From positions 608,001 through 672,000 of the forward strand of contig OZ247587.1 in NCBI GenBank assembly GCA_965233865.1: a stretch of DNA of 64,000 nucleotides, given 5' to 3'. The DNA comes from Candidatus Neptunichlamydia sp. (GTDB lineage Bacteria; Chlamydiota; Chlamydiia; Chlamydiales; Simkaniaceae). Below are positions 1 through 64,000 of this stretch, piece after piece. The notes below the pieces were generated by a model, which had not been told where the DNA came from, ran no database searches, and worked only from the letters and a program-made list of their open reading frames with translations. Every line of letters begins with the position of its first letter. Within the stretch, counting starts at the first letter, position 1. A program made the position numbers and the translations under genes.

Positions 1-2140
1 GTCGAATATACCAGTTAGTAAGCTCTTCAATAAAATCAACAAATGGGTTGACGGCCTGACTAAGCGAGTAACCATCCATCCCTTTTTCAACATCTAAAAC
101 CAGCTTCTGCAGTTTTGAAAGGATCCAGCGATCAATAGAGCACTTAGGCTTTGATCCAGCTGGCTTCCACTTATAGATATTTGCATACGTTGCTAAAAAC
201 ACATAAGAGTTCCAGAGAGGAATCAAAAACTGGCGAAGAACCAATTCTACACCCCGCTCCGCAAAACGAAGATCATCACCCTGCACGACAGGGCTATGGA
301 GCATATAGAGGCGCACTGCATCGGCTCCATACTTATTTATCACAAGCCCTGGATCAGGATAATTCCTCAGCCGCTTTGACATCTTTGCCCCATTCTCGGA
401 TAAGATAATCCCGTTCACAATCACATTTTTAAATGCAGGCTTGTTAAACAACGCCGTCGACAAGATATTGAGTGTGTAAAACCACGCCCGCGTCTGGTCA
501 AGCCCTTCAGCAATAAAATCCGCAGGAAATGCATCAAGAGTCTCTTTTCCATTCTCAAAAGGATAATGATTTTGAGCATAAGGCATCGACCCCGACTCAA
601 ACCAACAATCAAAGACTTCGCTTACCCTCGTATAGACTTTCTCATTTTCCTCAAAAGTCAATGTATCGATATGGTGACGATGAAGATCTTTCACCGTTTT
701 ACCAGTTCGTTTTTCGAGCTCTTCAACACTACTGATAATAATAATATCCCCATCCGGACTCTTCCATAGAGGAATTGGCGTTCCCCAATAGCGATTTCGA
801 CTAATCGCCCAGTCCCGAGCATTTTCAAGCCATTTTCCAAAACGCCCATGCTTTAAATGATTAGGCACCCAATGGATATGTTCATTATTTGACACGATCT
901 TATCTTTAATTTTTTCAACCGCAACAAACCATGTGCTTACAGCCTTATAAATTAGAGGTGTATCGGAGCGCCAACAAAAGGGGTAACTATGACGGATCGT
1001 TCCTTGATGAAAAAGTCGCCCTTTCTCTTTGATTTTTTTGATTAATTCTTTGTCGGCATCTTTCACATATTTTCCTTCAAAGTCAGGAAGTTCAGCAGTG
1101 AATTTTCCATTCTGATCGACAGGACAAACAAGGTCAATCCCTGCATTCTTGCAAGCAAAAAAGTCAACCTCACCAAAGGCTGGTGCAGAATGAACAATCC
1201 CCGTTCCCATATCTTCACCGATTGAATCCTCGCCAATTATTGAGAAGCTATGGGGACTTGCTTCTTCGACAAAGTAATCAAATATTGGCAGGTAATGCTT
1301 TCCAATGAGAGACTTTCCCTTAAAGGTATCTATGATTTCGCAACCATTTTTGAAATAAGTTTCGATACGCCCTTTCCCCAAGATATAAAATTTTCCATCC
1401 TTTCGGACCTTAACGTAATCAAGCTTCTCCCCTACCATGACCGCTAAATTTGAAGGGAGAGTCCAAGGAGTCGTTGTCCATATCAACAAAGACGTTTCTG
1501 GATCATTAATAAGCGGAAAGCTAACTGTAATCGATGGATCATCCACATCCTGATAATTCAAGTTTGCCTCAAAATTAGAGAGGGGGGTTCCAAGCTGAGC
1601 TGAAAAGGGCATCACTTTAAACCCTTCATAAACAAGCCCCTTTTTCCATAACTCTCCAAAAACCCACCAAACAGTCTCCATAAATGTGAGATTCATCGTC
1701 ATATAAGTCTTGTCAAAATCAACCCATCGACCCATTCGGTTGACCGTTTTCTTCCATTCTTCCGAATAACGCATCACAATACTGCGACACTCTTCATTGA
1801 ATTTCGCGATTCCAAATTGCTCAATATCTGCTGCTCCAGAAAGCTCTAGAGCTTTTTCTATCTCCATTTCAACAGGAAGGCCGTGGGTATCCCATCCAAA
1901 GCGGCGTGGCACTCGATATCCCTTCATCGTCTTATAGCGCGGGACAACATCCTTGATTGTTCCAGCAAGCAGGTGCCCATAATGAGGCAGTCCCGTTGCA
2001 AATGGAGGACCATCATACATTGAAAATAGAGGCGCATCTTTGCGCTCATCTACTGACTTCTTGAAGACTTTTTCTTTTTCCCAAAGAGCCTGTATCCGCT
2101 CTTCTCTTTCCGGGAAACTTTCCTTGCGATTTTCAAACAT
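1..2140 (-). CDS. ileS: Isoleucyl-tRNA synthetase (partial, runs off window start)
   Basis: Manual translation from ATG 2140 gives MFENRKESFPEREERIQALW...DGPPFATGLPHYGH (HIGH motif), FGWDTHGLPVE, GTGIVHSAPAFG, and KMSKR in the same frame near 380. Missing from the ORF track because the stop lies outside the window. Confidence 0.96.
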   Translation of the reverse strand, partial: MFENRKESFPEREERIQALWEKEKVFKKSVDERKDAPLFSMYDGPPFATGLPHYGHLLAGTIKDVVPRYKTMKGYRVPRRFGWDTHGLPVEMEIEKALELSGAADIEQFGIAKFNEECRSIVMRYSEEWKKTVNRMGRWVDFDKTYMTMNLTFMETVWWVFGELWKKGLVYEGFKVMPFSAQLGTPLSNFEANLNYQDVDDPSITVSFPLINDPETSLLIWTTTPWTLPSNLAVMVGEKLDYVKVRKDGKFYILGKGRIETYFKNGCEIIDTFKGKSLIGKHYLPIFDYFVEEASPHSFSIIGEDSIGEDMGTGIVHSAPAFGEVDFFACKNAGIDLVCPVDQNGKFTAELPDFEGKYVKDADKELIKKIKEKGRLFHQGTIRHSYPFCWRSDTPLIYKAVSTWFVAVEKIKDKIVSNNEHIHWVPNHLKHGRFGKWLENARDWAISRNRYWGTPIPLWKSPDGDIIIISSVEELEKRTGKTVKDLHRHHIDTLTFEENEKVYTRVSEVFDCWFESGSMPYAQNHYPFENGKETLDAFPADFIAEGLDQTRAWFYTLNILSTALFNKPAFKNVIVNGIILSENGAKMSKRLRNYPDPGLVINKYGADAVRLYMLHSPVVQGDDLRFAERGVELVLRQFLIPLWNSYVFLATYANIYKWKPAGSKPKCSIDRWILSKLQKLVLDVEKGMDGYSLSQAVNPFVDFIEELTNWYIR

Positions 2141-2300
2141 AACCAACCTTATCTATAAACAAAGCAGTTTACGACTCTCCCGTATAATAATCAATACTTG
2201 CCTCAATAGACTCAACCTGTTAATATTGAGGTACAAAAAACTCAAACAACTGATAGTGAGAGGTTTATGTAATAAAATTCATTTGTGGTATAATACAAAT

Positions 2301-2716
2301 GGGGGTGCATTGGTTTCGACTTGGAAGCAAAGTACCGATGGCATGCAGAGGATTCGGTTGGCCTCTTAAAAAAGCCGAGACGACATAACTGTCAAAAAAT
2401 CAAATGTTGTAAGCATCGCTTCTCACGCTGGTTTCACTAGCGAAGGTGCGGTTGCTGCGGTTGCTGCTTAAGACCTAATCCGTCTTTGTAGCCGACCCTC
2501 TAAGATTGAACCAGGGATCTTGGAAAGGTTGTCATAGATCTTGGCATGAGCTACTGCCGCTTGACTTCCAGAGGTAGTGTTTCGAGATTAAAGGAAGTGT
2601 GCGGGCCCTTAGTGGGGTTCCTTACAGCAAGGCTTGCACTATAAATTAAGGGACTAAGCATGTAGGCATTGTTATAGAGTTTACTAAGGACGAGAGTTCG
2701 AATCTCTCCACCTCCA
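2301..2716 (+). ncRNA. ssrA: tmRNA
   Basis: 5' GGGGGTGCATTGGTTTCGAC; 3' T-arm GAGAGTTCGAATCTCTCCACCTCCA pairs with the 5' end. Tag ORF 2391-2471 after ATAACT reads VKKSNVVSIASHAGFTSEGAVAAVAA*. Confidence 0.96.
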
Positions 2717-2725
2717 ATCCAATTT

Positions 2726-2760
2726 AAGGCTTCATTTTTCGGAGTGAAGCCTTTTGTTTT
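2726..2760 (+). terminator. Intrinsic terminator after tmRNA
   Basis: AAGGCTTCATT-TTTCGG-AGTGAAGCCTT hairpin followed by a T-rich tract. Confidence 0.75.
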
Positions 2761-2812
2761 CAACGAAGTACACCAAATCAATTCACTTCAAAAATCCTGG
2801 TATTCTCAACTC

Positions 2813-3005
2813 ATTTACGCACTATTTACGCACTAGACTGAATGAAACCAGACCAATACTACCTAAAACTTTGCGTACATCCCCTGTTTACCTGTGACAT
2901 CTGTGACACCTGTGACTTCCAGGGAAACTTCTGTCTCACATTAGAATTTTAATCCCATGACATCCGTGACAAATCCTTCTTAAAATGTAGAAATAGTGCG
3001 TAAAT
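2813..3005. repeat. Putative integrase arm-type sites
   Basis: ATTTACGCACT in tandem (2813-2823, 2824-2834) and inverted (AGTGCGTAAAT, 2995-3005). Three CTGTGAC repeats at ~2892-2918. All lie between the tmRNA end and the integrase. Confidence 0.55.
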
Positions 3006-3132
3006 CTAGCAAAATCTCTTTTGAAGAGATTAGAATACAACGATTTAAATCAAGAAGTGATGAGAATAAGCATCTTTATTGTGGTTTATTCCCCTTTTTT
3101 CTATGATCACCTCATATCTATATGGAATAACC

Positions 3133-3864
3133 ATGGGCACGATTCGACCTTACGATAAAGAAGATGGAACCACAACCTATCACACTGAAGTGCGATTAAA
3201 GGGATATCCAACGCAACGAGCATCCTTTAGAACTAAAACACTCGCTAAAAAATGGATTCAAGATACAGAGTCTTCTATTCGAGACGGCAGACATTTCTGA
3301 ACCGCTGAAGCCAAAAAGCATACAATCAATGACCTGATTGAACGGTTTTGTTCTCAATGGCTTACTCAATTCCTTCATAGAGTAGTCAGACAAACCGCCT
3401 ATCTATCTTGGTGGAAAGATCGTTTAGGGCATTTACTACTATCCGATTTAACCCCTGCAATTATAGCTGAAGCAAGAGATGCTCTTCTTGCTGAAAAAAC
3501 TCATAGGAATACCCCACGCAACCCTTCTACGGTAAACCGATATTTAGCCGCTTTTTCCAGACCGCTTACAATAGCTGTCAAAGAATGGGGATGGCTCGAC
3601 GACACCCCGATACGAAAGGTTTCAAGCCTCTCAGAAGGGAATGGTAGAAATCGACTTCTATCCTTAGAAGAAAAAGACCGGCTACTCAAAGCTTGTAAAA
3701 AGTCCCCGAATCCTCATCTTTATAATATCGTTTTCCTCGCCCTCTTAACAGGGATGCGTCAAGGAGAAATCTTGACCCTATCCTTTAAAAGCTGTGGTTT
3801 TCAGAACAAGCTAATCACACTTGGAAAGACAAAGAATGGAGAAGGCGCCCAATATCTTCCTTAA
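3133..3864 (+). pseudogene. Tyrosine integrase, with a nonsense mutation and C-terminal truncation
   Basis: MGTIRPYDKEDG...RDGRHF, in-frame TGA at 3298, then TAEAKKHT...STVNRYLAAFS...LALLTGMRQGEILTL...KTKNGE. The HxxR and catalytic Tyr boxes are missing. Confidence 0.9.
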
Positions 3865-4252
3865 TCAATGCATATGAAGGAGGTTTAGCGAGATCTAAAC
3901 GATCATTCTTTTCTAGAGTTTCAATTGTATCAAAAGGAATGAAAAAACTATGATTATCTTCGATGAGTGAAAGGGCTAGCTTAATTCCAGGGTAAGCACC
4001 CTCAAGCGAAGTTCTCTTCTTGATCCGTGCATAGGATTTTTGTTTAACAAAATCCCAGTCCACCCTATCGCTATAAATAAAATTCTCCTCCATAACAGCA
4101 AGAGCTTCCTGGAGATAATTCTCCACTTCAGAGGATGCTATGTCAGTATCACTTTTCCAAACTTTTCTTAAGGAATACATTCCCAAAAGCACAACTACGC
4201 AAGTTGTTAATATTTTAATAAGGGCATAAACTCTTTTTTTTCTCCAATACAT
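3815..4252 (-). pseudogene. N-terminal fragment of an S41-like peptidase
   Basis: Signal/TM segment, then YLQEALAVMEENFIYSDRVDW...LSLIEDNHSFF. Ends abruptly where it meets the truncated integrase. Confidence 0.55.
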
Positions 4253-4270
4253 AAAGAAGTATTATTGTGC

Positions 4271-4626
4271 TTAATAAGCAAATGCTTCTAAAACGTCTTT
4301 GGCCAAATTAATAATTTTTTGCCATTCAAGCGTGTTTATAAAATCTTCTGGAAGATAAGGTCGATCCCCATCGGCAAAAGATTCGAATAAATCTCGGAAT
4401 TGAGCCAATATCTGATATTGTCTTTCTATGATGTTATATTCTTTATATTTTTTAAAATTGGATCTCTGTCGTCAAAAAAATGACAGGCTGTTTCATCAAA
4501 ATCATCAACTTCAGGCCCTTCACCACGTATCCAGACCATTTCTTGGTATTCTTTACTTGCTATGTGGGAAATATTTCTTAAATGTTTATTAAGAATATAT
4601 TTTTTATCTTCTTCTTTCAGTTTCAA
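4271..4626 (-). pseudogene. Orphan toxin-immunity-like protein (frameshift in an A-run near 4450)
   Basis: IASKEYQEMVWIRGEGPEVDDFDET...; continues in another frame as ...LEWQKIINLAKDVLEAFAY*. Homologous to both domains of 49428-50459. Confidence 0.65.
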
Positions 4627-4862
4627 AGCAAATCACGCTCTGGCTCAATGTCAGCTAAACCAATATCTTCTTGACTGATGTTAAAGACTTCAGTTTGATT
4701 CTTCATAAATTCAATGACCGTATGATAAGCCATAAGGTAACCATTATTAAAACTGTCTTGTCTTTCTTTTGGATGGTCTGCTTCTAGCTTTGCTTTTTTT
4801 GCTTGTTTCTTAATTATGGATATTAAGTCTGTAAGATAGTTTTTGTATTTTTCGTTTTCCAT
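4623..4862 (-). CDS. Putative cognate immunity protein
   Basis: Small ORF starting directly after the toxin's restored stop; GYLMAYHTVIEFMKNQ...IGLADIEPERDLL. Confidence 0.6.
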   Translation of the reverse strand: MENEKYKNYLTDLISIIKKQAKKAKLEADHPKERQDSFNNGYLMAYHTVIEFMKNQTEVFNISQEDIGLADIEPERDLL

Positions 4863-4866
4863 AATT

Positions 4867-5765
4867 TTAATTAATCCTTTCATTTAGAATAGATTGAAGA
4901 ATATCTCTTTGTTCAGTACAACATTGTATCTCAGCTGGCCATTTTTTGTTGATTAAAGCCTGCTGTCTTTCTGGATGTAACTTATCTCAATGGGGAATAA
5001 ATTTTGATGGGCTTGCAATTTTTTCTTGGTGAGTGGCTATTTGCTTCTCATAACTCCTAATGCCTTTTTGAATTTCTTTAGCCGACTTCTCAAGATAGTC
5101 TCTTACCATCTTTACGCGACTATCTTTACTAATTGCAGCTTTTAAGATATTACTTTCTGATTGGGAGACCAATGTATCCAAGCGGCTATTAATAGCACTT
5201 TCTAATTTACTTGCTTTTTGTAACTGTCCCATTTCTTTTCCAGTAAGCCCTATTTCTTCCCCCAGAAATGCACTTGTCTTACCTGCATTAATAATTTCTC
5301 CTACCTTAGCAGTATTTCCAACTCCGGCTGCAGCTTCAAGAACGAGAGTTCCTTCAGCCTTTTGGATATTTTTTAAGACAGCAGCCAGTTTTCTCGCGCT
5401 CTTTGCACTCTTGCTTGCGATTTTGGCTACAGTTCCAGGTGCTACAATGTCTGCCCCATGTTTTCCAAAGGCATATCCAGCAAGCTCTCTCCTTTTATCT
5501 GAAGGGAGAGTGTCCCACTGGGTAACCAACTGATGAATTTCTGGAGATAATACCTCTCCGATCACCCCCCACTCATCATCACGAGCAAGTCTAGCAAGTG
5601 TTGAGAGAGCATCATACATTTGCGTTGAAGTGTGAATAGGATGAGAGATTAAGTCTCCAAGAAATAAAATAATCCCTTTTCTAGATTCATAGATCCCTTT
5701 TGGCAGTCCCTTTGCAAAACCTAGAGTAAACTCTGGTGTAGAAAATGGAATGTTTTCTGGGCCTT
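4867..5765 (-). pseudogene. Polymorphic toxin C-terminal region (5' end lost, internal TGA at 4987)
   Basis: Pre-toxin Gly/Ala-rich helices (GFAKGLPKG, GKHGADIVAPG), then KGIRSYEKQIATHQEKIASPSKFIPH*DKLHPERQQALINKKWPAEIQ...NERIN*. Followed by small immunity-like ORFs. Confidence 0.65.
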
Positions 5766-5925
5766 TCTCAATTTATAGAGATGCTTATCATAAGCTCTCT
5801 TGCTTTTCTTATTTTTTCTGAGAGGGATAACCGCCTTCATTCCTTGAGAGATCGCTTGAGTTGCGATTGCATCGCTGTCATAACCCCGATCTGCTAGTAG
5901 GTAATCGGCGTTAATTTCCTCTATT
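5766..5925 (-). mobile_element. IS5-family transposase fragment
   Basis: Closely similar to ~24476-24640 (YLLADRGYDSDAI...RAYDKHLYKLR). Confidence 0.85.
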
Positions 5926-6184
5926 AGATGTTTGGCCTGAAGATAGGTGGAACCCGTAAGAAAGTTTCTTTAATCACGTCTAGCAGATTCACCATGGACC
6001 ATTTTTTAAAAAGTTCATCCTTAATCAAATGTAAATTTGGAGGGTCTGGTTGAGCAGTCAATGGAGACACAGAAATCCATCCATTGTTTTTTCGATAGAT
6101 CTTCACCTTAGAGTTTTTGGGGATATTCTTGTTGAAGCTGACTAAAGATTTGCGGAGTTTCCTCTTCAGATGATTTACGAACAT
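5924..6184 (-). mobile_element. Tn3-family transposase internal fragment
   Basis: WISVSPLTAQPDPPNL...WSMVNLLDVIKET resembles the middle region of Tn3-type TnpA. Confidence 0.6.
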
Positions 6185-6185
6185 T

Positions 6186-6602
6186 TCAGAGGAAAGAGGA
6201 AGATTCTCTAACGGTAGTGATGATTTCTGTATCTTTAGATAAGGGACCTAACTTTTGCAAAAAAGCATCAACAATGGCAGAGATCTTCTCAGATATTATC
6301 GGACTAACAATTGCATCAGAATGAAATTGATACAGAAGGCTTGCTTCTTCTTTAGTTGTTTTAGAAAACAGCCCTTTGTTTTCCTCAATAACTTCCTGAA
6401 AAAGAGCAGAAAACTTGCCTAACTTTCTATCTTGATGAAGAGCGTAACATCTTCTATCCACTAAATCATCAATCTGCTGCATTTCAGGAGAGACATCTAA
6501 AAGCGCACGGATCATTTCAGGATTTAAAGACTTTTGTTCTTTCTTTGACATTCCAGCTGAATAACTAACTGTTTCAGCATTATGAACTTGTGGTTGAAAC
6601 AT
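6186..6602 (-). CDS. Hypothetical protein
   Basis: 138-aa ORF; no recognised motif. Confidence 0.45.
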   Translation of the reverse strand: MFQPQVHNAETVSYSAGMSKKEQKSLNPEMIRALLDVSPEMQQIDDLVDRRCYALHQDRKLGKFSALFQEVIEENKGLFSKTTKEEASLLYQFHSDAIVSPIISEKISAIVDAFLQKLGPLSKDTEIITTVRESSSFL

Positions 6603-6684
6603 TACTGTTGTAGTCGTAGATACCTCCTTGTAATATTCAGGAGAATTATATAAGCAGGAAAATGGGAAATTCCTTTCTCAATTT

Positions 6685-6815
6685 CTTCATAGCTCTGTAT
6701 TTGCTTTTGACATCGAGGAGAAAATACCCATGGCCTTTTTTAAGACTTCTCTTTCCTGCTTTAAGATCCTATTTTCTTTTTTTAGTCGCTTAATCTCTTC
6801 TTTAAGTTCGAGAAG
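6685..6815 (-). mobile_element. IS3-family orfA 3' fragment
   Basis: EEIKRLKKENRILKQEREVLKKAMGIFS is the typical end of IS3 orfA. Confidence 0.65.
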
Positions 6816-7083
6816 TCTATATCATAACTGTCCTATTTTTCGGGGGAAGATCAGGGATGGGACATTTTTTGATGCAGATGGGAGCCGTCCCAGATTTTTG
6901 TACATCAAATCGGGGGTTTGATACGGCTCAGGAGTTTTCAACAATGCTAAAAACCTCAAAATGTTCTGATATAGCCTGGTCTATTTTTGGTGTGCCGGTT
7001 TCTTTATTGAATGCAATGCTTCATACTTTAGTTTTAGGATTGGGGTATCGTTTCAGCTTGAAGAGAAATCTGATGGGAGCCTT

Positions 7084-7446
7084 ATGATGGAAACGCAAGT
7101 TTTTGTGAACAAGTTTTATCCAGAAGAGTTTAGACGAAAAACAGATAGCGAAAAATACCTTTCCAAGGGCACATGCGAGGTGCATCTAACGCTAGGTTAT
7201 GTAGAACTTGATCTCAAGAATATCACATATCGGATTGATCATGAAGGGAAAATCCTTTTGAAACCTCCCTTGAGGATCCATTCCAGCAAAAAGGCTGGGG
7301 TCAAACCAAGGCTCGTACCTTCTATTTTTTTTAAGGAGGCTGGGGTCTGGGGTTAAATTGAAGAAACAATCAAACACGAGCTTGCTAAAGAGGTTTTAAC
7401 GCTTCCTAGAAGGGAGTGTTTACAGCTGGATTTGTTTGGAGATTAA
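7084..7446 (+). pseudogene. SpoVG-like nucleic-acid-binding protein with internal stop (7354); paralog of 54373-54813
   Basis: VELDLKNITYRIDHEGKILLKPPLR...VPSIFF aligns with GIELRNIVYSISKDHRVKVQPPFR...VESIKF. Confidence 0.6.
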
Positions 7447-7475
7447 GTTAATGTATTAGAATTGTAGGAGGATCT

Positions 7476-7556
7476 ATGGATCTTTATGTGGGGAATCTCC
7501 CGTTAAATTTAGACAGCGCTGGGCTGAAAAAATCTAAATCTGTATCAAGACTTTGA
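7476..7556 (+). pseudogene. RRM RNA-binding protein, N-terminal remnant
   Basis: AGGAGG RBS, then MDLYVGNLPLNLDSAGLKK (RNP2 motif); truncated. Confidence 0.7.
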
Positions 7557-7691
7557 GATAGGTCTTGATTCTTTAGTAAATTAAGTAACAGGAGATTGTG
7601 CAACTTTTTCCCAAAATCTCCCACTTTTTTTTGCTGCTTTGATTTCAGTAAAACTAGGCATAGATTGTAAGCAATTTTTCACTGAAACCGT

Positions 7692-7709
7692 GTTTTTAGC
7701 AACACTACC
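7692..7709 (-). mobile_element. Isolated IS6-type terminal inverted repeat
   Basis: TTTTAGCAACACTACC matches the IS6 ends at 33784 and 34509 and the remnant at 15157-15172. Confidence 0.55.
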
Positions 7710-7728
7710 GTTCAGCGTACACCCCCCA

Positions 7729-8067
7729 CTAGAAAGAAATGATATGCTTACTGAATACTTCAGTCACATTTTTAAGCTCCATTTTATACTCTTCTTCTTT
7801 AATCCAATAGAAGCCCCTCTGCATTAAACCATGAGGATAAAAATGCTTCTCAAACGCTTCTGCAAATAAGCTTTGGTCAGGATGATTAGGGTAAACATGG
7901 CAGCTACTATCAGGGGTAAACTTCCTTGGAACATTAATTCCGCAGTTTTCCAAAATCAACTGTATACGCAGGTCCGAAATAATGAGTTGTTTGCTGCCGC
8001 GATTCTCCTCTAGTCTAGCCGCTACTTGCTGACTATTTGGGTTTATTAATAATTTAGTCATCATCAA
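7729..8067 (-). CDS. Hypothetical protein
   Basis: 112-aa ORF with GAGGTG RBS, directly downstream of the kinase gene. Confidence 0.6.
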   Translation of the reverse strand: MMMTKLLINPNSQQVAARLEENRGSKQLIISDLRIQLILENCGINVPRKFTPDSSCHVYPNHPDQSLFAEAFEKHFYPHGLMQRGFYWIKEEEYKMELKNVTEVFSKHIISF

Positions 8068-8079
8068 CCACCTCTTTGT

Positions 8080-9366
8080 CTATAAAGCACTTTCTTTATC
8101 AAACTGTTCAGACAATGTTTGAAACACTTGGTTCGCTGTTGTCTGTTCACTCAAAATCTCACCCCTTATGGTATTAGCAGCAAAGCGCATCCATTTAATC
8201 GCACCTTCACTCATACCACGATCTCTCATAGTTTCTTCATATTTCTCTAAGTTTTCAGGTGTTACTAAGGAGCCTAATTTTAGCATAAGGGGCCTATTAA
8301 ACGCATGCTTAAACTCTAAATATTCTATTTTTAATGGACGACCATCTAAAACCATACAAGCATCATGATCGATTCCAATCATATGAATGATATCCGCTCC
8401 TTGTTTAAATAAATAATTTCCACTATGGCGATCCAAATTGCTAAAGAGTAAATCAAAAACAAAAGATTTCTGTAAATCAAGGACTGATACTTGATTCCTG
8501 TTTTTGTCATTAACATCTATATTATTGTCAATGAATATTTGGGCCGATCCCTGATGACCTTTTATATCTACGAGGTACGTTGCGGGAATAGAGAATTGTT
8601 TATGGTGATTTAATGCATAAGCTGTACACTCTCTGTTTGTATTTTTTGAATCTTCGGTTCCAATAACCATATATCCTTGTTGGTAATTTTCGAGTGTTGG
8701 TTTAAAAACCCATCGACAAGAAGATGTTTCTCTGTCTCGAAGAATATAAGCTTCATGAATATTTATACCTCCAAACCAATCTCTAGCGGTAAATAGAGGG
8801 CAATCATTGATTTTAGCCATTAATTGAGGAATTAAAGCAAAACATTGAGGATCGTTTTTGTTTTCCTTGCAAAATTGTAAAATTTTCTTAATATCTGCAT
8901 TCGGATCTTCTATTATGCCTTTCAATTGTTCATCAGCATCAATATAATGACGCCTGCTATTTATAGCCTCTGAGAAGCTATGATGAGAGTCAATTTTTTC
9001 AATACATTCATGTAAAGACATAAACACAAATGCAGGGTGGGGATTGAAGGGATCCACTGACTGTTTAAATTTTTCAGCAGTTTCAATATCGGGCCACAGA
9101 TATCCAAAAAATAAATAAGCTACGCCTTCAATTTTTTCGGTTGTCAAACACTCTCCGCTTTCCAGTAGCTGCTTTGCTCTGTCTATACAAAATTCCTCTA
9201 TATTACCATCAGTACATTGGTTTACTTCAGCAATTGGAATGTTAAACAATTCGCTAATTTCTCCATGCATAGCAGTTTTTGGCGCCACTTTGGAACTCTC
9301 AAAATTAGAGACATTTTGATCTCCTTTCAAAGGGTCATTACTCTCAATACTCATAAAATAAACCAT
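8080..9366 (-). CDS. PI3/PI4-kinase-like protein (putative secreted effector)
   Basis: WVFKP, RECTAYAL, IPATYLV, GSAQIFI, catalytic NLDRHSGNYL and IGIDHD motifs. Confidence 0.8.
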   Translation of the reverse strand: MVYFMSIESNDPLKGDQNVSNFESSKVAPKTAMHGEISELFNIPIAEVNQCTDGNIEEFCIDRAKQLLESGECLTTEKIEGVAYLFFGYLWPDIETAEKFKQSVDPFNPHPAFVFMSLHECIEKIDSHHSFSEAINSRRHYIDADEQLKGIIEDPNADIKKILQFCKENKNDPQCFALIPQLMAKINDCPLFTARDWFGGINIHEAYILRDRETSSCRWVFKPTLENYQQGYMVIGTEDSKNTNRECTAYALNHHKQFSIPATYLVDIKGHQGSAQIFIDNNIDVNDKNRNQVSVLDLQKSFVFDLLFSNLDRHSGNYLFKQGADIIHMIGIDHDACMVLDGRPLKIEYLEFKHAFNRPLMLKLGSLVTPENLEKYEETMRDRGMSEGAIKWMRFAANTIRGEILSEQTTANQVFQTLSEQFDKESAL

Positions 9367-9935
9367 ATTTTGATATTAATTATTTAAATAATCATTTTTA
9401 TTTAATTTAACAATATAAAAATATTTTTAAAACTTTATACCAATTGAAAAAATGAAGTGTAATATATTAGCCATTACTCCATCTATTAGGAATATTCCCT
9501 TAAAACGATAGCCCGTCATCTAGCATGGAGGGCGGTCAAGAGATTTACCTAGGCTGCTTTAAATGGGCAATAAGAGAATATGCCACTTTTTTCCCTAAAT
9601 CCCCCACTTTTTTACATGAAGCCCTTCTCCTTCCTGGTGAACCTGAAGATGACCTCTACAGGATTGGGACAGCCTAAGAACCTCTGTAAGCTCTTATTTT
9701 ACAACATCAGATGCTCCAGTATAGCCTGACACTCCTTCTTAAGCTACTCTAGTAGAAGAACTAAGAATAAGTAACAATACAGCAAGGTTTTTTAATAAGC
9801 CTATTTGTGTTAAGATAAGATTAAAGAGTATTGTCTTTCACTTAGATCAGGACCTATTTTGCATATGCTTCTAAGTCGTGGACAACCCTTTAATAAATTT
9901 TATCTTATTAATAATAAAACAGTTAAGGAAAACCT

Positions 9936-10529
9936 ATGTCCATGATCAACCAAAGTAGTCCACTTCCCCCAGCTCAGCAAACAAAAGGCACCACTCCCCA
10001 GGCTCATACAAGTCCAGGAAGTTTCTAATCAGGGAATAGAGCCAATACCACTGCCATTTTAGCTTTAATCGCTGCTATGATGGAACTCGTTAATGACAAG
10101 AATATTATGTATACATCTCAAGCAATTATTGCATCTCATCTATCTAACGAACTTTCAGCCAGCTAGATCGAGCTAGAAAAAAAGCAAATGACAGAAAAAA
10201 TTGTCGAAGGCAGCACTGAAACAGTAGGTAGGCTAGGAGCAGGGTATGCTGGGGTTCAAAATGAGCGCGAAAAAGGTAGAATGCAACCTTTAAAAGACGA
10301 TGCTGAAGGCTCACAAGAGTTTCTAAACACCCTAAAACACAATCCAGATGAATCTTTGACGGATCTGGAGAGAACAAAGTCTCCTGAAGTCAAAGAACGC
10401 CTTGAAAGTCTCATTGACAAAGTAAAATCTGGAGAACTCCAACTTAATGATGGTAAAAAATCCTCCGGCCTTTCCAAGGAAGATCAAGAGTTTGTTGACA
10501 CATTAAGCCAACCTCAATTCCCTCTATAG
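9936..10529 (+). pseudogene. Degraded putative secreted protein
   Basis: MSMINQSSPLPPAQQTKGTTPQAHTSPGSF*, then a hydrophobic helix TAILALIAAMMELV, a frameshift, and ORF 10188-10529 ending at an IS630 remnant. Confidence 0.4.
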
Positions 10530-10722
10530 ATAAAATATTTCGTTTTAGTTATACTTTTTTGAATGACGTATTCATTAGATTTTAGAAAAAAGGTACTGCT
10601 GATCCGAAGCACAGAAAATTTAAGTTTTGCTAAGACAGAAAAACGTTTTGGTGTAAGTATAAATAGCATATTTCTTTGGTCTAAGAGGCTAGAGGCAAAG
10701 CGCACTAAAAATAGACCTGCAA
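10525..10722 (+). mobile_element. IS630-family transposase 5' fragment
   Basis: MTYSLDFRKKVL...FGVSINSIFLW HTH region. Confidence 0.8.
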
Positions 10723-10724
10723 TT

Positions 10725-10919
10725 CTTGGCAATCCAAAATACAGCCTCTACAAAGCAACGAGTTTTCTCTTTGTTATTTGTGTGTATTTTGGGGTAATTA
10801 CTCAGATATTCGTAAAGTTTCGACCAGGCGTGGTCATTTATTTTATGCGGGTATAGCATATAGATCTCCTTCTTCAGGAAGTCAGCTTGCACCATTTATG
10901 GAAATTTCTCAACACAACC
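10725..10919 (-). mobile_element. IS5-family element, left-end fragment
   Basis: Near-identical to the 5' parts of 50514-51338 and 62471-63313, including the IR GGTTGTGTTGAGAAATTT. Confidence 0.9.
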
Positions 10920-11020
10920 TAACAGACCCTCCTGAAATTTTGTGGAGCATCTTGACTCAAAATTCTTAAAATTTCTACCCAGAGCCTGTTAAAAATATCC
11001 TGTACTCAGCTCTAAATTAC

Positions 11021-11050
11021 AAAAAGACCGAGTTTTACTCGGTCTTTTTT
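11021..11050 (-). terminator. Intrinsic (bidirectional-type) terminator downstream of cspA
   Basis: AAAAAGACCGAGT-TTT-ACTCGGTCTTTTTT perfect hairpin. Confidence 0.85.
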
Positions 11051-11208
11051 ATTGGAGTGGAAGTCCAAGTACTTAGCAAATCCGAAAGTTTACGAAAATG
11101 CCTGGACTCCAAATCTCTCTACTAGTTAGCGGTTAGGTGCAGATTTTAACTGAAGGTATGCCTCTGAAAAGTTATCAGGGGCATAAACCGTACATTGAAA
11201 ATTAGTTA

Positions 11209-11415
11209 CTATAAACCCTTAACATTTTTAGCTTCTGGACCCTTGCGGCCTTCTTCTTCATCATATTCAACATTTTGTCCTTCGTTTAGAGATTGTGTAT
11301 CTCCTTCAAGACTGTTGACATGAACGAATAATTCCTTCCCACCTGACTCAGGAGTAATAAAACCGAAACCTTTTTGTGAATTAAAAAACTTAACTGTACC
11401 TTTGGATTTTGTCAT
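11209..11415 (-). CDS. cspA: Cold-shock protein
   Basis: GTVKFFNSQKGFGFI and ELFVH RNP motifs; 68 aa. Confidence 0.95.
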   Translation of the reverse strand: MTKSKGTVKFFNSQKGFGFITPESGGKELFVHVNSLEGDTQSLNEGQNVEYDEEEGRKGPEAKNVKGL

Positions 11416-11776
11416 TTGGATTTCTCTTCCTTTAAAAATTTAAAAAACACCCACCAATATATTGTAAGTTTATACCAGTGGAGCCCATGTATTTGAGCAG
11501 TTCAGAGGTATTGTAGCTTATTTCGGATAAATCTAAAAGAAAAGCTCTTATAAAAATTTCACATTCTCAAAGAGAATGGTTTTATACTGTTGATGATTAG
11601 ACGATTAAGATTTATTTTTATCACTGATAAATTTCCAATTCAAAGTTCTGAGCGCATCCAACTACCTACAAATAGTCTAAAAAGAAGACAGCAACTTGGT
11701 AAAGTTGCTAAGATCGAATGCAAATATAGATAGGAAAAGGTGGGCCAAATCCTTAAAAGAAGTTTAGGGGTACACC

Positions 11777-12127
11777 CTAGGTACATTTTTTAACGAATTC
11801 TGACTTGAGCATGATTTCACCAACCCCCTTAACCTTGGCATCAATATTGTGACCGTTTACCTCTTCGACTACACGAATGTTCTTTACTTTAACCCCAACC
11901 TTAAGAACGGAAGAGGTTCCTTTGACTTTAAGGTCCTTGATGATCGTCACACTATCTCCATCTTTAAGACTATTCCTGTGTACATCTTTCACAATTAGCT
12001 CTTCTTCTGCACCTTCAGAAAGCGTATCTATTGGCCATTCATACGCACAATCTGGGCAAATATACAAACCTTCACTTTCATACGTATATCTAGAAATACA
12101 CTTAGGGCAGTAAGGCAGATCTTCCAT
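11777..12127 (-). CDS. PhnA/YjdM zinc-ribbon protein
   Basis: CPKC...[34 protein letters not shown]. Confidence 0.92.
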
Positions 12128-12467
12128 CTCGAGTCACCTATTTCTATTTGATAAATCCTATTCTATCAAGCATAAGAATAAATTCCCACAGAGGGCAAGT
12201 AAGTAAAGCGATCGTCTCCGGTTCCTTTCAAGAGTTTTGTTGGTATGATCCAAGCTCCCTGGGGTTCGCCCAAATCGACAGTAATCCTCCTCAGTAAAAC
12301 ACTATGCGATCCTGGCAACCGACTGCACCGCCTTTAAGCCAACGATAGATAGACCTCTCCCATGGATACACAGTGGCGTCTACGCCTAACTGCTTATTAT
12401 CTATTAGAGTATCTATATTCATCTCTCAAAATTATCTTTTTTCAAAGATTAAAAAGATCTCAGTGAG

Positions 12468-13220
12468 TCATGAAAGCTTAAGTGAGTGATCTTTTGGCAT
12501 TAGATTCAGCAGTTGATCGAAGCAATAGACACCTAATCTACATATTAATTGATGTTGATAAGTTATAAGTGCAATACCAATAAAAACTGGGAGAATACTG
12601 ATAGGAGAAATTTTTTTTATTACTTCTTTCCTTTTTTCTTCGGGAATAATTCTTTGCATGCCGTGGAAGTTGAAACCCATATGCACAAGAATGCTAGCTG
12701 TTAATCCTACCTTTGTTTTTGCTACGGAACATAATGGACCCAAAATAACGGCACAAAAACCGACTTGATAAGCAACCTTAGCAAACTTCCTAGAGGTTTT
12801 CCTTGTATTGAAATAATTTAAAAAATGCACAAGACCAAACGCTCCACTGCTAATTGCTGCTGTTTGTAGATTTGTTAGTGTATAATAATTAGGAAGTAGT
12901 GTGTCAGGCAAGTATTTTCTATAAATAATTTCTTCAGAAATTGGAGCTAAAATCGTCATTATGACAAGAGTGAAGAGAATCTCATCATTCCTGCTTTCAG
13001 AGATCTCTTTAGTCTCTGCTTCTGTAAGATTTAGTCCCCTGATGAATCCGCCAAAAAAACTTACCGGATACTGAGCTAAGTACCCAACAGATCCACAGGC
13101 TAGTGTTTTAGCAATCCATAAAGCATTAACTTGCTGTGAAATTTCACTTAGAGAGTGAATTCCTTGAGCAGAATATAAGCAAACAGAGTTTAACTTATAA
13201 TTAAAAATATTTGATATCAT
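12468..13220 (-). CDS. CPBP (Abi/CAAX) intramembrane metalloprotease
   Basis: EEIIYR, FGLVH and HMGFN motifs within TM helices. Confidence 0.85.
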   Translation of the reverse strand: MISNIFNYKLNSVCLYSAQGIHSLSEISQQVNALWIAKTLACGSVGYLAQYPVSFFGGFIRGLNLTEAETKEISESRNDEILFTLVIMTILAPISEEIIYRKYLPDTLLPNYYTLTNLQTAAISSGAFGLVHFLNYFNTRKTSRKFAKVAYQVGFCAVILGPLCSVAKTKVGLTASILVHMGFNFHGMQRIIPEEKRKEVIKKISPISILPVFIGIALITYQHQLICRLGVYCFDQLLNLMPKDHSLKLS

Positions 13221-13418
13221 CTTTCCCCTTCAGCGGATATAATATACATATATTATACAATTCGTTATTAAAATAAAATAATTAAAAAGATAATTTTATT
13301 ATAAAAAATATTTTATATTATTTTTTAACAATTTTTGAATACAACTATTCTATTGTTTCATCCGCCCGGCATAACTAGTTAAATTGGATTCTCGAGCCTC
13401 GTAAAGATTGGGGATTTC

Positions 13419-13576
13419 TAACCTGAGTTTTAAGTTTGTTTTTGCTTATTTTCATAAGAGATTTTGTTGAAATTTTCCCTCATTTTGACGCAATGAAGGG
13501 CCAGTTGACCCTTTTCAAACCAAAAAGATGGAAAAGATCCCTGAGAATGAGTAAAATACACTCAAAACTTAGGTTA
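13419..13576. mobile_element. MITE-like element or internally deleted IS
   Basis: Terminal inverted repeats TAACCTGAGTTTTAAGT / ACTCAAAACTTAGGTTA (15 of 17 match). The element supplies the sulP stop codon. Confidence 0.6.
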
Positions 13577-15083
13577 CTAAGACGTTGGTCTCAACCATGT
13601 CCCCTGCTCTACCTAGAATCAACTTACACTCAGAGCTGAGGTGGCGAAGGCGAAGTTTTTTACCTAGTACCATATAGTGTTCGGTAATAAATTGTATCGC
13701 TTCAATCGCCGAGTGATCAGTCACCCGCGCATGCATAAAGTCGATAATCACCTCTTTCGGATCATTTTTTATCTCAAACAAGGTTTTGAATTGGGATACA
13801 GAGCCGAAGAATAGCGGCCCATGCAGAATGTACTCTTTTTCGCCTTTGGCATTGATTTTCGTCTCGGTATAGATGTTTTTTGCAGTGCCCCATGCAAAGA
13901 CCAATGCGGCAATAGTCACCCCTACGACAACCGCAACAGCTAAATTAGTAAAAACAGTAACAAGCGTCACCAAGGCAATAATAAAAGCATCGTGCTTGGG
14001 AATTTTACGAATGAATTTAAACGTTGCCCATTCAAAGGTTGCAATCACCACCATAAACATCACACCCAGAAGAGCTGCCAAAGGGATCAGTTTAATGATT
14101 GGCCAGAGGAAAATGATAAAAACAAAAAGCGTGATCCCAGCAACAATGCCTGAAATCCTCCCGCGCCCACCGGAATTAATGTTAATCATGCTCTGCCCTA
14201 GCATCGCGCAACCACCCATTCCTTTGAAAAAACCAGAAATGATGTTTCCAAGACCCTGGGCGATACACTCTTTGTTAGCACGACCTCTGGTGTGGGTCAT
14301 TTCGTCAATAAGAGACAAGGTCATTAACGACTCAGAAAGCCCAATAATGCACAACGTTATAGCATAGGGCACGATAATTTTAAGAGCTGAGAAGCTCAGC
14401 GGAATCTGTAGCCAGGTAAATGTCGGAAATGCTGCAGAAACCTGCTCCCCACCCATCATATCATCAACCACACGCGTATCTAAATTGAAGAGATGCACCA
14501 GTGATGAAACAAGAACAATTGCAACTAGAGCAGACGGTATTTTTTTGGTGAATTTTGGGAGAAAATAGGTCACAGCCATAGCAACACCGATCAGCCCAAT
14601 CATCAAATACAGAGGATACCCTGTTAACCAAACTGTTTCACCACCACCGGTGACTTTAAACTGCTTTAGTTGCGCCAAAAAAATAACAATCGCTAAACCG
14701 TTTACAAAACCTACCATTACTGGCTTAGGGAGTATACGGATAAGTTTACCCAAACGGAATACTCCCACCAGTATCTGAAAAATGCCAGTTAACACCACAG
14801 TTGCAAATAGATACTCAACCCCATATTGGATGACTAAAGAAACAATGACTACTGCCATCGCGCCCGTTGCACCTGAGATCATTCCAGGTCGTCCACCGAA
14901 TATTGCAGTAATAATGCACATGAAAAACGCTGAAAACAACCCCACTAATGGATCAAGATGTGCCACCAGTGCAAATGCAATAGATTCAGGAATGAGAGCC
15001 AAGGCAACGGTAAGTCCAGAGAAAAAATCAATATTCCATTTACCTTCAAAAGGCATCAGAAATTTCTTAACACTTTGTATCAT
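13569..15083 (-). CDS. sulP: SulP-family anion/bicarbonate transporter with STAS domain
   Basis: ALIPESIAF, GGRPGMISGATGA, NKECIAQGLGN, GPLFFGS and DHSAIEA motifs. Confidence 0.93.
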   Translation of the reverse strand: MIQSVKKFLMPFEGKWNIDFFSGLTVALALIPESIAFALVAHLDPLVGLFSAFFMCIITAIFGGRPGMISGATGAMAVVIVSLVIQYGVEYLFATVVLTGIFQILVGVFRLGKLIRILPKPVMVGFVNGLAIVIFLAQLKQFKVTGGGETVWLTGYPLYLMIGLIGVAMAVTYFLPKFTKKIPSALVAIVLVSSLVHLFNLDTRVVDDMMGGEQVSAAFPTFTWLQIPLSFSALKIIVPYAITLCIIGLSESLMTLSLIDEMTHTRGRANKECIAQGLGNIISGFFKGMGGCAMLGQSMININSGGRGRISGIVAGITLFVFIIFLWPIIKLIPLAALLGVMFMVVIATFEWATFKFIRKIPKHDAFIIALVTLVTVFTNLAVAVVVGVTIAALVFAWGTAKNIYTETKINAKGEKEYILHGPLFFGSVSQFKTLFEIKNDPKEVIIDFMHARVTDHSAIEAIQFITEHYMVLGKKLRLRHLSSECKLILGRAGDMVETNVLVT

Positions 15084-15416
15084 TGGTGTCCAATTTATGG
15101 TTCATATATCAAGGGATTAAGCATAAGTTTTAAACAAATTTTTATCGAGAGCGCATTTTTTGCAACACTACCAAAATGACAGGAAGCATCCTCTAACTTA
15201 GATCAAAAAAATTCTTGAACTCAACCCCTCTATCCCCAAATAGATTTTGATAGAGTCAAAGAAATATCGCGCATTTTCATGAGTATTAACATAGGGTAAA
15301 CGTGAAAATTAGTTCAATGCATTCTTTTTTGAAAGACGGTCTGTATAATTTACATATCTTTTAACGGATCAAACATGATAGACTGGCAGAAGTTTAAAAA
15401 TTAAGTTGGTTAAAAA

Positions 15417-17023
15417 ATGACATTCGATAATTTAGATCTTCATCCTAAGATTCTTGAGGCGATTACTGCTGCAGGATATTCTGAACCAACAGAGGTTCAA
15501 AAAGCGGTTATCCTGTAGTTAAGGAAGGAGTTGACATCCGGGCTTCAGCGCAAACAGGAACGGGGAAAACAGCTGCCTTTTTGCTGCCTGCTATTAACCA
15601 CTTAGTAACCTCCCCCTCAAAAGGTGGCAAAGGACCTCGAGTTCTGATCCTTGTTCCAACACGTGAGCTTGCAATGCAGATTGAAACACAAGCCAAAAAA
15701 TACACAAAGTATCTCCCTCATGTCAAGGCTGTTTCTGTTGTTGGCGGAATCCCCTATCACAAGCAAGCTCCAAAACTTAAACGCTCGTTGGACATTCTTA
15801 TTGCGACACCTGGAAGACTGATTGACTTCATTCACCAAAAGAAAGTTGAGTTCCCTCGACTCGAAATGCTTATTCTTGATGAAGCCGATCGAATGCTCGA
15901 TATGGGTTTTGTAAAACCTGTAGAGGATATCGCTTCGAAAACCCCCTCTGACAGACAAACGTTAATGTTTTCTGCAACAATGCAGGGAAGTATCATCAAA
16001 TTATCGCAAAAACTCTTAAATAAGCCTAAAGAGATCGCAATTGCCTCTCAGCAAGTCACTCATAAAAATATTGAACAAAAAGTACACTTTGTTGATGACC
16101 TACACCACAAAAATCGCATTCTTGATCACATTCTGAGTCAGGATAACGTAACAAATGCGATTGTCTTTACTTCAACAAAGCGCCATGCAGGCCAGCTTGT
16201 TGATGAATTGCGCGATAAAGGATACCCTACAGGCGCCCTTCATGGAGATATGAATCAGAGACAACGCACTCGCACCATAGCACAGCTTCGAAACGGATCG
16301 ATTAATATCCTTGTTGCAACCGATGTCGCCTCTCGAGGAATCGATGTCCAAGAAATCTCTCACGTTATTAACTTCGACATTCCTGAAAATGCAGAAGATT
16401 ATGTCCACCGTATCGGCCGCACTGGACGAGCTGGAGCTAAGGGAATAGCCCTGACTCTAGTCGCTGGACGCGATGCCTATATGATGAAGCAGATTGAGAA
16501 GTTCACCGGGCAACAGGTTGAAAGTGCCGTGATCCCAGGCTTAGAGCCAGATCCAACTAAAATTTCTTCAAATGGTCCCCCACGAGGAGCGCGCAATCAC
16601 AGATCTAACCGCTCACGTTCATCTCGCGGCGGTAGTAAGCCTAGTTTTTCTCGAGGTGATAAAAAGACCGGATCATCCTGGGGCGACAAAAAGCCTAGTT
16701 CTTCCTATGGCGAGAAGCGATCAAGTTCTCCTCGTGGCGAAAAGAAAGCTAGATCATCCTGGGGCGACAAAAAGCCTAGTTCTTCCTATGGCGAGAAGCG
16801 ATCAAGTTCTCCTCGTGGCGAAAAGAAAGCTGGAGCATCTTGGGGCGACAAAAAGCCTAGTTCTTCCTATGGCGAGAAGCGATCAAGTTCCCCTCGTGGC
16901 GAAAAGAAAGCTGGAGCATCTTGGGGCGACAAAAAGCCTCGGGGCAAGGCTCATTCTTCTAGAAATGAAAATCAAGGCTTCAAACCCAGAAAAACTACAC
17001 AAAACAAGAGCCGTGGTAGATAA
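15417..17023 (+). CDS. DEAD-box RNA helicase (RhlE-like); apparent 1-bp frameshift at ~15512
   Basis: Q motif GYSEPTEVQ in the ATG-15417 frame; AQTGTGKT, PTRELA, DEAD, SAT and HRIGRTGRAG in the ORF-track frame. ATCCTGTA lacks one C relative to ATC CCT GTA (IPV). Confidence 0.9.
16671..16939 (+). repeat. 81-bp coding tandem repeat (3 full copies plus a partial) in the helicase tail
   Basis: TGGGGCGACAAAAAGCC at 16679, 16760, 16841 and 16922. Unit encodes SSWGDKKPSSSYGEKRSSSPRGEKKAR/G. Confidence 0.95.
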
Positions 17024-17046
17024 TAACCTCTAATAAAAGTTTGGTA

Positions 17047-17685
17047 TTACTGGAATTTTAGGGTGCGGTAAGCATCGTCGATCTGATCAAGAGAGGCGAT
17101 GCAGCAGCTAAGATCCTTAAGAAGTCCTGTCGAAATGTCATAGACCCATCCATGAATGGTGAGCGTTCTACCTTTAGCCCAGACGTTTTGAACAATCGTG
17201 GTATGACAAACATTCATCACCTGCGTCAAAACATTCAGCTCCACAAGGCGTTTATACCTTTCCTCTTTATCTTGAATTTGATCAAAAACCTCTTTCTCGC
17301 GGAAATAGACATCGCGAATATTGCGAAGCCAATTATCAACGAGCCCAAACTGAGCATTTTCCATAGCAGCAGCAACGCCCCCACATCCATAATGCCCGCA
17401 AACAATGACATGCTCAATCCCGAGATTTTCCACTCCATATTCTAAAACAGAGAGGCAGTTGACATCGGTATGGGGAACAATATTTGCCACATTGCGATGA
17501 ACAAAGACTTCTCCAGCCTCTAATCCTATCATTTCATTTGCAGGAATCCGGCTGTCAGAACAACCAATCCAAAGGTACTTTGGAGCTTGTCCCTCTACAT
17601 GCCGTTTAAAAAAATCGGAATCCTCTTCCCTCTTTCCTTCAGACCATGTGCGATTATTCTCAAATAATTGTTCTAGCTCTCTCAT
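17047..17685 (-). CDS. can: Beta-class carbonic anhydrase
   Basis: WIGCSDSR, FVHRNVAN, VCGHYGCGG. Confidence 0.96.
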   Translation of the reverse strand: MRELEQLFENNRTWSEGKREEDSDFFKRHVEGQAPKYLWIGCSDSRIPANEMIGLEAGEVFVHRNVANIVPHTDVNCLSVLEYGVENLGIEHVIVCGHYGCGGVAAAMENAQFGLVDNWLRNIRDVYFREKEVFDQIQDKEERYKRLVELNVLTQVMNVCHTTIVQNVWAKGRTLTIHGWVYDISTGLLKDLSCCIASLDQIDDAYRTLKFQ

Positions 17686-17873
17686 GGTGCTATTGTAGGT
17701 TCTTACCCTGATTTATTTCTATAATCTTTATTAATTTACAGATATTTTCCTATATTAATCTTCAGTCACTTACATTCTTACAACTCTGCTTTTTCGCTCC
17801 TAATTACAGCTATTTTCTACGAAAAATTTTATGCATCTCAATTTTGGCTATTCTTGTAGAGTAGGATTGGTCT

Positions 17874-18752
17874 TTAAGAAACCGTCGTAAAGGGAAGCGC
17901 TACAGAAAGAGTCGTCACAACAACGAGGGAAAAGATAAACATTTTTCGGGCCCAGCGTGCATCATTTTTAGCAGAAAAGCCTTTGAGGGCAAAAATAAGC
18001 CAAGAAATGCTAACGAGCGCCATAATCATCATGAAGGTCAGCGTGGTATAGCCACAAAGAGTTAAAAGAGCCGTTGCCATAATGAATGCGAGAAGATACA
18101 CAGTCATATGAACCTTTGTCTTGTGCATTCCTTTAACGCGGGGGAAAACAGGAATTGAGGCTTTGCTATAGTCGCTGAGGCGATAGATAGCGATAGCAAA
18201 AAAATGAGGCATTTGCCACATGGCAATAATAGCAAATAGGATAAATGCACCAAGATCAATGGTATGCGCCGCGGCGGTATAGCCCACAACTGGAGGAATA
18301 GCGCCCGCAATACTTCCGATAAGAGTACCATAGGTCGTCTGGTACTTCGACAGTGAGTAGACAATCACGTAGAAGAAAAAACCTGTTAAAGCAACGCAGG
18401 TTGTCAATGGGTTTGTTCCTAAGGCAAGAGTCAATGTGCCTAAAAGACCAAGCCCTGTTCCGAAAAAGAGAGCTTTTCGATGGGGAATGATTCCACGAGC
18501 TAAGGCGCGATACTTTGTCCGATTCATTTTTGCATCGTGATTGCGATCGATATAGTTATTGAAAACACAAGCAGACGCAATGATTAGTCCAAGTCCTAGA
18601 ACCATAGATAGAAAAAGTCCTAAATCAAATTGTCCCCTTGCTGCTAAAGCATACCCTCCAGCAGTCGTCAATATATTCCCCAAGATAATCCCGGGTTTCG
18701 TCAGGAGAAGATAATGTTTTAGCGTTAGAGGCTTTCTTAGTGTATTTTCCAT
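17874..18752 (-). CDS. cyoE: Protoheme IX farnesyltransferase
   Basis: LTKPGII, NNYIDRNHDAKMNRTKYR, WQMPHF; last gene of the cyo operon. Confidence 0.95.
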   Translation of the reverse strand: MENTLRKPLTLKHYLLLTKPGIILGNILTTAGGYALAARGQFDLGLFLSMVLGLGLIIASACVFNNYIDRNHDAKMNRTKYRALARGIIPHRKALFFGTGLGLLGTLTLALGTNPLTTCVALTGFFFYVIVYSLSKYQTTYGTLIGSIAGAIPPVVGYTAAAHTIDLGAFILFAIIAMWQMPHFFAIAIYRLSDYSKASIPVFPRVKGMHKTKVHMTVYLLAFIMATALLTLCGYTTLTFMMIMALVSISWLIFALKGFSAKNDARWARKMFIFSLVVVTTLSVALPFTTVS

Positions 18753-19082
18753 CTAATGCCCCATATGAAGCATGACATTGTAGTTTAAGTTGCTCATGAT
18801 CCAAAGCGTCCCTAAAATGATGCATATGATCAGTACAACTCCAAATACAAATATCCAGAGATTCCAGTGTGGCTTTTCTTCTAAGCCTAAATGGAGGAAA
18901 AAAATCAACTGAATCACAGCTAAAACGCACCCAATCGAAATGATCGATGACATGAGTAGCCCATGCGTTAGGTGATAGTGATCCACAATCCGATAAGCAG
19001 CCAGCACTAATACAAGAGAGATGATAAACCCAATCCATATAGGTTTAAAACTTATATTCCATCCATGATGTTGATCTATCAT
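18753..19082 (-). CDS. cyoD: Cytochrome bo3 oxidase subunit IV
   Basis: IGFIISLVL...QLIFFLHL...GTLWIMSNLNYN. Start at MIDQHHG overlaps the cyoC stop. Confidence 0.92.
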   Translation of the reverse strand: MIDQHHGWNISFKPIWIGFIISLVLVLAAYRIVDHYHLTHGLLMSSIISIGCVLAVIQLIFFLHLGLEEKPHWNLWIFVFGVVLIICIILGTLWIMSNLNYNVMLHMGH

Positions 19083-19672
19083 ATGATTCCCACTAGGTAA
19101 ACAATTGTATAAATAAAGACCCAAACAATATTGAGAAACTGCCAAAACATTTTAAGGCACGTTAAGCGTCGAACACAGCGTCCTGACACTCCAGAGCGAA
19201 AGACTGGTATAAGAAGAATAATCACCCAAAAAAGTGCAATGACTAAGTGGAGAAGAAACATTCCCACAAGAGTGAAAAATGCTGATGCAAAACCACTTTT
19301 TTCCCAGCCACTTCCAGCAGATATAAGATGGGAGAACTCATGAAGCTCCATTCCAAAAAAGATCAGCCCTAAAAAAAACGTGATAAGGAAAAAGGTAATC
19401 GCTCCCCCTTTCTTCCTTCTGTGAGTGTAACCCCCCCCAACTCCAACTGTAAAAGTACTAATGAGGAGTATAAATGTCTGGATGGTCGTATAGTCTAAAT
19501 TGAAGAGTTGTTTTTGGGTTGGGCCTCCAAAGTGATTTGAACCAAGCACAGCATAGGTCGCAAAAATAGCGGCAAACAGCATGAAATCAGTTAGCAGGTA
19601 AAGCCAAAAACCAAAAACTGTTTTGGAGTAAATATCGTGATAAGCATCAGGGCTAACCTCGTGCGTATTCAT
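19079..19672 (-). CDS. cyoC: Cytochrome bo3 oxidase subunit III
   Basis: FGFWLYLLTD, SAFFTLVG, FWQFLNIVW. Confidence 0.94.
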   Translation of the reverse strand: MNTHEVSPDAYHDIYSKTVFGFWLYLLTDFMLFAAIFATYAVLGSNHFGGPTQKQLFNLDYTTIQTFILLISTFTVGVGGGYTHRRKKGGAITFFLITFFLGLIFFGMELHEFSHLISAGSGWEKSGFASAFFTLVGMFLLHLVIALFWVIILLIPVFRSGVSGRCVRRLTCLKMFWQFLNIVWVFIYTIVYLVGII

Positions 19673-21633
19673 GTGGCTCTACTCCTCATTTCAATTTCTC
19701 TTACTTCCTCAGCCTTAACATAATAGTTTGTTTCCTTGACAAAGAGACGAGCGATTAAGGTAATCAAAATTCCCAGGGTACAGAGACCTGCCAGCCAGAA
19801 AATGTGCCAGACAAGAGCGAATCCTAAGACACAGCTTAAAATGCCAATGTTGACACCCACCATTGAGTTTTTCGGCATATGGATGTCTTGATACTTAAGC
19901 TTTCCTAGCTCTTTCTTCGATTTCTTCATCTCCCAAAAGGCATCTTTATCATGCACTTCAGGGATGATCGCAAAATTGTAGAAGGGAGGTGGAGAAGCTG
20001 TGGACCATTCAAGTGTCCGCCCATTCCAAGGATCTCCTGTCGTATCCTTTAATTTTTCGCGATTCTTAATACTTTTATAAAGTTGGGCTGCCTGGAACAG
20101 AACCCCGATAAAAATCAAAAGTCCTCCAATTGCAGCAACAATAAAGAGCGGTTGCCACCCATTACCATCAGGGTAGTGGTTGATCCGGCGTGGAGCTCCC
20201 ATAAATCCAAGAAGGTAGAGAGGGAAGAAGGCTACAAAAAAACCAACAAACCAAAACCAAAATGCGTATTTCCCAAGCTTTTCATCGAGTCTAAAACCGG
20301 CAAACTTCGGAAACCAATAGGAATATCCTGCAAAAGCTCCAAAGACGACCCCTCCAATAATCACATTATGAAAATGTGCAACTAAAAAGAGGCTATTATG
20401 AACTTGGAAATCAATTGCGGGGATTGCTAACATAACGCCTGTCATCCCTCCAGTAACGAAAACAAAAACAAAACCCATGAACCAAAGCATTGGAGTGGTA
20501 AATGTTACCTTTCCTCGGTACATAGTGAAAATCCAGTTAAAGACTTTTACTCCCGTAGGAACCGCAATAATCATCGTCATAATCCCGAAGAAAGCGTTGA
20601 CATTTGCTCCTGCTCCCATCGTGAAAAAATGGTGAAGCCATACTATAAAGGAGAGAAAAGTAATCACAGCAATCGCCCATACCATCGACTTATATCCGAA
20701 GAGTTTTTTGTGAGAAAACACAGGTACCAACTCAGAGAAAATTCCAAACGCCGGCAGAACCAAGATATAAACCTCCGGGTGTCCCCACGCCCATATCAAA
20801 TTGATATACATCATAGGATTCCCACCATAGCCAGAAGTAAAAATCTTTGTGTCTAAAAGACGATCGGTAGAAAGCATTCCGATTGTTCCTGTGAGAATGG
20901 GAAATGCAAAAATCACAAGGATCATCATTGCCAAAGTTGCCCAAACAAAAACAGGCATTCTCATCAGTTTCATTCCAGGGCAACGCATTTTCAAAATTGT
21001 CACGAGGAAATTGACCCCAGATAGGAGGGAGCCTATCCCTGATATCTGAACACTCCAGATCCAATAGTCTACCCCAACTCCTGGGTTGTATTTAAGACCG
21101 GCAAGGGGAGGATATGCGGTCCACCCCGTCCCGGCAAAGACTCCGATTACAAGCGAGATGAAGATATAGAGTCCTCCTGCTGTAAAGAGCCAGAAACTAA
21201 TCGAATTTAGGAGAGGAAAGGCCACATCTCGGGCTCCAATTTGGATCGGCAAAACCAAATTGATAATTCCGAATACAAGCCCCATCCCAACAAAAAAGAT
21301 CATGGTCACCCCATGAGCCGTAAAAATCTGCTGGAAGTGTTCTGCTCCCAGATATCCCATACACTCACCTGAAGCAACGGCTTGCTGCGCTCGCATCATC
21401 AATGCATCAACAAGCCCTTTGGCTAGCTGAATCCCCGAAAAGACGATATACATAACTCCAATTTTCTTATGATCAACAGATGTAAACCATTCTTTCCAAA
21501 GCCATCCCCACTTTTTATAATAAGTGAGAAGAGCAATAACGAGGATAGCTCCCCCGACTATGGTTACATCAGCAGCATATTCGATCCAATCGTGTTTAAA
21601 AGCATCTATTCCGAGTCTTCCAAATAACCTCAT
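19669..21633 (-). CDS. cyoB: Cytochrome bo3 oxidase subunit I
   Basis: TSVDHKKIG, WGHPEVY, WLHHFF and AHFH heme-copper motifs. Confidence 0.97.
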   Translation of the reverse strand: MRLFGRLGIDAFKHDWIEYAADVTIVGGAILVIALLTYYKKWGWLWKEWFTSVDHKKIGVMYIVFSGIQLAKGLVDALMMRAQQAVASGECMGYLGAEHFQQIFTAHGVTMIFFVGMGLVFGIINLVLPIQIGARDVAFPLLNSISFWLFTAGGLYIFISLVIGVFAGTGWTAYPPLAGLKYNPGVGVDYWIWSVQISGIGSLLSGVNFLVTILKMRCPGMKLMRMPVFVWATLAMMILVIFAFPILTGTIGMLSTDRLLDTKIFTSGYGGNPMMYINLIWAWGHPEVYILVLPAFGIFSELVPVFSHKKLFGYKSMVWAIAVITFLSFIVWLHHFFTMGAGANVNAFFGIMTMIIAVPTGVKVFNWIFTMYRGKVTFTTPMLWFMGFVFVFVTGGMTGVMLAIPAIDFQVHNSLFLVAHFHNVIIGGVVFGAFAGYSYWFPKFAGFRLDEKLGKYAFWFWFVGFFVAFFPLYLLGFMGAPRRINHYPDGNGWQPLFIVAAIGGLLIFIGVLFQAAQLYKSIKNREKLKDTTGDPWNGRTLEWSTASPPPFYNFAIIPEVHDKDAFWEMKKSKKELGKLKYQDIHMPKNSMVGVNIGILSCVLGFALVWHIFWLAGLCTLGILITLIARLFVKETNYYVKAEEVREIEMRSRAT

Positions 21634-21635
21634 TT

Positions 21636-22496
21636 CTATTTTCCTTCCGGCATGTATTGCATTAATATTTGATCAAAAAGGTGGGTTTGCACCTTTCCGT
21701 AAACCTCCATAGGAACATATTGACTTGGCTCTGCGAGCTGTTTATAAGACTCCCAAGTTAGGCTTTCCCTTGAAGATTTTACCTGCCCTACCCAATCTTG
21801 AAAGTCTTGTTCCGTACTGGATACTGCTTTAAAAATCATTCCTGCAAACCCTTTTCCACTGATGTTTGTATTGCGTCCCTCAAACTCTCCTAGCTCATCA
21901 GCAATCAGATGGAGTTGTGTACGCATCGCGGGCATTGCATAAATCTGCCCTCCTAGCTGAGGGATCCAAAATGAATTCATTGGGGCCTCAGCAGTGAGAA
22001 CAAAATTGATCGGCGTTTTTTCTGGGAATTGTACATAATTGACTGTGGCAATTCCTTGCTCAGGATAAATAAATAACCATTTCCAATTGAGAGCTACAGC
22101 TTGGATCTCAATTGGTTTTGTTCCATTCACAATAGGCTTAAATGGGTTGAGGTCGTGACTGGTTTTCCATGTGATTACAGCAAGAATAATAATAATTACA
22201 ACAGGGACCCCCCACCAACAACACTCTGCAATGCTGTTATGCTCCCAATCAGGGGTATGTTTTGCTCCTCTTTCCTCGCGATATTTCCACCCAAAAACAA
22301 CGGCCAAAATCATGACTGGTATAACCACAATAAGCATCAACAAAGAACAGGTGATAATCAATTCCCGCTCTTTCATACCGATCATCCCTTTCGGCTCTAG
22401 TATAGGAATGTTGTGTTTGGTGACAAAAATTGCTGTCAGCGCTCCAACAGCAACAATGAGGAGAGTGATAATAATGACTTTAAAAATTCTTTTCAT
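21636..22496 (-). CDS. cyoA: Cytochrome bo3 quinol oxidase subunit II
   Basis: WKWLFIYP and MNSFWIPQLGGQIYAM; no CuA ligands. Confidence 0.95.
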   Translation of the reverse strand: MKRIFKVIIITLLIVAVGALTAIFVTKHNIPILEPKGMIGMKERELIITCSLLMLIVVIPVMILAVVFGWKYREERGAKHTPDWEHNSIAECCWWGVPVVIIIILAVITWKTSHDLNPFKPIVNGTKPIEIQAVALNWKWLFIYPEQGIATVNYVQFPEKTPINFVLTAEAPMNSFWIPQLGGQIYAMPAMRTQLHLIADELGEFEGRNTNISGKGFAGMIFKAVSSTEQDFQDWVGQVKSSRESLTWESYKQLAEPSQYVPMEVYGKVQTHLFDQILMQYMPEGK

Positions 22497-22694
22497 CTCA
22501 AGGTATTCTCAAAAAAAAATTACACTAATTTGTGGTTCTACAATATAATGCGCATCTTGTCTACAATAAAAAATTATGAGTATAAAAATAGCAATTAGTT
22601 CAGACGAGTACCTCCCCACATGGGAGAGCGAGCAAAAATCCGTTCAGAAGAAGGCGAAGGCATTGTTGAAAACCAAGAGTCTTTCAATAAAAAT

Positions 22695-24014
22695 GGGAGT
22701 GTAATCTAAACTGTGTAAACGGTCATTAGGCTTCAACTCTTTTTGAGATCCTATCTTCATAAGCTATCCCAAAATATGAGATGGCTTCTTCCCAGCCCCT
22801 TACAGGCATTGTCCACTTCTTTTCTACTCCATCAGAAACCAGATATAGCATCTTTAAAAGAGACTCGTCTGTGGGGGAAACTGCCTTATTTTTTGTCACT
22901 TTTCTAAACTGCCTATGCAGTGATTCTATTGCGTTCGTTGTGTAAGCCAATCTCCGAGCCTCATCAGGAAACTGGAAGAATGTCTTCAGGTTTTCCCAAT
23001 GCGTCATCCAAGGCTTGACAGATAAAGCATATTTCCTTCCCCATTTTTCGCCCAGAGCAAGCAGAAGACTTTCTCTTTTTGCCTCAGTGGGGGCCTGGTA
23101 AATTTCCTTGAGATCTTTTAAGAACTCTTTGACATGTTTAGAGAGCACATATTTGATAGAGTTTCGAATCATATGGATGATACAAAGCTGAACTTCTGTA
23201 TCAGGAAATACGGATTTCAAGGCCTCAGGCAGACCCTTGGATCCATCCATACACGCAATAAGGATGTCTTCTACACTTCGATTCTTTAACTCAGTGAATA
23301 CTTGAAGCCACAACTTTGCTCCCTCACTTTCACCTATCCAGGCCCCTAAAATCTCTTTATAACCCTCTATATTGATTCCTAAGCAGGTATAAGCGGCTTT
23401 GGTTACCACTTTGCTTCCTTCCCTGACTTTGTAATGTATCGCATCAAAAAAGATGATAGGGTAAATGTTTGACAAAGGACGCGATTGCCATTCTGCGGCA
23501 ACTTCCAATACCTTATCAGTAATATTTGAGACCATAGCAGGAGAGATATCTGCTCCATAGAGCTCTTTAATATGCCCCTGAATATCACGAGTCGTCATAC
23601 CCCGAGCATACATTGAGATAATCTTATCATTAGAGGAGCTGATATGACCATCCCTCTTCTTAATTAGCTTGGGCTCAAACTCGCTTTTCCTATCTCGAGG
23701 TACTTCTATCTCTATAGGTCCATGCGTGTTCTGTATGACTTTTTTGTTTTTCCCATTCCGGTTGTTATCGGTATTATTACCCTTGATGGCGTGCTCTTCA
23801 TATCCTAAGTGCCCTTCCATCTCTTTCTCGAGCATTTTCTCAACCATTCCACCAATGAGCTTTTGGATTAGCCCATTTTGACCGGTTAGGTCTTCCATGG
23901 TTGCGCACTTATCTAATTCTTCTTCGAAATCATAATTCATGATTTATCCTTGTGTGAAATCAACGTTATTTTTCCTTAACATTTTTTCATTTACACAGTT
24001 ATTCTTACAGTCTC
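22695..24014 (-). mobile_element. IS256-family element, apparently complete
   Basis: IRs GGGAGTGTAATCTAAACTGTGTAAA / GAGACTGTAAGAATAACTGTGTAAA; 8-bp target duplication ATAAAAAT (22687-22694 and 24015-24022). Confidence 0.93.
22726..23940 (-). CDS. IS256-family transposase
   Basis: VPRDR, MYARGMTTRDI, QLCIIHMIRNS, YTTNAIES. Confidence 0.96.
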   Translation of the reverse strand: MNYDFEEELDKCATMEDLTGQNGLIQKLIGGMVEKMLEKEMEGHLGYEEHAIKGNNTDNNRNGKNKKVIQNTHGPIEIEVPRDRKSEFEPKLIKKRDGHISSSNDKIISMYARGMTTRDIQGHIKELYGADISPAMVSNITDKVLEVAAEWQSRPLSNIYPIIFFDAIHYKVREGSKVVTKAAYTCLGINIEGYKEILGAWIGESEGAKLWLQVFTELKNRSVEDILIACMDGSKGLPEALKSVFPDTEVQLCIIHMIRNSIKYVLSKHVKEFLKDLKEIYQAPTEAKRESLLLALGEKWGRKYALSVKPWMTHWENLKTFFQFPDEARRLAYTTNAIESLHRQFRKVTKNKAVSPTDESLLKMLYLVSDGVEKKWTMPVRGWEEAISYFGIAYEDRISKRVEA

Positions 24015-24335
24015 ATAAAAATTTAATATTATTGACTCTCTCATTTTGGAGTAACCTGATTGGCTAGCGGCCCACCCACCCTCATTGATACGATCAATTA
24101 CGCACTATCAGAGAAGGTAATCGCTGCTCAGGCGGTTGCTAAACTTCAAGAACTGGGACTCATTCACTATGAATGAGAAGCTTGGTGAAGGTGCTTTTGT
24201 AACTTTTTCAAAAGTTGTTGACGGGGTTCCTCTATGGAACCGTGTACGTATCGCTCTACTCAAATGGGTATGCTCATAACGATCTTCATCAATCGACTGA
24301 TAGTTTCTAGACTTTAGCCTTGCACAAAAGGTCAA

Positions 24336-25183
24336 TCAAGAAAAAGTCAAGATTTCTACCCATAAAGCCAAACATCTGATCTGAACCGCAGCCAAGAAAG
24401 AGGATGCATGCTTAGCATAGTGTGTAGCAATTCCTCTCCATCGCTTCAAATGTAAAAAAGCATTTTCTACAAGATGTCTCAATTTATAGAGATGCTTATC
24501 ATAAGCTCTCTTGCTTTTCCTATTTTTTCTGGGAAGGGTAACCGTCTTCATTCCTTGAGAGTTCGTTTGAGTTACGATTGCATCGCTGTCATAACCCCGA
24601 TCTGCTAGTAGGTAATCGGCGTTAATTCCCTCTATTAGGTGTTTGGCCTGAAGGTAGTCTGATTGAGTACCTGACGTAATAATCGCTCTGACCGGCATAC
24701 CATGCGAATCCACGGCCAAATGCAATTTCGTGTTGAGCCCCCTTTTGTCCGAGCCATATCTTGATTGCCACCTTGTGCACCTGCTGCGTGAGAGTGAACT
24801 TTGATATGGGTTGCATCGATCATTAACCACTCGTAATCAGGATCGTCCACTACTTTTTCCAGAAGAAGTTCCCAGACACCTTTATTCCCCCAACGGATAA
24901 AACGACGATGCACATTTCCCCAGTTCCCATAGTCTGGAGGTAAGTCACGCCATGGAGCTCCGGTACGAATAATCCAAAAAACCGCGTTGATAAATCGCCG
25001 ATTATCTTGTGCTACCCCTCCCCACACCCCTCTTCTTCCTAGAAGATAAGGTTCAAGTTTTTTTCAAATTCGATCTGAAAATATCGTGACGTCTGTGCGC
25101 TGGTACGGTCATCTCTAAACCTCTCCTTGAAAGTTTAAGAAACCAGCTTAGCACAAATTTAAACTTGTGTTTACACTATCTAG
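24336..25183 (-). mobile_element. IS5-family (IS427-like) element, degenerate
   Basis: RTGAPWRDLP, IDATHIKVH, TKLHLAVD, ADRGYDS, ENAFLHLKRWRGIAT. Disruptions near the 5' end and a truncated 3' end. Confidence 0.9.
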
Positions 25184-25309
25184 CCTCTATTGGTTCGAAG
25201 CAAAAATTGTCACGAAACCCAAAATTCGGTGACCTTTTATATAATCCAGAGAGAGGACTCCTTTCCGGAAATTCCCCCTACTCTAGAAATGAAACCGTGA
25301 ACCACCCAT

Positions 25310-26614
25310 TTACAGGACTTTAGCAGCAATTGCGGCTAGCTGTGACCTCTCCGTTTTCTCGAACATGATGTGACCATAAATTGGTTCCTTCTTAAAACGA
25401 CTCACCACATAAGTAAGAGCATTTGAGTCTTTATCAAGATAAGGATTATCGATCTGTGTCGGATCGCCCGTAAGAATCACCTTGGTCCCCTTGCCGGCTC
25501 TTGAGACAATTGTTTTCACTTCATGGGGTGTCAAATTCTGCGCCTCATCAATAATGATATAGGTATGAGCTAGAGAACGCCCCCGTATAAAGGTAACCGC
25601 TTCCATCTCAATCTTTTCACTTTCCATGATCCATTGCTTTGTATCTGACGCATTCCCAGATCCTGATGTTGACTCGCAGATATACTCGAGGTTATCATAG
25701 ATCGGCTGCATCCAGTGATACATCTTTTCTTCCTTTGTTCCCGGAAGATATCCAATATCTTTTCCAAGTGGCATAATGGGCCTTGAGATAAGAATCCGGT
25801 TATACCCCCCCTCATCAAAAGTTTTGCGAAGGCCGACCGTAAGAGCCATCAAGGTTTTCCCCGTTCCTGCCTGTCCGACCATTGTAATCAATTTGATATC
25901 GTCATTCATGAGCATATCCATGGCACACTCTTGCTCATCATTGAGGGGTTTTATTCCCCATACCTCTTTAGTCTGCCCCTTTACCTGCTCGACTCTCTTC
26001 TTTTTTGGGTTATAAATTCCCATGGCTATTGACTTTTCAGGGCAATGAAAGCGCACGTATTCGTTTGCGATCATATCTTCGCCTGGTAGCTCAACAAACC
26101 CTTTTGTCATAAAGGTATCAATCTCCCCCTTGGGGAGTTCAACCTTTCTAAACCCTCGATAGAGGTTATCGAAAGATTCCTTGAGACTTTCATAATTCTG
26201 AGCCTTGATACCAATCGATTCCGCTTTAATCCTTAAAACGAAATCTTTTGAGATCATAATGACCACTTCTCGCCCCATCTGCTTTAATTTATATGCGCAG
26301 AAAAGAATACGGTGTTTGTTGCTATCCAGAGGAAGAGGAAACCCTTCCTTTTTAACTGATTTATCTTCGACAAAGACAGAAAATGTTGCTCCATTTTCTA
26401 ACTTAATTCCTTTAAATATATCCCCTTTGATCTCATCAACAAAGCGAATCACTTGCCGTGCATTCTTTCCCAGTTCATTGCTGAACCGTTTCATCTTATC
26501 TAACTCTTCTAATACTACTAGAGGCATTACGACATCGTTGTCCTCAAATTTCTGAATCGCTTCCGGATCATGCAGTAAAACGTTTGTATCCAGGACAAAA
26601 GTCTTGCTTTCCAT
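25310..26614 (-). CDS. phoH: PIN-PhoH family ATPase
   Basis: N-terminal PIN domain VLDTNVLLHDP; GQAGTGKT, RGRSL, DEAQN, GDPTQID; AGGAG RBS. Confidence 0.94.
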   Translation of the reverse strand: MESKTFVLDTNVLLHDPEAIQKFEDNDVVMPLVVLEELDKMKRFSNELGKNARQVIRFVDEIKGDIFKGIKLENGATFSVFVEDKSVKKEGFPLPLDSNKHRILFCAYKLKQMGREVVIMISKDFVLRIKAESIGIKAQNYESLKESFDNLYRGFRKVELPKGEIDTFMTKGFVELPGEDMIANEYVRFHCPEKSIAMGIYNPKKKRVEQVKGQTKEVWGIKPLNDEQECAMDMLMNDDIKLITMVGQAGTGKTLMALTVGLRKTFDEGGYNRILISRPIMPLGKDIGYLPGTKEEKMYHWMQPIYDNLEYICESTSGSGNASDTKQWIMESEKIEMEAVTFIRGRSLAHTYIIIDEAQNLTPHEVKTIVSRAGKGTKVILTGDPTQIDNPYLDKDSNALTYVVSRFKKEPIYGHIMFEKTERSQLAAIAAKVL

Positions 26615-26977
26615 AAGCTTGCTCCTTTTCAATCATTTATTATTCAGTAAATTACAGTACCTACTGAACCTCGTTAAATCGCATTCCCTTCCTTCTTTAT
26701 AATCGAATTTTTATTCTTGCCAAGCAAATCCTATCAAGAAAGATTCAAAAATTTTGAAGGTGATTGATCCAAGCTATCTTACGATTTCAAAAGCTATTAT
26801 CAGGTCCAATAAATAGAAAATGATCTAAAACATCAATTCATAAACACCTTATATATAATTTACTATAATTGCATTCAGCAGTCAGGTCAGATGAGTGCTA
26901 GCTTTTTCGTTGACTGAGAATAGGATGATCTATATAATGGGGTAGGTCCTAATAAACCATCTGAAATAGAGGATGAT

Positions 26978-27709
26978 ATGAAGAAAATCAATCATAAAAT
27001 TTTAAGCATCCCTCCTTACATCTCTACATCATGGAAGAATATCAATACGCTTCATATGAAAGAGATCGAAGGAAAACAGGTTCTGGTCATCGTCCTTCAT
27101 AATGGGACTCTGATCGAGATTCCAGGACTCGAAGATAAGCTCATCGAGCAAATCTTTGATGCCCACTCTCAATATGTGGACCATGAGACGAAAGAACCTC
27201 AAGCCGAGTCTCTCAAAACTTTTGAGCCAACATCTGAGAAAGGAAATGATGCTTCTCTTTCCTTTGGAATTCCATTTCAGATGAATGGAGTAGAAGGAGC
27301 TGAAAATATCAGTTCGTTTCTTCAACACAACCCTGAGCAAGCAAACACTCCAAAAATGCCGCCTGATGTCATTGAAAAAATCACATTGATTACCAAAGCC
27401 CTTGGAATGGACATGGAACAAATGAACATTCCTAAAGCGGAGCCCCACTGTAATTGCCCTTACTGCCAAATCGCAAAAGTCATTCAAGGCGAGTCAAAGG
27501 ATTCTCCTAAGGAAGAGATCGAAGAAGAAGTCACCGAAGACGACCTACGCTTCCGCAACTGGGATATCAAACAAGAAGGAGACAAGCTCTATATTGTTTC
27601 CAATCCACTAGATGCAAATGAGCACTATCAAGTCTTTTTGGGTAATCCTGTCGGGTGTACGTGTGGCGAAAAAAACTGCGAACACGTTCGCACTGTTCTT
27701 AACAGTTAA
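26978..27709 (+). CDS. Conserved chlamydial protein (CT016-like) with Cys/His zinc-binding motifs
   Basis: KILSIPPYISTSW, EPHCNCPYCQI, GCTCGEKNCEH. Confidence 0.8.
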   Translation: MKKINHKILSIPPYISTSWKNINTLHMKEIEGKQVLVIVLHNGTLIEIPGLEDKLIEQIFDAHSQYVDHETKEPQAESLKTFEPTSEKGNDASLSFGIPFQMNGVEGAENISSFLQHNPEQANTPKMPPDVIEKITLITKALGMDMEQMNIPKAEPHCNCPYCQIAKVIQGESKDSPKEEIEEEVTEDDLRFRNWDIKQEGDKLYIVSNPLDANEHYQVFLGNPVGCTCGEKNCEHVRTVLNS

Positions 27710-27803
27710 TACTGGGCAAGTTCCTTCACTTTATCCTGGCCATTTAAACAGTCATTCTCTAGAATGAGAAAGTAGAACACTTTTCTTATTAGGAGTACGA
27801 ATT

Positions 27804-28985
27804 ATGTCTAAAGCTTATGCTTTATTAGCACTGCTAGTGTTAGGAGCTTTTTCGGCTCCCGCATTTGCAGACGCAGCCCCCTCTCTCGACAAATCGATTA
27901 CATCGGCTGGTACAACCCCTGCGCATTCGGGTTCAAAGTTCAAAGCCTTCACTGGAAAAATCGTTGGAAGCAGCGTTCGAATGCGAACCTTTGCTGACTT
28001 AGATAGTCACATTATTACCGAACTCAGCAAAGACGAGTATGTTGTTGTGACCGGAGAAAAAGGAGATTTCTATACAGTAGAAGCCCCACCAGATTTAAAA
28101 GCATATATCTTCCGCGGATTTGTCATTGATGATATCGTTGAAGGCGATCGCGTCAATGTCCGCCTTTCTCCTGATCGTGATGCCCCCATTATCGGACACT
28201 ATAGCACCGGGCATCCCGTTAACGGAAACATTTGTGATGACAACAACAAATGGATGGAGATTAAGGCTCCAAAGAGCACTCAATTTTTCATTGCTAAAGA
28301 ATATGTTGAGTATGCTGGAAAGCCCGAGCTTAAAATTATTCAAGACAAACGAAAATCGGCAGTTACTCAGCTCTTAGAATCGACAAATCTTCTCAGCCAA
28401 GCTGAAATGCGTAAAGCTTTTCATGAAATCGACATTGAGCGCGTAACACATAACTACAGCACCATTATTAATGACTTTAACGACTTCCCGGCATTTGTCA
28501 CTTCGGCAAAGAAGGAACTTCATACAATTCAGGAAGACTACTTGCACCGCAAGATTTCTTTCCTGGAAGCTAAAGCATCAAATATGGGTAAAGGCCAAGA
28601 AGTTTCTGGCAGTATCTATGAAGTTGCTTACCATTCTGAAGATGCTCTTTCTCCAACAGACCGGATGAAGGTTTGGGAGCCCATTGAAGAAGCCATGTAT
28701 TTGAGCTGGTCATCTATGCACCACGCCAAAACAATGGACGATTTCTACACAGACCAGAAAATGAAGAGCAAGACAGTTTCAGGCATCTTGGAATCATACA
28801 GAGAACCTGTAAAAAACAAGCCAGGTAACTTTATCGTAAAAGATCGAGATATTACCGTAGCATATGTTTATAGTACGCACGTTAATCTTGAAGACTTTAT
28901 TGGGAAGCGAGTCAATTTAATTGTCTCTTCTAGACCCAATAACAGCTTCGCATTCCCTGCGTACTACGTCCTTGAAGTTGAATAA
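27804..28985 (+). CDS. Exported SH3-domain protein (CT017-like)
   Basis: Signal peptide; two SH3-like repeats (SVRMR..., RVNVRLSP...); C-terminal RPNNSFAFPAYYV. Confidence 0.8.
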   Translation: MSKAYALLALLVLGAFSAPAFADAAPSLDKSITSAGTTPAHSGSKFKAFTGKIVGSSVRMRTFADLDSHIITELSKDEYVVVTGEKGDFYTVEAPPDLKAYIFRGFVIDDIVEGDRVNVRLSPDRDAPIIGHYSTGHPVNGNICDDNNKWMEIKAPKSTQFFIAKEYVEYAGKPELKIIQDKRKSAVTQLLESTNLLSQAEMRKAFHEIDIERVTHNYSTIINDFNDFPAFVTSAKKELHTIQEDYLHRKISFLEAKASNMGKGQEVSGSIYEVAYHSEDALSPTDRMKVWEPIEEAMYLSWSSMHHAKTMDDFYTDQKMKSKTVSGILESYREPVKNKPGNFIVKDRDITVAYVYSTHVNLEDFIGKRVNLIVSSRPNNSFAFPAYYVLEVE

Positions 28986-29034
28986 GAAGGACGTTAATTC
29001 CTCTTTATCGGCCCTCCCTCCTATCTCCTTTGAG

Positions 29035-29805
29035 ATGAGAGAGTGGGCCGTTTCTATTTTAGGAGCCGATACCCTAGACGGAAAATTGTGGGCTCCCAAA
29101 AAGCTTACAGATTTTCAACCCGGATCCTCTATGGAATGGAATGAGCCAACCCGCCCAACTCACCTCCGTTTTCAAAAAGTAAAAAAAGAAAACAAACTCC
29201 CTCCCTTTCATGATCACCATAAGCCAGATAGCCGCGCAGCATGTCTCCACCGCTTTGCTGGACACGAGCTTCTTGCTGTTGAAATTATGGCTTATGCCCT
29301 ACTAAAATTCCCTGACGCTCCCAGCCATTTTCGCAGAGGGCTTGCCCACACTCTGAAAGAAGAACAAGAACATGTCCGCCTCTATCTTTTGCAACTGAAG
29401 AGATTGGGTGTCAGTTTTGGAGATCTTCCCCTTTACCGCCACTTCTGGTGTCATACCCCCTATCTAAGCTCCCCAATTGAATATGTTTCGGTGATGAGTT
29501 TGACCTTCGAAATGGCCAATCTTGATTTTGCCCCAATGTATGGGCAGTCTTTCGAAAAACATGGAGACAAGGAAGCTGGAGCACTCATGGCGCGAATCTT
29601 AAAAGACGAAATTGCCCACGTCTCATTTGGTTGGAGGTGGCTTCAAAAATTTAAATCCCCTCAGCTGAGCGACTGGGATGCCTGGAAGGAAGCTCAGAGT
29701 CCCCTTCTTGTACCAAAGCGAGCGCGAGGCTTTGTAATTCATGAAAATCATCGGAAGCAAGCGGGTGTCTCGCCGCAGTGGATCGAAAGCTTGAAATCCC
29801 TCTAA
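29035..29805 (+). CDS. Ferritin-like protein (DUF455-type)
   Basis: HELLAVE, EEQEH, EMANLD and DEIAH di-iron-type motifs. Start uncertain. Confidence 0.8.
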   Translation: MREWAVSILGADTLDGKLWAPKKLTDFQPGSSMEWNEPTRPTHLRFQKVKKENKLPPFHDHHKPDSRAACLHRFAGHELLAVEIMAYALLKFPDAPSHFRRGLAHTLKEEQEHVRLYLLQLKRLGVSFGDLPLYRHFWCHTPYLSSPIEYVSVMSLTFEMANLDFAPMYGQSFEKHGDKEAGALMARILKDEIAHVSFGWRWLQKFKSPQLSDWDAWKEAQSPLLVPKRARGFVIHENHRKQAGVSPQWIESLKSL

Positions 29806-29826
29806 CTTTCTGCTACAATCTTTCCC

Positions 29827-31254
29827 ATGATTCAACTATTAGCTATTATTCTTTACTTTTCACTAGCCTTGAGCGTAGGTTTTTTTTCATATAAAAAACA
29901 AACAAATGCTGCGGGATTTCTGATGGGGAACCGCTCGCTGGGAACATGGCTCACAGCGCTTGCTGCCCATGCAAGTGACATGAGCAACTGGCTTTTTATG
30001 GGTTATCCTGCCATCATCTTTGTTGGCGGCCTTTTCAACGCATGGGTAGCCATTGGCCTTTCCCTTTGCATGCTCCTTAATTGGCAGTGGATTGCTCCCA
30101 AACTCCGTATCCTTACTGAAAAGATGGGCAATCTCACTCTCTCTAGCTTTTTTGAATCGAGACTAAATGATCACACTGGAAAAATTCGCCTTTTTTCAGC
30201 AGGAATTTGTTTCGTGTTTTATACGATCTATATCGCAGCAGGCCTTGTTGGATTAGGCGCTTTAGCTGAAAGTCTCTTTGGAATTGAGTACTCGCTTGGA
30301 ATCATCATCGGGATTGGGATTGTCATTATCTACGTCCTAATCGGTGGGTTTACCACTTTAGCGTGGCTAGATCTCTTTCAAGGTCTTTTTCTCCTGGGAG
30401 TCATTTTAGTTGTTCCTTTCTTAATCTTAGGCAAAGTAGGAGGATTTCCTGCAATTGGACAGGTTCTTGCTGATAAAGCTTCCCTCATTCCCTCATTAAA
30501 GGGTTTTACTTTCTTTCAAATTATCTCGATGGCACTCGGATGGGGACTTGGGTATTTTGGGCAACCGCATATCCTCACGAAATTTATGGGAATCCGAGAT
30601 GTCTCAAAAATGAAACAGTCGAAGCGCATAGGGATGTCATGGATGGTCCTTTCTTTGTGTGCCGCAACATTTGTTGGTCTTGTGGCTGTCCCGTTCTTTT
30701 CCAATGGAATCTACGACCCCGAGATGATCTTTATTGAGATGGTTAAGGAAACTTTCTCTCCCTTTGTAGCTGGCTTTATCCTCTGCGCAATTATTGCTGC
30801 AATCGTCAATGTCATGAGCTCTCAGCTCCTCATCATTTCTTCGATCCTTTCCGAAGATTTTTATAAAAGGATATCTCACAAAAAAGCGAGTGAAAAAAAA
30901 CTTCTAAAAGTCTCTCGGTTGGGGATCCTTGCCGTTGCGCTTCTTGCTTTCATCATTGCCTTTATGCGCCCTGGATCTATTTTCGAGCTTGTGCTCTATG
31001 CATGGTCGGGACTAGGCGCTGTGTTTGGCCCTCTCCTGATTTATATACTCTACTCAAAACGGGTTACTAAACTAGGTGCATGGATCGGGATGCTCTCAGG
31101 AAGTCTCATTTCAGCCGTATGGCCGTTCATTAATCCTTTTTTGCCCGTACCAATCGACTCCCTTTTACCGGCGTTTATCATCAGTTTTGGATTAAACTGG
31201 GGAATTTCTTACAAACTCACATCAGAAAGATCTATGCAGGAAAGGGTTATTTGA
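29827..31254 (+). CDS. putP: Sodium/proline symporter
   Basis: ASDMSNWLFMGYP, WGLGYFGQPHIL, AWSGLGA. Confidence 0.9.
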   Translation: MIQLLAIILYFSLALSVGFFSYKKQTNAAGFLMGNRSLGTWLTALAAHASDMSNWLFMGYPAIIFVGGLFNAWVAIGLSLCMLLNWQWIAPKLRILTEKMGNLTLSSFFESRLNDHTGKIRLFSAGICFVFYTIYIAAGLVGLGALAESLFGIEYSLGIIIGIGIVIIYVLIGGFTTLAWLDLFQGLFLLGVILVVPFLILGKVGGFPAIGQVLADKASLIPSLKGFTFFQIISMALGWGLGYFGQPHILTKFMGIRDVSKMKQSKRIGMSWMVLSLCAATFVGLVAVPFFSNGIYDPEMIFIEMVKETFSPFVAGFILCAIIAAIVNVMSSQLLIISSILSEDFYKRISHKKASEKKLLKVSRLGILAVALLAFIIAFMRPGSIFELVLYAWSGLGAVFGPLLIYILYSKRVTKLGAWIGMLSGSLISAVWPFINPFLPVPIDSLLPAFIISFGLNWGISYKLTSERSMQERVI

Positions 31255-31282
31255 CAATAGCTATCTAGTTTTAGCCAACTTA

Positions 31283-32496
31283 TCAAGAGATGTTTTTCAT
31301 GTCAGATGCTTGAATTTCGCGAGGAACACGATCGATTCCTTCCAGGGTCTCCAACTCTACCGAACGAGCTGCTGCACCCATCTCTTGAAATTTTCTAGCA
31401 GAAACTAACACACGCGACTCAAGAGATCCCACAGCCTTATTGTAGGCATCCACAGAGCTTGCTAAAGTACGGCCAACCTTGCTCCAGTGCTCACTCATAT
31501 CGGTAATCCGTTTATAGAGCTCATGACCAAGCATGCTGACCTCTTGGGCATGAAGAGACAAATTTTCTTGTTTCCAGCCGTATGCAATCGCGCGCAAAAG
31601 GCCAATCAGTGTCGTTGGTGTTGCAATTACAACCCCCTGTTCAACCCCCACTTCAATCAACGAGGGATCATACTCTAGTGCTGAGCTAAAAAAATTATCC
31701 GAAGGAATAAAAAGGACCACAAATTCGGGAGTGGGCTGAAAGCTTTGCCAATAGGCTTTCTTTCCTAGAGCCATTACGTGTTGCCGTACCTGCCGCGCAT
31801 GGTGTCGAAACTTCTTTTCTTTGACAGTTTGATCTTCAGCCTGAATCGCCTCCAAATACGCCTCGCAAGGAGTCTTTGCATCCACAACGACCTGCTTACC
31901 TCCTGGAAGTTTTACGATGAGATCAGGGCGTACTAACCCAGATTCTCTCGTCTCCTGCTCATAGAAGTCACAATGGTTCACCATTCCCGCAAGCTCAACA
32001 ACTCTTTTGAGCTGCATTTCCCCCAGCGCCCTCTAACGATTGGTACTCGAAGGGCCTTTACCAACGTGGCTGTTTCCTTCCTAAGTTCTTTTTCTGATTC
32101 AGTCATCATTCTGAGCTGAGCCTTCAAAGACTCTTGCTCTCCTTTTCTTTCTTTTTCAATTGACTGCATCCCCTTATCTAGTCTGCCGAGCGACTCCTGA
32201 ACCGGTTTTAAAACATGCTCGATCGATTCTTGCCTTTTCTCCAAGTCTCCCTTTGCTTTCTCCTGAAACTTCCCTAGCGTCTCTTTAGCTAGCTGCAAAA
32301 ATGAAAAATTACTCTTCTCAAGGGCTTCACTTGACAGTGCTTTAAATGCCAGAGAGAGCTTCTCTTGCGCTGATTTGATATCCGCAGAGGTCTCTTCCCG
32401 AGCTTTTAAATAAATATTTTCTTCCCGCACCTTCTGCAACTTTAAGTAAAAGAATACGGCTAAGGCTGCCGGAACGACTGCAATTAAATATTCCAT
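31283..32496 (-). CDS. rmuC: DNA recombination protein RmuC; apparent 1-bp frameshift in a G-run at ~32020
   Basis: The RGRWG|EMQLKRVVE motif is split across ORFs 31978-32628 and 31283-32017; RPDLIVKLP, VDAKTP, TPTTL. Confidence 0.92.
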
Positions 32497-32823
32497 GACT
32501 CTATTTAAGCCTATGAAGTGATAAATCTCCAGAAAGCTTTCTCTTTTTATTGCTCCCATGTTCGCATTTTCTCCATAAAAACTCATTTGGTAGAAGGCAA
32601 TGGAACACCTTAACTTCGGTACTACCAATCCTGCGCAAAACTGATCCTTTCAACACATTCCTGATACATTTCGTTGTCCAAAAAAGAAAGCACCTTCGCT
32701 ATTGAAAGTTGCTATCTTCCAGTAGAATTTTCCTTATTGCACGCCTTGGGATGGTTGTGTTTTTTTTTATAGATAATTCTTAAATGAGTGTTGGCAACAA
32801 TAAAAAAATAAGTACAGCGAAGA

Positions 32824-33657
32824 CTAATTTTTCTCATCGTCAATCTCAAAATCAACGAGGGTCTTTGCCTTTTTACCAGCAATAAGACGAATTAGAGTGA
32901 GAACACATCCGATAAAGATATAACCTACGGAGCATACAACGAGCACAACAGGCAAGAAGTAAAAAATTCCGAAGAAGATAAAGATGGCGATCAAAACGGT
33001 AAAAAGAATGAGGTGGAAAGAAGGAACCCGGAAGTGAAGGCTTTTTAGGCTGGGAAACTTCCATTTGCTCACCATAAGATAGCCAAGAAGAATCATGACA
33101 CATGTCAGGGTAATCGCCCGCACAGCATAGGACAAGTTAAACCACTCTTTTGCGAAGGTAGAATGGAGAAAGAGATTCACCGAAATCGCTGCTGCTGCAG
33201 AGGCAGGAATAGGAAGTCCCGTAAAGTTCTTTTTATAAGCATTACTTGCCTCTTTGTCTGTCTTAAGCTCATGTGCTTTTACATTAAAGCGGACAAGGCG
33301 GAGAACTCCGCAAATCGTATAGAGCATTGCTCCGACAACTGCAAAAAACGAAAGACTCGTTGCTGGCTCAAGTGAAAGGCTTTTTAGGAACAGAACTGAC
33401 GGCGCAACCCCAAAGGAAATAGCATCAGCCAAAGAATCAAACATTGAACCAAATTCACTTTCTGCCCGAATGATTCGCGCAACGGCACCATCTAATAAAT
33501 CTGCAAACGCAGCGAGCAGAAGTAGAAGGGCTGACGAATAAAGCAATTCGTAAGTTCCAACTCCAGGCTCTGTCATATTTGTCTTAAAAATAACAAACAG
33601 ACCACATGAAAGGCCAAACGCAGTAATGATATTAGGCAAAAGGTAAAATTGTTTCAT
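32824..33657 (-). CDS. pssA: CDP-diacylglycerol--serine O-phosphatidyltransferase
   Basis: LPNIIT, DLLDGAVAR...FGSMFDSLADAISFGVAP, LRLVRFNV, FTGLPIP. Confidence 0.93.
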   Translation of the reverse strand: MKQFYLLPNIITAFGLSCGLFVIFKTNMTEPGVGTYELLYSSALLLLLAAFADLLDGAVARIIRAESEFGSMFDSLADAISFGVAPSVLFLKSLSLEPATSLSFFAVVGAMLYTICGVLRLVRFNVKAHELKTDKEASNAYKKNFTGLPIPASAAAAISVNLFLHSTFAKEWFNLSYAVRAITLTCVMILLGYLMVSKWKFPSLKSLHFRVPSFHLILFTVLIAIFIFFGIFYFLPVVLVVCSVGYIFIGCVLTLIRLIAGKKAKTLVDFEIDDEKN

Positions 33658-33783
33658 GTCGCTATTTTACCAAAATAAATAGTTTTTGGCGATTCGAATA
33701 TTGCAAAAACCAAGATCTATCATTTCTGTTAAAAAAAGGATGTGTTGAATAAGTCATTTTTCAACAAGCCGATTCTTTTTTAG

Positions 33784-34509
33784 GGTTCTGTTGCAAAAAC
33801 CTTCATCTCCAAATAGGAGCTTACACTTTATTGGATTTCCCCTTTCTAGGCAGCTAAGCCTCTGACCTCGAAGAGGTCTTCAATAAATATTTTTATCTCT
33901 CGGGCGTTTGCATCCAAGATATCATCAATTTGTCCTTTGAAAATCATGTGCATGGCTTCAATGCCTGCAATGGTGTTTCTTGCTGTCTCTAGACTCTTAT
34001 ATCCCATCGCACACCTATGTTGCCTCTTAATTAATCTGTGGTCTTGTTCTAGTAAGTTATTGAGGTATTTGATCTGACGAAGTTTCGTTTTTTCAGGAAA
34101 CCCTTTATTTCTTCTCATTACATTGAATGCTGGAGGGTAGGAAGCACATTTGTCGACATTTTTCCTTTCACTTTGATATAGCTTTCATCAACACGCCATG
34201 AATCATTAGGCTTTACTACAAACGACTTAATTTTCTTCCTGATTTCGGATCCATATTTCTGAACCCATCGATAGATGGTTGTGTGATCAATACTCAATCC
34301 ACGCTCATTTATCATCTCTTCCAAATTTCTATAGCTGAGGTTGTAACGTAAATACCATCGAACGCAAAGTAATATGATTCCTGCTGAATAATGGCGCCAC
34401 TTGTAATGGATGTTGATGATTCATTTTTTCTTCCTGCTTTGATTGCGATAAGATCAAGCATAGATTTTAAATGATTTTTCATCGAGAACGCATTTTTTGC
34501 AACATTACC
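33784..34509 (-). mobile_element. IS6-family element, degenerate with internal deletion
   Basis: IRs GGTTCTGTTGCAAAA / GGTAATGTTGCAAAA; fragments DHTTIYRWVQ, WRVDESYIKVKG, YLNNLLEQDHR. Confidence 0.92.
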
Positions 34510-34649
34510 ACCTAACAGATCCCTCATCTGGAAAAAATTAAAAGATCTTAACTTTACAATTCATAATACACTTGTCTTCTTTGCGTTGAAAATTTCCAGA
34601 TTTTTTTTTTGCTTTTTGTGTCAGTTTTTTGTAGACTTCTAGATCTTGA

Positions 34650-34698
34650 CTACAATATATAGTGTATTAAAGTGAGTGTAGAGTACCAGATGTTGTAG
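34650..34698 (+). promoter_or_regulatory. Tandem NrdR boxes
   Basis: CTACAATATATAGTGT (34650-34665) and GTACCAGATGTTGTAG (34683-34698) fit the acaCwAtATaTwGtgt consensus upstream of nrdA. Confidence 0.8.
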
Positions 34699-34761
34699 AA
34701 TAGGTTAGTTTACTGAAAATCTAAATTATTAGGAATTTTGTTCCAAAATCGAGGTGTTAAT

Positions 34762-37700
34762 ATGGTGAAATCAGAGTCTAAAGCTCGCAATAGTTCTAAA
34801 GAAATGCTCAGCTCCGTCAAAAAAGAAATCATTGAAGGAAGTATCGCGGCCGGTGAAAGTACTTTCACTGTTGTTAAAAGGAATGGAACGATTGTTCCTT
34901 TCCGAAAAGAGCGAATCTTTAAGGCTATTGAATCGGCGCTTCGTGACACAAAAAAAATCGATAAAGAAATTCCCCTTACGGATGATCTCAATGAAGTTGC
35001 TAAACAGGTCACCCATCAAGTAGTGGATCAGCTTTTTGAGCTAGCGTCGAAAAACGTCTCCCTAACAGTTGAAGGAATCCAAGATTTTGTCGAAGTCGCT
35101 CTGATGAAAAATGGTCACCATGATGTTGCTCGTGATTACATCATCTACAGGGACCACCACAAAGAATTAAGAGGGGATGACCCTCGCAATATAAATGTGG
35201 TTCGCCGAGATAGTGAGACCCCTGTACGCTTTAATCCGATTAAGATCGCTGCCTCAATTGAAAAGATCTTTAGGCGGTTAAACCAAATTGAAGGACAGAC
35301 TCCCGATGACATCATTTCGATTGTCAATACCCTTTCTCAGCAAGTTGTTGGAGAAGCTGTTCACCTAGCAAAGACTGATGAACTTCACATTCACAATATT
35401 CAAAACCTCGTTGAAGAAGCTCTCATGGAAGCTGGCTATTTTCAAGCAGCAAAGGGCTATATCCTTTACCGCGCAGAGAAAGGACAGCAAACTGCTGCAA
35501 CGGCTCCTTCAAAAAGAAAAAAGCGCCGCAAAGCAAAAGATGGCGAGAGAAAATTCGAGCTTCAAACGCAGGATGGTGAGCAAAAGTCCATTACTGAAAC
35601 TGAGCTCCTTGATCGCCTTGATCACGCATGCCGCGGGTTTGAAAAAATTGCAAAATCAGAAGAACTTTTAGAAAGTGCCATCCTCAATTTCTATGAAGGA
35701 ATTAAGGAAAATGAAGTTGACCAAGCACTCATTATATCAACCAAAGCAAAGATCGAAAAAGATCCAATTTTTTCCAAAGTTGCAGCACGCCTTCTTCTTG
35801 GTAAGCTCTATCGAGAAACACTTGAAATAGACACTCTTGACCATGACTTAGAAAAAAGACATCTTGTTTACTTTAAAGAGTATATTGCCAACGGCATCAA
35901 ACTTGGCCAGATCTCTCCTGAACTTGCCAAATTCGACCTTGATGCTCTTGGAAAAGCGATGAAGCTAGACCGAGATGACAAATTTCAGTACTTGGGATTG
36001 CAAACCCTTTATGATCGCTATTTTATTCATGAGAACCAGCGCCGCCTAGAAACACCCCAAATTTTCTGGATGCGTGTCGCTATGGGGCTTGCGATGAATG
36101 AAAAAGATAAAACCAAGCACACGCTTGAGTTCTACGAAGCTCTTTCAAAACATGACTATTTGTCAGCAACGCCTACTCTGTTTAACTCAGGAACAACCCA
36201 CTCCCAACTTAGCTCTTGCTATCTCTCCACGATTATGGACGATTTAGAGCATATTTTTAAAACCATTTCTGATGACGCGCAACTCTCAAAATGGGCGGGA
36301 GGACTTGGAAACGACTGGTCTAATGTTCGAGGAACAGGATCCCGCATCAAAGGAACCAACGGACAGAGTCAGGGGATTATCCCCTTCCTTAAAGTGGCAA
36401 ATGACACGGCTGTAGCTGTCAATCAAGGTGGAAAACGCAAAGGTGCTATGTGCGCTTACCTTGAAACCTGGCATATCGATATTGAGGACTTCATTGAGCT
36501 TCGAAAAAATACTGGAGATGAACGGCGCCGTACTCATGACATGAATACCGCAAACTGGATCCCCGACCTCTTTATGAAACGAGTGAAGGAAAATGGAACA
36601 TGGACTCTCTTCACTCCCAATGAAGTGAGTGATCTTCATGATCTATATGGACAAGCGTTTGAAAAACGGTATCTTGAGTATGAAAAAATGGCTGATGAAG
36701 GAAAAATTCTCCTTTGGAAGCGGGTCGAATCCCTTCAACTCTGGAGAAACATGCTGAGCATGCTTTTTGAAACAGGTCATCCATGGATTACTTTCAAAGA
36801 CCCTGCGAATATTCGCTCCCCTCAAGACCATGTCGGTGTTGTCCACAGCTCAAACCTTTGCACTGAGATTCTTCTCAACACATCGAAAGAAGAGACTGCA
36901 GTCTGTAATCTTGGTTCGATCAACCTAGCTGAGCACGTGACAGAAAAGGGTCTCGACGAGAAAAAGCTCGCGAAAACAATCCAAACAGCAATCCGGATGC
37001 TTGATAATGTCATTGATGTAAACTTTTACCCGATTCCTGAGACTAAAAATGCCAATATGGCTCATCGGGCAATTGGCCTAGGCCTCATGGGGTTTCAAGA
37101 TGCGCTCAACATTTTAAGCCTTAGCTACGCTAGCCACGAAGCGGTTGAATTTGCCGATCGTAGCATGGAAATGATCTCTTACTATGCGATTCTCTATTCT
37201 AGTGAGCTAGCGAAAGAGAGAAACCCTTATCCAAGCTATAAGGGTTCGAAGTGGGAACGGGGTCTTCTTCCAATCGACACGATTGATCTTTTAGAAAAGG
37301 AAAGAGGGGAAAAGGTAGAAATGGACCGTTCTTCTTCAATGAACTGGGAGAAAGTGCGAGAGTCAATCCGTAAACATGGAATGCGTCATAGCAATGTGAT
37401 GGCAATTGCCCCTACAGCAACCATTGCAAATATTGCAGGGGTCACACCATCCATTGAGCCCAATTATAAGAATCTTTATGCAAAATCAAATCTCTCAGGA
37501 GAGTTTACATTCTCTAACTTCTACCTTGTTAATAAGCTCAAGGAGCTTAATCTCTGGGATGATGAGATGACCGACGATCTTAAATACTTTGATGGATCGG
37601 TTCTTGAAATCGGACGGGTCCCTGAAGAATTAAAGAAACAATTTCTCACCTCTTTTGAAATTGATCCTGAGTGGATCATCGAATGCGGATCCCGCCGCCA

Positions 37701-37992
37701 GAAATGGATTGATCAAGCGCAATCGCTCAATCTTTACCTGGCAGAGCCAAGCGGAAAAAAACTCCATAGCATGTATCTATTTGCATGGAAGAAAGGCTTA
37801 AAAACAACATACTACTGCCGCACACTTGGAGCCACACAGATCGAGAAATCAACTCTCGATATTAACAAACGTGGCCTTCAGCCACGATGGATGAAGAATG
37901 AGTCACCTTCTGCTAGAATAAAGCTTGATCGAGATGCAGGGCCTGCAGTCCCTGTATGCAATCTTGAAGAAGGTTGTGAAAGCTGTCAATAA
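34762..37992 (+). CDS. nrdA: Ribonucleotide reductase alpha subunit with multiple ATP-cones
   Basis: VVKRNG and VVRRDS ATP-cones; [24 protein letters not shown]-terminal CESCQ; GAGGTG RBS. Confidence 0.97.
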
Positions 37993-38003
37993 TAAGGAGA
38001 ATA

Positions 38004-39029
38004 ATGATGCAAGAAAATACAAAAGCAAAAGCTAGAGCAAAGCGGCTCATCAACTGTACAACTGTTGATGTAAACCAACTTATGCCCCTAAAATATGACT
38101 GGGCATGGGAACACTACCTCAATGGATGTGCCAATCACTGGATGCCCACAGAGGTTCCTATGGGAAAGGATATCGAGATTTGGAAATCAAATCAGCTATC
38201 TGATGAAGAGCGTCTTCTCATTATGAGAAACCTAGGTTTCTTCAGTACTGCTGAAAGTCTCGTGGCAAACAATATCACCCTTGCAATCTATAAGTACGTC
38301 ACGAATCCTGAGTGTCGCCAGTATCTATTACGTCAGGCCTTTGAAGAAGCAATCCATACTCATACTTTTCACTATATCGTTGAATCACTCAATCTCGATG
38401 AGAGTGAGGTCTTTAATATGTACAATGAGATCAAAGCAATCCGCGATAAAGACGAGTTTGAGATGAAATTGACTGAAGAGATCCTCGCAGGAAACTTCGA
38501 TACTTCAACTTTAGAAGGAGCACAGAAGTTCCTTGAAAACCTCATTGGATTCTACATTATTATGGAAGGGATTTTCTTTTATAGCGGTTTTGCAATGATC
38601 CTTTCTCTACATCGTCAAAATAAGATGACTGGAATCGGAGAACAGTTCCAATATATCTTGCGTGATGAGACAATCCACTTAAACTTTGGGATCGATCTAA
38701 TTAATGGAATCAAAGAAGAAAACCCCGAGCTTTGGTCCCCAGATTTTCAGGACTACACGATAGGGAAAATCTGCGAAGCTGTAGAGCTTGAGATCTGTTA
38801 TGCAGAAGAGTGTCTTCCTAAAGGAATCCTGGGTCTTACCGCACCGATGTTCCGCGAGTATACACAATACATCGCAGACCGCCGCCTAGAGCGCATTGGA
38901 CTTAAAACCCAGTACAACTCCAAAAACCCTTTTCCTTGGATGAGCGAAACCATCGATTTAGGAAAGGAGAAGAACTTCTTTGAAACTCGCGTGACCGAGT
39001 ATCAATCCTCTTCTACCCTAACATGGTAA
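38004..39029 (+). CDS. nrdB: Ribonucleotide reductase beta subunit, class Ic type
   Basis: FFSTAE (Glu as first ligand), EEAIHTHTF (Phe at the radical-Tyr position), [16 protein letters not shown]. Confidence 0.96.
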
Positions 39030-39032
39030 ATT

Positions 39033-39058
39033 AAAGGGCTCCTTTTGGAGCCCTTTTT
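39033..39058 (+). terminator. Intrinsic terminator after nrdB
   Basis: AAAGGGCTCC-TTTT-GGAGCCCTTTTT. Confidence 0.88.
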
Positions 39059-39193
39059 ATATCTAATTACAGAATTTTTAAGCACTTTCCTATTAAAAAG
39101 AATGTTAAGGACGAATACGGTTCACGCATAGAGTGGACGGGAATGTTCGATCAATCGACTTTCACTGTCCTTGTATCGGAAAGATCTTTTTTA

Positions 39194-40195
39194 TCAGCGA
39201 ATAAGATGATGGGTAGGGAGAGATTGGTAAGCCCAGAGGATGAGCTCCTCTGTTGTTTTCCAGTCAAGGCAGGGGTCTGTGATCGAAAGAGCATTACCCC
39301 CTTGAAGATGGCTCTCGAGCATCATCCCCATAATGAGATGGTTTCCTTCTCTAATTTGCTCCAATATTGAGCAGAAGGCAAGTTGTTGCTTTTTTGGGTC
39401 TTTTTGAGAGTTTCCATGGGCACAATCAATCATAAGGCGAGAGTTGAGACCATAGAGGCGTTGTTTATGGACTGCTTCTGAAATCGCTAGATGGTCGTAG
39501 TTGGAGGCATTTTGAGATCCCCTCAGAACAAGGTGAGTATGAGGGTTTCCCGAAGTTTTTAGAGAACAGATTTGCCCCTCAGAATTAATCCCTATGGAAG
39601 CTTGTGGATGGCGTGCTGCAAGGGCCCCGCATATTGCATTATCAAGGTTGCCATCGGTTTCATTTTTGAAGCCCATTGGCATGGGAAGATGAGATGCCAT
39701 TTGACGATGGATCTGAGAAGTAGAGGTTCTTGCACCAATTACCCCCCACGTCACTAAATCTTCATTATAGGGAGTTAAGGCGGGATCGAGAAACTCCGTA
39801 GCGATGGGGATCTCCATTTCATTAAGTTTTAAAAGAAGTTCTCGGGATGTAAAAAGTCCTTTTTCTATTTCGTAGCTTCCATCAAGAAGGGGATCATAAA
39901 GGAAACCTTTCCACCCAAACTGTGTCCGGGGTTTTTCTAAGAAAACTCGCATAATGAGGAAAATGCGTTCTTTTACTTTATTTGAAAGCTCTTTAAATCG
40001 GGTGGCGTATTCGATTGCGATATCGACATCGTGTATCGAGCAAGGGCCTGCAATGACAATCAGGCGATCGTCCTCCCCACTAATGATATGTTCTGCAGTG
40101 CGACGAAGCTCAGAGACACTCTTTTTCCCTTTTGTATTCAAAGGAAGACTTGAATGAATATTTCCAGGGGTTGTAAGGGGCGTTAAAAATGACAT
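39194..40195 (-). CDS. Class I DAHP synthase (AroF/G/H type)
   Basis: GPCSIHD, MRVFLEKPRT, IGARTS, GFKN, DCAHGNS, SITDPCL. Confidence 0.94.
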   Translation of the reverse strand: MSFLTPLTTPGNIHSSLPLNTKGKKSVSELRRTAEHIISGEDDRLIVIAGPCSIHDVDIAIEYATRFKELSNKVKERIFLIMRVFLEKPRTQFGWKGFLYDPLLDGSYEIEKGLFTSRELLLKLNEMEIPIATEFLDPALTPYNEDLVTWGVIGARTSTSQIHRQMASHLPMPMGFKNETDGNLDNAICGALAARHPQASIGINSEGQICSLKTSGNPHTHLVLRGSQNASNYDHLAISEAVHKQRLYGLNSRLMIDCAHGNSQKDPKKQQLAFCSILEQIREGNHLIMGMMLESHLQGGNALSITDPCLDWKTTEELILWAYQSLPTHHLIR

Positions 40196-40435
40196 TATTC
40201 TTTCCTAATAAACTTTAAGGCTAGCATAAGTATAAATATTATGGATAGCATTCGTCAAAAACTTTTACTTCTTTGTAAAAAGAGTAGAGCTCCTTGCCTT
40301 TTTTACTATCGAGACTCGAGAGTGTTTATCTTCCTGCGTTTGAAGTCGTGCAGGAGATAAATTATGAAATGGAAAAGAATGGAGGGACCGTATATAGTGT
40401 TACGGAGACCTTTTTGAGAACAGACTAATAGATCC

Positions 40436-41836
40436 ATGGAAAAACTGCAATATATTATTGATATCCTTAATGGCTGTATTTGGGGCCCTCCTTTACTCAT
40501 TCTTCTGGTCTTTGTAGGGATCTATCTAACGATTCGTACCCGGGCGATTCAGTTTCGTTATCTCATCTATGCTCATAAGCTGGCGTTTAGTCGCCATGAT
40601 GACGATGCGGAAGGTGACATCAGTCATTTTCAAGCTCTAATGACAGCCTTGGCAGCCACCATTGGTATCGGTAGTATTACAGGCGTTGCTACAGCGATTG
40701 CAATTGGTGGGATGGGAGCCCTCATTTGGATGTGGGGAGCCGCTCTTTTTGGAATGGCTACCAAATATGGAGAGGCAATTCTCGCGATTAAGTATCGGGA
40801 AACCGATGAGTTGGGTGAAATGTGTGGTGGACCCATGTATTACCTTCAAAAAGGGTTGAAATGGAAGTGGCTTGCAGCAGTATTTGCCATTCTTGGCGCT
40901 ATTACGGCGATAGGAACAGGGAATATGGTTCAGGCAAACTCAGTTTCTCTTGCCCTTCAAGATCTGTTTAATATTACTCCAATTTGGTCGGGCCTAGGTC
41001 TTATGGTTCTTGTGGGAGGTGCTTTGATTGGGGGGATTAAGAGTATTGGAAAGGTTGCTGGCATCTTGGTCCCTGCTATGGCAGCCTTTTATATTATTGG
41101 AGGGATTGTCATCATTATTTTGAGGATTGAAGAAATTCCTGCAGCCTTTGCTCTTATTTTTCGATCAGCATTCCAGGGACAGGCAGCCGTTGGAGGATTC
41201 GCCGGCGCTACGATAATGATGGCGGTACAAATGGGAATTTCCCGCGGAGTATTTTCAAGTGAAGCAGGGCTAGGCAGCTCTCCGATTGCAGCGGCTGCAG
41301 CAAAGACAGACACTCCTGGAAGACAAGCTTTAGTTTCAATGTGTAGTGTGTTTATCACAACGGGGATTGTCTGTACAATTACTGGGCTAGTGATCGCTGT
41401 TTCAGGCGTTCTTGGCGAACCAGGACCGGATGGAAAAATGCTTGATGGCTCTGCGATGGCTCTTAGAGCTTTTGATAGTGTTATTCCTTACGGGGGGCTT
41501 ATTGTTACAATTGCCCTTATCCCCTTTGCTTACTCCACAATACTTGGGTGGGCATACTATGGGGAAAAGTGTCTTGAGTATTTTTTTGGATACCGAGTGA
41601 CGAAACTGTACCGCGTTATTTATACCTTGGTTGTTGTTCCAGGTGCAGTTCTTGGCCTCAAACTCATTTGGGGATTTGCAAATATGATGAATGGTCTTAT
41701 GGCATTTCCTAACTTGATAGGCCTCTTTTTTTTGGCGGGGGTAATCGCTAAGGAAACACACTTCTTTGAGCGCTTACTAAAGAAAGAAAAGCAAGAACGT
41801 GCTCTCAAAAAAAAGCAGCGTCGTCTTAATAACTAA
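40436..41836 (+). CDS. Alanine/glycine:cation symporter
   Basis: ISHFQAL, GGPMYY, RGVFSSEAGLGS, WAYYGE, MAFPNLI. Confidence 0.94.
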   Translation: MEKLQYIIDILNGCIWGPPLLILLVFVGIYLTIRTRAIQFRYLIYAHKLAFSRHDDDAEGDISHFQALMTALAATIGIGSITGVATAIAIGGMGALIWMWGAALFGMATKYGEAILAIKYRETDELGEMCGGPMYYLQKGLKWKWLAAVFAILGAITAIGTGNMVQANSVSLALQDLFNITPIWSGLGLMVLVGGALIGGIKSIGKVAGILVPAMAAFYIIGGIVIIILRIEEIPAAFALIFRSAFQGQAAVGGFAGATIMMAVQMGISRGVFSSEAGLGSSPIAAAAAKTDTPGRQALVSMCSVFITTGIVCTITGLVIAVSGVLGEPGPDGKMLDGSAMALRAFDSVIPYGGLIVTIALIPFAYSTILGWAYYGEKCLEYFFGYRVTKLYRVIYTLVVVPGAVLGLKLIWGFANMMNGLMAFPNLIGLFFLAGVIAKETHFFERLLKKEKQERALKKKQRRLNN

Positions 41837-42099
41837 TTCATTTACTTTTCACTCTCTTCAATGGTGATCAGAAAGAGCTAATGAAGATTTTTTCTGATCC
41901 TAAATAAAAAATTATCTTATCCGCAGCTATTTATACAACAAAGCCATAGAAAACTATGATTTTGACAAATTATCTAAAAGCGGAAGAGGACATAGATTTA
42001 TTTTCTAAGAGTTCCCCCTAATGCATTTTAATTATGCTTATTCCATTTCAATTTGCTTTTCGATGAGAATCCCAGTTGAAACGTAATAATTAAAAAGCC

Positions 42100-42313
42100 T
42101 TTTTCTTATCATTTCAATCCTGGAATCTCATAAGAGTATCTGCGGCCAAGAAAAGAAAGAGTAAGGTCTATAGAAAAGCTTGAAATGGGTGAAGACATCA
42201 AACTTGCTGGAATCAATGTTCCCTACGATCTTCAAAAAGAGCCTGATGTTATTTGCAACACTGAAAAAATGACAGCAGAACTCTGTGCTCAAAAAATTTT
42301 GAAGCAAATATAA
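42100..42313 (+). pseudogene. Adenylyl-sulfate kinase (CysC-like) 3' remnant
   Basis: KVYRKA*...KLAGINVPYDLQKEPDVICNTEKMTAELCAQKIL resembles the APS-kinase C-terminus; upstream sequence is degraded. Confidence 0.45.
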
Positions 42314-42336
42314 TGTGTTTTAAGTATAATGGGGGA

Positions 42337-45219
42337 ATGAAAAATGCAACATCAAAGACAATTGGCGATCGATACCGCGATTATGTTTACACCAAAATTT
42401 TTCCTCTAGAAGAACTTCAAATGGTTCTCTATGAGCTAACACATGAACCTACCGGTGCAAGGGTGGTTCATTTAGAGGCTGATGATCCTGAAAATCTTTT
42501 TTGTTTATCCTTTCAAACGCTTCCGAATGACTCGACTGGCGTCGCTCATATTTTAGAACACACGGTGCTATGTGGTTCCAAGAAATTCCCTGTGAAGGAT
42601 CCTTTTTTCTCCATGGCCCGTCGTAGCTTAAACACCTTTATGAATGCGATGACAGGAGCCGATTTTACCTGTTATCCCGCCGCTTCTCAGGTAGAAAAAG
42701 ACTTCTACAATCTTCTTGAAGTTTACCTTGATGCTGTCTTTTATCCCGAACTCAAAGAAATGAGTTTTTTGCAAGAAGGACACAGACTTGAACTGGATAC
42801 AGACCTCACACACAAGGGCGTGGTCTATAATGAGATGAAAGGAAGCCTCTCCAATCCTGAAACAAGACTTTGGCACGAACTAACAAAGTATTTAACCCCT
42901 GATTTAACCTATTCGTTTAACTCAGGGGGAGAACCGGAAGAGATTCCTAATTTAACTTGGGAACAGCTCAAAGCATTCCATGCGACTCACTATCACCCTA
43001 GCCGCTGCGTCTTCTTCTTTTATGGAAATCTCTCCCTTGAAAACCATTTAGACTTTGTTGCAAAAAATGCTCTTAAAGACGTGAAAGAACTTCCCCCTCT
43101 TGAAAAGATACCCAAACAAAAACGGTTCAAAAAACCGCAAACGCGTGAAGGGAAATATCCTGGAGAAAATGGCCAACAGTTCGTATCATTTTCTTGGCTC
43201 ACCTGCTCAATAGACAATCAAGAAGACGCACTTGCACTTGCGCTCATCGACTCGATTTTGATGGAAACCGATGCCTCTCCCCTAAAGCATGCACTTCTAA
43301 AATCAAAGCTCTGCACCCAAGCCGATGGGTACCTTGATACCGACATGAGTGAAATCCCCTACGTTATTATTTGTCGTGGTTGCGGCGCTGGCAGTGCTGA
43401 GAAGCTCAAGCAAGTCGTTTTAGATACTCTAGAGAATCTAAAGATCAAATCAACGCAAATTGAAGCGGCAATTCATCAATTAGAGTTTTCTCGATTAGAA
43501 ATTACAGGAGACTACGGTCCCTTCGGGCTAACTCTCTTTATGCGCTCCATTCTTGCCATGCAACATGGATGCCCCGCTGAAAATGCCTTAACGGTTTACA
43601 GCCAATTTAAAAAACTGAGCCTTCTCGTCAAAGATCCAAATTTTCTTCCGAAAATCATCCGGAAATATTTCCTCGACAACCCCCACTTTTTGACCCACAT
43701 TTTTTCTCCCGATAACACCCTAGAAAAGAGAGAACAAGAGGAAGAAAAAAAACGCCTCAAAACGATCGAACAAACGCTCACAAAAAAAGACCACGATGCA
43801 ATTAAAAAACAGACCAAAGCTTTAGAGAAATATCAAGAAAAAATAGAATCCCAATCCCTTGATTGTCTCCCTAAAATTAGCATGGAAGACGTCCCTAAGG
43901 AAGTCACAGATTTTTATCTCGAACATGAGAAAATTGAACAGCTTACTATCTTTCACCACGAGTGTTTTACCAATCATATCGTTTATGCACGAATGCTTTT
44001 TGACCTTCCGCAGATAGCGTATGAAGACCTTCCATACCTTCAGCTATTGATTTCCATTCTCCCAGAACTTGGATCAGGAGGAAGAGATTACCGCGCTAAC
44101 CTTGACTATATCAACTTGTACCTAGGAGACTTTGGAACATCCTTAAGCCTTTATCCACAGATCGATAATCCAAATCATCTAAGACCCGCTTTTGGATTCA
44201 AGGGAAAGGTCCTTAATCGAAATCTTTCAAAACTATTTTCACTCTTTTCAGATGTTTGTATGACTCCCGATTTGAAAGATAAAGGCCGGATCAAAGAATT
44301 GATCCTCCAAATTCACACCTCCCTTGAGAACCGTCTCACTAAAAGTGCCATGACTTATGCCATTCAACGCTCAAATAGAATATTCTCTTTGACACCCTTT
44401 ATTAGCGACGCACTAAATGGCCTTTCATATTTTCAGTTCGTTAGAAAAATTGCTAAGGACATCGATAAGCACCTCCCCTATCTCATTGAAAGATTTTTGC
44501 AACTAAGAGGAAGTTTATTTCATTTTACGTCGCCTCACCTAATTCTTAGCTGCGATAAGGATCAGTACAAAATGCTATCCAAAGAAAAGTTTTTCGATCT
44601 CTCGAGCCTCCCCTCAAAACCCTTTATACCTTGGGAAGGTTATTCACTCCCCAGCTCAGGAACATCAGAAGCCCGCACCATCTCATCACCCGTTGCATTT
44701 TCTTCTCTAGGAATGAAAACAGTCACCCACTCACCAGTTCTATCGGTATCCACCGACATTATGGAGAATACCTTTCTCCATAAAAAACTAAGGGAGCAGG
44801 GAGGGGCCTACGGCGGCGGTGCGAATTATAATCCCCTAACAGGAAGCTACTACCTCTATTCCTATAGAGACCCTCACATCTCCTCAACATTTGAGACCTT
44901 TCTCGAAGGAATTACTCAAATCGCCAAGGGAAAATTCACTGAGCGAGATCTCACCGAAGCAAAGCTTGGAATTCTCCAGGATGCTGACTCTCCCATTTCT
45001 CCAGGTAGCCGAGCAAGTGTTGCCTATTCTTACTTCCGCGAAGGCCAAACCAAGCAATCTCGAGAAGAGTTCCGTGATCACCTTTTAAGTGTCACTAAAG
45101 AAGAGGTGAAAAAAACTGTTAAAGAGAAGCTTGATCCCTCGAGTGGAATCAAGGCCACATTTGCTGGTGATACGCTCTTAAAAAATGAAAATCCGGGCCT
45201 AAAAATCGAACCTATTTAA
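42337..45219 (+). CDS. M16C presequence-protease-like (insulinase) zinc metalloprotease
   Basis: HILEH inverted zinc motif, FMNAMT, VVYNEMKG, REQGGAYGG, SYRDP. Confidence 0.95.
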   Translation: MKNATSKTIGDRYRDYVYTKIFPLEELQMVLYELTHEPTGARVVHLEADDPENLFCLSFQTLPNDSTGVAHILEHTVLCGSKKFPVKDPFFSMARRSLNTFMNAMTGADFTCYPAASQVEKDFYNLLEVYLDAVFYPELKEMSFLQEGHRLELDTDLTHKGVVYNEMKGSLSNPETRLWHELTKYLTPDLTYSFNSGGEPEEIPNLTWEQLKAFHATHYHPSRCVFFFYGNLSLENHLDFVAKNALKDVKELPPLEKIPKQKRFKKPQTREGKYPGENGQQFVSFSWLTCSIDNQEDALALALIDSILMETDASPLKHALLKSKLCTQADGYLDTDMSEIPYVIICRGCGAGSAEKLKQVVLDTLENLKIKSTQIEAAIHQLEFSRLEITGDYGPFGLTLFMRSILAMQHGCPAENALTVYSQFKKLSLLVKDPNFLPKIIRKYFLDNPHFLTHIFSPDNTLEKREQEEEKKRLKTIEQTLTKKDHDAIKKQTKALEKYQEKIESQSLDCLPKISMEDVPKEVTDFYLEHEKIEQLTIFHHECFTNHIVYARMLFDLPQIAYEDLPYLQLLISILPELGSGGRDYRANLDYINLYLGDFGTSLSLYPQIDNPNHLRPAFGFKGKVLNRNLSKLFSLFSDVCMTPDLKDKGRIKELILQIHTSLENRLTKSAMTYAIQRSNRIFSLTPFISDALNGLSYFQFVRKIAKDIDKHLPYLIERFLQLRGSLFHFTSPHLILSCDKDQYKMLSKEKFFDLSSLPSKPFIPWEGYSLPSSGTSEARTISSPVAFSSLGMKTVTHSPVLSVSTDIMENTFLHKKLREQGGAYGGGANYNPLTGSYYLYSYRDPHISSTFETFLEGITQIAKGKFTERDLTEAKLGILQDADSPISPGSRASVAYSYFREGQTKQSREEFRDHLLSVTKEEVKKTVKEKLDPSSGIKATFAGDTLLKNENPGLKIEPI

Positions 45220-45477
45220 CGTGAGTTTGATTTTAAAATACCACATAGTCAGAAACTTAAGTGGTAATTAAAGATTGTATCAATGAGAGCACGTTTATAA
45301 GGCATGGTTTTGTCATAAATATTTATTAGGAGGAATAACATGAGGATAGTTAATAACCCCTCTTGAAGCTTTTTGTGCCATTGATTGTCATGTCTAAATG
45401 ACAGCCACTTTGACTTTAAAAAATGCGTGTAGTAAACTCCTTGACGATACTTACATTAATAGAAAGGTAGGTCATTT

Positions 45478-48400
45478 GTGCTAAATGTACAGCCCTCGAC
45501 ACATTTTAAAACGCCGCAAAACCTCCAAGCCCCCTCTAGTGACCACTCATGTGGTTATAGCTCTTTAGAAAGCTCCTCATCCACTTCTCCGCTTTCAAGA
45601 CCATTACCTTTAAGGCTCCCAAAAGCAAAATACCAAAAACTGTTTGCTGGTAGATCACATGAACCTCAAAAAAGACTAACTGCCAACAATAAACACATCC
45701 GAATCCTACAAACACAAATCAACAAAAAAATCCAAGGTAGCTATTTTTTCACTCCAGGGAAGCAAGAAGACGATCACTTCCAGAAAGTCTTCATAGATTT
45801 TTTCCGTGGCCTGCGTGGTGGAGAAACCTTGGTAAATTCTGCAGGAGAATCTTTAGCCAGGGGATTTGTTACTTATGATGATGTCTGCAATATCTATACA
45901 ACCGAACCAATAAAGGATGATGACAATGGATCATGGGATTTTTCAACCATCTATTCTCCGACTGACCAACTGATTGAAGAACTCAGCCAAATTCTTGAAG
46001 AAGAATACGGCCTCAAAGGACAGTTTCTTAAATCTTTGAGTAAATCCGGACAAAAAATTGGCAATGCGTTTCAACTCGAGACTCGCGACACCTGCCTTCG
46101 AGAGTTCCCTATCTTTCCCAGGGTATTCCCCCGTTGCATAGATACCTTGAAGGGGATATTTAGCAGCCTTTTGATAGAAGAATGGCTAAAGCAAGACATC
46201 GAAGAAATAAAAATCTATCTCAACGAAATTGACTACATAGATCGACGTGTACCTGGTTGTGAAGAGCTAAACAATGCAATCACTTTATGGACAACAGCAA
46301 AGCACTACGCTCAACAGCAACAGCAAAGAGACATCGCTCTTAAAACAAAACACAAAAATGAGCTAAAAGATGACCTATGTGGTACTGCAATCTCTGGGGG
46401 ATTATCTTTTGTAACGGGCAATCCAAGCTTCGTTATTGGGAAAGCCGCTCAAACAATAATGAACTCTCTTGGCAATAAGATCGACCCTGAAGGAAGAGAC
46501 AAGAGAATACAAGTTCTCAAAATATTTGGGGGTGTTGGACTTGGAAGCACTCTTGGGGGCAACACTTGGGACCTTGGAACAGCTTTAGGAGTAGATTTAC
46601 TCGACCTTGTGACTAAGTCAGAAAAAACAGAAAAATCTGAAAGCGCTCTTAGAAACTTAAGCGGATCTGTACTCAAAGGCGTATTAACCAAAGATAAAAA
46701 GAAGCTCATCTGCCAAATACTCAGTTGTAGCGTAGCTGAAGCAGTGAATCAGCTTCCAGAGACTGATGAAAAAACATCGCTAGAGATGCGCATTGCACGG
46801 GCACTTTTAACAAATAGCGACATGCAATCTCACTACATCAATCAGTACGTAGACAAAAAGTTCAAAAAAGCTCCCAAGCAAACCTTAAGTGACGAAACTG
46901 CGGCAAAAGACCCTAATATTAGCAAGCCATCACAAGAAATAGAGATGCACGACCAGGCCCTTTACTTAAGACTAGTGGAAGAACAAAAGCAAAACAATCT
47001 CGCATTAAAGAAAGTTACTGAGAAACTAAATAACCCCCATTACTCAGAGTTTGGAAGCGCCGCAAATACACTGATAGAGAAAGAAGCTGGTGTTAAAGAA
47101 GCTCAGAAAAAATACGATAAAAAGCTCGCTATAGAGCGCAAAGTATTTGGACCAAGGAAAGAAATAAAAGCAGAGAAAAAAACAAAAAGCGCCAATAAGA
47201 ATCTTAAAAAAGCCAGTGGAGAAAAAGCTGTTGTTGACCAATTCATAAGCAACACAAGTAATGAAATCTCTAAACTACAAAAGAAGATATCAAGCAATAT
47301 TCAAGCACAAGCTGAGGCTAGCGCTCCCAAACACATAATCCCTCCAACGCCAGAGCTAAAAGCTCCTTTTGCTAAATCATCAAAAAAGACCAAGAACCAT
47401 CATGTGGCCTATTTCGATATGCAAGGGCAAAAACAGAGTCTTGGAAAATACAAAACAGCAGGAGATGCGAACCTTATCTCTGGAGCTTGGTCTCATTTTG
47501 AAGTCATTTCAAAAAACCTAGAGATGCGCTGTTATGCAGCCCAAGAGCAGCTTGTCTCTCAAGGAACACACGTAGATAACATTCCAGAAAGGCCAAAGCT
47601 AGAAAAGCCGCAATTCTCTGGAAATGACGCTTCTAAAAACCACCAAAAGATCCAAAAAACTCGCATACAAAATCAGAAAAAAGTAGAACAATACCTCACA
47701 CAGCTTGGAGATCTCTCTATAACGCCACTAGAAAAAACTGGCTTGACCAAAGGAGACATAAATCGTATAGCACGCGATATGACTCCAACAGCAAAGGATC
47801 CTAAAGAGCATGGCGTCTTCTATAAAGCATGGAGACTTCCAAAAAAAGGACTCGATAAAACAACAAACTTCTTAAAAAAGATAGGATTTACTGGAGAAAT
47901 AACAGTAGCCAATATGGACCTCTATAAAATGAAAGCTCTTAACCTTAGTGATCGCTATCTTCCAAAAGAAGCTCCAGTAAAAGCAATACCAATACCTAAA
48001 TACGGATGGGAACAACTTCAAGATCATCACCAGCAAGTCATAGCAAAGATTCTTGAAAAAAAGACAGTAGCACAAAAAGCACCCTCTAGAGCGCTAAATT
48101 ATGGTAAAGTATTTGGAAATGGTGTTGCTAATGGAGTACAGCTGCCTCCGACAGACCTCAATCATCTTGGTCGAAACAACGAACTTCCACGAGTAATTAT
48201 TCCTCAAAGGCAAATGCAAGTAGCAAGATTTTCTGGTTCTATGGAATTTGCCTTGATCGATGCAGAACGACAGTCAAAATTTGTAATGAGAGCCGCAAAT
48301 TCCGTAAAAAATGTTGCCGTTAATGACTTCACAAAAAGCGTTCCAAAAGGTAGTACTAAAGTTCTACGAGGCATCTGCACTTTAATGCTTCCAGATATGT

Positions 48401-49428
48401 CTGATATCCCAGGAGCAGAATGTCCAAAAAAGCACCTTAGAAAATTCTCCAACAATGCTCTATTCAAGTATGACAAGCTTGTACATATCAAGGATCCTCA
48501 TTCTTTCGTTGCAAAAGCTGGAGAGTTCGTTGGTGAGGTAATCTCTCTTGGAGGCATTGGCAGAGTGGCCAGAGTCGCAGAAGGCATCAGCATCCTCGGA
48601 ATGGCCAGTGAAGGCGGCGTAGTAGGCCTTGTTATGGCAGAAGTTCATGGAACAAATAAAATCTCTGGGGTAGCGTTTGGTTTTGGTGGAGGAGCCGTCG
48701 CAGGGTCAATACCTATAGCGTTTAGAGCGCTGAAGCCTATGAGAGCCACTAGCCCACTGCAGGATAGGGCCCTGAATCTTTCTATATCAAGAAATGAAGC
48801 AGGCATGCAGCTACTAGAAAACCGCGCTCTGCGATGTGGATTTGTAAGTGATAAAACTGTTGAGAATCTTGCTGGTAGAGAAATCGCCTATATAAAACCC
48901 TTCGAGATGTTATACGTTAAAAAAGGTCCAAAGCTTGAGTGGTGGAAGGCTGCAAGCCCAAAGATTGATCATCTTAAGCGAATAGCTAAAACACCAAAAA
49001 AATTTTATGGTTCCCTGACAAGAGAGTTTGGATCCCAAAATTTATCAGAACTTCAGATTCGCAGGGTCTTGGACTATTCTGGATTTAAGTCTTTTGAGAA
49101 TCCAAAGTATTTTCCTGCTCAATATGTAGCAGAGTTTGCAAAGAAAAATGCAGGTATTGTTTTTAGAAAACCTGGGACCATATACAAAGAAAACATCCTC
49201 ATCAGAATCTGCTCAGGTCTGCGTAACGAGAATCCAGTGACTGCAATTATTGAGGGTAAACAGATGAATGGTACGATGAGGCAACAAACGCATTATGTGG
49301 TTCAAACAAAGGGAAATTTAAAACGTACAATTGATGATAGATGGGTTAGAGCAGATGCTCTTAACAAGGAAAATCAAGCACTAACACATATTCCATTGAG
49401 CGAATATCAATTTAAGGGGTGGGAATAA
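45478..49428 (+). CDS. Large polymorphic-toxin-like protein with putative C-terminal RNase domain
   Basis: Ser/Pro-rich N-terminus, coiled coils, Gly-rich hydrophobic pre-toxin segment. C-terminus NAGIVFRKPG...IRI...YVVQ...THIPLSEY. TAATG-coupled to an immunity-like gene. Confidence 0.7.
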   Translation: MLNVQPSTHFKTPQNLQAPSSDHSCGYSSLESSSSTSPLSRPLPLRLPKAKYQKLFAGRSHEPQKRLTANNKHIRILQTQINKKIQGSYFFTPGKQEDDHFQKVFIDFFRGLRGGETLVNSAGESLARGFVTYDDVCNIYTTEPIKDDDNGSWDFSTIYSPTDQLIEELSQILEEEYGLKGQFLKSLSKSGQKIGNAFQLETRDTCLREFPIFPRVFPRCIDTLKGIFSSLLIEEWLKQDIEEIKIYLNEIDYIDRRVPGCEELNNAITLWTTAKHYAQQQQQRDIALKTKHKNELKDDLCGTAISGGLSFVTGNPSFVIGKAAQTIMNSLGNKIDPEGRDKRIQVLKIFGGVGLGSTLGGNTWDLGTALGVDLLDLVTKSEKTEKSESALRNLSGSVLKGVLTKDKKKLICQILSCSVAEAVNQLPETDEKTSLEMRIARALLTNSDMQSHYINQYVDKKFKKAPKQTLSDETAAKDPNISKPSQEIEMHDQALYLRLVEEQKQNNLALKKVTEKLNNPHYSEFGSAANTLIEKEAGVKEAQKKYDKKLAIERKVFGPRKEIKAEKKTKSANKNLKKASGEKAVVDQFISNTSNEISKLQKKISSNIQAQAEASAPKHIIPPTPELKAPFAKSSKKTKNHHVAYFDMQGQKQSLGKYKTAGDANLISGAWSHFEVISKNLEMRCYAAQEQLVSQGTHVDNIPERPKLEKPQFSGNDASKNHQKIQKTRIQNQKKVEQYLTQLGDLSITPLEKTGLTKGDINRIARDMTPTAKDPKEHGVFYKAWRLPKKGLDKTTNFLKKIGFTGEITVANMDLYKMKALNLSDRYLPKEAPVKAIPIPKYGWEQLQDHHQQVIAKILEKKTVAQKAPSRALNYGKVFGNGVANGVQLPPTDLNHLGRNNELPRVIIPQRQMQVARFSGSMEFALIDAERQSKFVMRAANSVKNVAVNDFTKSVPKGSTKVLRGICTLMLPDMSDIPGAECPKKHLRKFSNNALFKYDKLVHIKDPHSFVAKAGEFVGEVISLGGIGRVARVAEGISILGMASEGGVVGLVMAEVHGTNKISGVAFGFGGGAVAGSIPIAFRALKPMRATSPLQDRALNLSISRNEAGMQLLENRALRCGFVSDKTVENLAGREIAYIKPFEMLYVKKGPKLEWWKAASPKIDHLKRIAKTPKKFYGSLTREFGSQNLSELQIRRVLDYSGFKSFENPKYFPAQYVAEFAKKNAGIVFRKPGTIYKENILIRICSGLRNENPVTAIIEGKQMNGTMRQQTHYVVQTKGNLKRTIDDRWVRADALNKENQALTHIPLSEYQFKGWE

Positions 49429-50459
49429 TGATACCTGAGCCTGATAAGTTGGAAGAAGAAGAGAAAAAGGAACTTAGGGAATTTTACCCTTTATTCATAG
49501 CTGAAAAAATTATTGAATTAACTCCAGAGATTAATGAACAACCACGCACAAAGATTACAGATTTCTACCCTCTATGCACAGCAATCTGGAAAATTTCCAA
49601 CGCAGAATACCAAGAGCGCTTCTGGGTAAGGCAAGAGCCTCCTATGTTGCATGCAGATAACTATATGGAAACGCTTGAAACTTTTCTATCTAATGGAGAG
49701 GCTGTTCTTTTGGCTAATGATGCTGAAAGAATTTCTATGACACCCAAGCAACGCGAGATGCTGCAGAAGCTATATGATATAGTCGATGATTTTGATGGGG
49801 ATGGTGATACACCAGACGATTCTGGATACGGCTTTAACGATTCTGCAATCATTGCTGACTATAGGTGGCATAAGATCCAAGCCTACGCCAAGCTCGTTTA
49901 TGAAGAGATCACCGGAGAAGACCTCGATGAATGGGAAAGATCGCGTCCTCCAAGAGCAAAGCGCCCTGAGATAAAGCAAAGAGACGCAACAACAGAAGAG
50001 ATTCGTGCAGAAGAGAAAAAAATCTACCCAACCTTCCTAATTGAACAATTTAAAAGCCGTCAGACTATTCCTGAGACGAGTCTTTATCATTACCTGATCA
50101 ACATGTATTTAGAAATTTGGACAGTATCTAACCAGGGATACCAAGAGCGTTTTTGGGTTAGGAAAGAGTTTCCTCTATACGATGAAGAAAATTGCATGAA
50201 AACGTGTTCTAGGTATCTATGTGATGTGGTGACAGTGATACGTGGTGCTGAAGATAACAAGCTTGATGTGACAATGAAGCAATGCTCTATGCTCAAGAAG
50301 CTCTCTGAAATGATCAAAAATTTCAAAAAAGATCCTAATAGGCCAGATGATCCAGGGTATGGTATTAATGATAGTGAAATTATTGCCTGTGAAAAGTGGC
50401 AAGAAATAAGAGACTATGCCAAGTGTGTCTATGAAGAGCTAACAGGAGAAAAGTCTTAG
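49428..50459 (+). CDS. Putative immunity protein with internally duplicated domain
   Basis: Two copies of W.(I/V)SN..YQERFWVR...Q..ML.KL...PDD.GYG.NDS.IIA...W..I..YAK.VYEE.TGE. Confidence 0.72.
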   Translation: MIPEPDKLEEEEKKELREFYPLFIAEKIIELTPEINEQPRTKITDFYPLCTAIWKISNAEYQERFWVRQEPPMLHADNYMETLETFLSNGEAVLLANDAERISMTPKQREMLQKLYDIVDDFDGDGDTPDDSGYGFNDSAIIADYRWHKIQAYAKLVYEEITGEDLDEWERSRPPRAKRPEIKQRDATTEEIRAEEKKIYPTFLIEQFKSRQTIPETSLYHYLINMYLEIWTVSNQGYQERFWVRKEFPLYDEENCMKTCSRYLCDVVTVIRGAEDNKLDVTMKQCSMLKKLSEMIKNFKKDPNRPDDPGYGINDSEIIACEKWQEIRDYAKCVYEELTGEKS

Positions 50460-50513
50460 CTTCGGAGATCTCCAAGACGAGTACAAAGACTCTGTTTTAT
50501 CTCGGGTATGTTA

Positions 50514-51338
50514 GGTTGTGTTGAGAAATTTCCATAAATGGTGCAAGCTGACTTCCTGAAGAAGGAGATCTATATGCTATACCCGCATAAAATAAATGAC
50601 CACGCCTGGTCGAAACTTTACGAATATCTGAGTAATTACCCCAAAATACATACAAATAACAAAGAGAAAACTCGTTGCTTTGTAGAGGCTGTATTTTGGA
50701 TTGCCAAGAGTGGAGCACAATGGCGTTTGCTACCAAAGGAATATGGAGACTAGAATGCCGTCTATCATCGTTTTGCAGACTGGGCTGAACATGGTGTGTG
50801 GTACAAGATGCTCTACTATTTTTCAAATGATCCAGACATGGAATATATTATGATCGACAGTACAGTCCTCCGCGCTCATGCCTGTGCCGCAGGAGCCAAT
50901 AAAAAAAAACCGGAGGTCAAGACGAGCAGGCCTTAGGTCGGTCCTGCGGAGGTTTTACGACTAAAATCCATAGTATCTGTGATGCATTAGGTAATCCACT
51001 TGATTTTATTTTAACAGGTGGTCAAGCAGCTGATTGTCATCAAGCTATTCCTTTGCTCAAAGGTAGGGATTACAAAGGCTACGACAGCAATGCAATCATT
51101 GATCATGTAAAGAGCATCGGAGCTGTTGCCATCATTCCCTCAAAGAAAAATCGCATTGATCATCGAGAGCATGATAAAGACATATATAAAGAACGACACA
51201 AAATCGAATGTTTATTTGGCTTCCTCAAACATTATAGACGATTGTTTTCTCGGTTCGAGAAGTTAGCATCAAGGTTCAAGGCATTCCTTCATTTTATCGC
51301 GGCTCTCCAATGGTTAAAGTAAATTTCTCAACACAACC
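50514..51338 (+). mobile_element. IS5-family element, inactivated copy
   Basis: IRs GGTTGTGTTGAGAAATTT with TA flanks. Relative to 62471-63313 it has TGG>TAG at 50751 and an 18-bp deletion in the LLADKG region. Confidence 0.93.
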
Positions 51339-51340
51339 TA

Positions 51341-51592
51341 TTCCTCCTAATAAATATTTATGACAAAATCATGCTTTGTAAGCGTACTATCATTCAGACA
51401 ATCTTTGATCAGCTCAAAAATATTTCTCAATATTAAACACTCTAGACACCTCTCTCCAACCAATTTTTTAGCCAATTTAATTGCTGGGTTAACGGCCTAC
51501 TTTTTACAAGTAAAAAAAAATGTCGATTAACGTCGAAAAATTACCACTTAAGTTTCTGACTATATGATATTTTAAAATTGAATTTACGTTAT
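51341..51592 (+). mobile_element. IS982-like transposase 3' remnant
   Basis: DKIMLCKRTIIQTIFDQLKNISQ...HSRH...NFLANLIAGLTAY with frameshifts. Confidence 0.6.
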
Positions 51593-51716
51593 TATAGGAC
51601 CCGTTTAAGAATAAATTGTCTATTTGACTTAAGCGAGCCGCAGAAAAATGAGTCCTTAGGGTTTTCTAAAAAATACTCTTTGAGTTAAGCTCAGAAATTA
51701 ATTTAGGAGTTTAAGA

Positions 51717-53162
51717 ATGCGTCATTTTTTATCTGGAATTGTTTTAATTATCTGCTTACTTTCTACACAAATTGAAGGGAAAGAAACGGGAGCAAGTGAC
51801 TCCATAGCTTACGGTAAGCGGTATCCAAGTTATAAAAATACCCCAGGAAAAACTTTTTCGCAGCCGTTCATTGAAGTTGCCAAAGGATGTATTCCTTCTG
51901 TGGTCTTTATCAGAGCAGAAGGAGGAATGAACAATGAATCTAACCAAATGTTCAATGATGACTTCTTTAATCACTTTTTTGGTGGACCTCCAAAACGTTC
52001 CCAACAACCTCAAGTAAGCCAAGGTTCAGGGTTTATTATTTCGAAAGAAGGCCATATTATGACCAACCTTCATGTCGTGAGAGGGGCAAAAAAGCTAACT
52101 GTATCACTTCAAGATGGTACAAACCGTCAAGTATCGGCAACTTACATCGGTGGAGATAGCCATACCGATATTGCAGTGATTAAACTTGATGATACATATG
52201 GAAATAATTATCCCTCTTTGGAATTAGGAGACTCTGATGATTTAGAAGTTGGTGAATGGGTTGTTGCAATTGGAAACCCTTTCTCTTTAGAAGCAAGTGT
52301 TTCTGCTGGAATTATCAGCGCAAAAGGACGTCAAGGACTCCAAATTACGGACTACGAAGATTTCATTCAGACAGATGCAGCCATTAACCCAGGGAATTCC
52401 GGTGGGCCTCTAATTGACCTCGATAAAAAAGTTGTGGGCATGAACACTGCGATTGTTTCCCAATCAGGAGGCTACATGGGAATTGGTTTTGCCATTCCGA
52501 GCAATATTTTGGTGAATATCAAAGAGCAGCTAGTTGAAAATGGTGTAGTCACTCGGGGGTTCCTAGGAGTGTCACTGCAACCTATCGATAGCGACCTTGC
52601 TGAAGCGTTTAGAACAAGTACTACTCAAGGAGCACTTGTTGTCGATATCGTTGAAGGATCTCCTGCCGAAGAAGCAGGGCTCCAACAAGGTGACATTATC
52701 ACAAAGATGAACGAAATGCCTGTGAAAGGACCTGGACAGTTGCGCAATGATGTTGTACTTCTTCCTCCAGGCACTAAGGTGAATCTTACAATCAATCGCA
52801 ATGGTAAAACAATGAATCTACCGGTTACTTTGGGAACCTTCGGGGCAAATACCTTAGTGTCTAGCACAACCGCTTCCCAGTACCTTGGATTCTCTGTTGA
52901 CAACCTCACGAATCATAACATTCAACAGTACAAATTCAATCAAGAGGACAAAGGAGTCGTTGTTGTTACGGTTGAACCAAATACACCTGCCGATCAAGCA
53001 GGGATCAAACCAGGATTCCTCGTGATGGCCGTAAATCATCAAAAGGTCGCCACTGTCACTGAGTTTAATGAATCTCTCCAGAATGTGAAGCCAGGAGAAC
53101 GAATTCTTCTTCTGATGCGCCAAGGGCAAGTCATGAAGTTCTACACTCTTAAGGCTCAATAG
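51717..53162 (+). CDS. htrA: HtrA/DegP serine protease with two PDZ domains
   Basis: GSGFII, TNLHVV, DIAVIK, IQTDAAINPGNSGGPL. Confidence 0.96.
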   Translation: MRHFLSGIVLIICLLSTQIEGKETGASDSIAYGKRYPSYKNTPGKTFSQPFIEVAKGCIPSVVFIRAEGGMNNESNQMFNDDFFNHFFGGPPKRSQQPQVSQGSGFIISKEGHIMTNLHVVRGAKKLTVSLQDGTNRQVSATYIGGDSHTDIAVIKLDDTYGNNYPSLELGDSDDLEVGEWVVAIGNPFSLEASVSAGIISAKGRQGLQITDYEDFIQTDAAINPGNSGGPLIDLDKKVVGMNTAIVSQSGGYMGIGFAIPSNILVNIKEQLVENGVVTRGFLGVSLQPIDSDLAEAFRTSTTQGALVVDIVEGSPAEEAGLQQGDIITKMNEMPVKGPGQLRNDVVLLPPGTKVNLTINRNGKTMNLPVTLGTFGANTLVSSTTASQYLGFSVDNLTNHNIQQYKFNQEDKGVVVVTVEPNTPADQAGIKPGFLVMAVNHQKVATVTEFNESLQNVKPGERILLLMRQGQVMKFYTLKAQ

Positions 53163-53280
53163 GGATTTTCATGAGAAAAATGGTGAGATCTTGTAGACTT
53201 TTTAAAGAGTCTTCTTCTATTTTTTTACGGCCACCGGATTCCATTTCATAGAGGCGGTTTAATCTATCCTGCATTGACAT
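53149..53280 (-). pseudogene. Truncated partner gene of U-box cassette 4
   Basis: ATG overlaps the end of the U-box gene. MSMQDRLNRLYEMESGGRKKIEEDSLK resembles SSLGRLYEQGKIDEVTLK of 60073-61083, then runs into the htrA 3' end. Confidence 0.5.
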
Positions 53281-53743
53281 TTTCTTTCTTGCTTATTTCT
53301 TTAAATACTTTTGTTATTTTTTGTAGATGCTCGACTACTCCCTCTAATGGAACGCACTCTGATATTTCATTTTTATATATTCTGCTTTTACAAACTGGGC
53401 AGCCTATTCCATTGCCTTGATCTACTGTTTGTCTACTTGATACAAGCGATCTGATTGTTTCTCTATTTAAAACATGCCCACATTTAAACACTCCTGGGAT
53501 GTTGTCCAGATTAAAAGGCTCCATAGTCACAGGGTCCAACGCATCAGGAGGAAGTTCCTCGCATAATGGCCTGAGTTCTTCTACTATCCCATCATTCTTT
53601 ATCTTGCTGGCCTTTACATCACGAACCTCAGATTCTTGAAGTTTCAATTGATCTCGCATTTCAGCTTCCTGCGTTTCAAGCTGCTGTCTGACAAATTGTT
53701 CAAAGTAAATAGTGTTTGATTGTAGACTTAATATGGCTGTCAT
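53264..53743 (-). CDS. U-box/RING-like E3 ligase protein (copy 4)
   Basis: Coiled coil, then EELPPDALDPVTMEP...CGH...CPVC. Start placed at MTAILS from the shared RBS context. Confidence 0.8.
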   Translation of the reverse strand: MTAILSLQSNTIYFEQFVRQQLETQEAEMRDQLKLQESEVRDVKASKIKNDGIVEELRPLCEELPPDALDPVTMEPFNLDNIPGVFKCGHVLNRETIRSLVSSRQTVDQGNGIGCPVCKSRIYKNEISECVPLEGVVEHLQKITKVFKEISKKENVNAG

Positions 53744-53933
53744 CTTGTTTATCCTCTTACCTTTATTATAACATACTCTGCACGGAATCATTGAATGAAA
53801 TCGTTCAAAATCAAAAATATTTTAGACCTTCGTTTCATAAAAATTCAACGCTTGCTGTTTACTGGATTTATATTTGCTGGTAAAGCTACAAAGGGATAAA
53901 ATGAGAATTAGACGAAAACAATGGATGATAATC

Positions 53934-54248
53934 ATGGACTGGACGCAAGCACTTACTGTTATAGGAGTTTTCATTGGTGGGTTTATCTACATGATGAACA
54001 AAATAGACGCAAATAAGAAAGACACTGATACAAAAATGGAGTCTCATCAAAAAGAAAATAACACACGCTTTAATGGCATAGAAAACCGTTTAACTGCCAT
54101 GGAAGTTGAAGTTAAAAACATCAATCAAAGAATCGATGACTTTAAACATGAAACAAGCCAAAGACTCTCTACGATTGAAGGGTATCTAGTCCCAAAGAAG
54201 GTATTTCACTTTGAGGAAAATAAAGACGAAGAACCCAAAGAGAACTAA
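53934..54248 (+). CDS. Small membrane-anchored coiled-coil protein
   Basis: MDWTQALTVIGVFIGGFIYM TM segment followed by heptad repeats. Confidence 0.7.
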   Translation: MDWTQALTVIGVFIGGFIYMMNKIDANKKDTDTKMESHQKENNTRFNGIENRLTAMEVEVKNINQRIDDFKHETSQRLSTIEGYLVPKKVFHFEENKDEEPKEN

Positions 54249-54372
54249 GACATCTATCATGCTAACTGATAATGAAATGCTACAAAAACTTCAGGAATCT
54301 TTAGAGCTAAGATTCGATGATCAGAAGGATTTATTTCTGTACGAATGCCCAAAAAATAGCAATCAGCTTTTG

Positions 54373-54813
54373 CTATTTACTCTCTGAAGAATTTTCTATC
54401 TCAGGAAGCTCATTTCTATGATGATCTAGGGCTTCTTTTTTGATCTTTTTAACAGCTTCTTTCCAGGTTGGTCTATTCAAGAATTTAATGCTTTCAACAT
54501 AGGCATCAGCTTTATCAAGCTCTTCAGCAAATTTGTAATATCTAAAGGGAGGCTGCACTTTTACTCTATGATCCTTGGAAATACTATAGACGATATTACG
54601 AAGCTCTATCCCAACATGCGGCACCTTGATTTTTACTGTGCTTTGAGCTATCCACTTTGATTTCACTTTGCTGTAGGGATAAATCTCTAGGACTTCTGTT
54701 TCCTCCATAATTGAAGCCTCTTCAGCTGTGGATGGTGCTTCATTAGCTTTTTCCTTTTTCTTTCGTTTAATTCTCTCTTTTGCCGTTTCTGCGACTGTGC
54801 TCTCTTGAGTCAC
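54373..54813 (-). CDS. Hypothetical protein with SpoVG-like pattern
   Basis: Beta-strand core GIELRNIVYSISKDHRVKVQPPFR plus a C-terminal helix; paralog at 7084. Confidence 0.6.
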   Translation of the reverse strand: MTQESTVAETAKERIKRKKKEKANEAPSTAEEASIMEETEVLEIYPYSKVKSKWIAQSTVKIKVPHVGIELRNIVYSISKDHRVKVQPPFRYYKFAEELDKADAYVESIKFLNRPTWKEAVKKIKKEALDHHRNELPEIENSSESK

Positions 54814-54856
54814 TTTTTTACCCTGTTACTCCACTGTAAATTTTTAGTTGTAAGTT

Positions 54857-55201
54857 CTAATCATAATCTTTGAATTGCGCTCTATCTGACAATGCTTTTG
54901 GTCGTTTGAAACTTCTTGGCAGTACAGAATCTCTACTACTGAAGTTCATAGATTTCGCAACTTTAGGACGAGCTTCTTTGGCTATAATAATATTGCCTTC
55001 AAGATTTGCACTATCAAGTCTTCTGATTGCTAGTTTTGCTTCGGAATCTACCAGCATTGTAACAAATCCAAAGCCACGGGATACTTGCGTTTCATGATCT
55101 ACGATGACTTTTGCGGACAATACTTTTCCATATATGCTGAAGAGTTCTTTGAGTTGAGATGATGTTACGCTTAAGGGGAGGTTTTTTACGAATATATCCA
55201 T
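54857..55201 (-). CDS. RRM-domain RNA-binding protein
   Basis: RNP2 IFVKNL, RNP1 RGFGFVTM, and EARP ending. Confidence 0.93.
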   Translation of the reverse strand: MDIFVKNLPLSVTSSQLKELFSIYGKVLSAKVIVDHETQVSRGFGFVTMLVDSEAKLAIRRLDSANLEGNIIIAKEARPKVAKSMNFSSRDSVLPRSFKRPKALSDRAQFKDYD

Positions 55202-55212
55202 GCTTTATCCTT

Positions 55213-55728
55213 TTAAACTTCGCTATTAATCATCCTTATGGCCTTGAGGTACCTTCCAAAGTGAGCTTTTTGTAGATAATTTAAGAGCTTTCTTCTTGCA
55301 AAGACATATCTTACTAAGAGCGCTCTCATGCTTAAGAACTCCTTAGTTTCTTTATCAACGCCATGCATGTCTATTTCTAATCTTTGAATTTTTTCGGTAT
55401 ATACGCCAATTTCCACGTCGCATGAAGCATTGTCCTGAGGAGATGTTTGCCACCGTTTGATGATGTCGCGCATGTCAACGATGTCAATACTATCAACCGT
55501 GCTTGATTTATTAGAAAGAGGCTTGCTTTTCTTGACTCTACTCGGAGGGACAAAATTTCGGATGGTTTTTTCGCAGTAGAAATTCTTGCCACTTACTTTC
55601 TTGCTTGGTTGAAAAACTCTTCTAGAAAGATAGCCTTTGAATAAATCTATAGAACAGCCAATGATCTGCGCTGCTTGCTTGGTGCTGATTAACTGACTTG
55701 TTTGTTGCGATTGTGTTTTCTCTGACAA
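55213..55728 (-). CDS. Excisionase/MerR-type HTH fused to a ribosomal protein S15-like domain
   Basis: N-terminal LISTKQAAQIIGCS HTH; C-terminal DNASCDVEIGVYTEKIQRL...RRKLLNYLQK...RY. TTG start at 55728 after AGGAG. Confidence 0.75.
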   Translation of the reverse strand: MSEKTQSQQTSQLISTKQAAQIIGCSIDLFKGYLSRRVFQPSKKVSGKNFYCEKTIRNFVPPSRVKKSKPLSNKSSTVDSIDIVDMRDIIKRWQTSPQDNASCDVEIGVYTEKIQRLEIDMHGVDKETKEFLSMRALLVRYVFARRKLLNYLQKAHFGRYLKAIRMINSEV

Positions 55729-55771
55729 GCTCTCACTTCTCCTTCTTAAAAAAGAAAGATACTTCCATAAA

Positions 55772-56512
55772 TCACGGTTTAGGAACAAGCTTTTCGTAAG
55801 CTGTCTTTGCAGCAATTTGCTCGGCTTGCTTTTTTGAGGTGCTTTCTCCTGTAGAGAGGTTATCGTCATTGAGGGTTAATTTTACTTTGAACATTGGAGC
55901 ATGATCAGGGCCGCTTCGTTCTGCGAGTGTGAAGATTAGTTGTCCCATACGATTTTTTTGGCAAAACTCATTCAAGAGGCTTTTCCAGTTCTTTTCAGCG
56001 AATTCTAAGGAATCCTCCAGCTCAATATTGAATTTATCAAGAAACATGTTGTGTATTGGCTCTAGAGATTTCCCAGCGTCGAGATATACAGCAGTTAGGA
56101 TTGCCTTAAAACATTTTCCTTTGAATGGAGCGATCTGTGCATCTGGGTTGATTAAGCCATGAGGGCATTGATATAGGTAGTGATTAAAAACCTGAAGTTT
56201 GTCGATGTACTTAACACAAGCATCGTTGCTAATATGCTTCGTTAGCATGGTGTTTTTTATGGACTTGTCTGCAGAGTGATGGTTCGCTTCGATATAGTCT
56301 GCGATAGCAAGCTGCAAAAGATAGTTTCCACGCCATACGAAATCTTCATTGGTTTCTCCGTCGTCGCTGACCATCCCCACCAAAGGAAAGCTAGAGTCCA
56401 TAAATGCTCTTGTTAGTAGATCCGTATCGTTGAATTTATGAGAGAGAGACTTTTCGATATTAGGAATGTTTTTCTGAAGGCTTGAGACCATTTGTATTGC
56501 TAGATTTGTCAT
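55772..56512 (-). CDS. RNase III-like protein with dsRBD; catalytic residues lost
   Basis: FNDTDLLTRAF; NEDFVWRGN in place of NERLEFLGD; GKCFKAILTAVYLD in place of ADxxEA; dsRBD KSLLNEFCQK...GPDHAPMF...SKKQAEQIAA. Confidence 0.9.
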   Translation of the reverse strand: MTNLAIQMVSSLQKNIPNIEKSLSHKFNDTDLLTRAFMDSSFPLVGMVSDDGETNEDFVWRGNYLLQLAIADYIEANHHSADKSIKNTMLTKHISNDACVKYIDKLQVFNHYLYQCPHGLINPDAQIAPFKGKCFKAILTAVYLDAGKSLEPIHNMFLDKFNIELEDSLEFAEKNWKSLLNEFCQKNRMGQLIFTLAERSGPDHAPMFKVKLTLNDDNLSTGESTSKKQAEQIAAKTAYEKLVPKP

Positions 56513-56701
56513 AAGAGGGGCCTTTTATTTTGTTTTGGGTGAAAGATTAACACAAAGAGAAATTTTGGGGAGATCTCCAAAAAACAAGGCTCAGATTTGC
56601 GCTGTGTTGCGCTGTTGGAGACTTAGAGTTGTGTTGGGATTGCGAGAAGATAAATCAGCTTAAAACGTGATTAAATGAGAATATGCGTGTTTAAGTATAA
56701 T

Positions 56702-56738
56702 TAGTTGGGATTTGGAAGGCTTTAATGTGAATTTAGTT
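56702..56738. repeat. 37-bp cassette-end repeat, copy 1
   Basis: TAGTTGGGATTTGGAAGGCTTTAATGTGAATTTAGTT; 35 of 37 identical to 60032-60068. Both copies lie just past a partner-gene stop. Confidence 0.9.
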
Positions 56739-56755
56739 AAAGTTTACGAAAAATA

Positions 56756-57937
56756 TCAAGTTCCAAAGTGACTATTGAAGGTGTTAAATAATTCTGGTCT
56801 ATTTGCAAAGCGCCCTTGTCCAATAAGAATATCTCGAAGTGATTCATTTACTTGTTCTCCATCATCATCAAATTGGGGGTAATCGTCCTCAATTATTGAT
56901 TTAATAAACCCTTTCCCACGCAACATATGACCTGGATGGAGATTTGCATAGTTTTCAACTGTGTCTTGGAAGTTTTCCTCCCCAAGACCTGAATTTATTC
57001 CAATATGACCGAGACGAGGACGTTTACCAAATTCTCTCCTAGCTGCATTCTCGTCATTTTCTATATTTCTGGCCTCTTCTAGGTCTGAATATAATGATGG
57101 AATTCCAGATGGATGAATCATTGGCAATGGAATAGATCTTCTGTTTATGGACTCTTGAGGATCTTTTAAAAAGGCTCTTTGATGGCCGTGTTCATGAAGC
57201 AAGTCATCTACAGTTCTTGGTTGTTTACCATAGAACGTACGTCCTTCATAATCATGACGCATTCTTGTGGAATCTTCTGATTCTTCCTCGTCACTAGGAA
57301 ATAAAAGTTCACCGCTATTAAGTTGTGATTGAGTAAATGGTGCCTTCTTTCCAGGAGGTTCGTATATCTCTAGATGATGTAAGGGCTCCGTTCCGTATCC
57401 AGTAACCATGTCTTTTTGCTCGAATTGTCCATCTGCTCCTTGCTTAACTCCGAAACCAAACCTATTACTGTGCGAGAATGGTAGCTTTGATTTTTGATGT
57501 TTTTCTATGTCATCCAGTAAAACTTTAAAATAACTTGGAGCTCCCTTAGATGCTATTCTTGCATCTTCCATAATCGCGTCTTTATCTTCAGAATCACCAC
57601 TAAAATCAAATAAGGATTCGTATCTATCTGTCAATACGTCTGAGAGGGAGCGCTGAGATGGTAATGGAAACTTCGCCTGCCTAGCTGGGAGGCCTCCTGT
57701 ATTGAAAGTATAGTTTAACTCCTTGGAATCTAAAGGAAATTTTGATTGACGTGTGGGGACTGATTCTGGACCAACATGCACGACATTTTTTCTTATTGGG
57801 CGTGAAGAGTCCACGTAGACTACATTTTCCCTCACTCTTTGAGGGGAATCAACGTAAACTACACTTTCTCTTTTTGTACCTTTTTTTTGCATTTTCAGGT
57901 TCAAGCGCTGCTGCTTTCTTCTTCGGTTGTGCTTCAT
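56756..57937 (-). CDS. Putative effector with C-terminal HExxH metallopeptidase (M91/NleD-like)
   Basis: LLHEHGH...EEARNI...ENAARREFGKRPRLGH; basic, repetitive N-terminus. Confidence 0.7.
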   Translation of the reverse strand: MKHNRRRKQQRLNLKMQKKGTKRESVVYVDSPQRVRENVVYVDSSRPIRKNVVHVGPESVPTRQSKFPLDSKELNYTFNTGGLPARQAKFPLPSQRSLSDVLTDRYESLFDFSGDSEDKDAIMEDARIASKGAPSYFKVLLDDIEKHQKSKLPFSHSNRFGFGVKQGADGQFEQKDMVTGYGTEPLHHLEIYEPPGKKAPFTQSQLNSGELLFPSDEEESEDSTRMRHDYEGRTFYGKQPRTVDDLLHEHGHQRAFLKDPQESINRRSIPLPMIHPSGIPSLYSDLEEARNIENDENAARREFGKRPRLGHIGINSGLGEENFQDTVENYANLHPGHMLRGKGFIKSIIEDDYPQFDDDGEQVNESLRDILIGQGRFANRPELFNTFNSHFGT

Positions 57938-58388
57938 TATTTTTTACCGTTTTTTTAAAAATTTTTGTTACTTTTTCAAGATGTTCTACTGTTTCATCAA
58001 ATGACTGATCATACAAGAAAAAATAGCCTCTTGTTTCTGTTCGACAAACTGGACAAGGTATCATGTCGTCTTTTGCCAACCCCATTGATTTTGCAACACT
58101 AACAGCCGTTTCAGAGCTTAATGAATGGCTACAACGCATCACTAAAGGAGTTCTCATCGGTTCATATGTCACTGGATCTAAAGCACAGTCAGGCAATTCT
58201 TCACAAAGTGGTCTTAGTTCTTCTACGATTCTATTATTCGTTATATTCTTAGCTTGCACTTCCCCCATCTCAGCTTCCCGTTCTTTTAGTTGGTCTCGCA
58301 TTTCGGATTCTTGTGTTTCCAGCTGACTACGCATGGCATTTTCAAAATAAGAAATGGTTCTCGTTGGTGTAATTGCTATGGATGACAT
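57849..58388 (-). CDS. U-box/RING-like E3 ligase protein (copy 3)
   Basis: EELPDCALDPVTYEPMRTPLVMRCSH...CPVC; AAGGAG RBS; basic tail KKRYKKRK. Confidence 0.82.
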   Translation of the reverse strand: MSSIAITPTRTISYFENAMRSQLETQESEMRDQLKEREAEMGEVQAKNITNNRIVEELRPLCEELPDCALDPVTYEPMRTPLVMRCSHSLSSETAVSVAKSMGLAKDDMIPCPVCRTETRGYFFLYDQSFDETVEHLEKVTKIFKKTVKNNEAQPKKKAAALEPENAKKRYKKRKCSLR

Positions 58389-58405
58389 GTTGTTCTCCTT
58401 GGGGT

Positions 58406-59431
58406 TTAACCTGCAAAAGCTGTGTTATAGCCTAGCCTAGTTGGTTGTATCTGTTCTCCCCTTTCATCATTCTCTTGAATTCCTTGAAATGTTTTCATCA
58501 CATCTTCTAACCAGCTTTTTGAGAATTTCCCATCGCCTTTTACTGAGCTCCAAAGAGAGCGTACTGGGTAATTATTTCCTTTTCTCGTTATAAAAACATG
58601 GTCTTCTGGCCTATCTTCATTGGCAAAAACAGTTGTCCCATCTGGAAGATCAAAATCTTGTAATTTATTATAGTCGATTTCGCCACGATTTCCAGGCGGA
58701 TTTAAAACATCTATAAGCCTTTCACCATAGGAAAGGCTGTATTTTCCAGGTTCTGTAGCTCTTTGAAGGCGTTCTTGTACTTCTTCTTTTTTCAGCTTGC
58801 CTCTTGAGATTAAGTCATAGCAAACCCCTTCAGCACAGTTCATCGTCTTTGGTTTTGAGCCTTTTTCGCTGTTATGGTCACTTCCATACTCGTCTGTAAC
58901 CCACCTTCCAAACGGTCTGGAGGAATAATCTTCATGGTCAGCAATAGGACCCCAGGCTACGTTCTTGTAATATTCAGAGTCATCTGGGTTTGTGAATGGT
59001 GTTCCTGGTTCTGATTCTCTTGAAGAGATTTGATCAAAAAGTCCTTCTTCAAACTCTCTATATTGCGGTTGTAGAGCAGAATGCAAACTCTGACTATCTG
59101 GAATCTGATCAAACATTTCCTCTTCTAACCCTCTGAATCGAGGTAGAGTCTGTAATAGATTTATTTGAGAATCTTCTAGCTCTAAGCTAGCATCATATCC
59201 ATATGGAAAACCAATATTACGGTTTGGTTCCTCATCTGAATCATAGTCCGGTGCATTTTTTGTAGGCATGGGTGTTTTATAGATAGTTGAAGTAGGTCGA
59301 AGAGGTGGAGGAGGTACTGGCCTGTATGAATATTCTCTAAGAGTTGCCATCCACTTTGCCATATCAATAGGCTGGTCTCCCATTTCTGGATCATATCTAG
59401 CAAACTGCTTTTTTCTATAATTACTCGGCAT
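58406..59431 (-). CDS. Putative effector with papain-like (NlpC/P60-type) Cys-His domain
   Basis: MNCAEGVCYDL...LPDGTTVF...DHVFIT...VRSLWS; paralog of 60073-61083. Confidence 0.68.
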   Translation of the reverse strand: MPSNYRKKQFARYDPEMGDQPIDMAKWMATLREYSYRPVPPPPLRPTSTIYKTPMPTKNAPDYDSDEEPNRNIGFPYGYDASLELEDSQINLLQTLPRFRGLEEEMFDQIPDSQSLHSALQPQYREFEEGLFDQISSRESEPGTPFTNPDDSEYYKNVAWGPIADHEDYSSRPFGRWVTDEYGSDHNSEKGSKPKTMNCAEGVCYDLISRGKLKKEEVQERLQRATEPGKYSLSYGERLIDVLNPPGNRGEIDYNKLQDFDLPDGTTVFANEDRPEDHVFITRKGNNYPVRSLWSSVKGDGKFSKSWLEDVMKTFQGIQENDERGEQIQPTRLGYNTAFAG

Positions 59432-59822
59432 ATTTTTTAAAGATTCCGCTTATTTTTTTAAAAATTTCCACACAACCTTCTATAGGAATATATGGGTAAA
59501 GCATGTTGATTGTTGTTGAGGAGTTGCAAGATGGGCATTTTATTAAATCCTGCTTGTATAGCTTTTGTGTTTTAGCAATGCTCACAACTGTAGAAAGATT
59601 CAATGCGTGACCACACCTATATACTATACTTCTGTCTAAAGGCTCAAAAGTAACAGGGTCCAACGCGTCTGGAGGTAGTTCTTCGCACAAAGGCCTTAGT
59701 TCTTCAACAATCTTGCTATCTCTTGTCTGTCGTTCTTTATATCTCTCTTCAAACAATTCATCAATCGACATTGTTTGTGTTGCGACAGTAGTGCTGTTTT
59801 TTGGTGTGATTGATATGCTCAT
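59421..59822 (-). CDS. U-box/RING-like E3 ligase protein (copy 2)
   Basis: EELPPDALDPVTFEP...CGH...CPSC; start at MSISITPK after AAGGAG. Confidence 0.82.
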   Translation of the reverse strand: MSISITPKNSTTVATQTMSIDELFEERYKERQTRDSKIVEELRPLCEELPPDALDPVTFEPLDRSIVYRCGHALNLSTVVSIAKTQKLYKQDLIKCPSCNSSTTINMLYPYIPIEGCVEIFKKISGIFKKYAE

Positions 59823-60020
59823 CTTGTTCTCCTTGTGTCTATTATAACACATTTTGCACTGAATCGTAGCATGAATTCTTGTGTTTTTAAAAAATTTTTC
59901 ATGTAGAAATGCAGGGAGTATATCATGATAGGAATAACACGTATTTTGAATTTTTGATTCGTGCGCAAATCCGCCTGACCAAGAATAAAAAAAGAATGCT
60001 TTTTAGGGGTGGCCCCCTTT
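59820..60020 (-). repeat. ~200-bp cassette promoter/leader repeat, copy 1
   Basis: Highly similar to 61521-61722. Minus strand carries an extended -10 TGTTATAAT and RBS AAGGAGAACAAG-ATG; palindrome TATCATGATA and inverted repeat GGGGTGGCCCC. Confidence 0.92.
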
Positions 60021-60031
60021 TTAAGGGTAAC

Positions 60032-60068
60032 TAGTTGGGATTTGGAATGTTTTAATGTGAATTTAGTT
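60032..60068. repeat. 37-bp cassette-end repeat, copy 2
   Basis: TAGTTGGGATTTGGAATGTTTTAATGTGAATTTAGTT. Confidence 0.9.
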
Positions 60069-60072
60069 CAAA

Positions 60073-61083
60073 TTATCGCATTTGTTGAAGAACAGGATCT
60101 GCAAAGGCTGTGTTGTAGCGAAGAGTTGTTTCTTTTCCATCCATTCCTTTCTCTTTGTAAAATTCATCTACAACGTCTTTTAGCCAACTTCGGGAAAAAT
60201 TACCGCTTCCCCGGTTTTTACTCCATAAAGAACGTACTGGATTACTCTCTCCAGTTCTTGTCATAAAAACATGGTCTCCTGGACTTTCGTCGTTTGCAAA
60301 TATAACAGATCCAGCAGGAATATTGTGTTTTCCAGATTGCACGTCATCATAGCTAACGGTTTTTCGAGTATCCTTAGGGTCAAGCACACTTAATAGACTG
60401 TCTGAATATGCGCGACCGACCGTTGGTCTCTTTTCTCCCCCCGGAAAATCAGCCGTAAGCCTTTCTCTGAGCTTTTCTTTATCTAGTTTTTCTCTTGAAA
60501 GAAGGTCGTAGCAAACACCTTCATAGCAATTCATCTTATTCGGTTTGTAATCGGAGTTTCCGTGAAGCCAGTCAGCAAATTGAGTTTGTTCTAGTCGGTC
60601 CGTGTTAATTGGCTCCCATTCGAGATTGTTGTAATATAGAGCTTCATCGGGTGGGGTTTCGCTTCTTTTTTGAAATGGGATTTTTCTTACGTCTTCTTGA
60701 AGATCTTCGGGACGGTAACGTCTTGCTGAACTAGATTTTGATCTTATGTTTTTGGGGAGTCCCCTTAAGTCTTCTTGTAAATCTTCGGGACGGTAACGTT
60801 CTTCCCCTAACCTTGAGTTTCTTGCTTCATATTCTGTTGTATATAAAGGCTTCATTGCTTTTTCGTATTCAGTCTCTACAGGATCGCCAGGGCGATAGTT
60901 TTGAAGCGCGTCCCTAAGTGAGACTTTATTTTCCCGTGCATCTTTTGCTCGTTGGTACATGTCTTTAAGGGTTACTTCGTCTATCTTGCCTTGTTCGTAG
61001 AGTCGGCCAAGACTACTAAGAATGCTCTCTTCTTCGCTTTCTAGATCTAGTGGTTGTTTAAGAGGATCAATGTAGTAGCTCAT
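60073..61083 (-). CDS. Putative effector with papain-like (NlpC/P60-type) Cys-His domain
   Basis: MNCYEGVCYDL...IPAGSVIF...DHVFMT...VRSLWS; RYRPEDLQED repeated twice; ATGA overlap with the upstream U-box gene. Confidence 0.68.
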   Translation of the reverse strand: MSYYIDPLKQPLDLESEEESILSSLGRLYEQGKIDEVTLKDMYQRAKDARENKVSLRDALQNYRPGDPVETEYEKAMKPLYTTEYEARNSRLGEERYRPEDLQEDLRGLPKNIRSKSSSARRYRPEDLQEDVRKIPFQKRSETPPDEALYYNNLEWEPINTDRLEQTQFADWLHGNSDYKPNKMNCYEGVCYDLLSREKLDKEKLRERLTADFPGGEKRPTVGRAYSDSLLSVLDPKDTRKTVSYDDVQSGKHNIPAGSVIFANDESPGDHVFMTRTGESNPVRSLWSKNRGSGNFSRSWLKDVVDEFYKEKGMDGKETTLRYNTAFADPVLQQMR

Positions 61084-61523
61084 GTGTTCTTCGCAAATAC
61101 CTTACTTATTTTTTCAAAAATTTCAACGCAGCCCTTTAGACTTACAGAAACAAAAAAATCATTTAGAACGGATTTATTCTTACATACCGGACAACTCATT
61201 AGGTCTTGTTGGCATAAATTGCTAGCCTTCGCAATAGCGACTATTGTCGAGGAATTTATAGTGTGACCACATCCATACGTTGCTGGCTTATAAAGAGGCT
61301 CCATGGTCACAGGGTCCAATGCATCATTAGGAATCTCCTCACAAAGTGGTCTCAACTCTTCTACAATCTTGCTGTCTCTTGCCTTTTCATACTTAAGCTC
61401 TCTTACTTCAGCTTCTCGTTCTTTTAATTCTGCTCGCGCTTCGGATTCTTGCGTTTCGAGCTGATCTCTGACAAATTGCTCAAAGTACATCGTGTTGTTT
61501 TGAATGCTTAATATGACGGACAT
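61080..61523 (-). CDS. U-box/RING-like E3 ligase protein (copy 1)
   Basis: EEIPNDALDPVTMEPLYKPATYGCGH...CPVC; start at MSVILS. Confidence 0.82.
   Translation of the reverse strand: MSVILSIQNNTMYFEQFVRDQLETQESEARAELKEREAEVRELKYEKARDSKIVEELRPLCEEIPNDALDPVTMEPLYKPATYGCGHTINSSTIVAIAKASNLCQQDLMSCPVCKNKSVLNDFFVSVSLKGCVEIFEKISKVFAKNT

Positions 61524-64000: not shown

Follow-up and report, generated by a model that had tools for sequence, protein, structure and literature searches.

A mobile-element RNase III paralogue of Chlamydiae that has probably become a non-cleaving binder of double-stranded RNA

A gene of Candidatus Neptunichlamydia sp. was found to encode an RNase III homologue in which all four catalytic carboxylates have been replaced. 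We consider it probable that the product, here termed pseudo-RNase III, is a pseudo-enzyme, that is, an RNase III paralogue in which two-metal catalysis is permanently lost and which persists as a homodimeric, non-cleaving dsRNA binder. It is not a product of decay, since the replacements are fixed in 28 homologues and the gene is under strong purifying selection. The window, which is the whole stretch of DNA that was analysed, comprised 64,000 nt (GCA_965233865.1, OZ247587.1, positions 608,001-672,000 of the forward strand).

Table 1. Location of the pseudo-RNase III gene, its motifs and its neighbours in the window.
Feature	Position in window	Strand	Basis or remark
Pseudo-RNase III gene	55772..56512	-	ATG start, 246 aa; ORF list, Pfam, NCBIfam, PDB alignments
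Altered signature helix ETNEDFVWRGN, codons 53-63	56324..56356	-	HMMER/PDB alignment and 28-sequence alignment
His-His pair, codons 78-79, end of signature helix	56276..56281	-	28/28 sequences
Second catalytic motif PFKGKCFK, codons 129-136	56105..56128	-	D114 -> K133, E117 -> K136
dsRBD, residues 176-242	55787..55987	-	Helix-1, GPxH-loop and KKxAE stretches conserved
HTH (excisionase/MerR-like) and ribosomal-protein-S15-like gene	55213..55728	-	Pfam S15 39.2 versus cut-off 31
Small RRM protein gene, canonical RNP1 and RNP2	54857..55201	-	Pfam RRM_1 E-value 8e-19
146-aa protein gene	54373..54813	-	Distant relative of ~105-aa 'IPYY' proteins of metagenomic operons
Duplicated 4.1-kb segment	53552..57650	.	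Inverted second copy at C1:185692-189776

Pseudo-RNase III has the canonical arrangement, with an RNase III fold at approximately residues 20-150 and a dsRBD on its C-terminal side. Full-length HMMER alignments were obtained to the solved proteins of C. jejuni (3n3w), T. maritima (1o0w) and A. aeolicus (2ez6), the AF2 model had a pLDDT of 82, and the best Foldseek matches were A. aeolicus RNase III-dsRNA complexes, the first being 2nug (E-value 1.8e-11). The dsRBD was complete, covering positions 1-66 of the 66-position Pfam profile dsrm (PF00035) with a score of 70.6 bits (cut-off 23, E-value 1.6e-19), and its conserved columns were N175, K177, E182, Q185, G201, H204, K227, E231 and Q232. The nuclease-like half scored below the curated cut-offs of the RNase III family, at 21.4 versus 35 for PF14622 and 95.3 versus 166.25 bits for TIGR02191.

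The sequence-only reading of this locus had proposed that the signature NERLEFLGD has become NEDFVWRGN and the motif ADxxEA has become GKCFKA, with AVYLD and the dsRBD left intact, and had advised alignment to RNase III profiles. When these alignments were run, the profile cut-offs were missed, as described above, and the substitutions were seen. HMMER comparison with solved RNase III placed residues 55-63 (NEDFVWRGN) on the signature and residues 132-137 (GKCFKA) on the (A/S)DxxEA motif; AVYLD was retained, as was the dsRBD over its whole length. Each of the four Mg-binding carboxylates was replaced, as had been claimed: E41 by V59, D45 by N63, D114 by K133 and E117 by K136, in the E. coli RNase III numbering of the catalytic sites (E40, D44, D107 and E110 in A. 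aeolicus, read from the alignment). The loss extends to a fifth conserved acid, the E65 equivalent, which is K83; the E38 equivalent was kept, as E56. The natural N63 aligned with the engineered Asn of the A. aeolicus D44N crystal form. Comparison with the genome's own rnc placed the His-His pair at a site where canonical enzymes carry a hydrophobic residue and Pro, and canonical enzymes have neither this pair nor a Cys at the position of C134.

The E. coli rnc70 mutant (E117K) reportedly binds dsRNA without cleaving it and is dominant-negative. The sequence of pseudo-RNase III argues against Mg-dependent cleavage of dsRNA, because the equivalent of E117 is Lys. In reviews of RNase III, this residue (E117/E110) is described as jointly coordinating both metals and as functionally essential.

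The substitutions exceed chance, since the same changes were found in all 28 aligned homologues, which are 55-89% identical. N63, K133, K136, W60, R61, H78, H79, K131, C134 and E56 were present in 28/28 sequences, E53 was likewise invariant and D57 nearly so; W60 and R61 are family-specific interface residues. Position 59 was V in 16 sequences, M in 11 and I in one, and position 83 was K in 20, R in one and M in seven. The sequence-only reading was to be abandoned if close homologues kept the catalytic residues. No family member retained them, including the most distant, P0122 (48% identical), which has T and K at the D114 and E117 sites.

The calculation of dN/dS against homologues, which had also been advised, was carried out with a purpose-written Nei-Gojobori script and gave values from 0.047 to 0.099. 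Comparison of the window gene with the 89%-identical copy of a congener (G034) gave a dS of 1.24, a dN of 0.059 and an omega of 0.047; omega was 0.048 for L036 versus L038 and 0.099 for L038 versus L040. No ratio could be computed between the two copies in the window genome, because their nucleotide sequences are identical. By domain, omega was 0.017-0.046 for the RNase III-like part and 0.045-0.21 for the dsRBD; constraint on the nuclease-like domain thus equals or exceeds that on the dsRBD. The view that a non-cleaving form had been selected, rather than left by decay, was supported by the invariant sites and the dN/dS of 0.047. It is scarcely credible that the gene is a recent pseudogene, an rnc duplicate drifting to loss. 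Damaged copies do exist, one G034 copy being split and the window genome containing two 20-codon remnants, but the frame is intact, omega is ~0.05 over a dS above 1, and a long stem is followed by slow evolution inside the family. A decaying pseudogene was ruled out by this omega and by the invariance of the replacement residues in the 28 homologues.

In the phylogenetic tree the family formed a single clade with an SH-aLRT of 100 and a stem of 1.05 substitutions/site; it adjoined chlamydial rnc and lay apart from eukaryotic proteins, and evolution after this stem was slow. Placement inside chlamydial rnc received an SH-aLRT of 86 in a sample that is biased, since the non-chlamydial rows were chosen by similarity to the query. 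Pseudo-RNase III would be a paralogue of bacterial, and probably of chlamydial, RNase III. No intermediates between rnc and the family were seen among 1.84 billion representatives, which yielded only four matches below 1e-30: two family members and two dsRBD-only proteins.

The gene is dispensable: among 400 scored Chlamydiota genomes the only carriers were the window genome and one congener, that is, 2/15 scored genomes of the genus. Metagenomic members of the family were located on plasmid-like contigs of ~28-34 kb, one of them circular, and on the plasmid backbones that bear pseudo-RNase III there are also ParA, a replication-initiator-like gene and a helicase. In the window genome, the other copy of the gene encodes an identical protein, and no nucleotide differences between the two copies of the segment were found from ~53800 to 56700. 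Pseudo-RNase III is an accessory gene of mobile elements and, in the window genome, part of an integrated, duplicated island. The GC content of the island was not distinctive.

The only matches in PLSDB plasmids and INPHARED phages were canonical rnc genes, none above 28% identity, and a pattern scan of GTDB genome contigs, a set from which the window genome or its near kin may be absent, returned no relative. The sole IMG/VR match was a false positive, in which a phage tail-fibre-like protein was picked up through its ADSIEANH repeat. PADLOC reported nothing for pseudo-RNase III, its lone match being an HTH (mad1) for an S15-like homologue. In PHROGs, pseudo-RNase III matched one phrog of unknown function and the S15-like protein matched excisionase-type HTH entries.

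Homodimer prediction for pseudo-RNase III gave a score of 0.70, compared with 0.00 for the best of three controls. The score mark was reached by 20/30 proteins solved as one-chain pairs and by 1/23 solved single chains; these counts are only rough, because our own alignment was supplied to the prediction. The homodimer runs agreed in at least 74% of contacts, with a partner pLDDT of at least 76, although the predictor may have passed by reproducing RNase III dimers that are already solved. The predicted dimer uses the canonical signature helix and resembles solved complexes, and it does not separate self-pairing from pairing with the host enzyme. The predicted contacts were R61-D72'/E75', E56-K83', D57-H79' and W60-A71'/K83'/K86'. 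Most interface positions differed from those of the genome's own rnc (W/F, R/L, Q/G, E/Y, H/P and K/E, pseudo-RNase III first).

These results bear on whether pseudo-RNase III acts as a poison or modifier subunit, which would form mixed dimers with the housekeeping RNase III and either inactivate it or turn it into a single-strand nickase, the latter being likened to the dead partners of trypanosome editing endonucleases. A mixed dimer would be inactive because K83 would reach the partner's active centre at the E65-equivalent site. The predicted dimer interface lies on the same helix as in canonical RNase III, and both carrier genomes also have a normal rnc (in the window genome at C1:945935-946591, 231 bits, over the cut-off). 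Most interface positions are, however, unlike those of that rnc, and the prediction pairs the new residues with one another across the homodimer, a pattern that looks like insulation from the parent enzyme. We regard a poison subunit as rather unlikely.

The same contacts were considered as signs of a re-tooled active site, in which E53, E56, D57, H78, H79 and C134 would constitute a new metal or catalytic site at the interface, so that the protein would be more than a binder, either remaining an enzyme or sensing metals or redox state. The near-complete or complete invariance of these residues, their nature as typical metal ligands, the lack of the His-His pair and Cys in canonical enzymes and the predicted touching of H79 and the partner's D57 would all fit such a site. 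The contacts are equally well explained as salt bridges of the dimer, however, and we know of no RNase III-fold enzyme that works in this way; a re-tooled site is accordingly judged very unlikely. Irrespective of this, the invariant residues E53, E56, H78, H79 and C134 may belong to a site that serves some purpose other than RNA clamping.

The genes of the operon are closely spaced or overlapping, and their order is shuffled between clades. The S15-like gene lies downstream, 43 nt past the pseudo-RNase III stop codon, with a likely TTG start at 55728 after AAGGAG, and adjoins pseudo-RNase III in 8/10 loci. Its homologues carry HTH_17 and S15, and the protein itself could be aligned to the genome's rpsO. 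RRM genes were present in the operon in seven of the ten loci. The association is not obligatory: HTH-S15-like genes without pseudo-RNase III were found in another genome (G041) and at two further loci of the window genome, and in the L034/L035 lineage no S15 or RRM gene was found in flanks of 650 bp upstream and 1.6 kb downstream.

The 146-aa protein, which matched L040:3478-3837 by blastp (2.7e-4), may be SpoVG-like. For the IPYY protein model the best VIA match was SpoVG (2i9z_A; Z 6.2, within the common-arrangement range; rmsd 4.0 over 76 residues), and SpoVG was named on 13% of the members of one Atlas cluster, a lead for this protein. No Pfam match was obtained for it up to an E-value of 5, and Foldseek returned none.

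The upstream regions of five operons share a conserved stretch that may be a promoter or operator. An Rfam scan of the window and eight loci found no RNA near the operon, the lone match being a tmRNA at window positions 2301-2717. The inverted repeats near the operon were all short (a 15-nt palindrome at 56563-56584 and a hairpin at L040:3840-3883), and no candidate long duplex ligand was found among them.

The domains encoded here also raise the question of a secreted effector, akin to viral dsRBD suppressors, that would sequester dsRNA in the eukaryotic host, possibly together with the RRM protein, and so blunt RNAi or dsRNA sensing. It is domain content that suggests RNAi suppression: dsRBD and RRM domains are typical of eukaryotes, and the dsRBD of pseudo-RNase III matches those of PKR, ADAR, TARBP2 and DRB4. 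The island also holds three weak RING/U-box-like, effector-like ORFs that fall below the Pfam cut-offs. The gene nevertheless belongs to a closely packed operon that also encodes an HTH DNA-binding/S15-like protein, on plasmid backbones of the type described above, and the conserved N-terminus is predicted to form a helix equivalent to helix 1 of RNase III and not a disordered segment. Furthermore, sequestration would need no more than a plain dsRBD, whereas constraint is strongest on the nuclease-like domain. A role as a secreted effector is unlikely.

Our preferred reading remains that of a homodimeric, non-cleaving dsRNA binder, in which we infer RNA binding, non-cleavage and dimerisation alike from sequence comparison and modelling. 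The former catalytic valley, which homology to the Mg-ligand positions suggests is lined by K133, K136, K131 and possibly K83, would touch the RNA backbone without Mg2+. The valley and two dsRBDs would together clamp a duplex, in the manner of the engineered E110K and D44N mutants. Owing to the inter-subunit pairs R61-D72/E75, K83-E56 and H79-D57, homodimerisation would be preferred to mixed pairing with the housekeeping enzyme. The protein would work within the bacterial cell, alongside the presumably co-transcribed HTH-S15-like and RRM proteins; most plausibly it would hold RNA duplexes, structured or antisense, that come from the element or host, or shield them from RNase III.

A larger proposal, which we put forward tentatively and with low confidence, is that pseudo-RNase III is one subunit of a plasmid RNA-binding machine with HTH-S15-like, RRM and possibly SpoVG-like partners, which clamps RNAs and withholds them from RNase III. 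Pseudo-RNase III and these partners all resemble housekeeping RNA-binding proteins, either as re-tooled copies or as substitutes for them, and to our knowledge the Chlamydiae lack Hfq. If the proposal is correct, mobile elements of Chlamydiae would have their own post-transcriptional control system, in which sense-antisense or structured RNAs are clamped or, in a variant, RNase III is poisoned via K83. Through their linkage, the HTH-S15-like and RRM genes suggest that mobile elements of Chlamydiae carry a hitherto unstudied RNA-binding module.

Compared with bacterial class 1 RNase III (Rnc, TIGR02191), pseudo-RNase III has the same length, RIIID and dsRBD architecture, fold and predicted dimer helix, with ~27-34% identity and a neighbouring position in the tree to chlamydial rnc. 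It differs in lacking the four Mg ligands and the E65 equivalent, and in being an accessory of mobile elements rather than a housekeeping gene. Family members are called "ribonuclease-3" by source pipelines, a label that wrongly suggests two active RNase III enzymes and is an annotation error.

YmdB, a macrodomain protein reported to inhibit E. coli RNase III, would be a parallel in effect, both proteins reducing the action of RNase III, if pseudo-RNase III were an inhibitory subunit. Its fold is unrelated, and a Pfam scan found no macrodomain in pseudo-RNase III.

Foldseek matches also included mitoribosomal large-subunit chains (9hch_c, 6zm5_c, 3j7y_c and 4v1a_h; 17-19% identity), chains c and h being presumably mL44. 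Like pseudo-RNase III these combine a non-catalytic RNase III fold with a dsRBD, and they are structural RNA binders; they represent a ribosomal protein of eukaryotic organelles, and nothing indicates that the two are directly related. Published work describes further dead RNase III-fold proteins from organelles and trypanosome editosomes. Maize chloroplast RNC1 and trypanosome KREPB4/5 are reported to have RNase III domains with non-functional catalytic sites and RNA-related roles, and an abstract names KREPB6-8 beside them. All are eukaryotic and differ in architecture, RNC1 having two RIIIDs and the KREPB proteins PUF or zinc-finger domains, and the latter have been proposed as heterodimer partners of active nucleases. 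Pseudo-RNase III likewise has an RNase III fold that lacks the catalytic carboxylates and is under purifying selection, but it does not share descent with mL44, RNC1 or KREPB4/5, since the family groups with chlamydial rnc. No published bacterial or plasmid-borne family of dead RNase III was found in the literature covered.

The closest parallels are the laboratory mutants. The A. aeolicus E110K and D44N proteins (PDB 1rc7, 1yyo and 2ez6) have the same substitutions as the natural K136 and N63; PDB titles describe both mutants as bound to dsRNA, and they were among the top Foldseek matches. These mutants and E. coli rnc70 are single laboratory changes in an otherwise normal enzyme, whereas in pseudo-RNase III five acidic sites are changed, the interface is remodelled and the altered form has been retained by selection across the family. 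On sequence evidence the family would be a natural, selected counterpart of the classic mutants that bind but do not cut, with a charge-reversed valley and a remodelled dimer interface in addition, and it would therefore offer a clean system for the role of a dsRNA clamp in bacteria.

The pseudo-RNase III gene encodes a protein of 246 aa from an ATG start. Residues 176-242 form a complete dsRBD (Pfam, 70.6 bits; cut-off 23); the Pfam RNase III domain PF14622 was sub-threshold (21.4 against 35), and the NCBIfam RNase III equivalog aligned end to end at 95.3 bits, short of its cut-off of 166.25. Motifs were assigned from HMMER alignments to the solved enzymes of C. jejuni (3n3w), T. maritima (1o0w) and A. 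aeolicus (2ez6), in which the counterpart of NERLEFLGD was NEDFVWRGN and that of (A/S)DxxEA was GKCFKA. The A. aeolicus Mg ligands E40, D44, D107 and E110 were replaced by V59, N63, K133 and K136, positions that we take to correspond to E. coli E41, D45, D114 and E117. E56 was retained as the equivalent of E38, and K83 stood at the equivalent of E65, the fifth conserved acid. The sequence-only reading, that all four catalytic carboxylates are replaced and the dsRBD is intact, was therefore correct and, in view of K83, if anything understated. By the curated cut-offs and the catalytic residues, the protein is outside the RNase III enzyme family.

Among 5.8 billion clustered proteins, 28 clusters matched the pseudo-RNase III at 55-89% identity, after which identities fell sharply, with canonical RNase III at 30% or less. 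In an alignment of 28 sequences (the window protein and 27 of the 28 clusters), N63, K133 and K136 were present throughout, as were the family-specific residues W60, R61, D72, H78, H79, K131 and C134. Position 59 was V in 16 sequences, M in 11 and I in one; position 83 was K in 20, R in one and M in seven. Within the protein, conservation was highest in the altered motifs. When 1.84 billion representatives were scanned exhaustively with HMMER, only four matches fell below 1e-30, two of them family members and two dsRBD-only. The most distant family member (P0122, 48% identical) had the motifs NESLVWLGN and FKTTCFKS and is therefore also dead; no carboxylate-keeping intermediate was seen in these searches. 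The next-best proteins after the family, P0121 (1117 aa) and P0123 (1135 aa), contained 6-8 dsRBD-like stretches and were matched in the dsRBD part alone.

Codon-level Nei-Gojobori analysis (own script) gave an omega of 0.047 (dS 1.24, dN 0.059) for the window gene against its 89%-identical congener copy; among other homologue loci, values were 0.048 for L036 against L038 and 0.099 for L038 against L040. This genome's two copies have the same nucleotide sequence and so gave no dN/dS information. Constraint on the nuclease-like domain (omega 0.017-0.046) equalled or exceeded that on the dsRBD (0.045-0.21). The proposal that a non-cleaving form had been selected, rather than left by decay, was upheld by the fixation of the replacements in 28 homologues and an omega of about 0.05. 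Close homologues that keep the catalytic residues, named beforehand as contrary evidence, did not appear: N63, K133 and K136 were invariant, and even P0122 was dead. Pseudogenisation is contradicted by the invariant replaced residues and the low omega, and can be dismissed with near certainty.

The family came out as a single clade in a 102-row tree, with SH-aLRT 100 and a stem length of 1.05 substitutions per site. This clade adjoined the chlamydial rnc cluster, with a support of just 86 for that grouping, and the top-scoring canonical relatives were chlamydial (111 bits). Short of proof, these results fit an origin in which a duplicated chlamydial rnc would have changed rapidly and then frozen. 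The genome, a single contig of 1.83 Mb, carried a normal rnc (231 bits) and two pseudo-RNase III copies, and remnants of the gene show that it was gained and lost repeatedly within one genome. Among 400 scored genomes of the phylum, the only carriers were this genome and the congener G034 (one intact copy and one broken), which makes 2 carriers among the 15 genomes scored in the genus; the remaining matches behaved like canonical rnc in score and alignment (about 26-34% identity). A "putative dsRNA-binding protein" from Candidatus Neptunichlamydia, a genus within Simkaniaceae, was the closest named homologue, and other family members bore the JGI pipeline name "ribonuclease-3".

Metagenomic members were located on contigs of 27.8-34.2 kb. 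One of these, of 30,170 bp, had the pseudo-RNase III split over its two termini, which overlapped exactly over 123 nt, and therefore assembles as a circle. The backbone of the contigs was plasmid-type: ParA, a replication-initiator-like protein with weak PHROG matches, ResIII helicase, DUF3987, MT-A70 methylases, and paralogues of ClpX and HPr. On the circular element (about 30 kb) the ClpX and HPr paralogues adjoined ParB-like/MT-A70 methylases, and the ClpX paralogue was 56% identical to this genome's chromosomal clpX. No capsid or tail genes were seen in the parts examined, at most half of each contig record, and the elements were absent from PLSDB and INPHARED, both of which were searched. 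Chlamydial hosts are tentatively suggested by several genes that share 37-64% identity with this genome.

A gene combining HTH_17 with a ribosomal-S15-like domain adjoined the pseudo-RNase III gene in 8 of 10 loci (five of six lineages after merging near-identical loci), and one or two small RRM_1 protein genes did so in 7 of 10; a protein of about 105 aa ("IPYY") was often also encoded. These operon genes overlapped or were separated by a few bases. In the window and in G034 the pseudo-RNase III gene preceded the S15-like gene, followed in the window only by an RRM gene, none being found in the G034 flank. In other loci the order was S15, RRM, other genes and then pseudo-RNase III, and clades differed. 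The window S15-like gene most likely begins at a TTG behind AAGGAG, 43 nt past the pseudo-RNase III stop. Its S15-like domain is genuinely paralogous to the product of the genome's rpsO but diverged, and the helix 2-3 loop region is rewritten. The operon link is frequent and non-obligatory: two loci (L034, L035) had no partner genes within the available flanks, and the HTH-S15-like gene occurred without pseudo-RNase III in the congener G041 and at two places in this genome. At the G041 locus (L047) it lay behind a long ORF read from its translation as helicase-like, and neither an RRM gene nor pseudo-RNase III adjoined it. The HTH-S15 fusion is thus carried by mobile elements more widely, as an independent gene.

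The fold of the IPYY protein may be SpoVG-like: a VIA match to 2i9z_A was obtained (Z 6.2, rmsd 4.0, 76 residues aligned), SpoVG was named on 13% of the members of one Atlas cluster, and Pfam and Foldseek gave no support for it. A conserved non-coding stretch upstream of the S15-like gene in L036, L038, L040, L041 and L042, with the pieces ...CTATATAGCCCTCACCTA.AGATAG.CCAA... and ...TGGAAATATGCTTAAATAT..., may function as an operator or promoter for the HTH protein.

Location of the features (C1, this genome's contig; L-numbers, homologue loci)
Feature	Position	Strand	Remarks
Pseudo-RNase III ORF	window 55772-56512	minus	ORF call and DNA read
S15-like gene, start	window 55728		TTG, most likely
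Inverted duplication with pseudo-RNase III	window 53552-57650; C1:185692-189776		4.1 kb
Remnant	C1:1223475-1223534		last 20 codons only; S15-like gene beside it intact, 94% identical
Remnant	C1:1758966-1759025		last 20 codons only
Normal rnc	C1:945935-946591
393-aa ORF	window 56756-57937		directly upstream of pseudo-RNase III
RING/U-box-like small ORFs	window 53264-53791; 57849-58388; 61080-61553		paralogous
Resolvase gene	window 61757-62299
IS-like repeat	window 50512-51340; 62469-63315		about 848 bp, inverted copies
Second repeat	window 24350-25183		about 834 bp
tmRNA gene	window 2301-2717		Rfam RF00023, 142 bits
ClpX and PTS protein HPr paralogues	L039 4282-5496; L038/L043 2458-2868		circular element of about 30 kb
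HTH-S15-like gene without partners	L047 (G041:C3) 1492-1998

The two IS-like copies flanked an 11-kb stretch containing the operon, and at least 15 further copies (96-99% identity) were scattered over the genome; the second repeat had at least 10 copies. The 393-aa ORF contained internal short repeats of the RENVVYVDS type and had no match in Pfam, PADLOC or PHROG; parts of it recurred at three other genome loci. The three small ORFs matched zf-RING_UBOX weakly (16-21 bits; cut-off 25.2) and may be eukaryote-directed E3-ligase-like effectors. With such ORFs nearby and eukaryote-like domains of its own, the pseudo-RNase III could be a secreted effector that sequesters dsRNA, but this is unlikely, as it fits poorly with an HTH-containing plasmid operon and with a conserved, helical N-terminus.

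The AF2 model (pLDDT 82) best matched A. aeolicus RNase III-dsRNA complexes in Foldseek, the E110K and D44N mutants crystallised on dsRNA being among the best matches. A homodimer was predicted with a score of 0.70 against 0.00 for the best control (contact agreement at least 74%, pLDDT at least 76). This mark was reached by 20 of 30 solved same-chain pairs and 1 of 23 solved single chains, counts that hold only roughly because our own alignment was used, and the high score may stem from solved RNase III dimers that the predictor has learnt. The predicted interface was the signature helix, with the pairs R61-D72'/E75', E56-K83' and D57-H79' (primes, partner subunit) and W60 as an enlarged "ball". 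Most of its positions differed from those of the genome's own rnc, from which we infer that the homodimer may be insulated from the parent enzyme. That the protein poisons host Rnc, or serves as its nickase partner, has mechanistic appeal, since K83 would extend into the active centre of the partner, but the remodelled dimer interface makes it rather improbable.

K131, K133 and K136 were absent from the predicted interface contacts and, by homology, would occupy the place where the Mg ions bind; such a charge-reversed valley could contact the RNA backbone directly, without metal. According to the portion consulted of the 2013 review of RNase III mechanisms, enzyme function depends on E117/E110, which bridges the two metals, so two-metal catalysis would be excluded. 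A new metal or catalytic site formed by E53, E56, H78, H79 and C134 is highly unlikely. The predicted fold and dimer, the putative lysine valley and the predicted loss of catalysis favour a non-cleaving dimeric dsRNA clamp, which would probably act in the bacterial cytoplasm together with the operon partners.

The operon is an intriguing, unstudied RNA-binding set on mobile elements. No bacterial or plasmid-borne dead RNase III was described in the literature, searched at the level of listings and abstracts, and "RNase" and "ribonuclease" were absent from the main text of the chlamydial plasmid paper (PMC7846284). In function, the pseudo-RNase III is comparable with laboratory mutants (E117K/E110K, D44N) and with several naturally dead RNase III-fold proteins: a mitoribosomal protein that was among the fold matches, maize RNC1 and trypanosome KREPB4/5. 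In the sections consulted, RNC1 was the only protein with inactive domains named in a 2021 RNase III review, and KREPB4/5 and YmdB were treated in the 2013 review. The pseudo-RNase III is a new, narrowly distributed bacterial form of a known kind of pseudo-enzyme.
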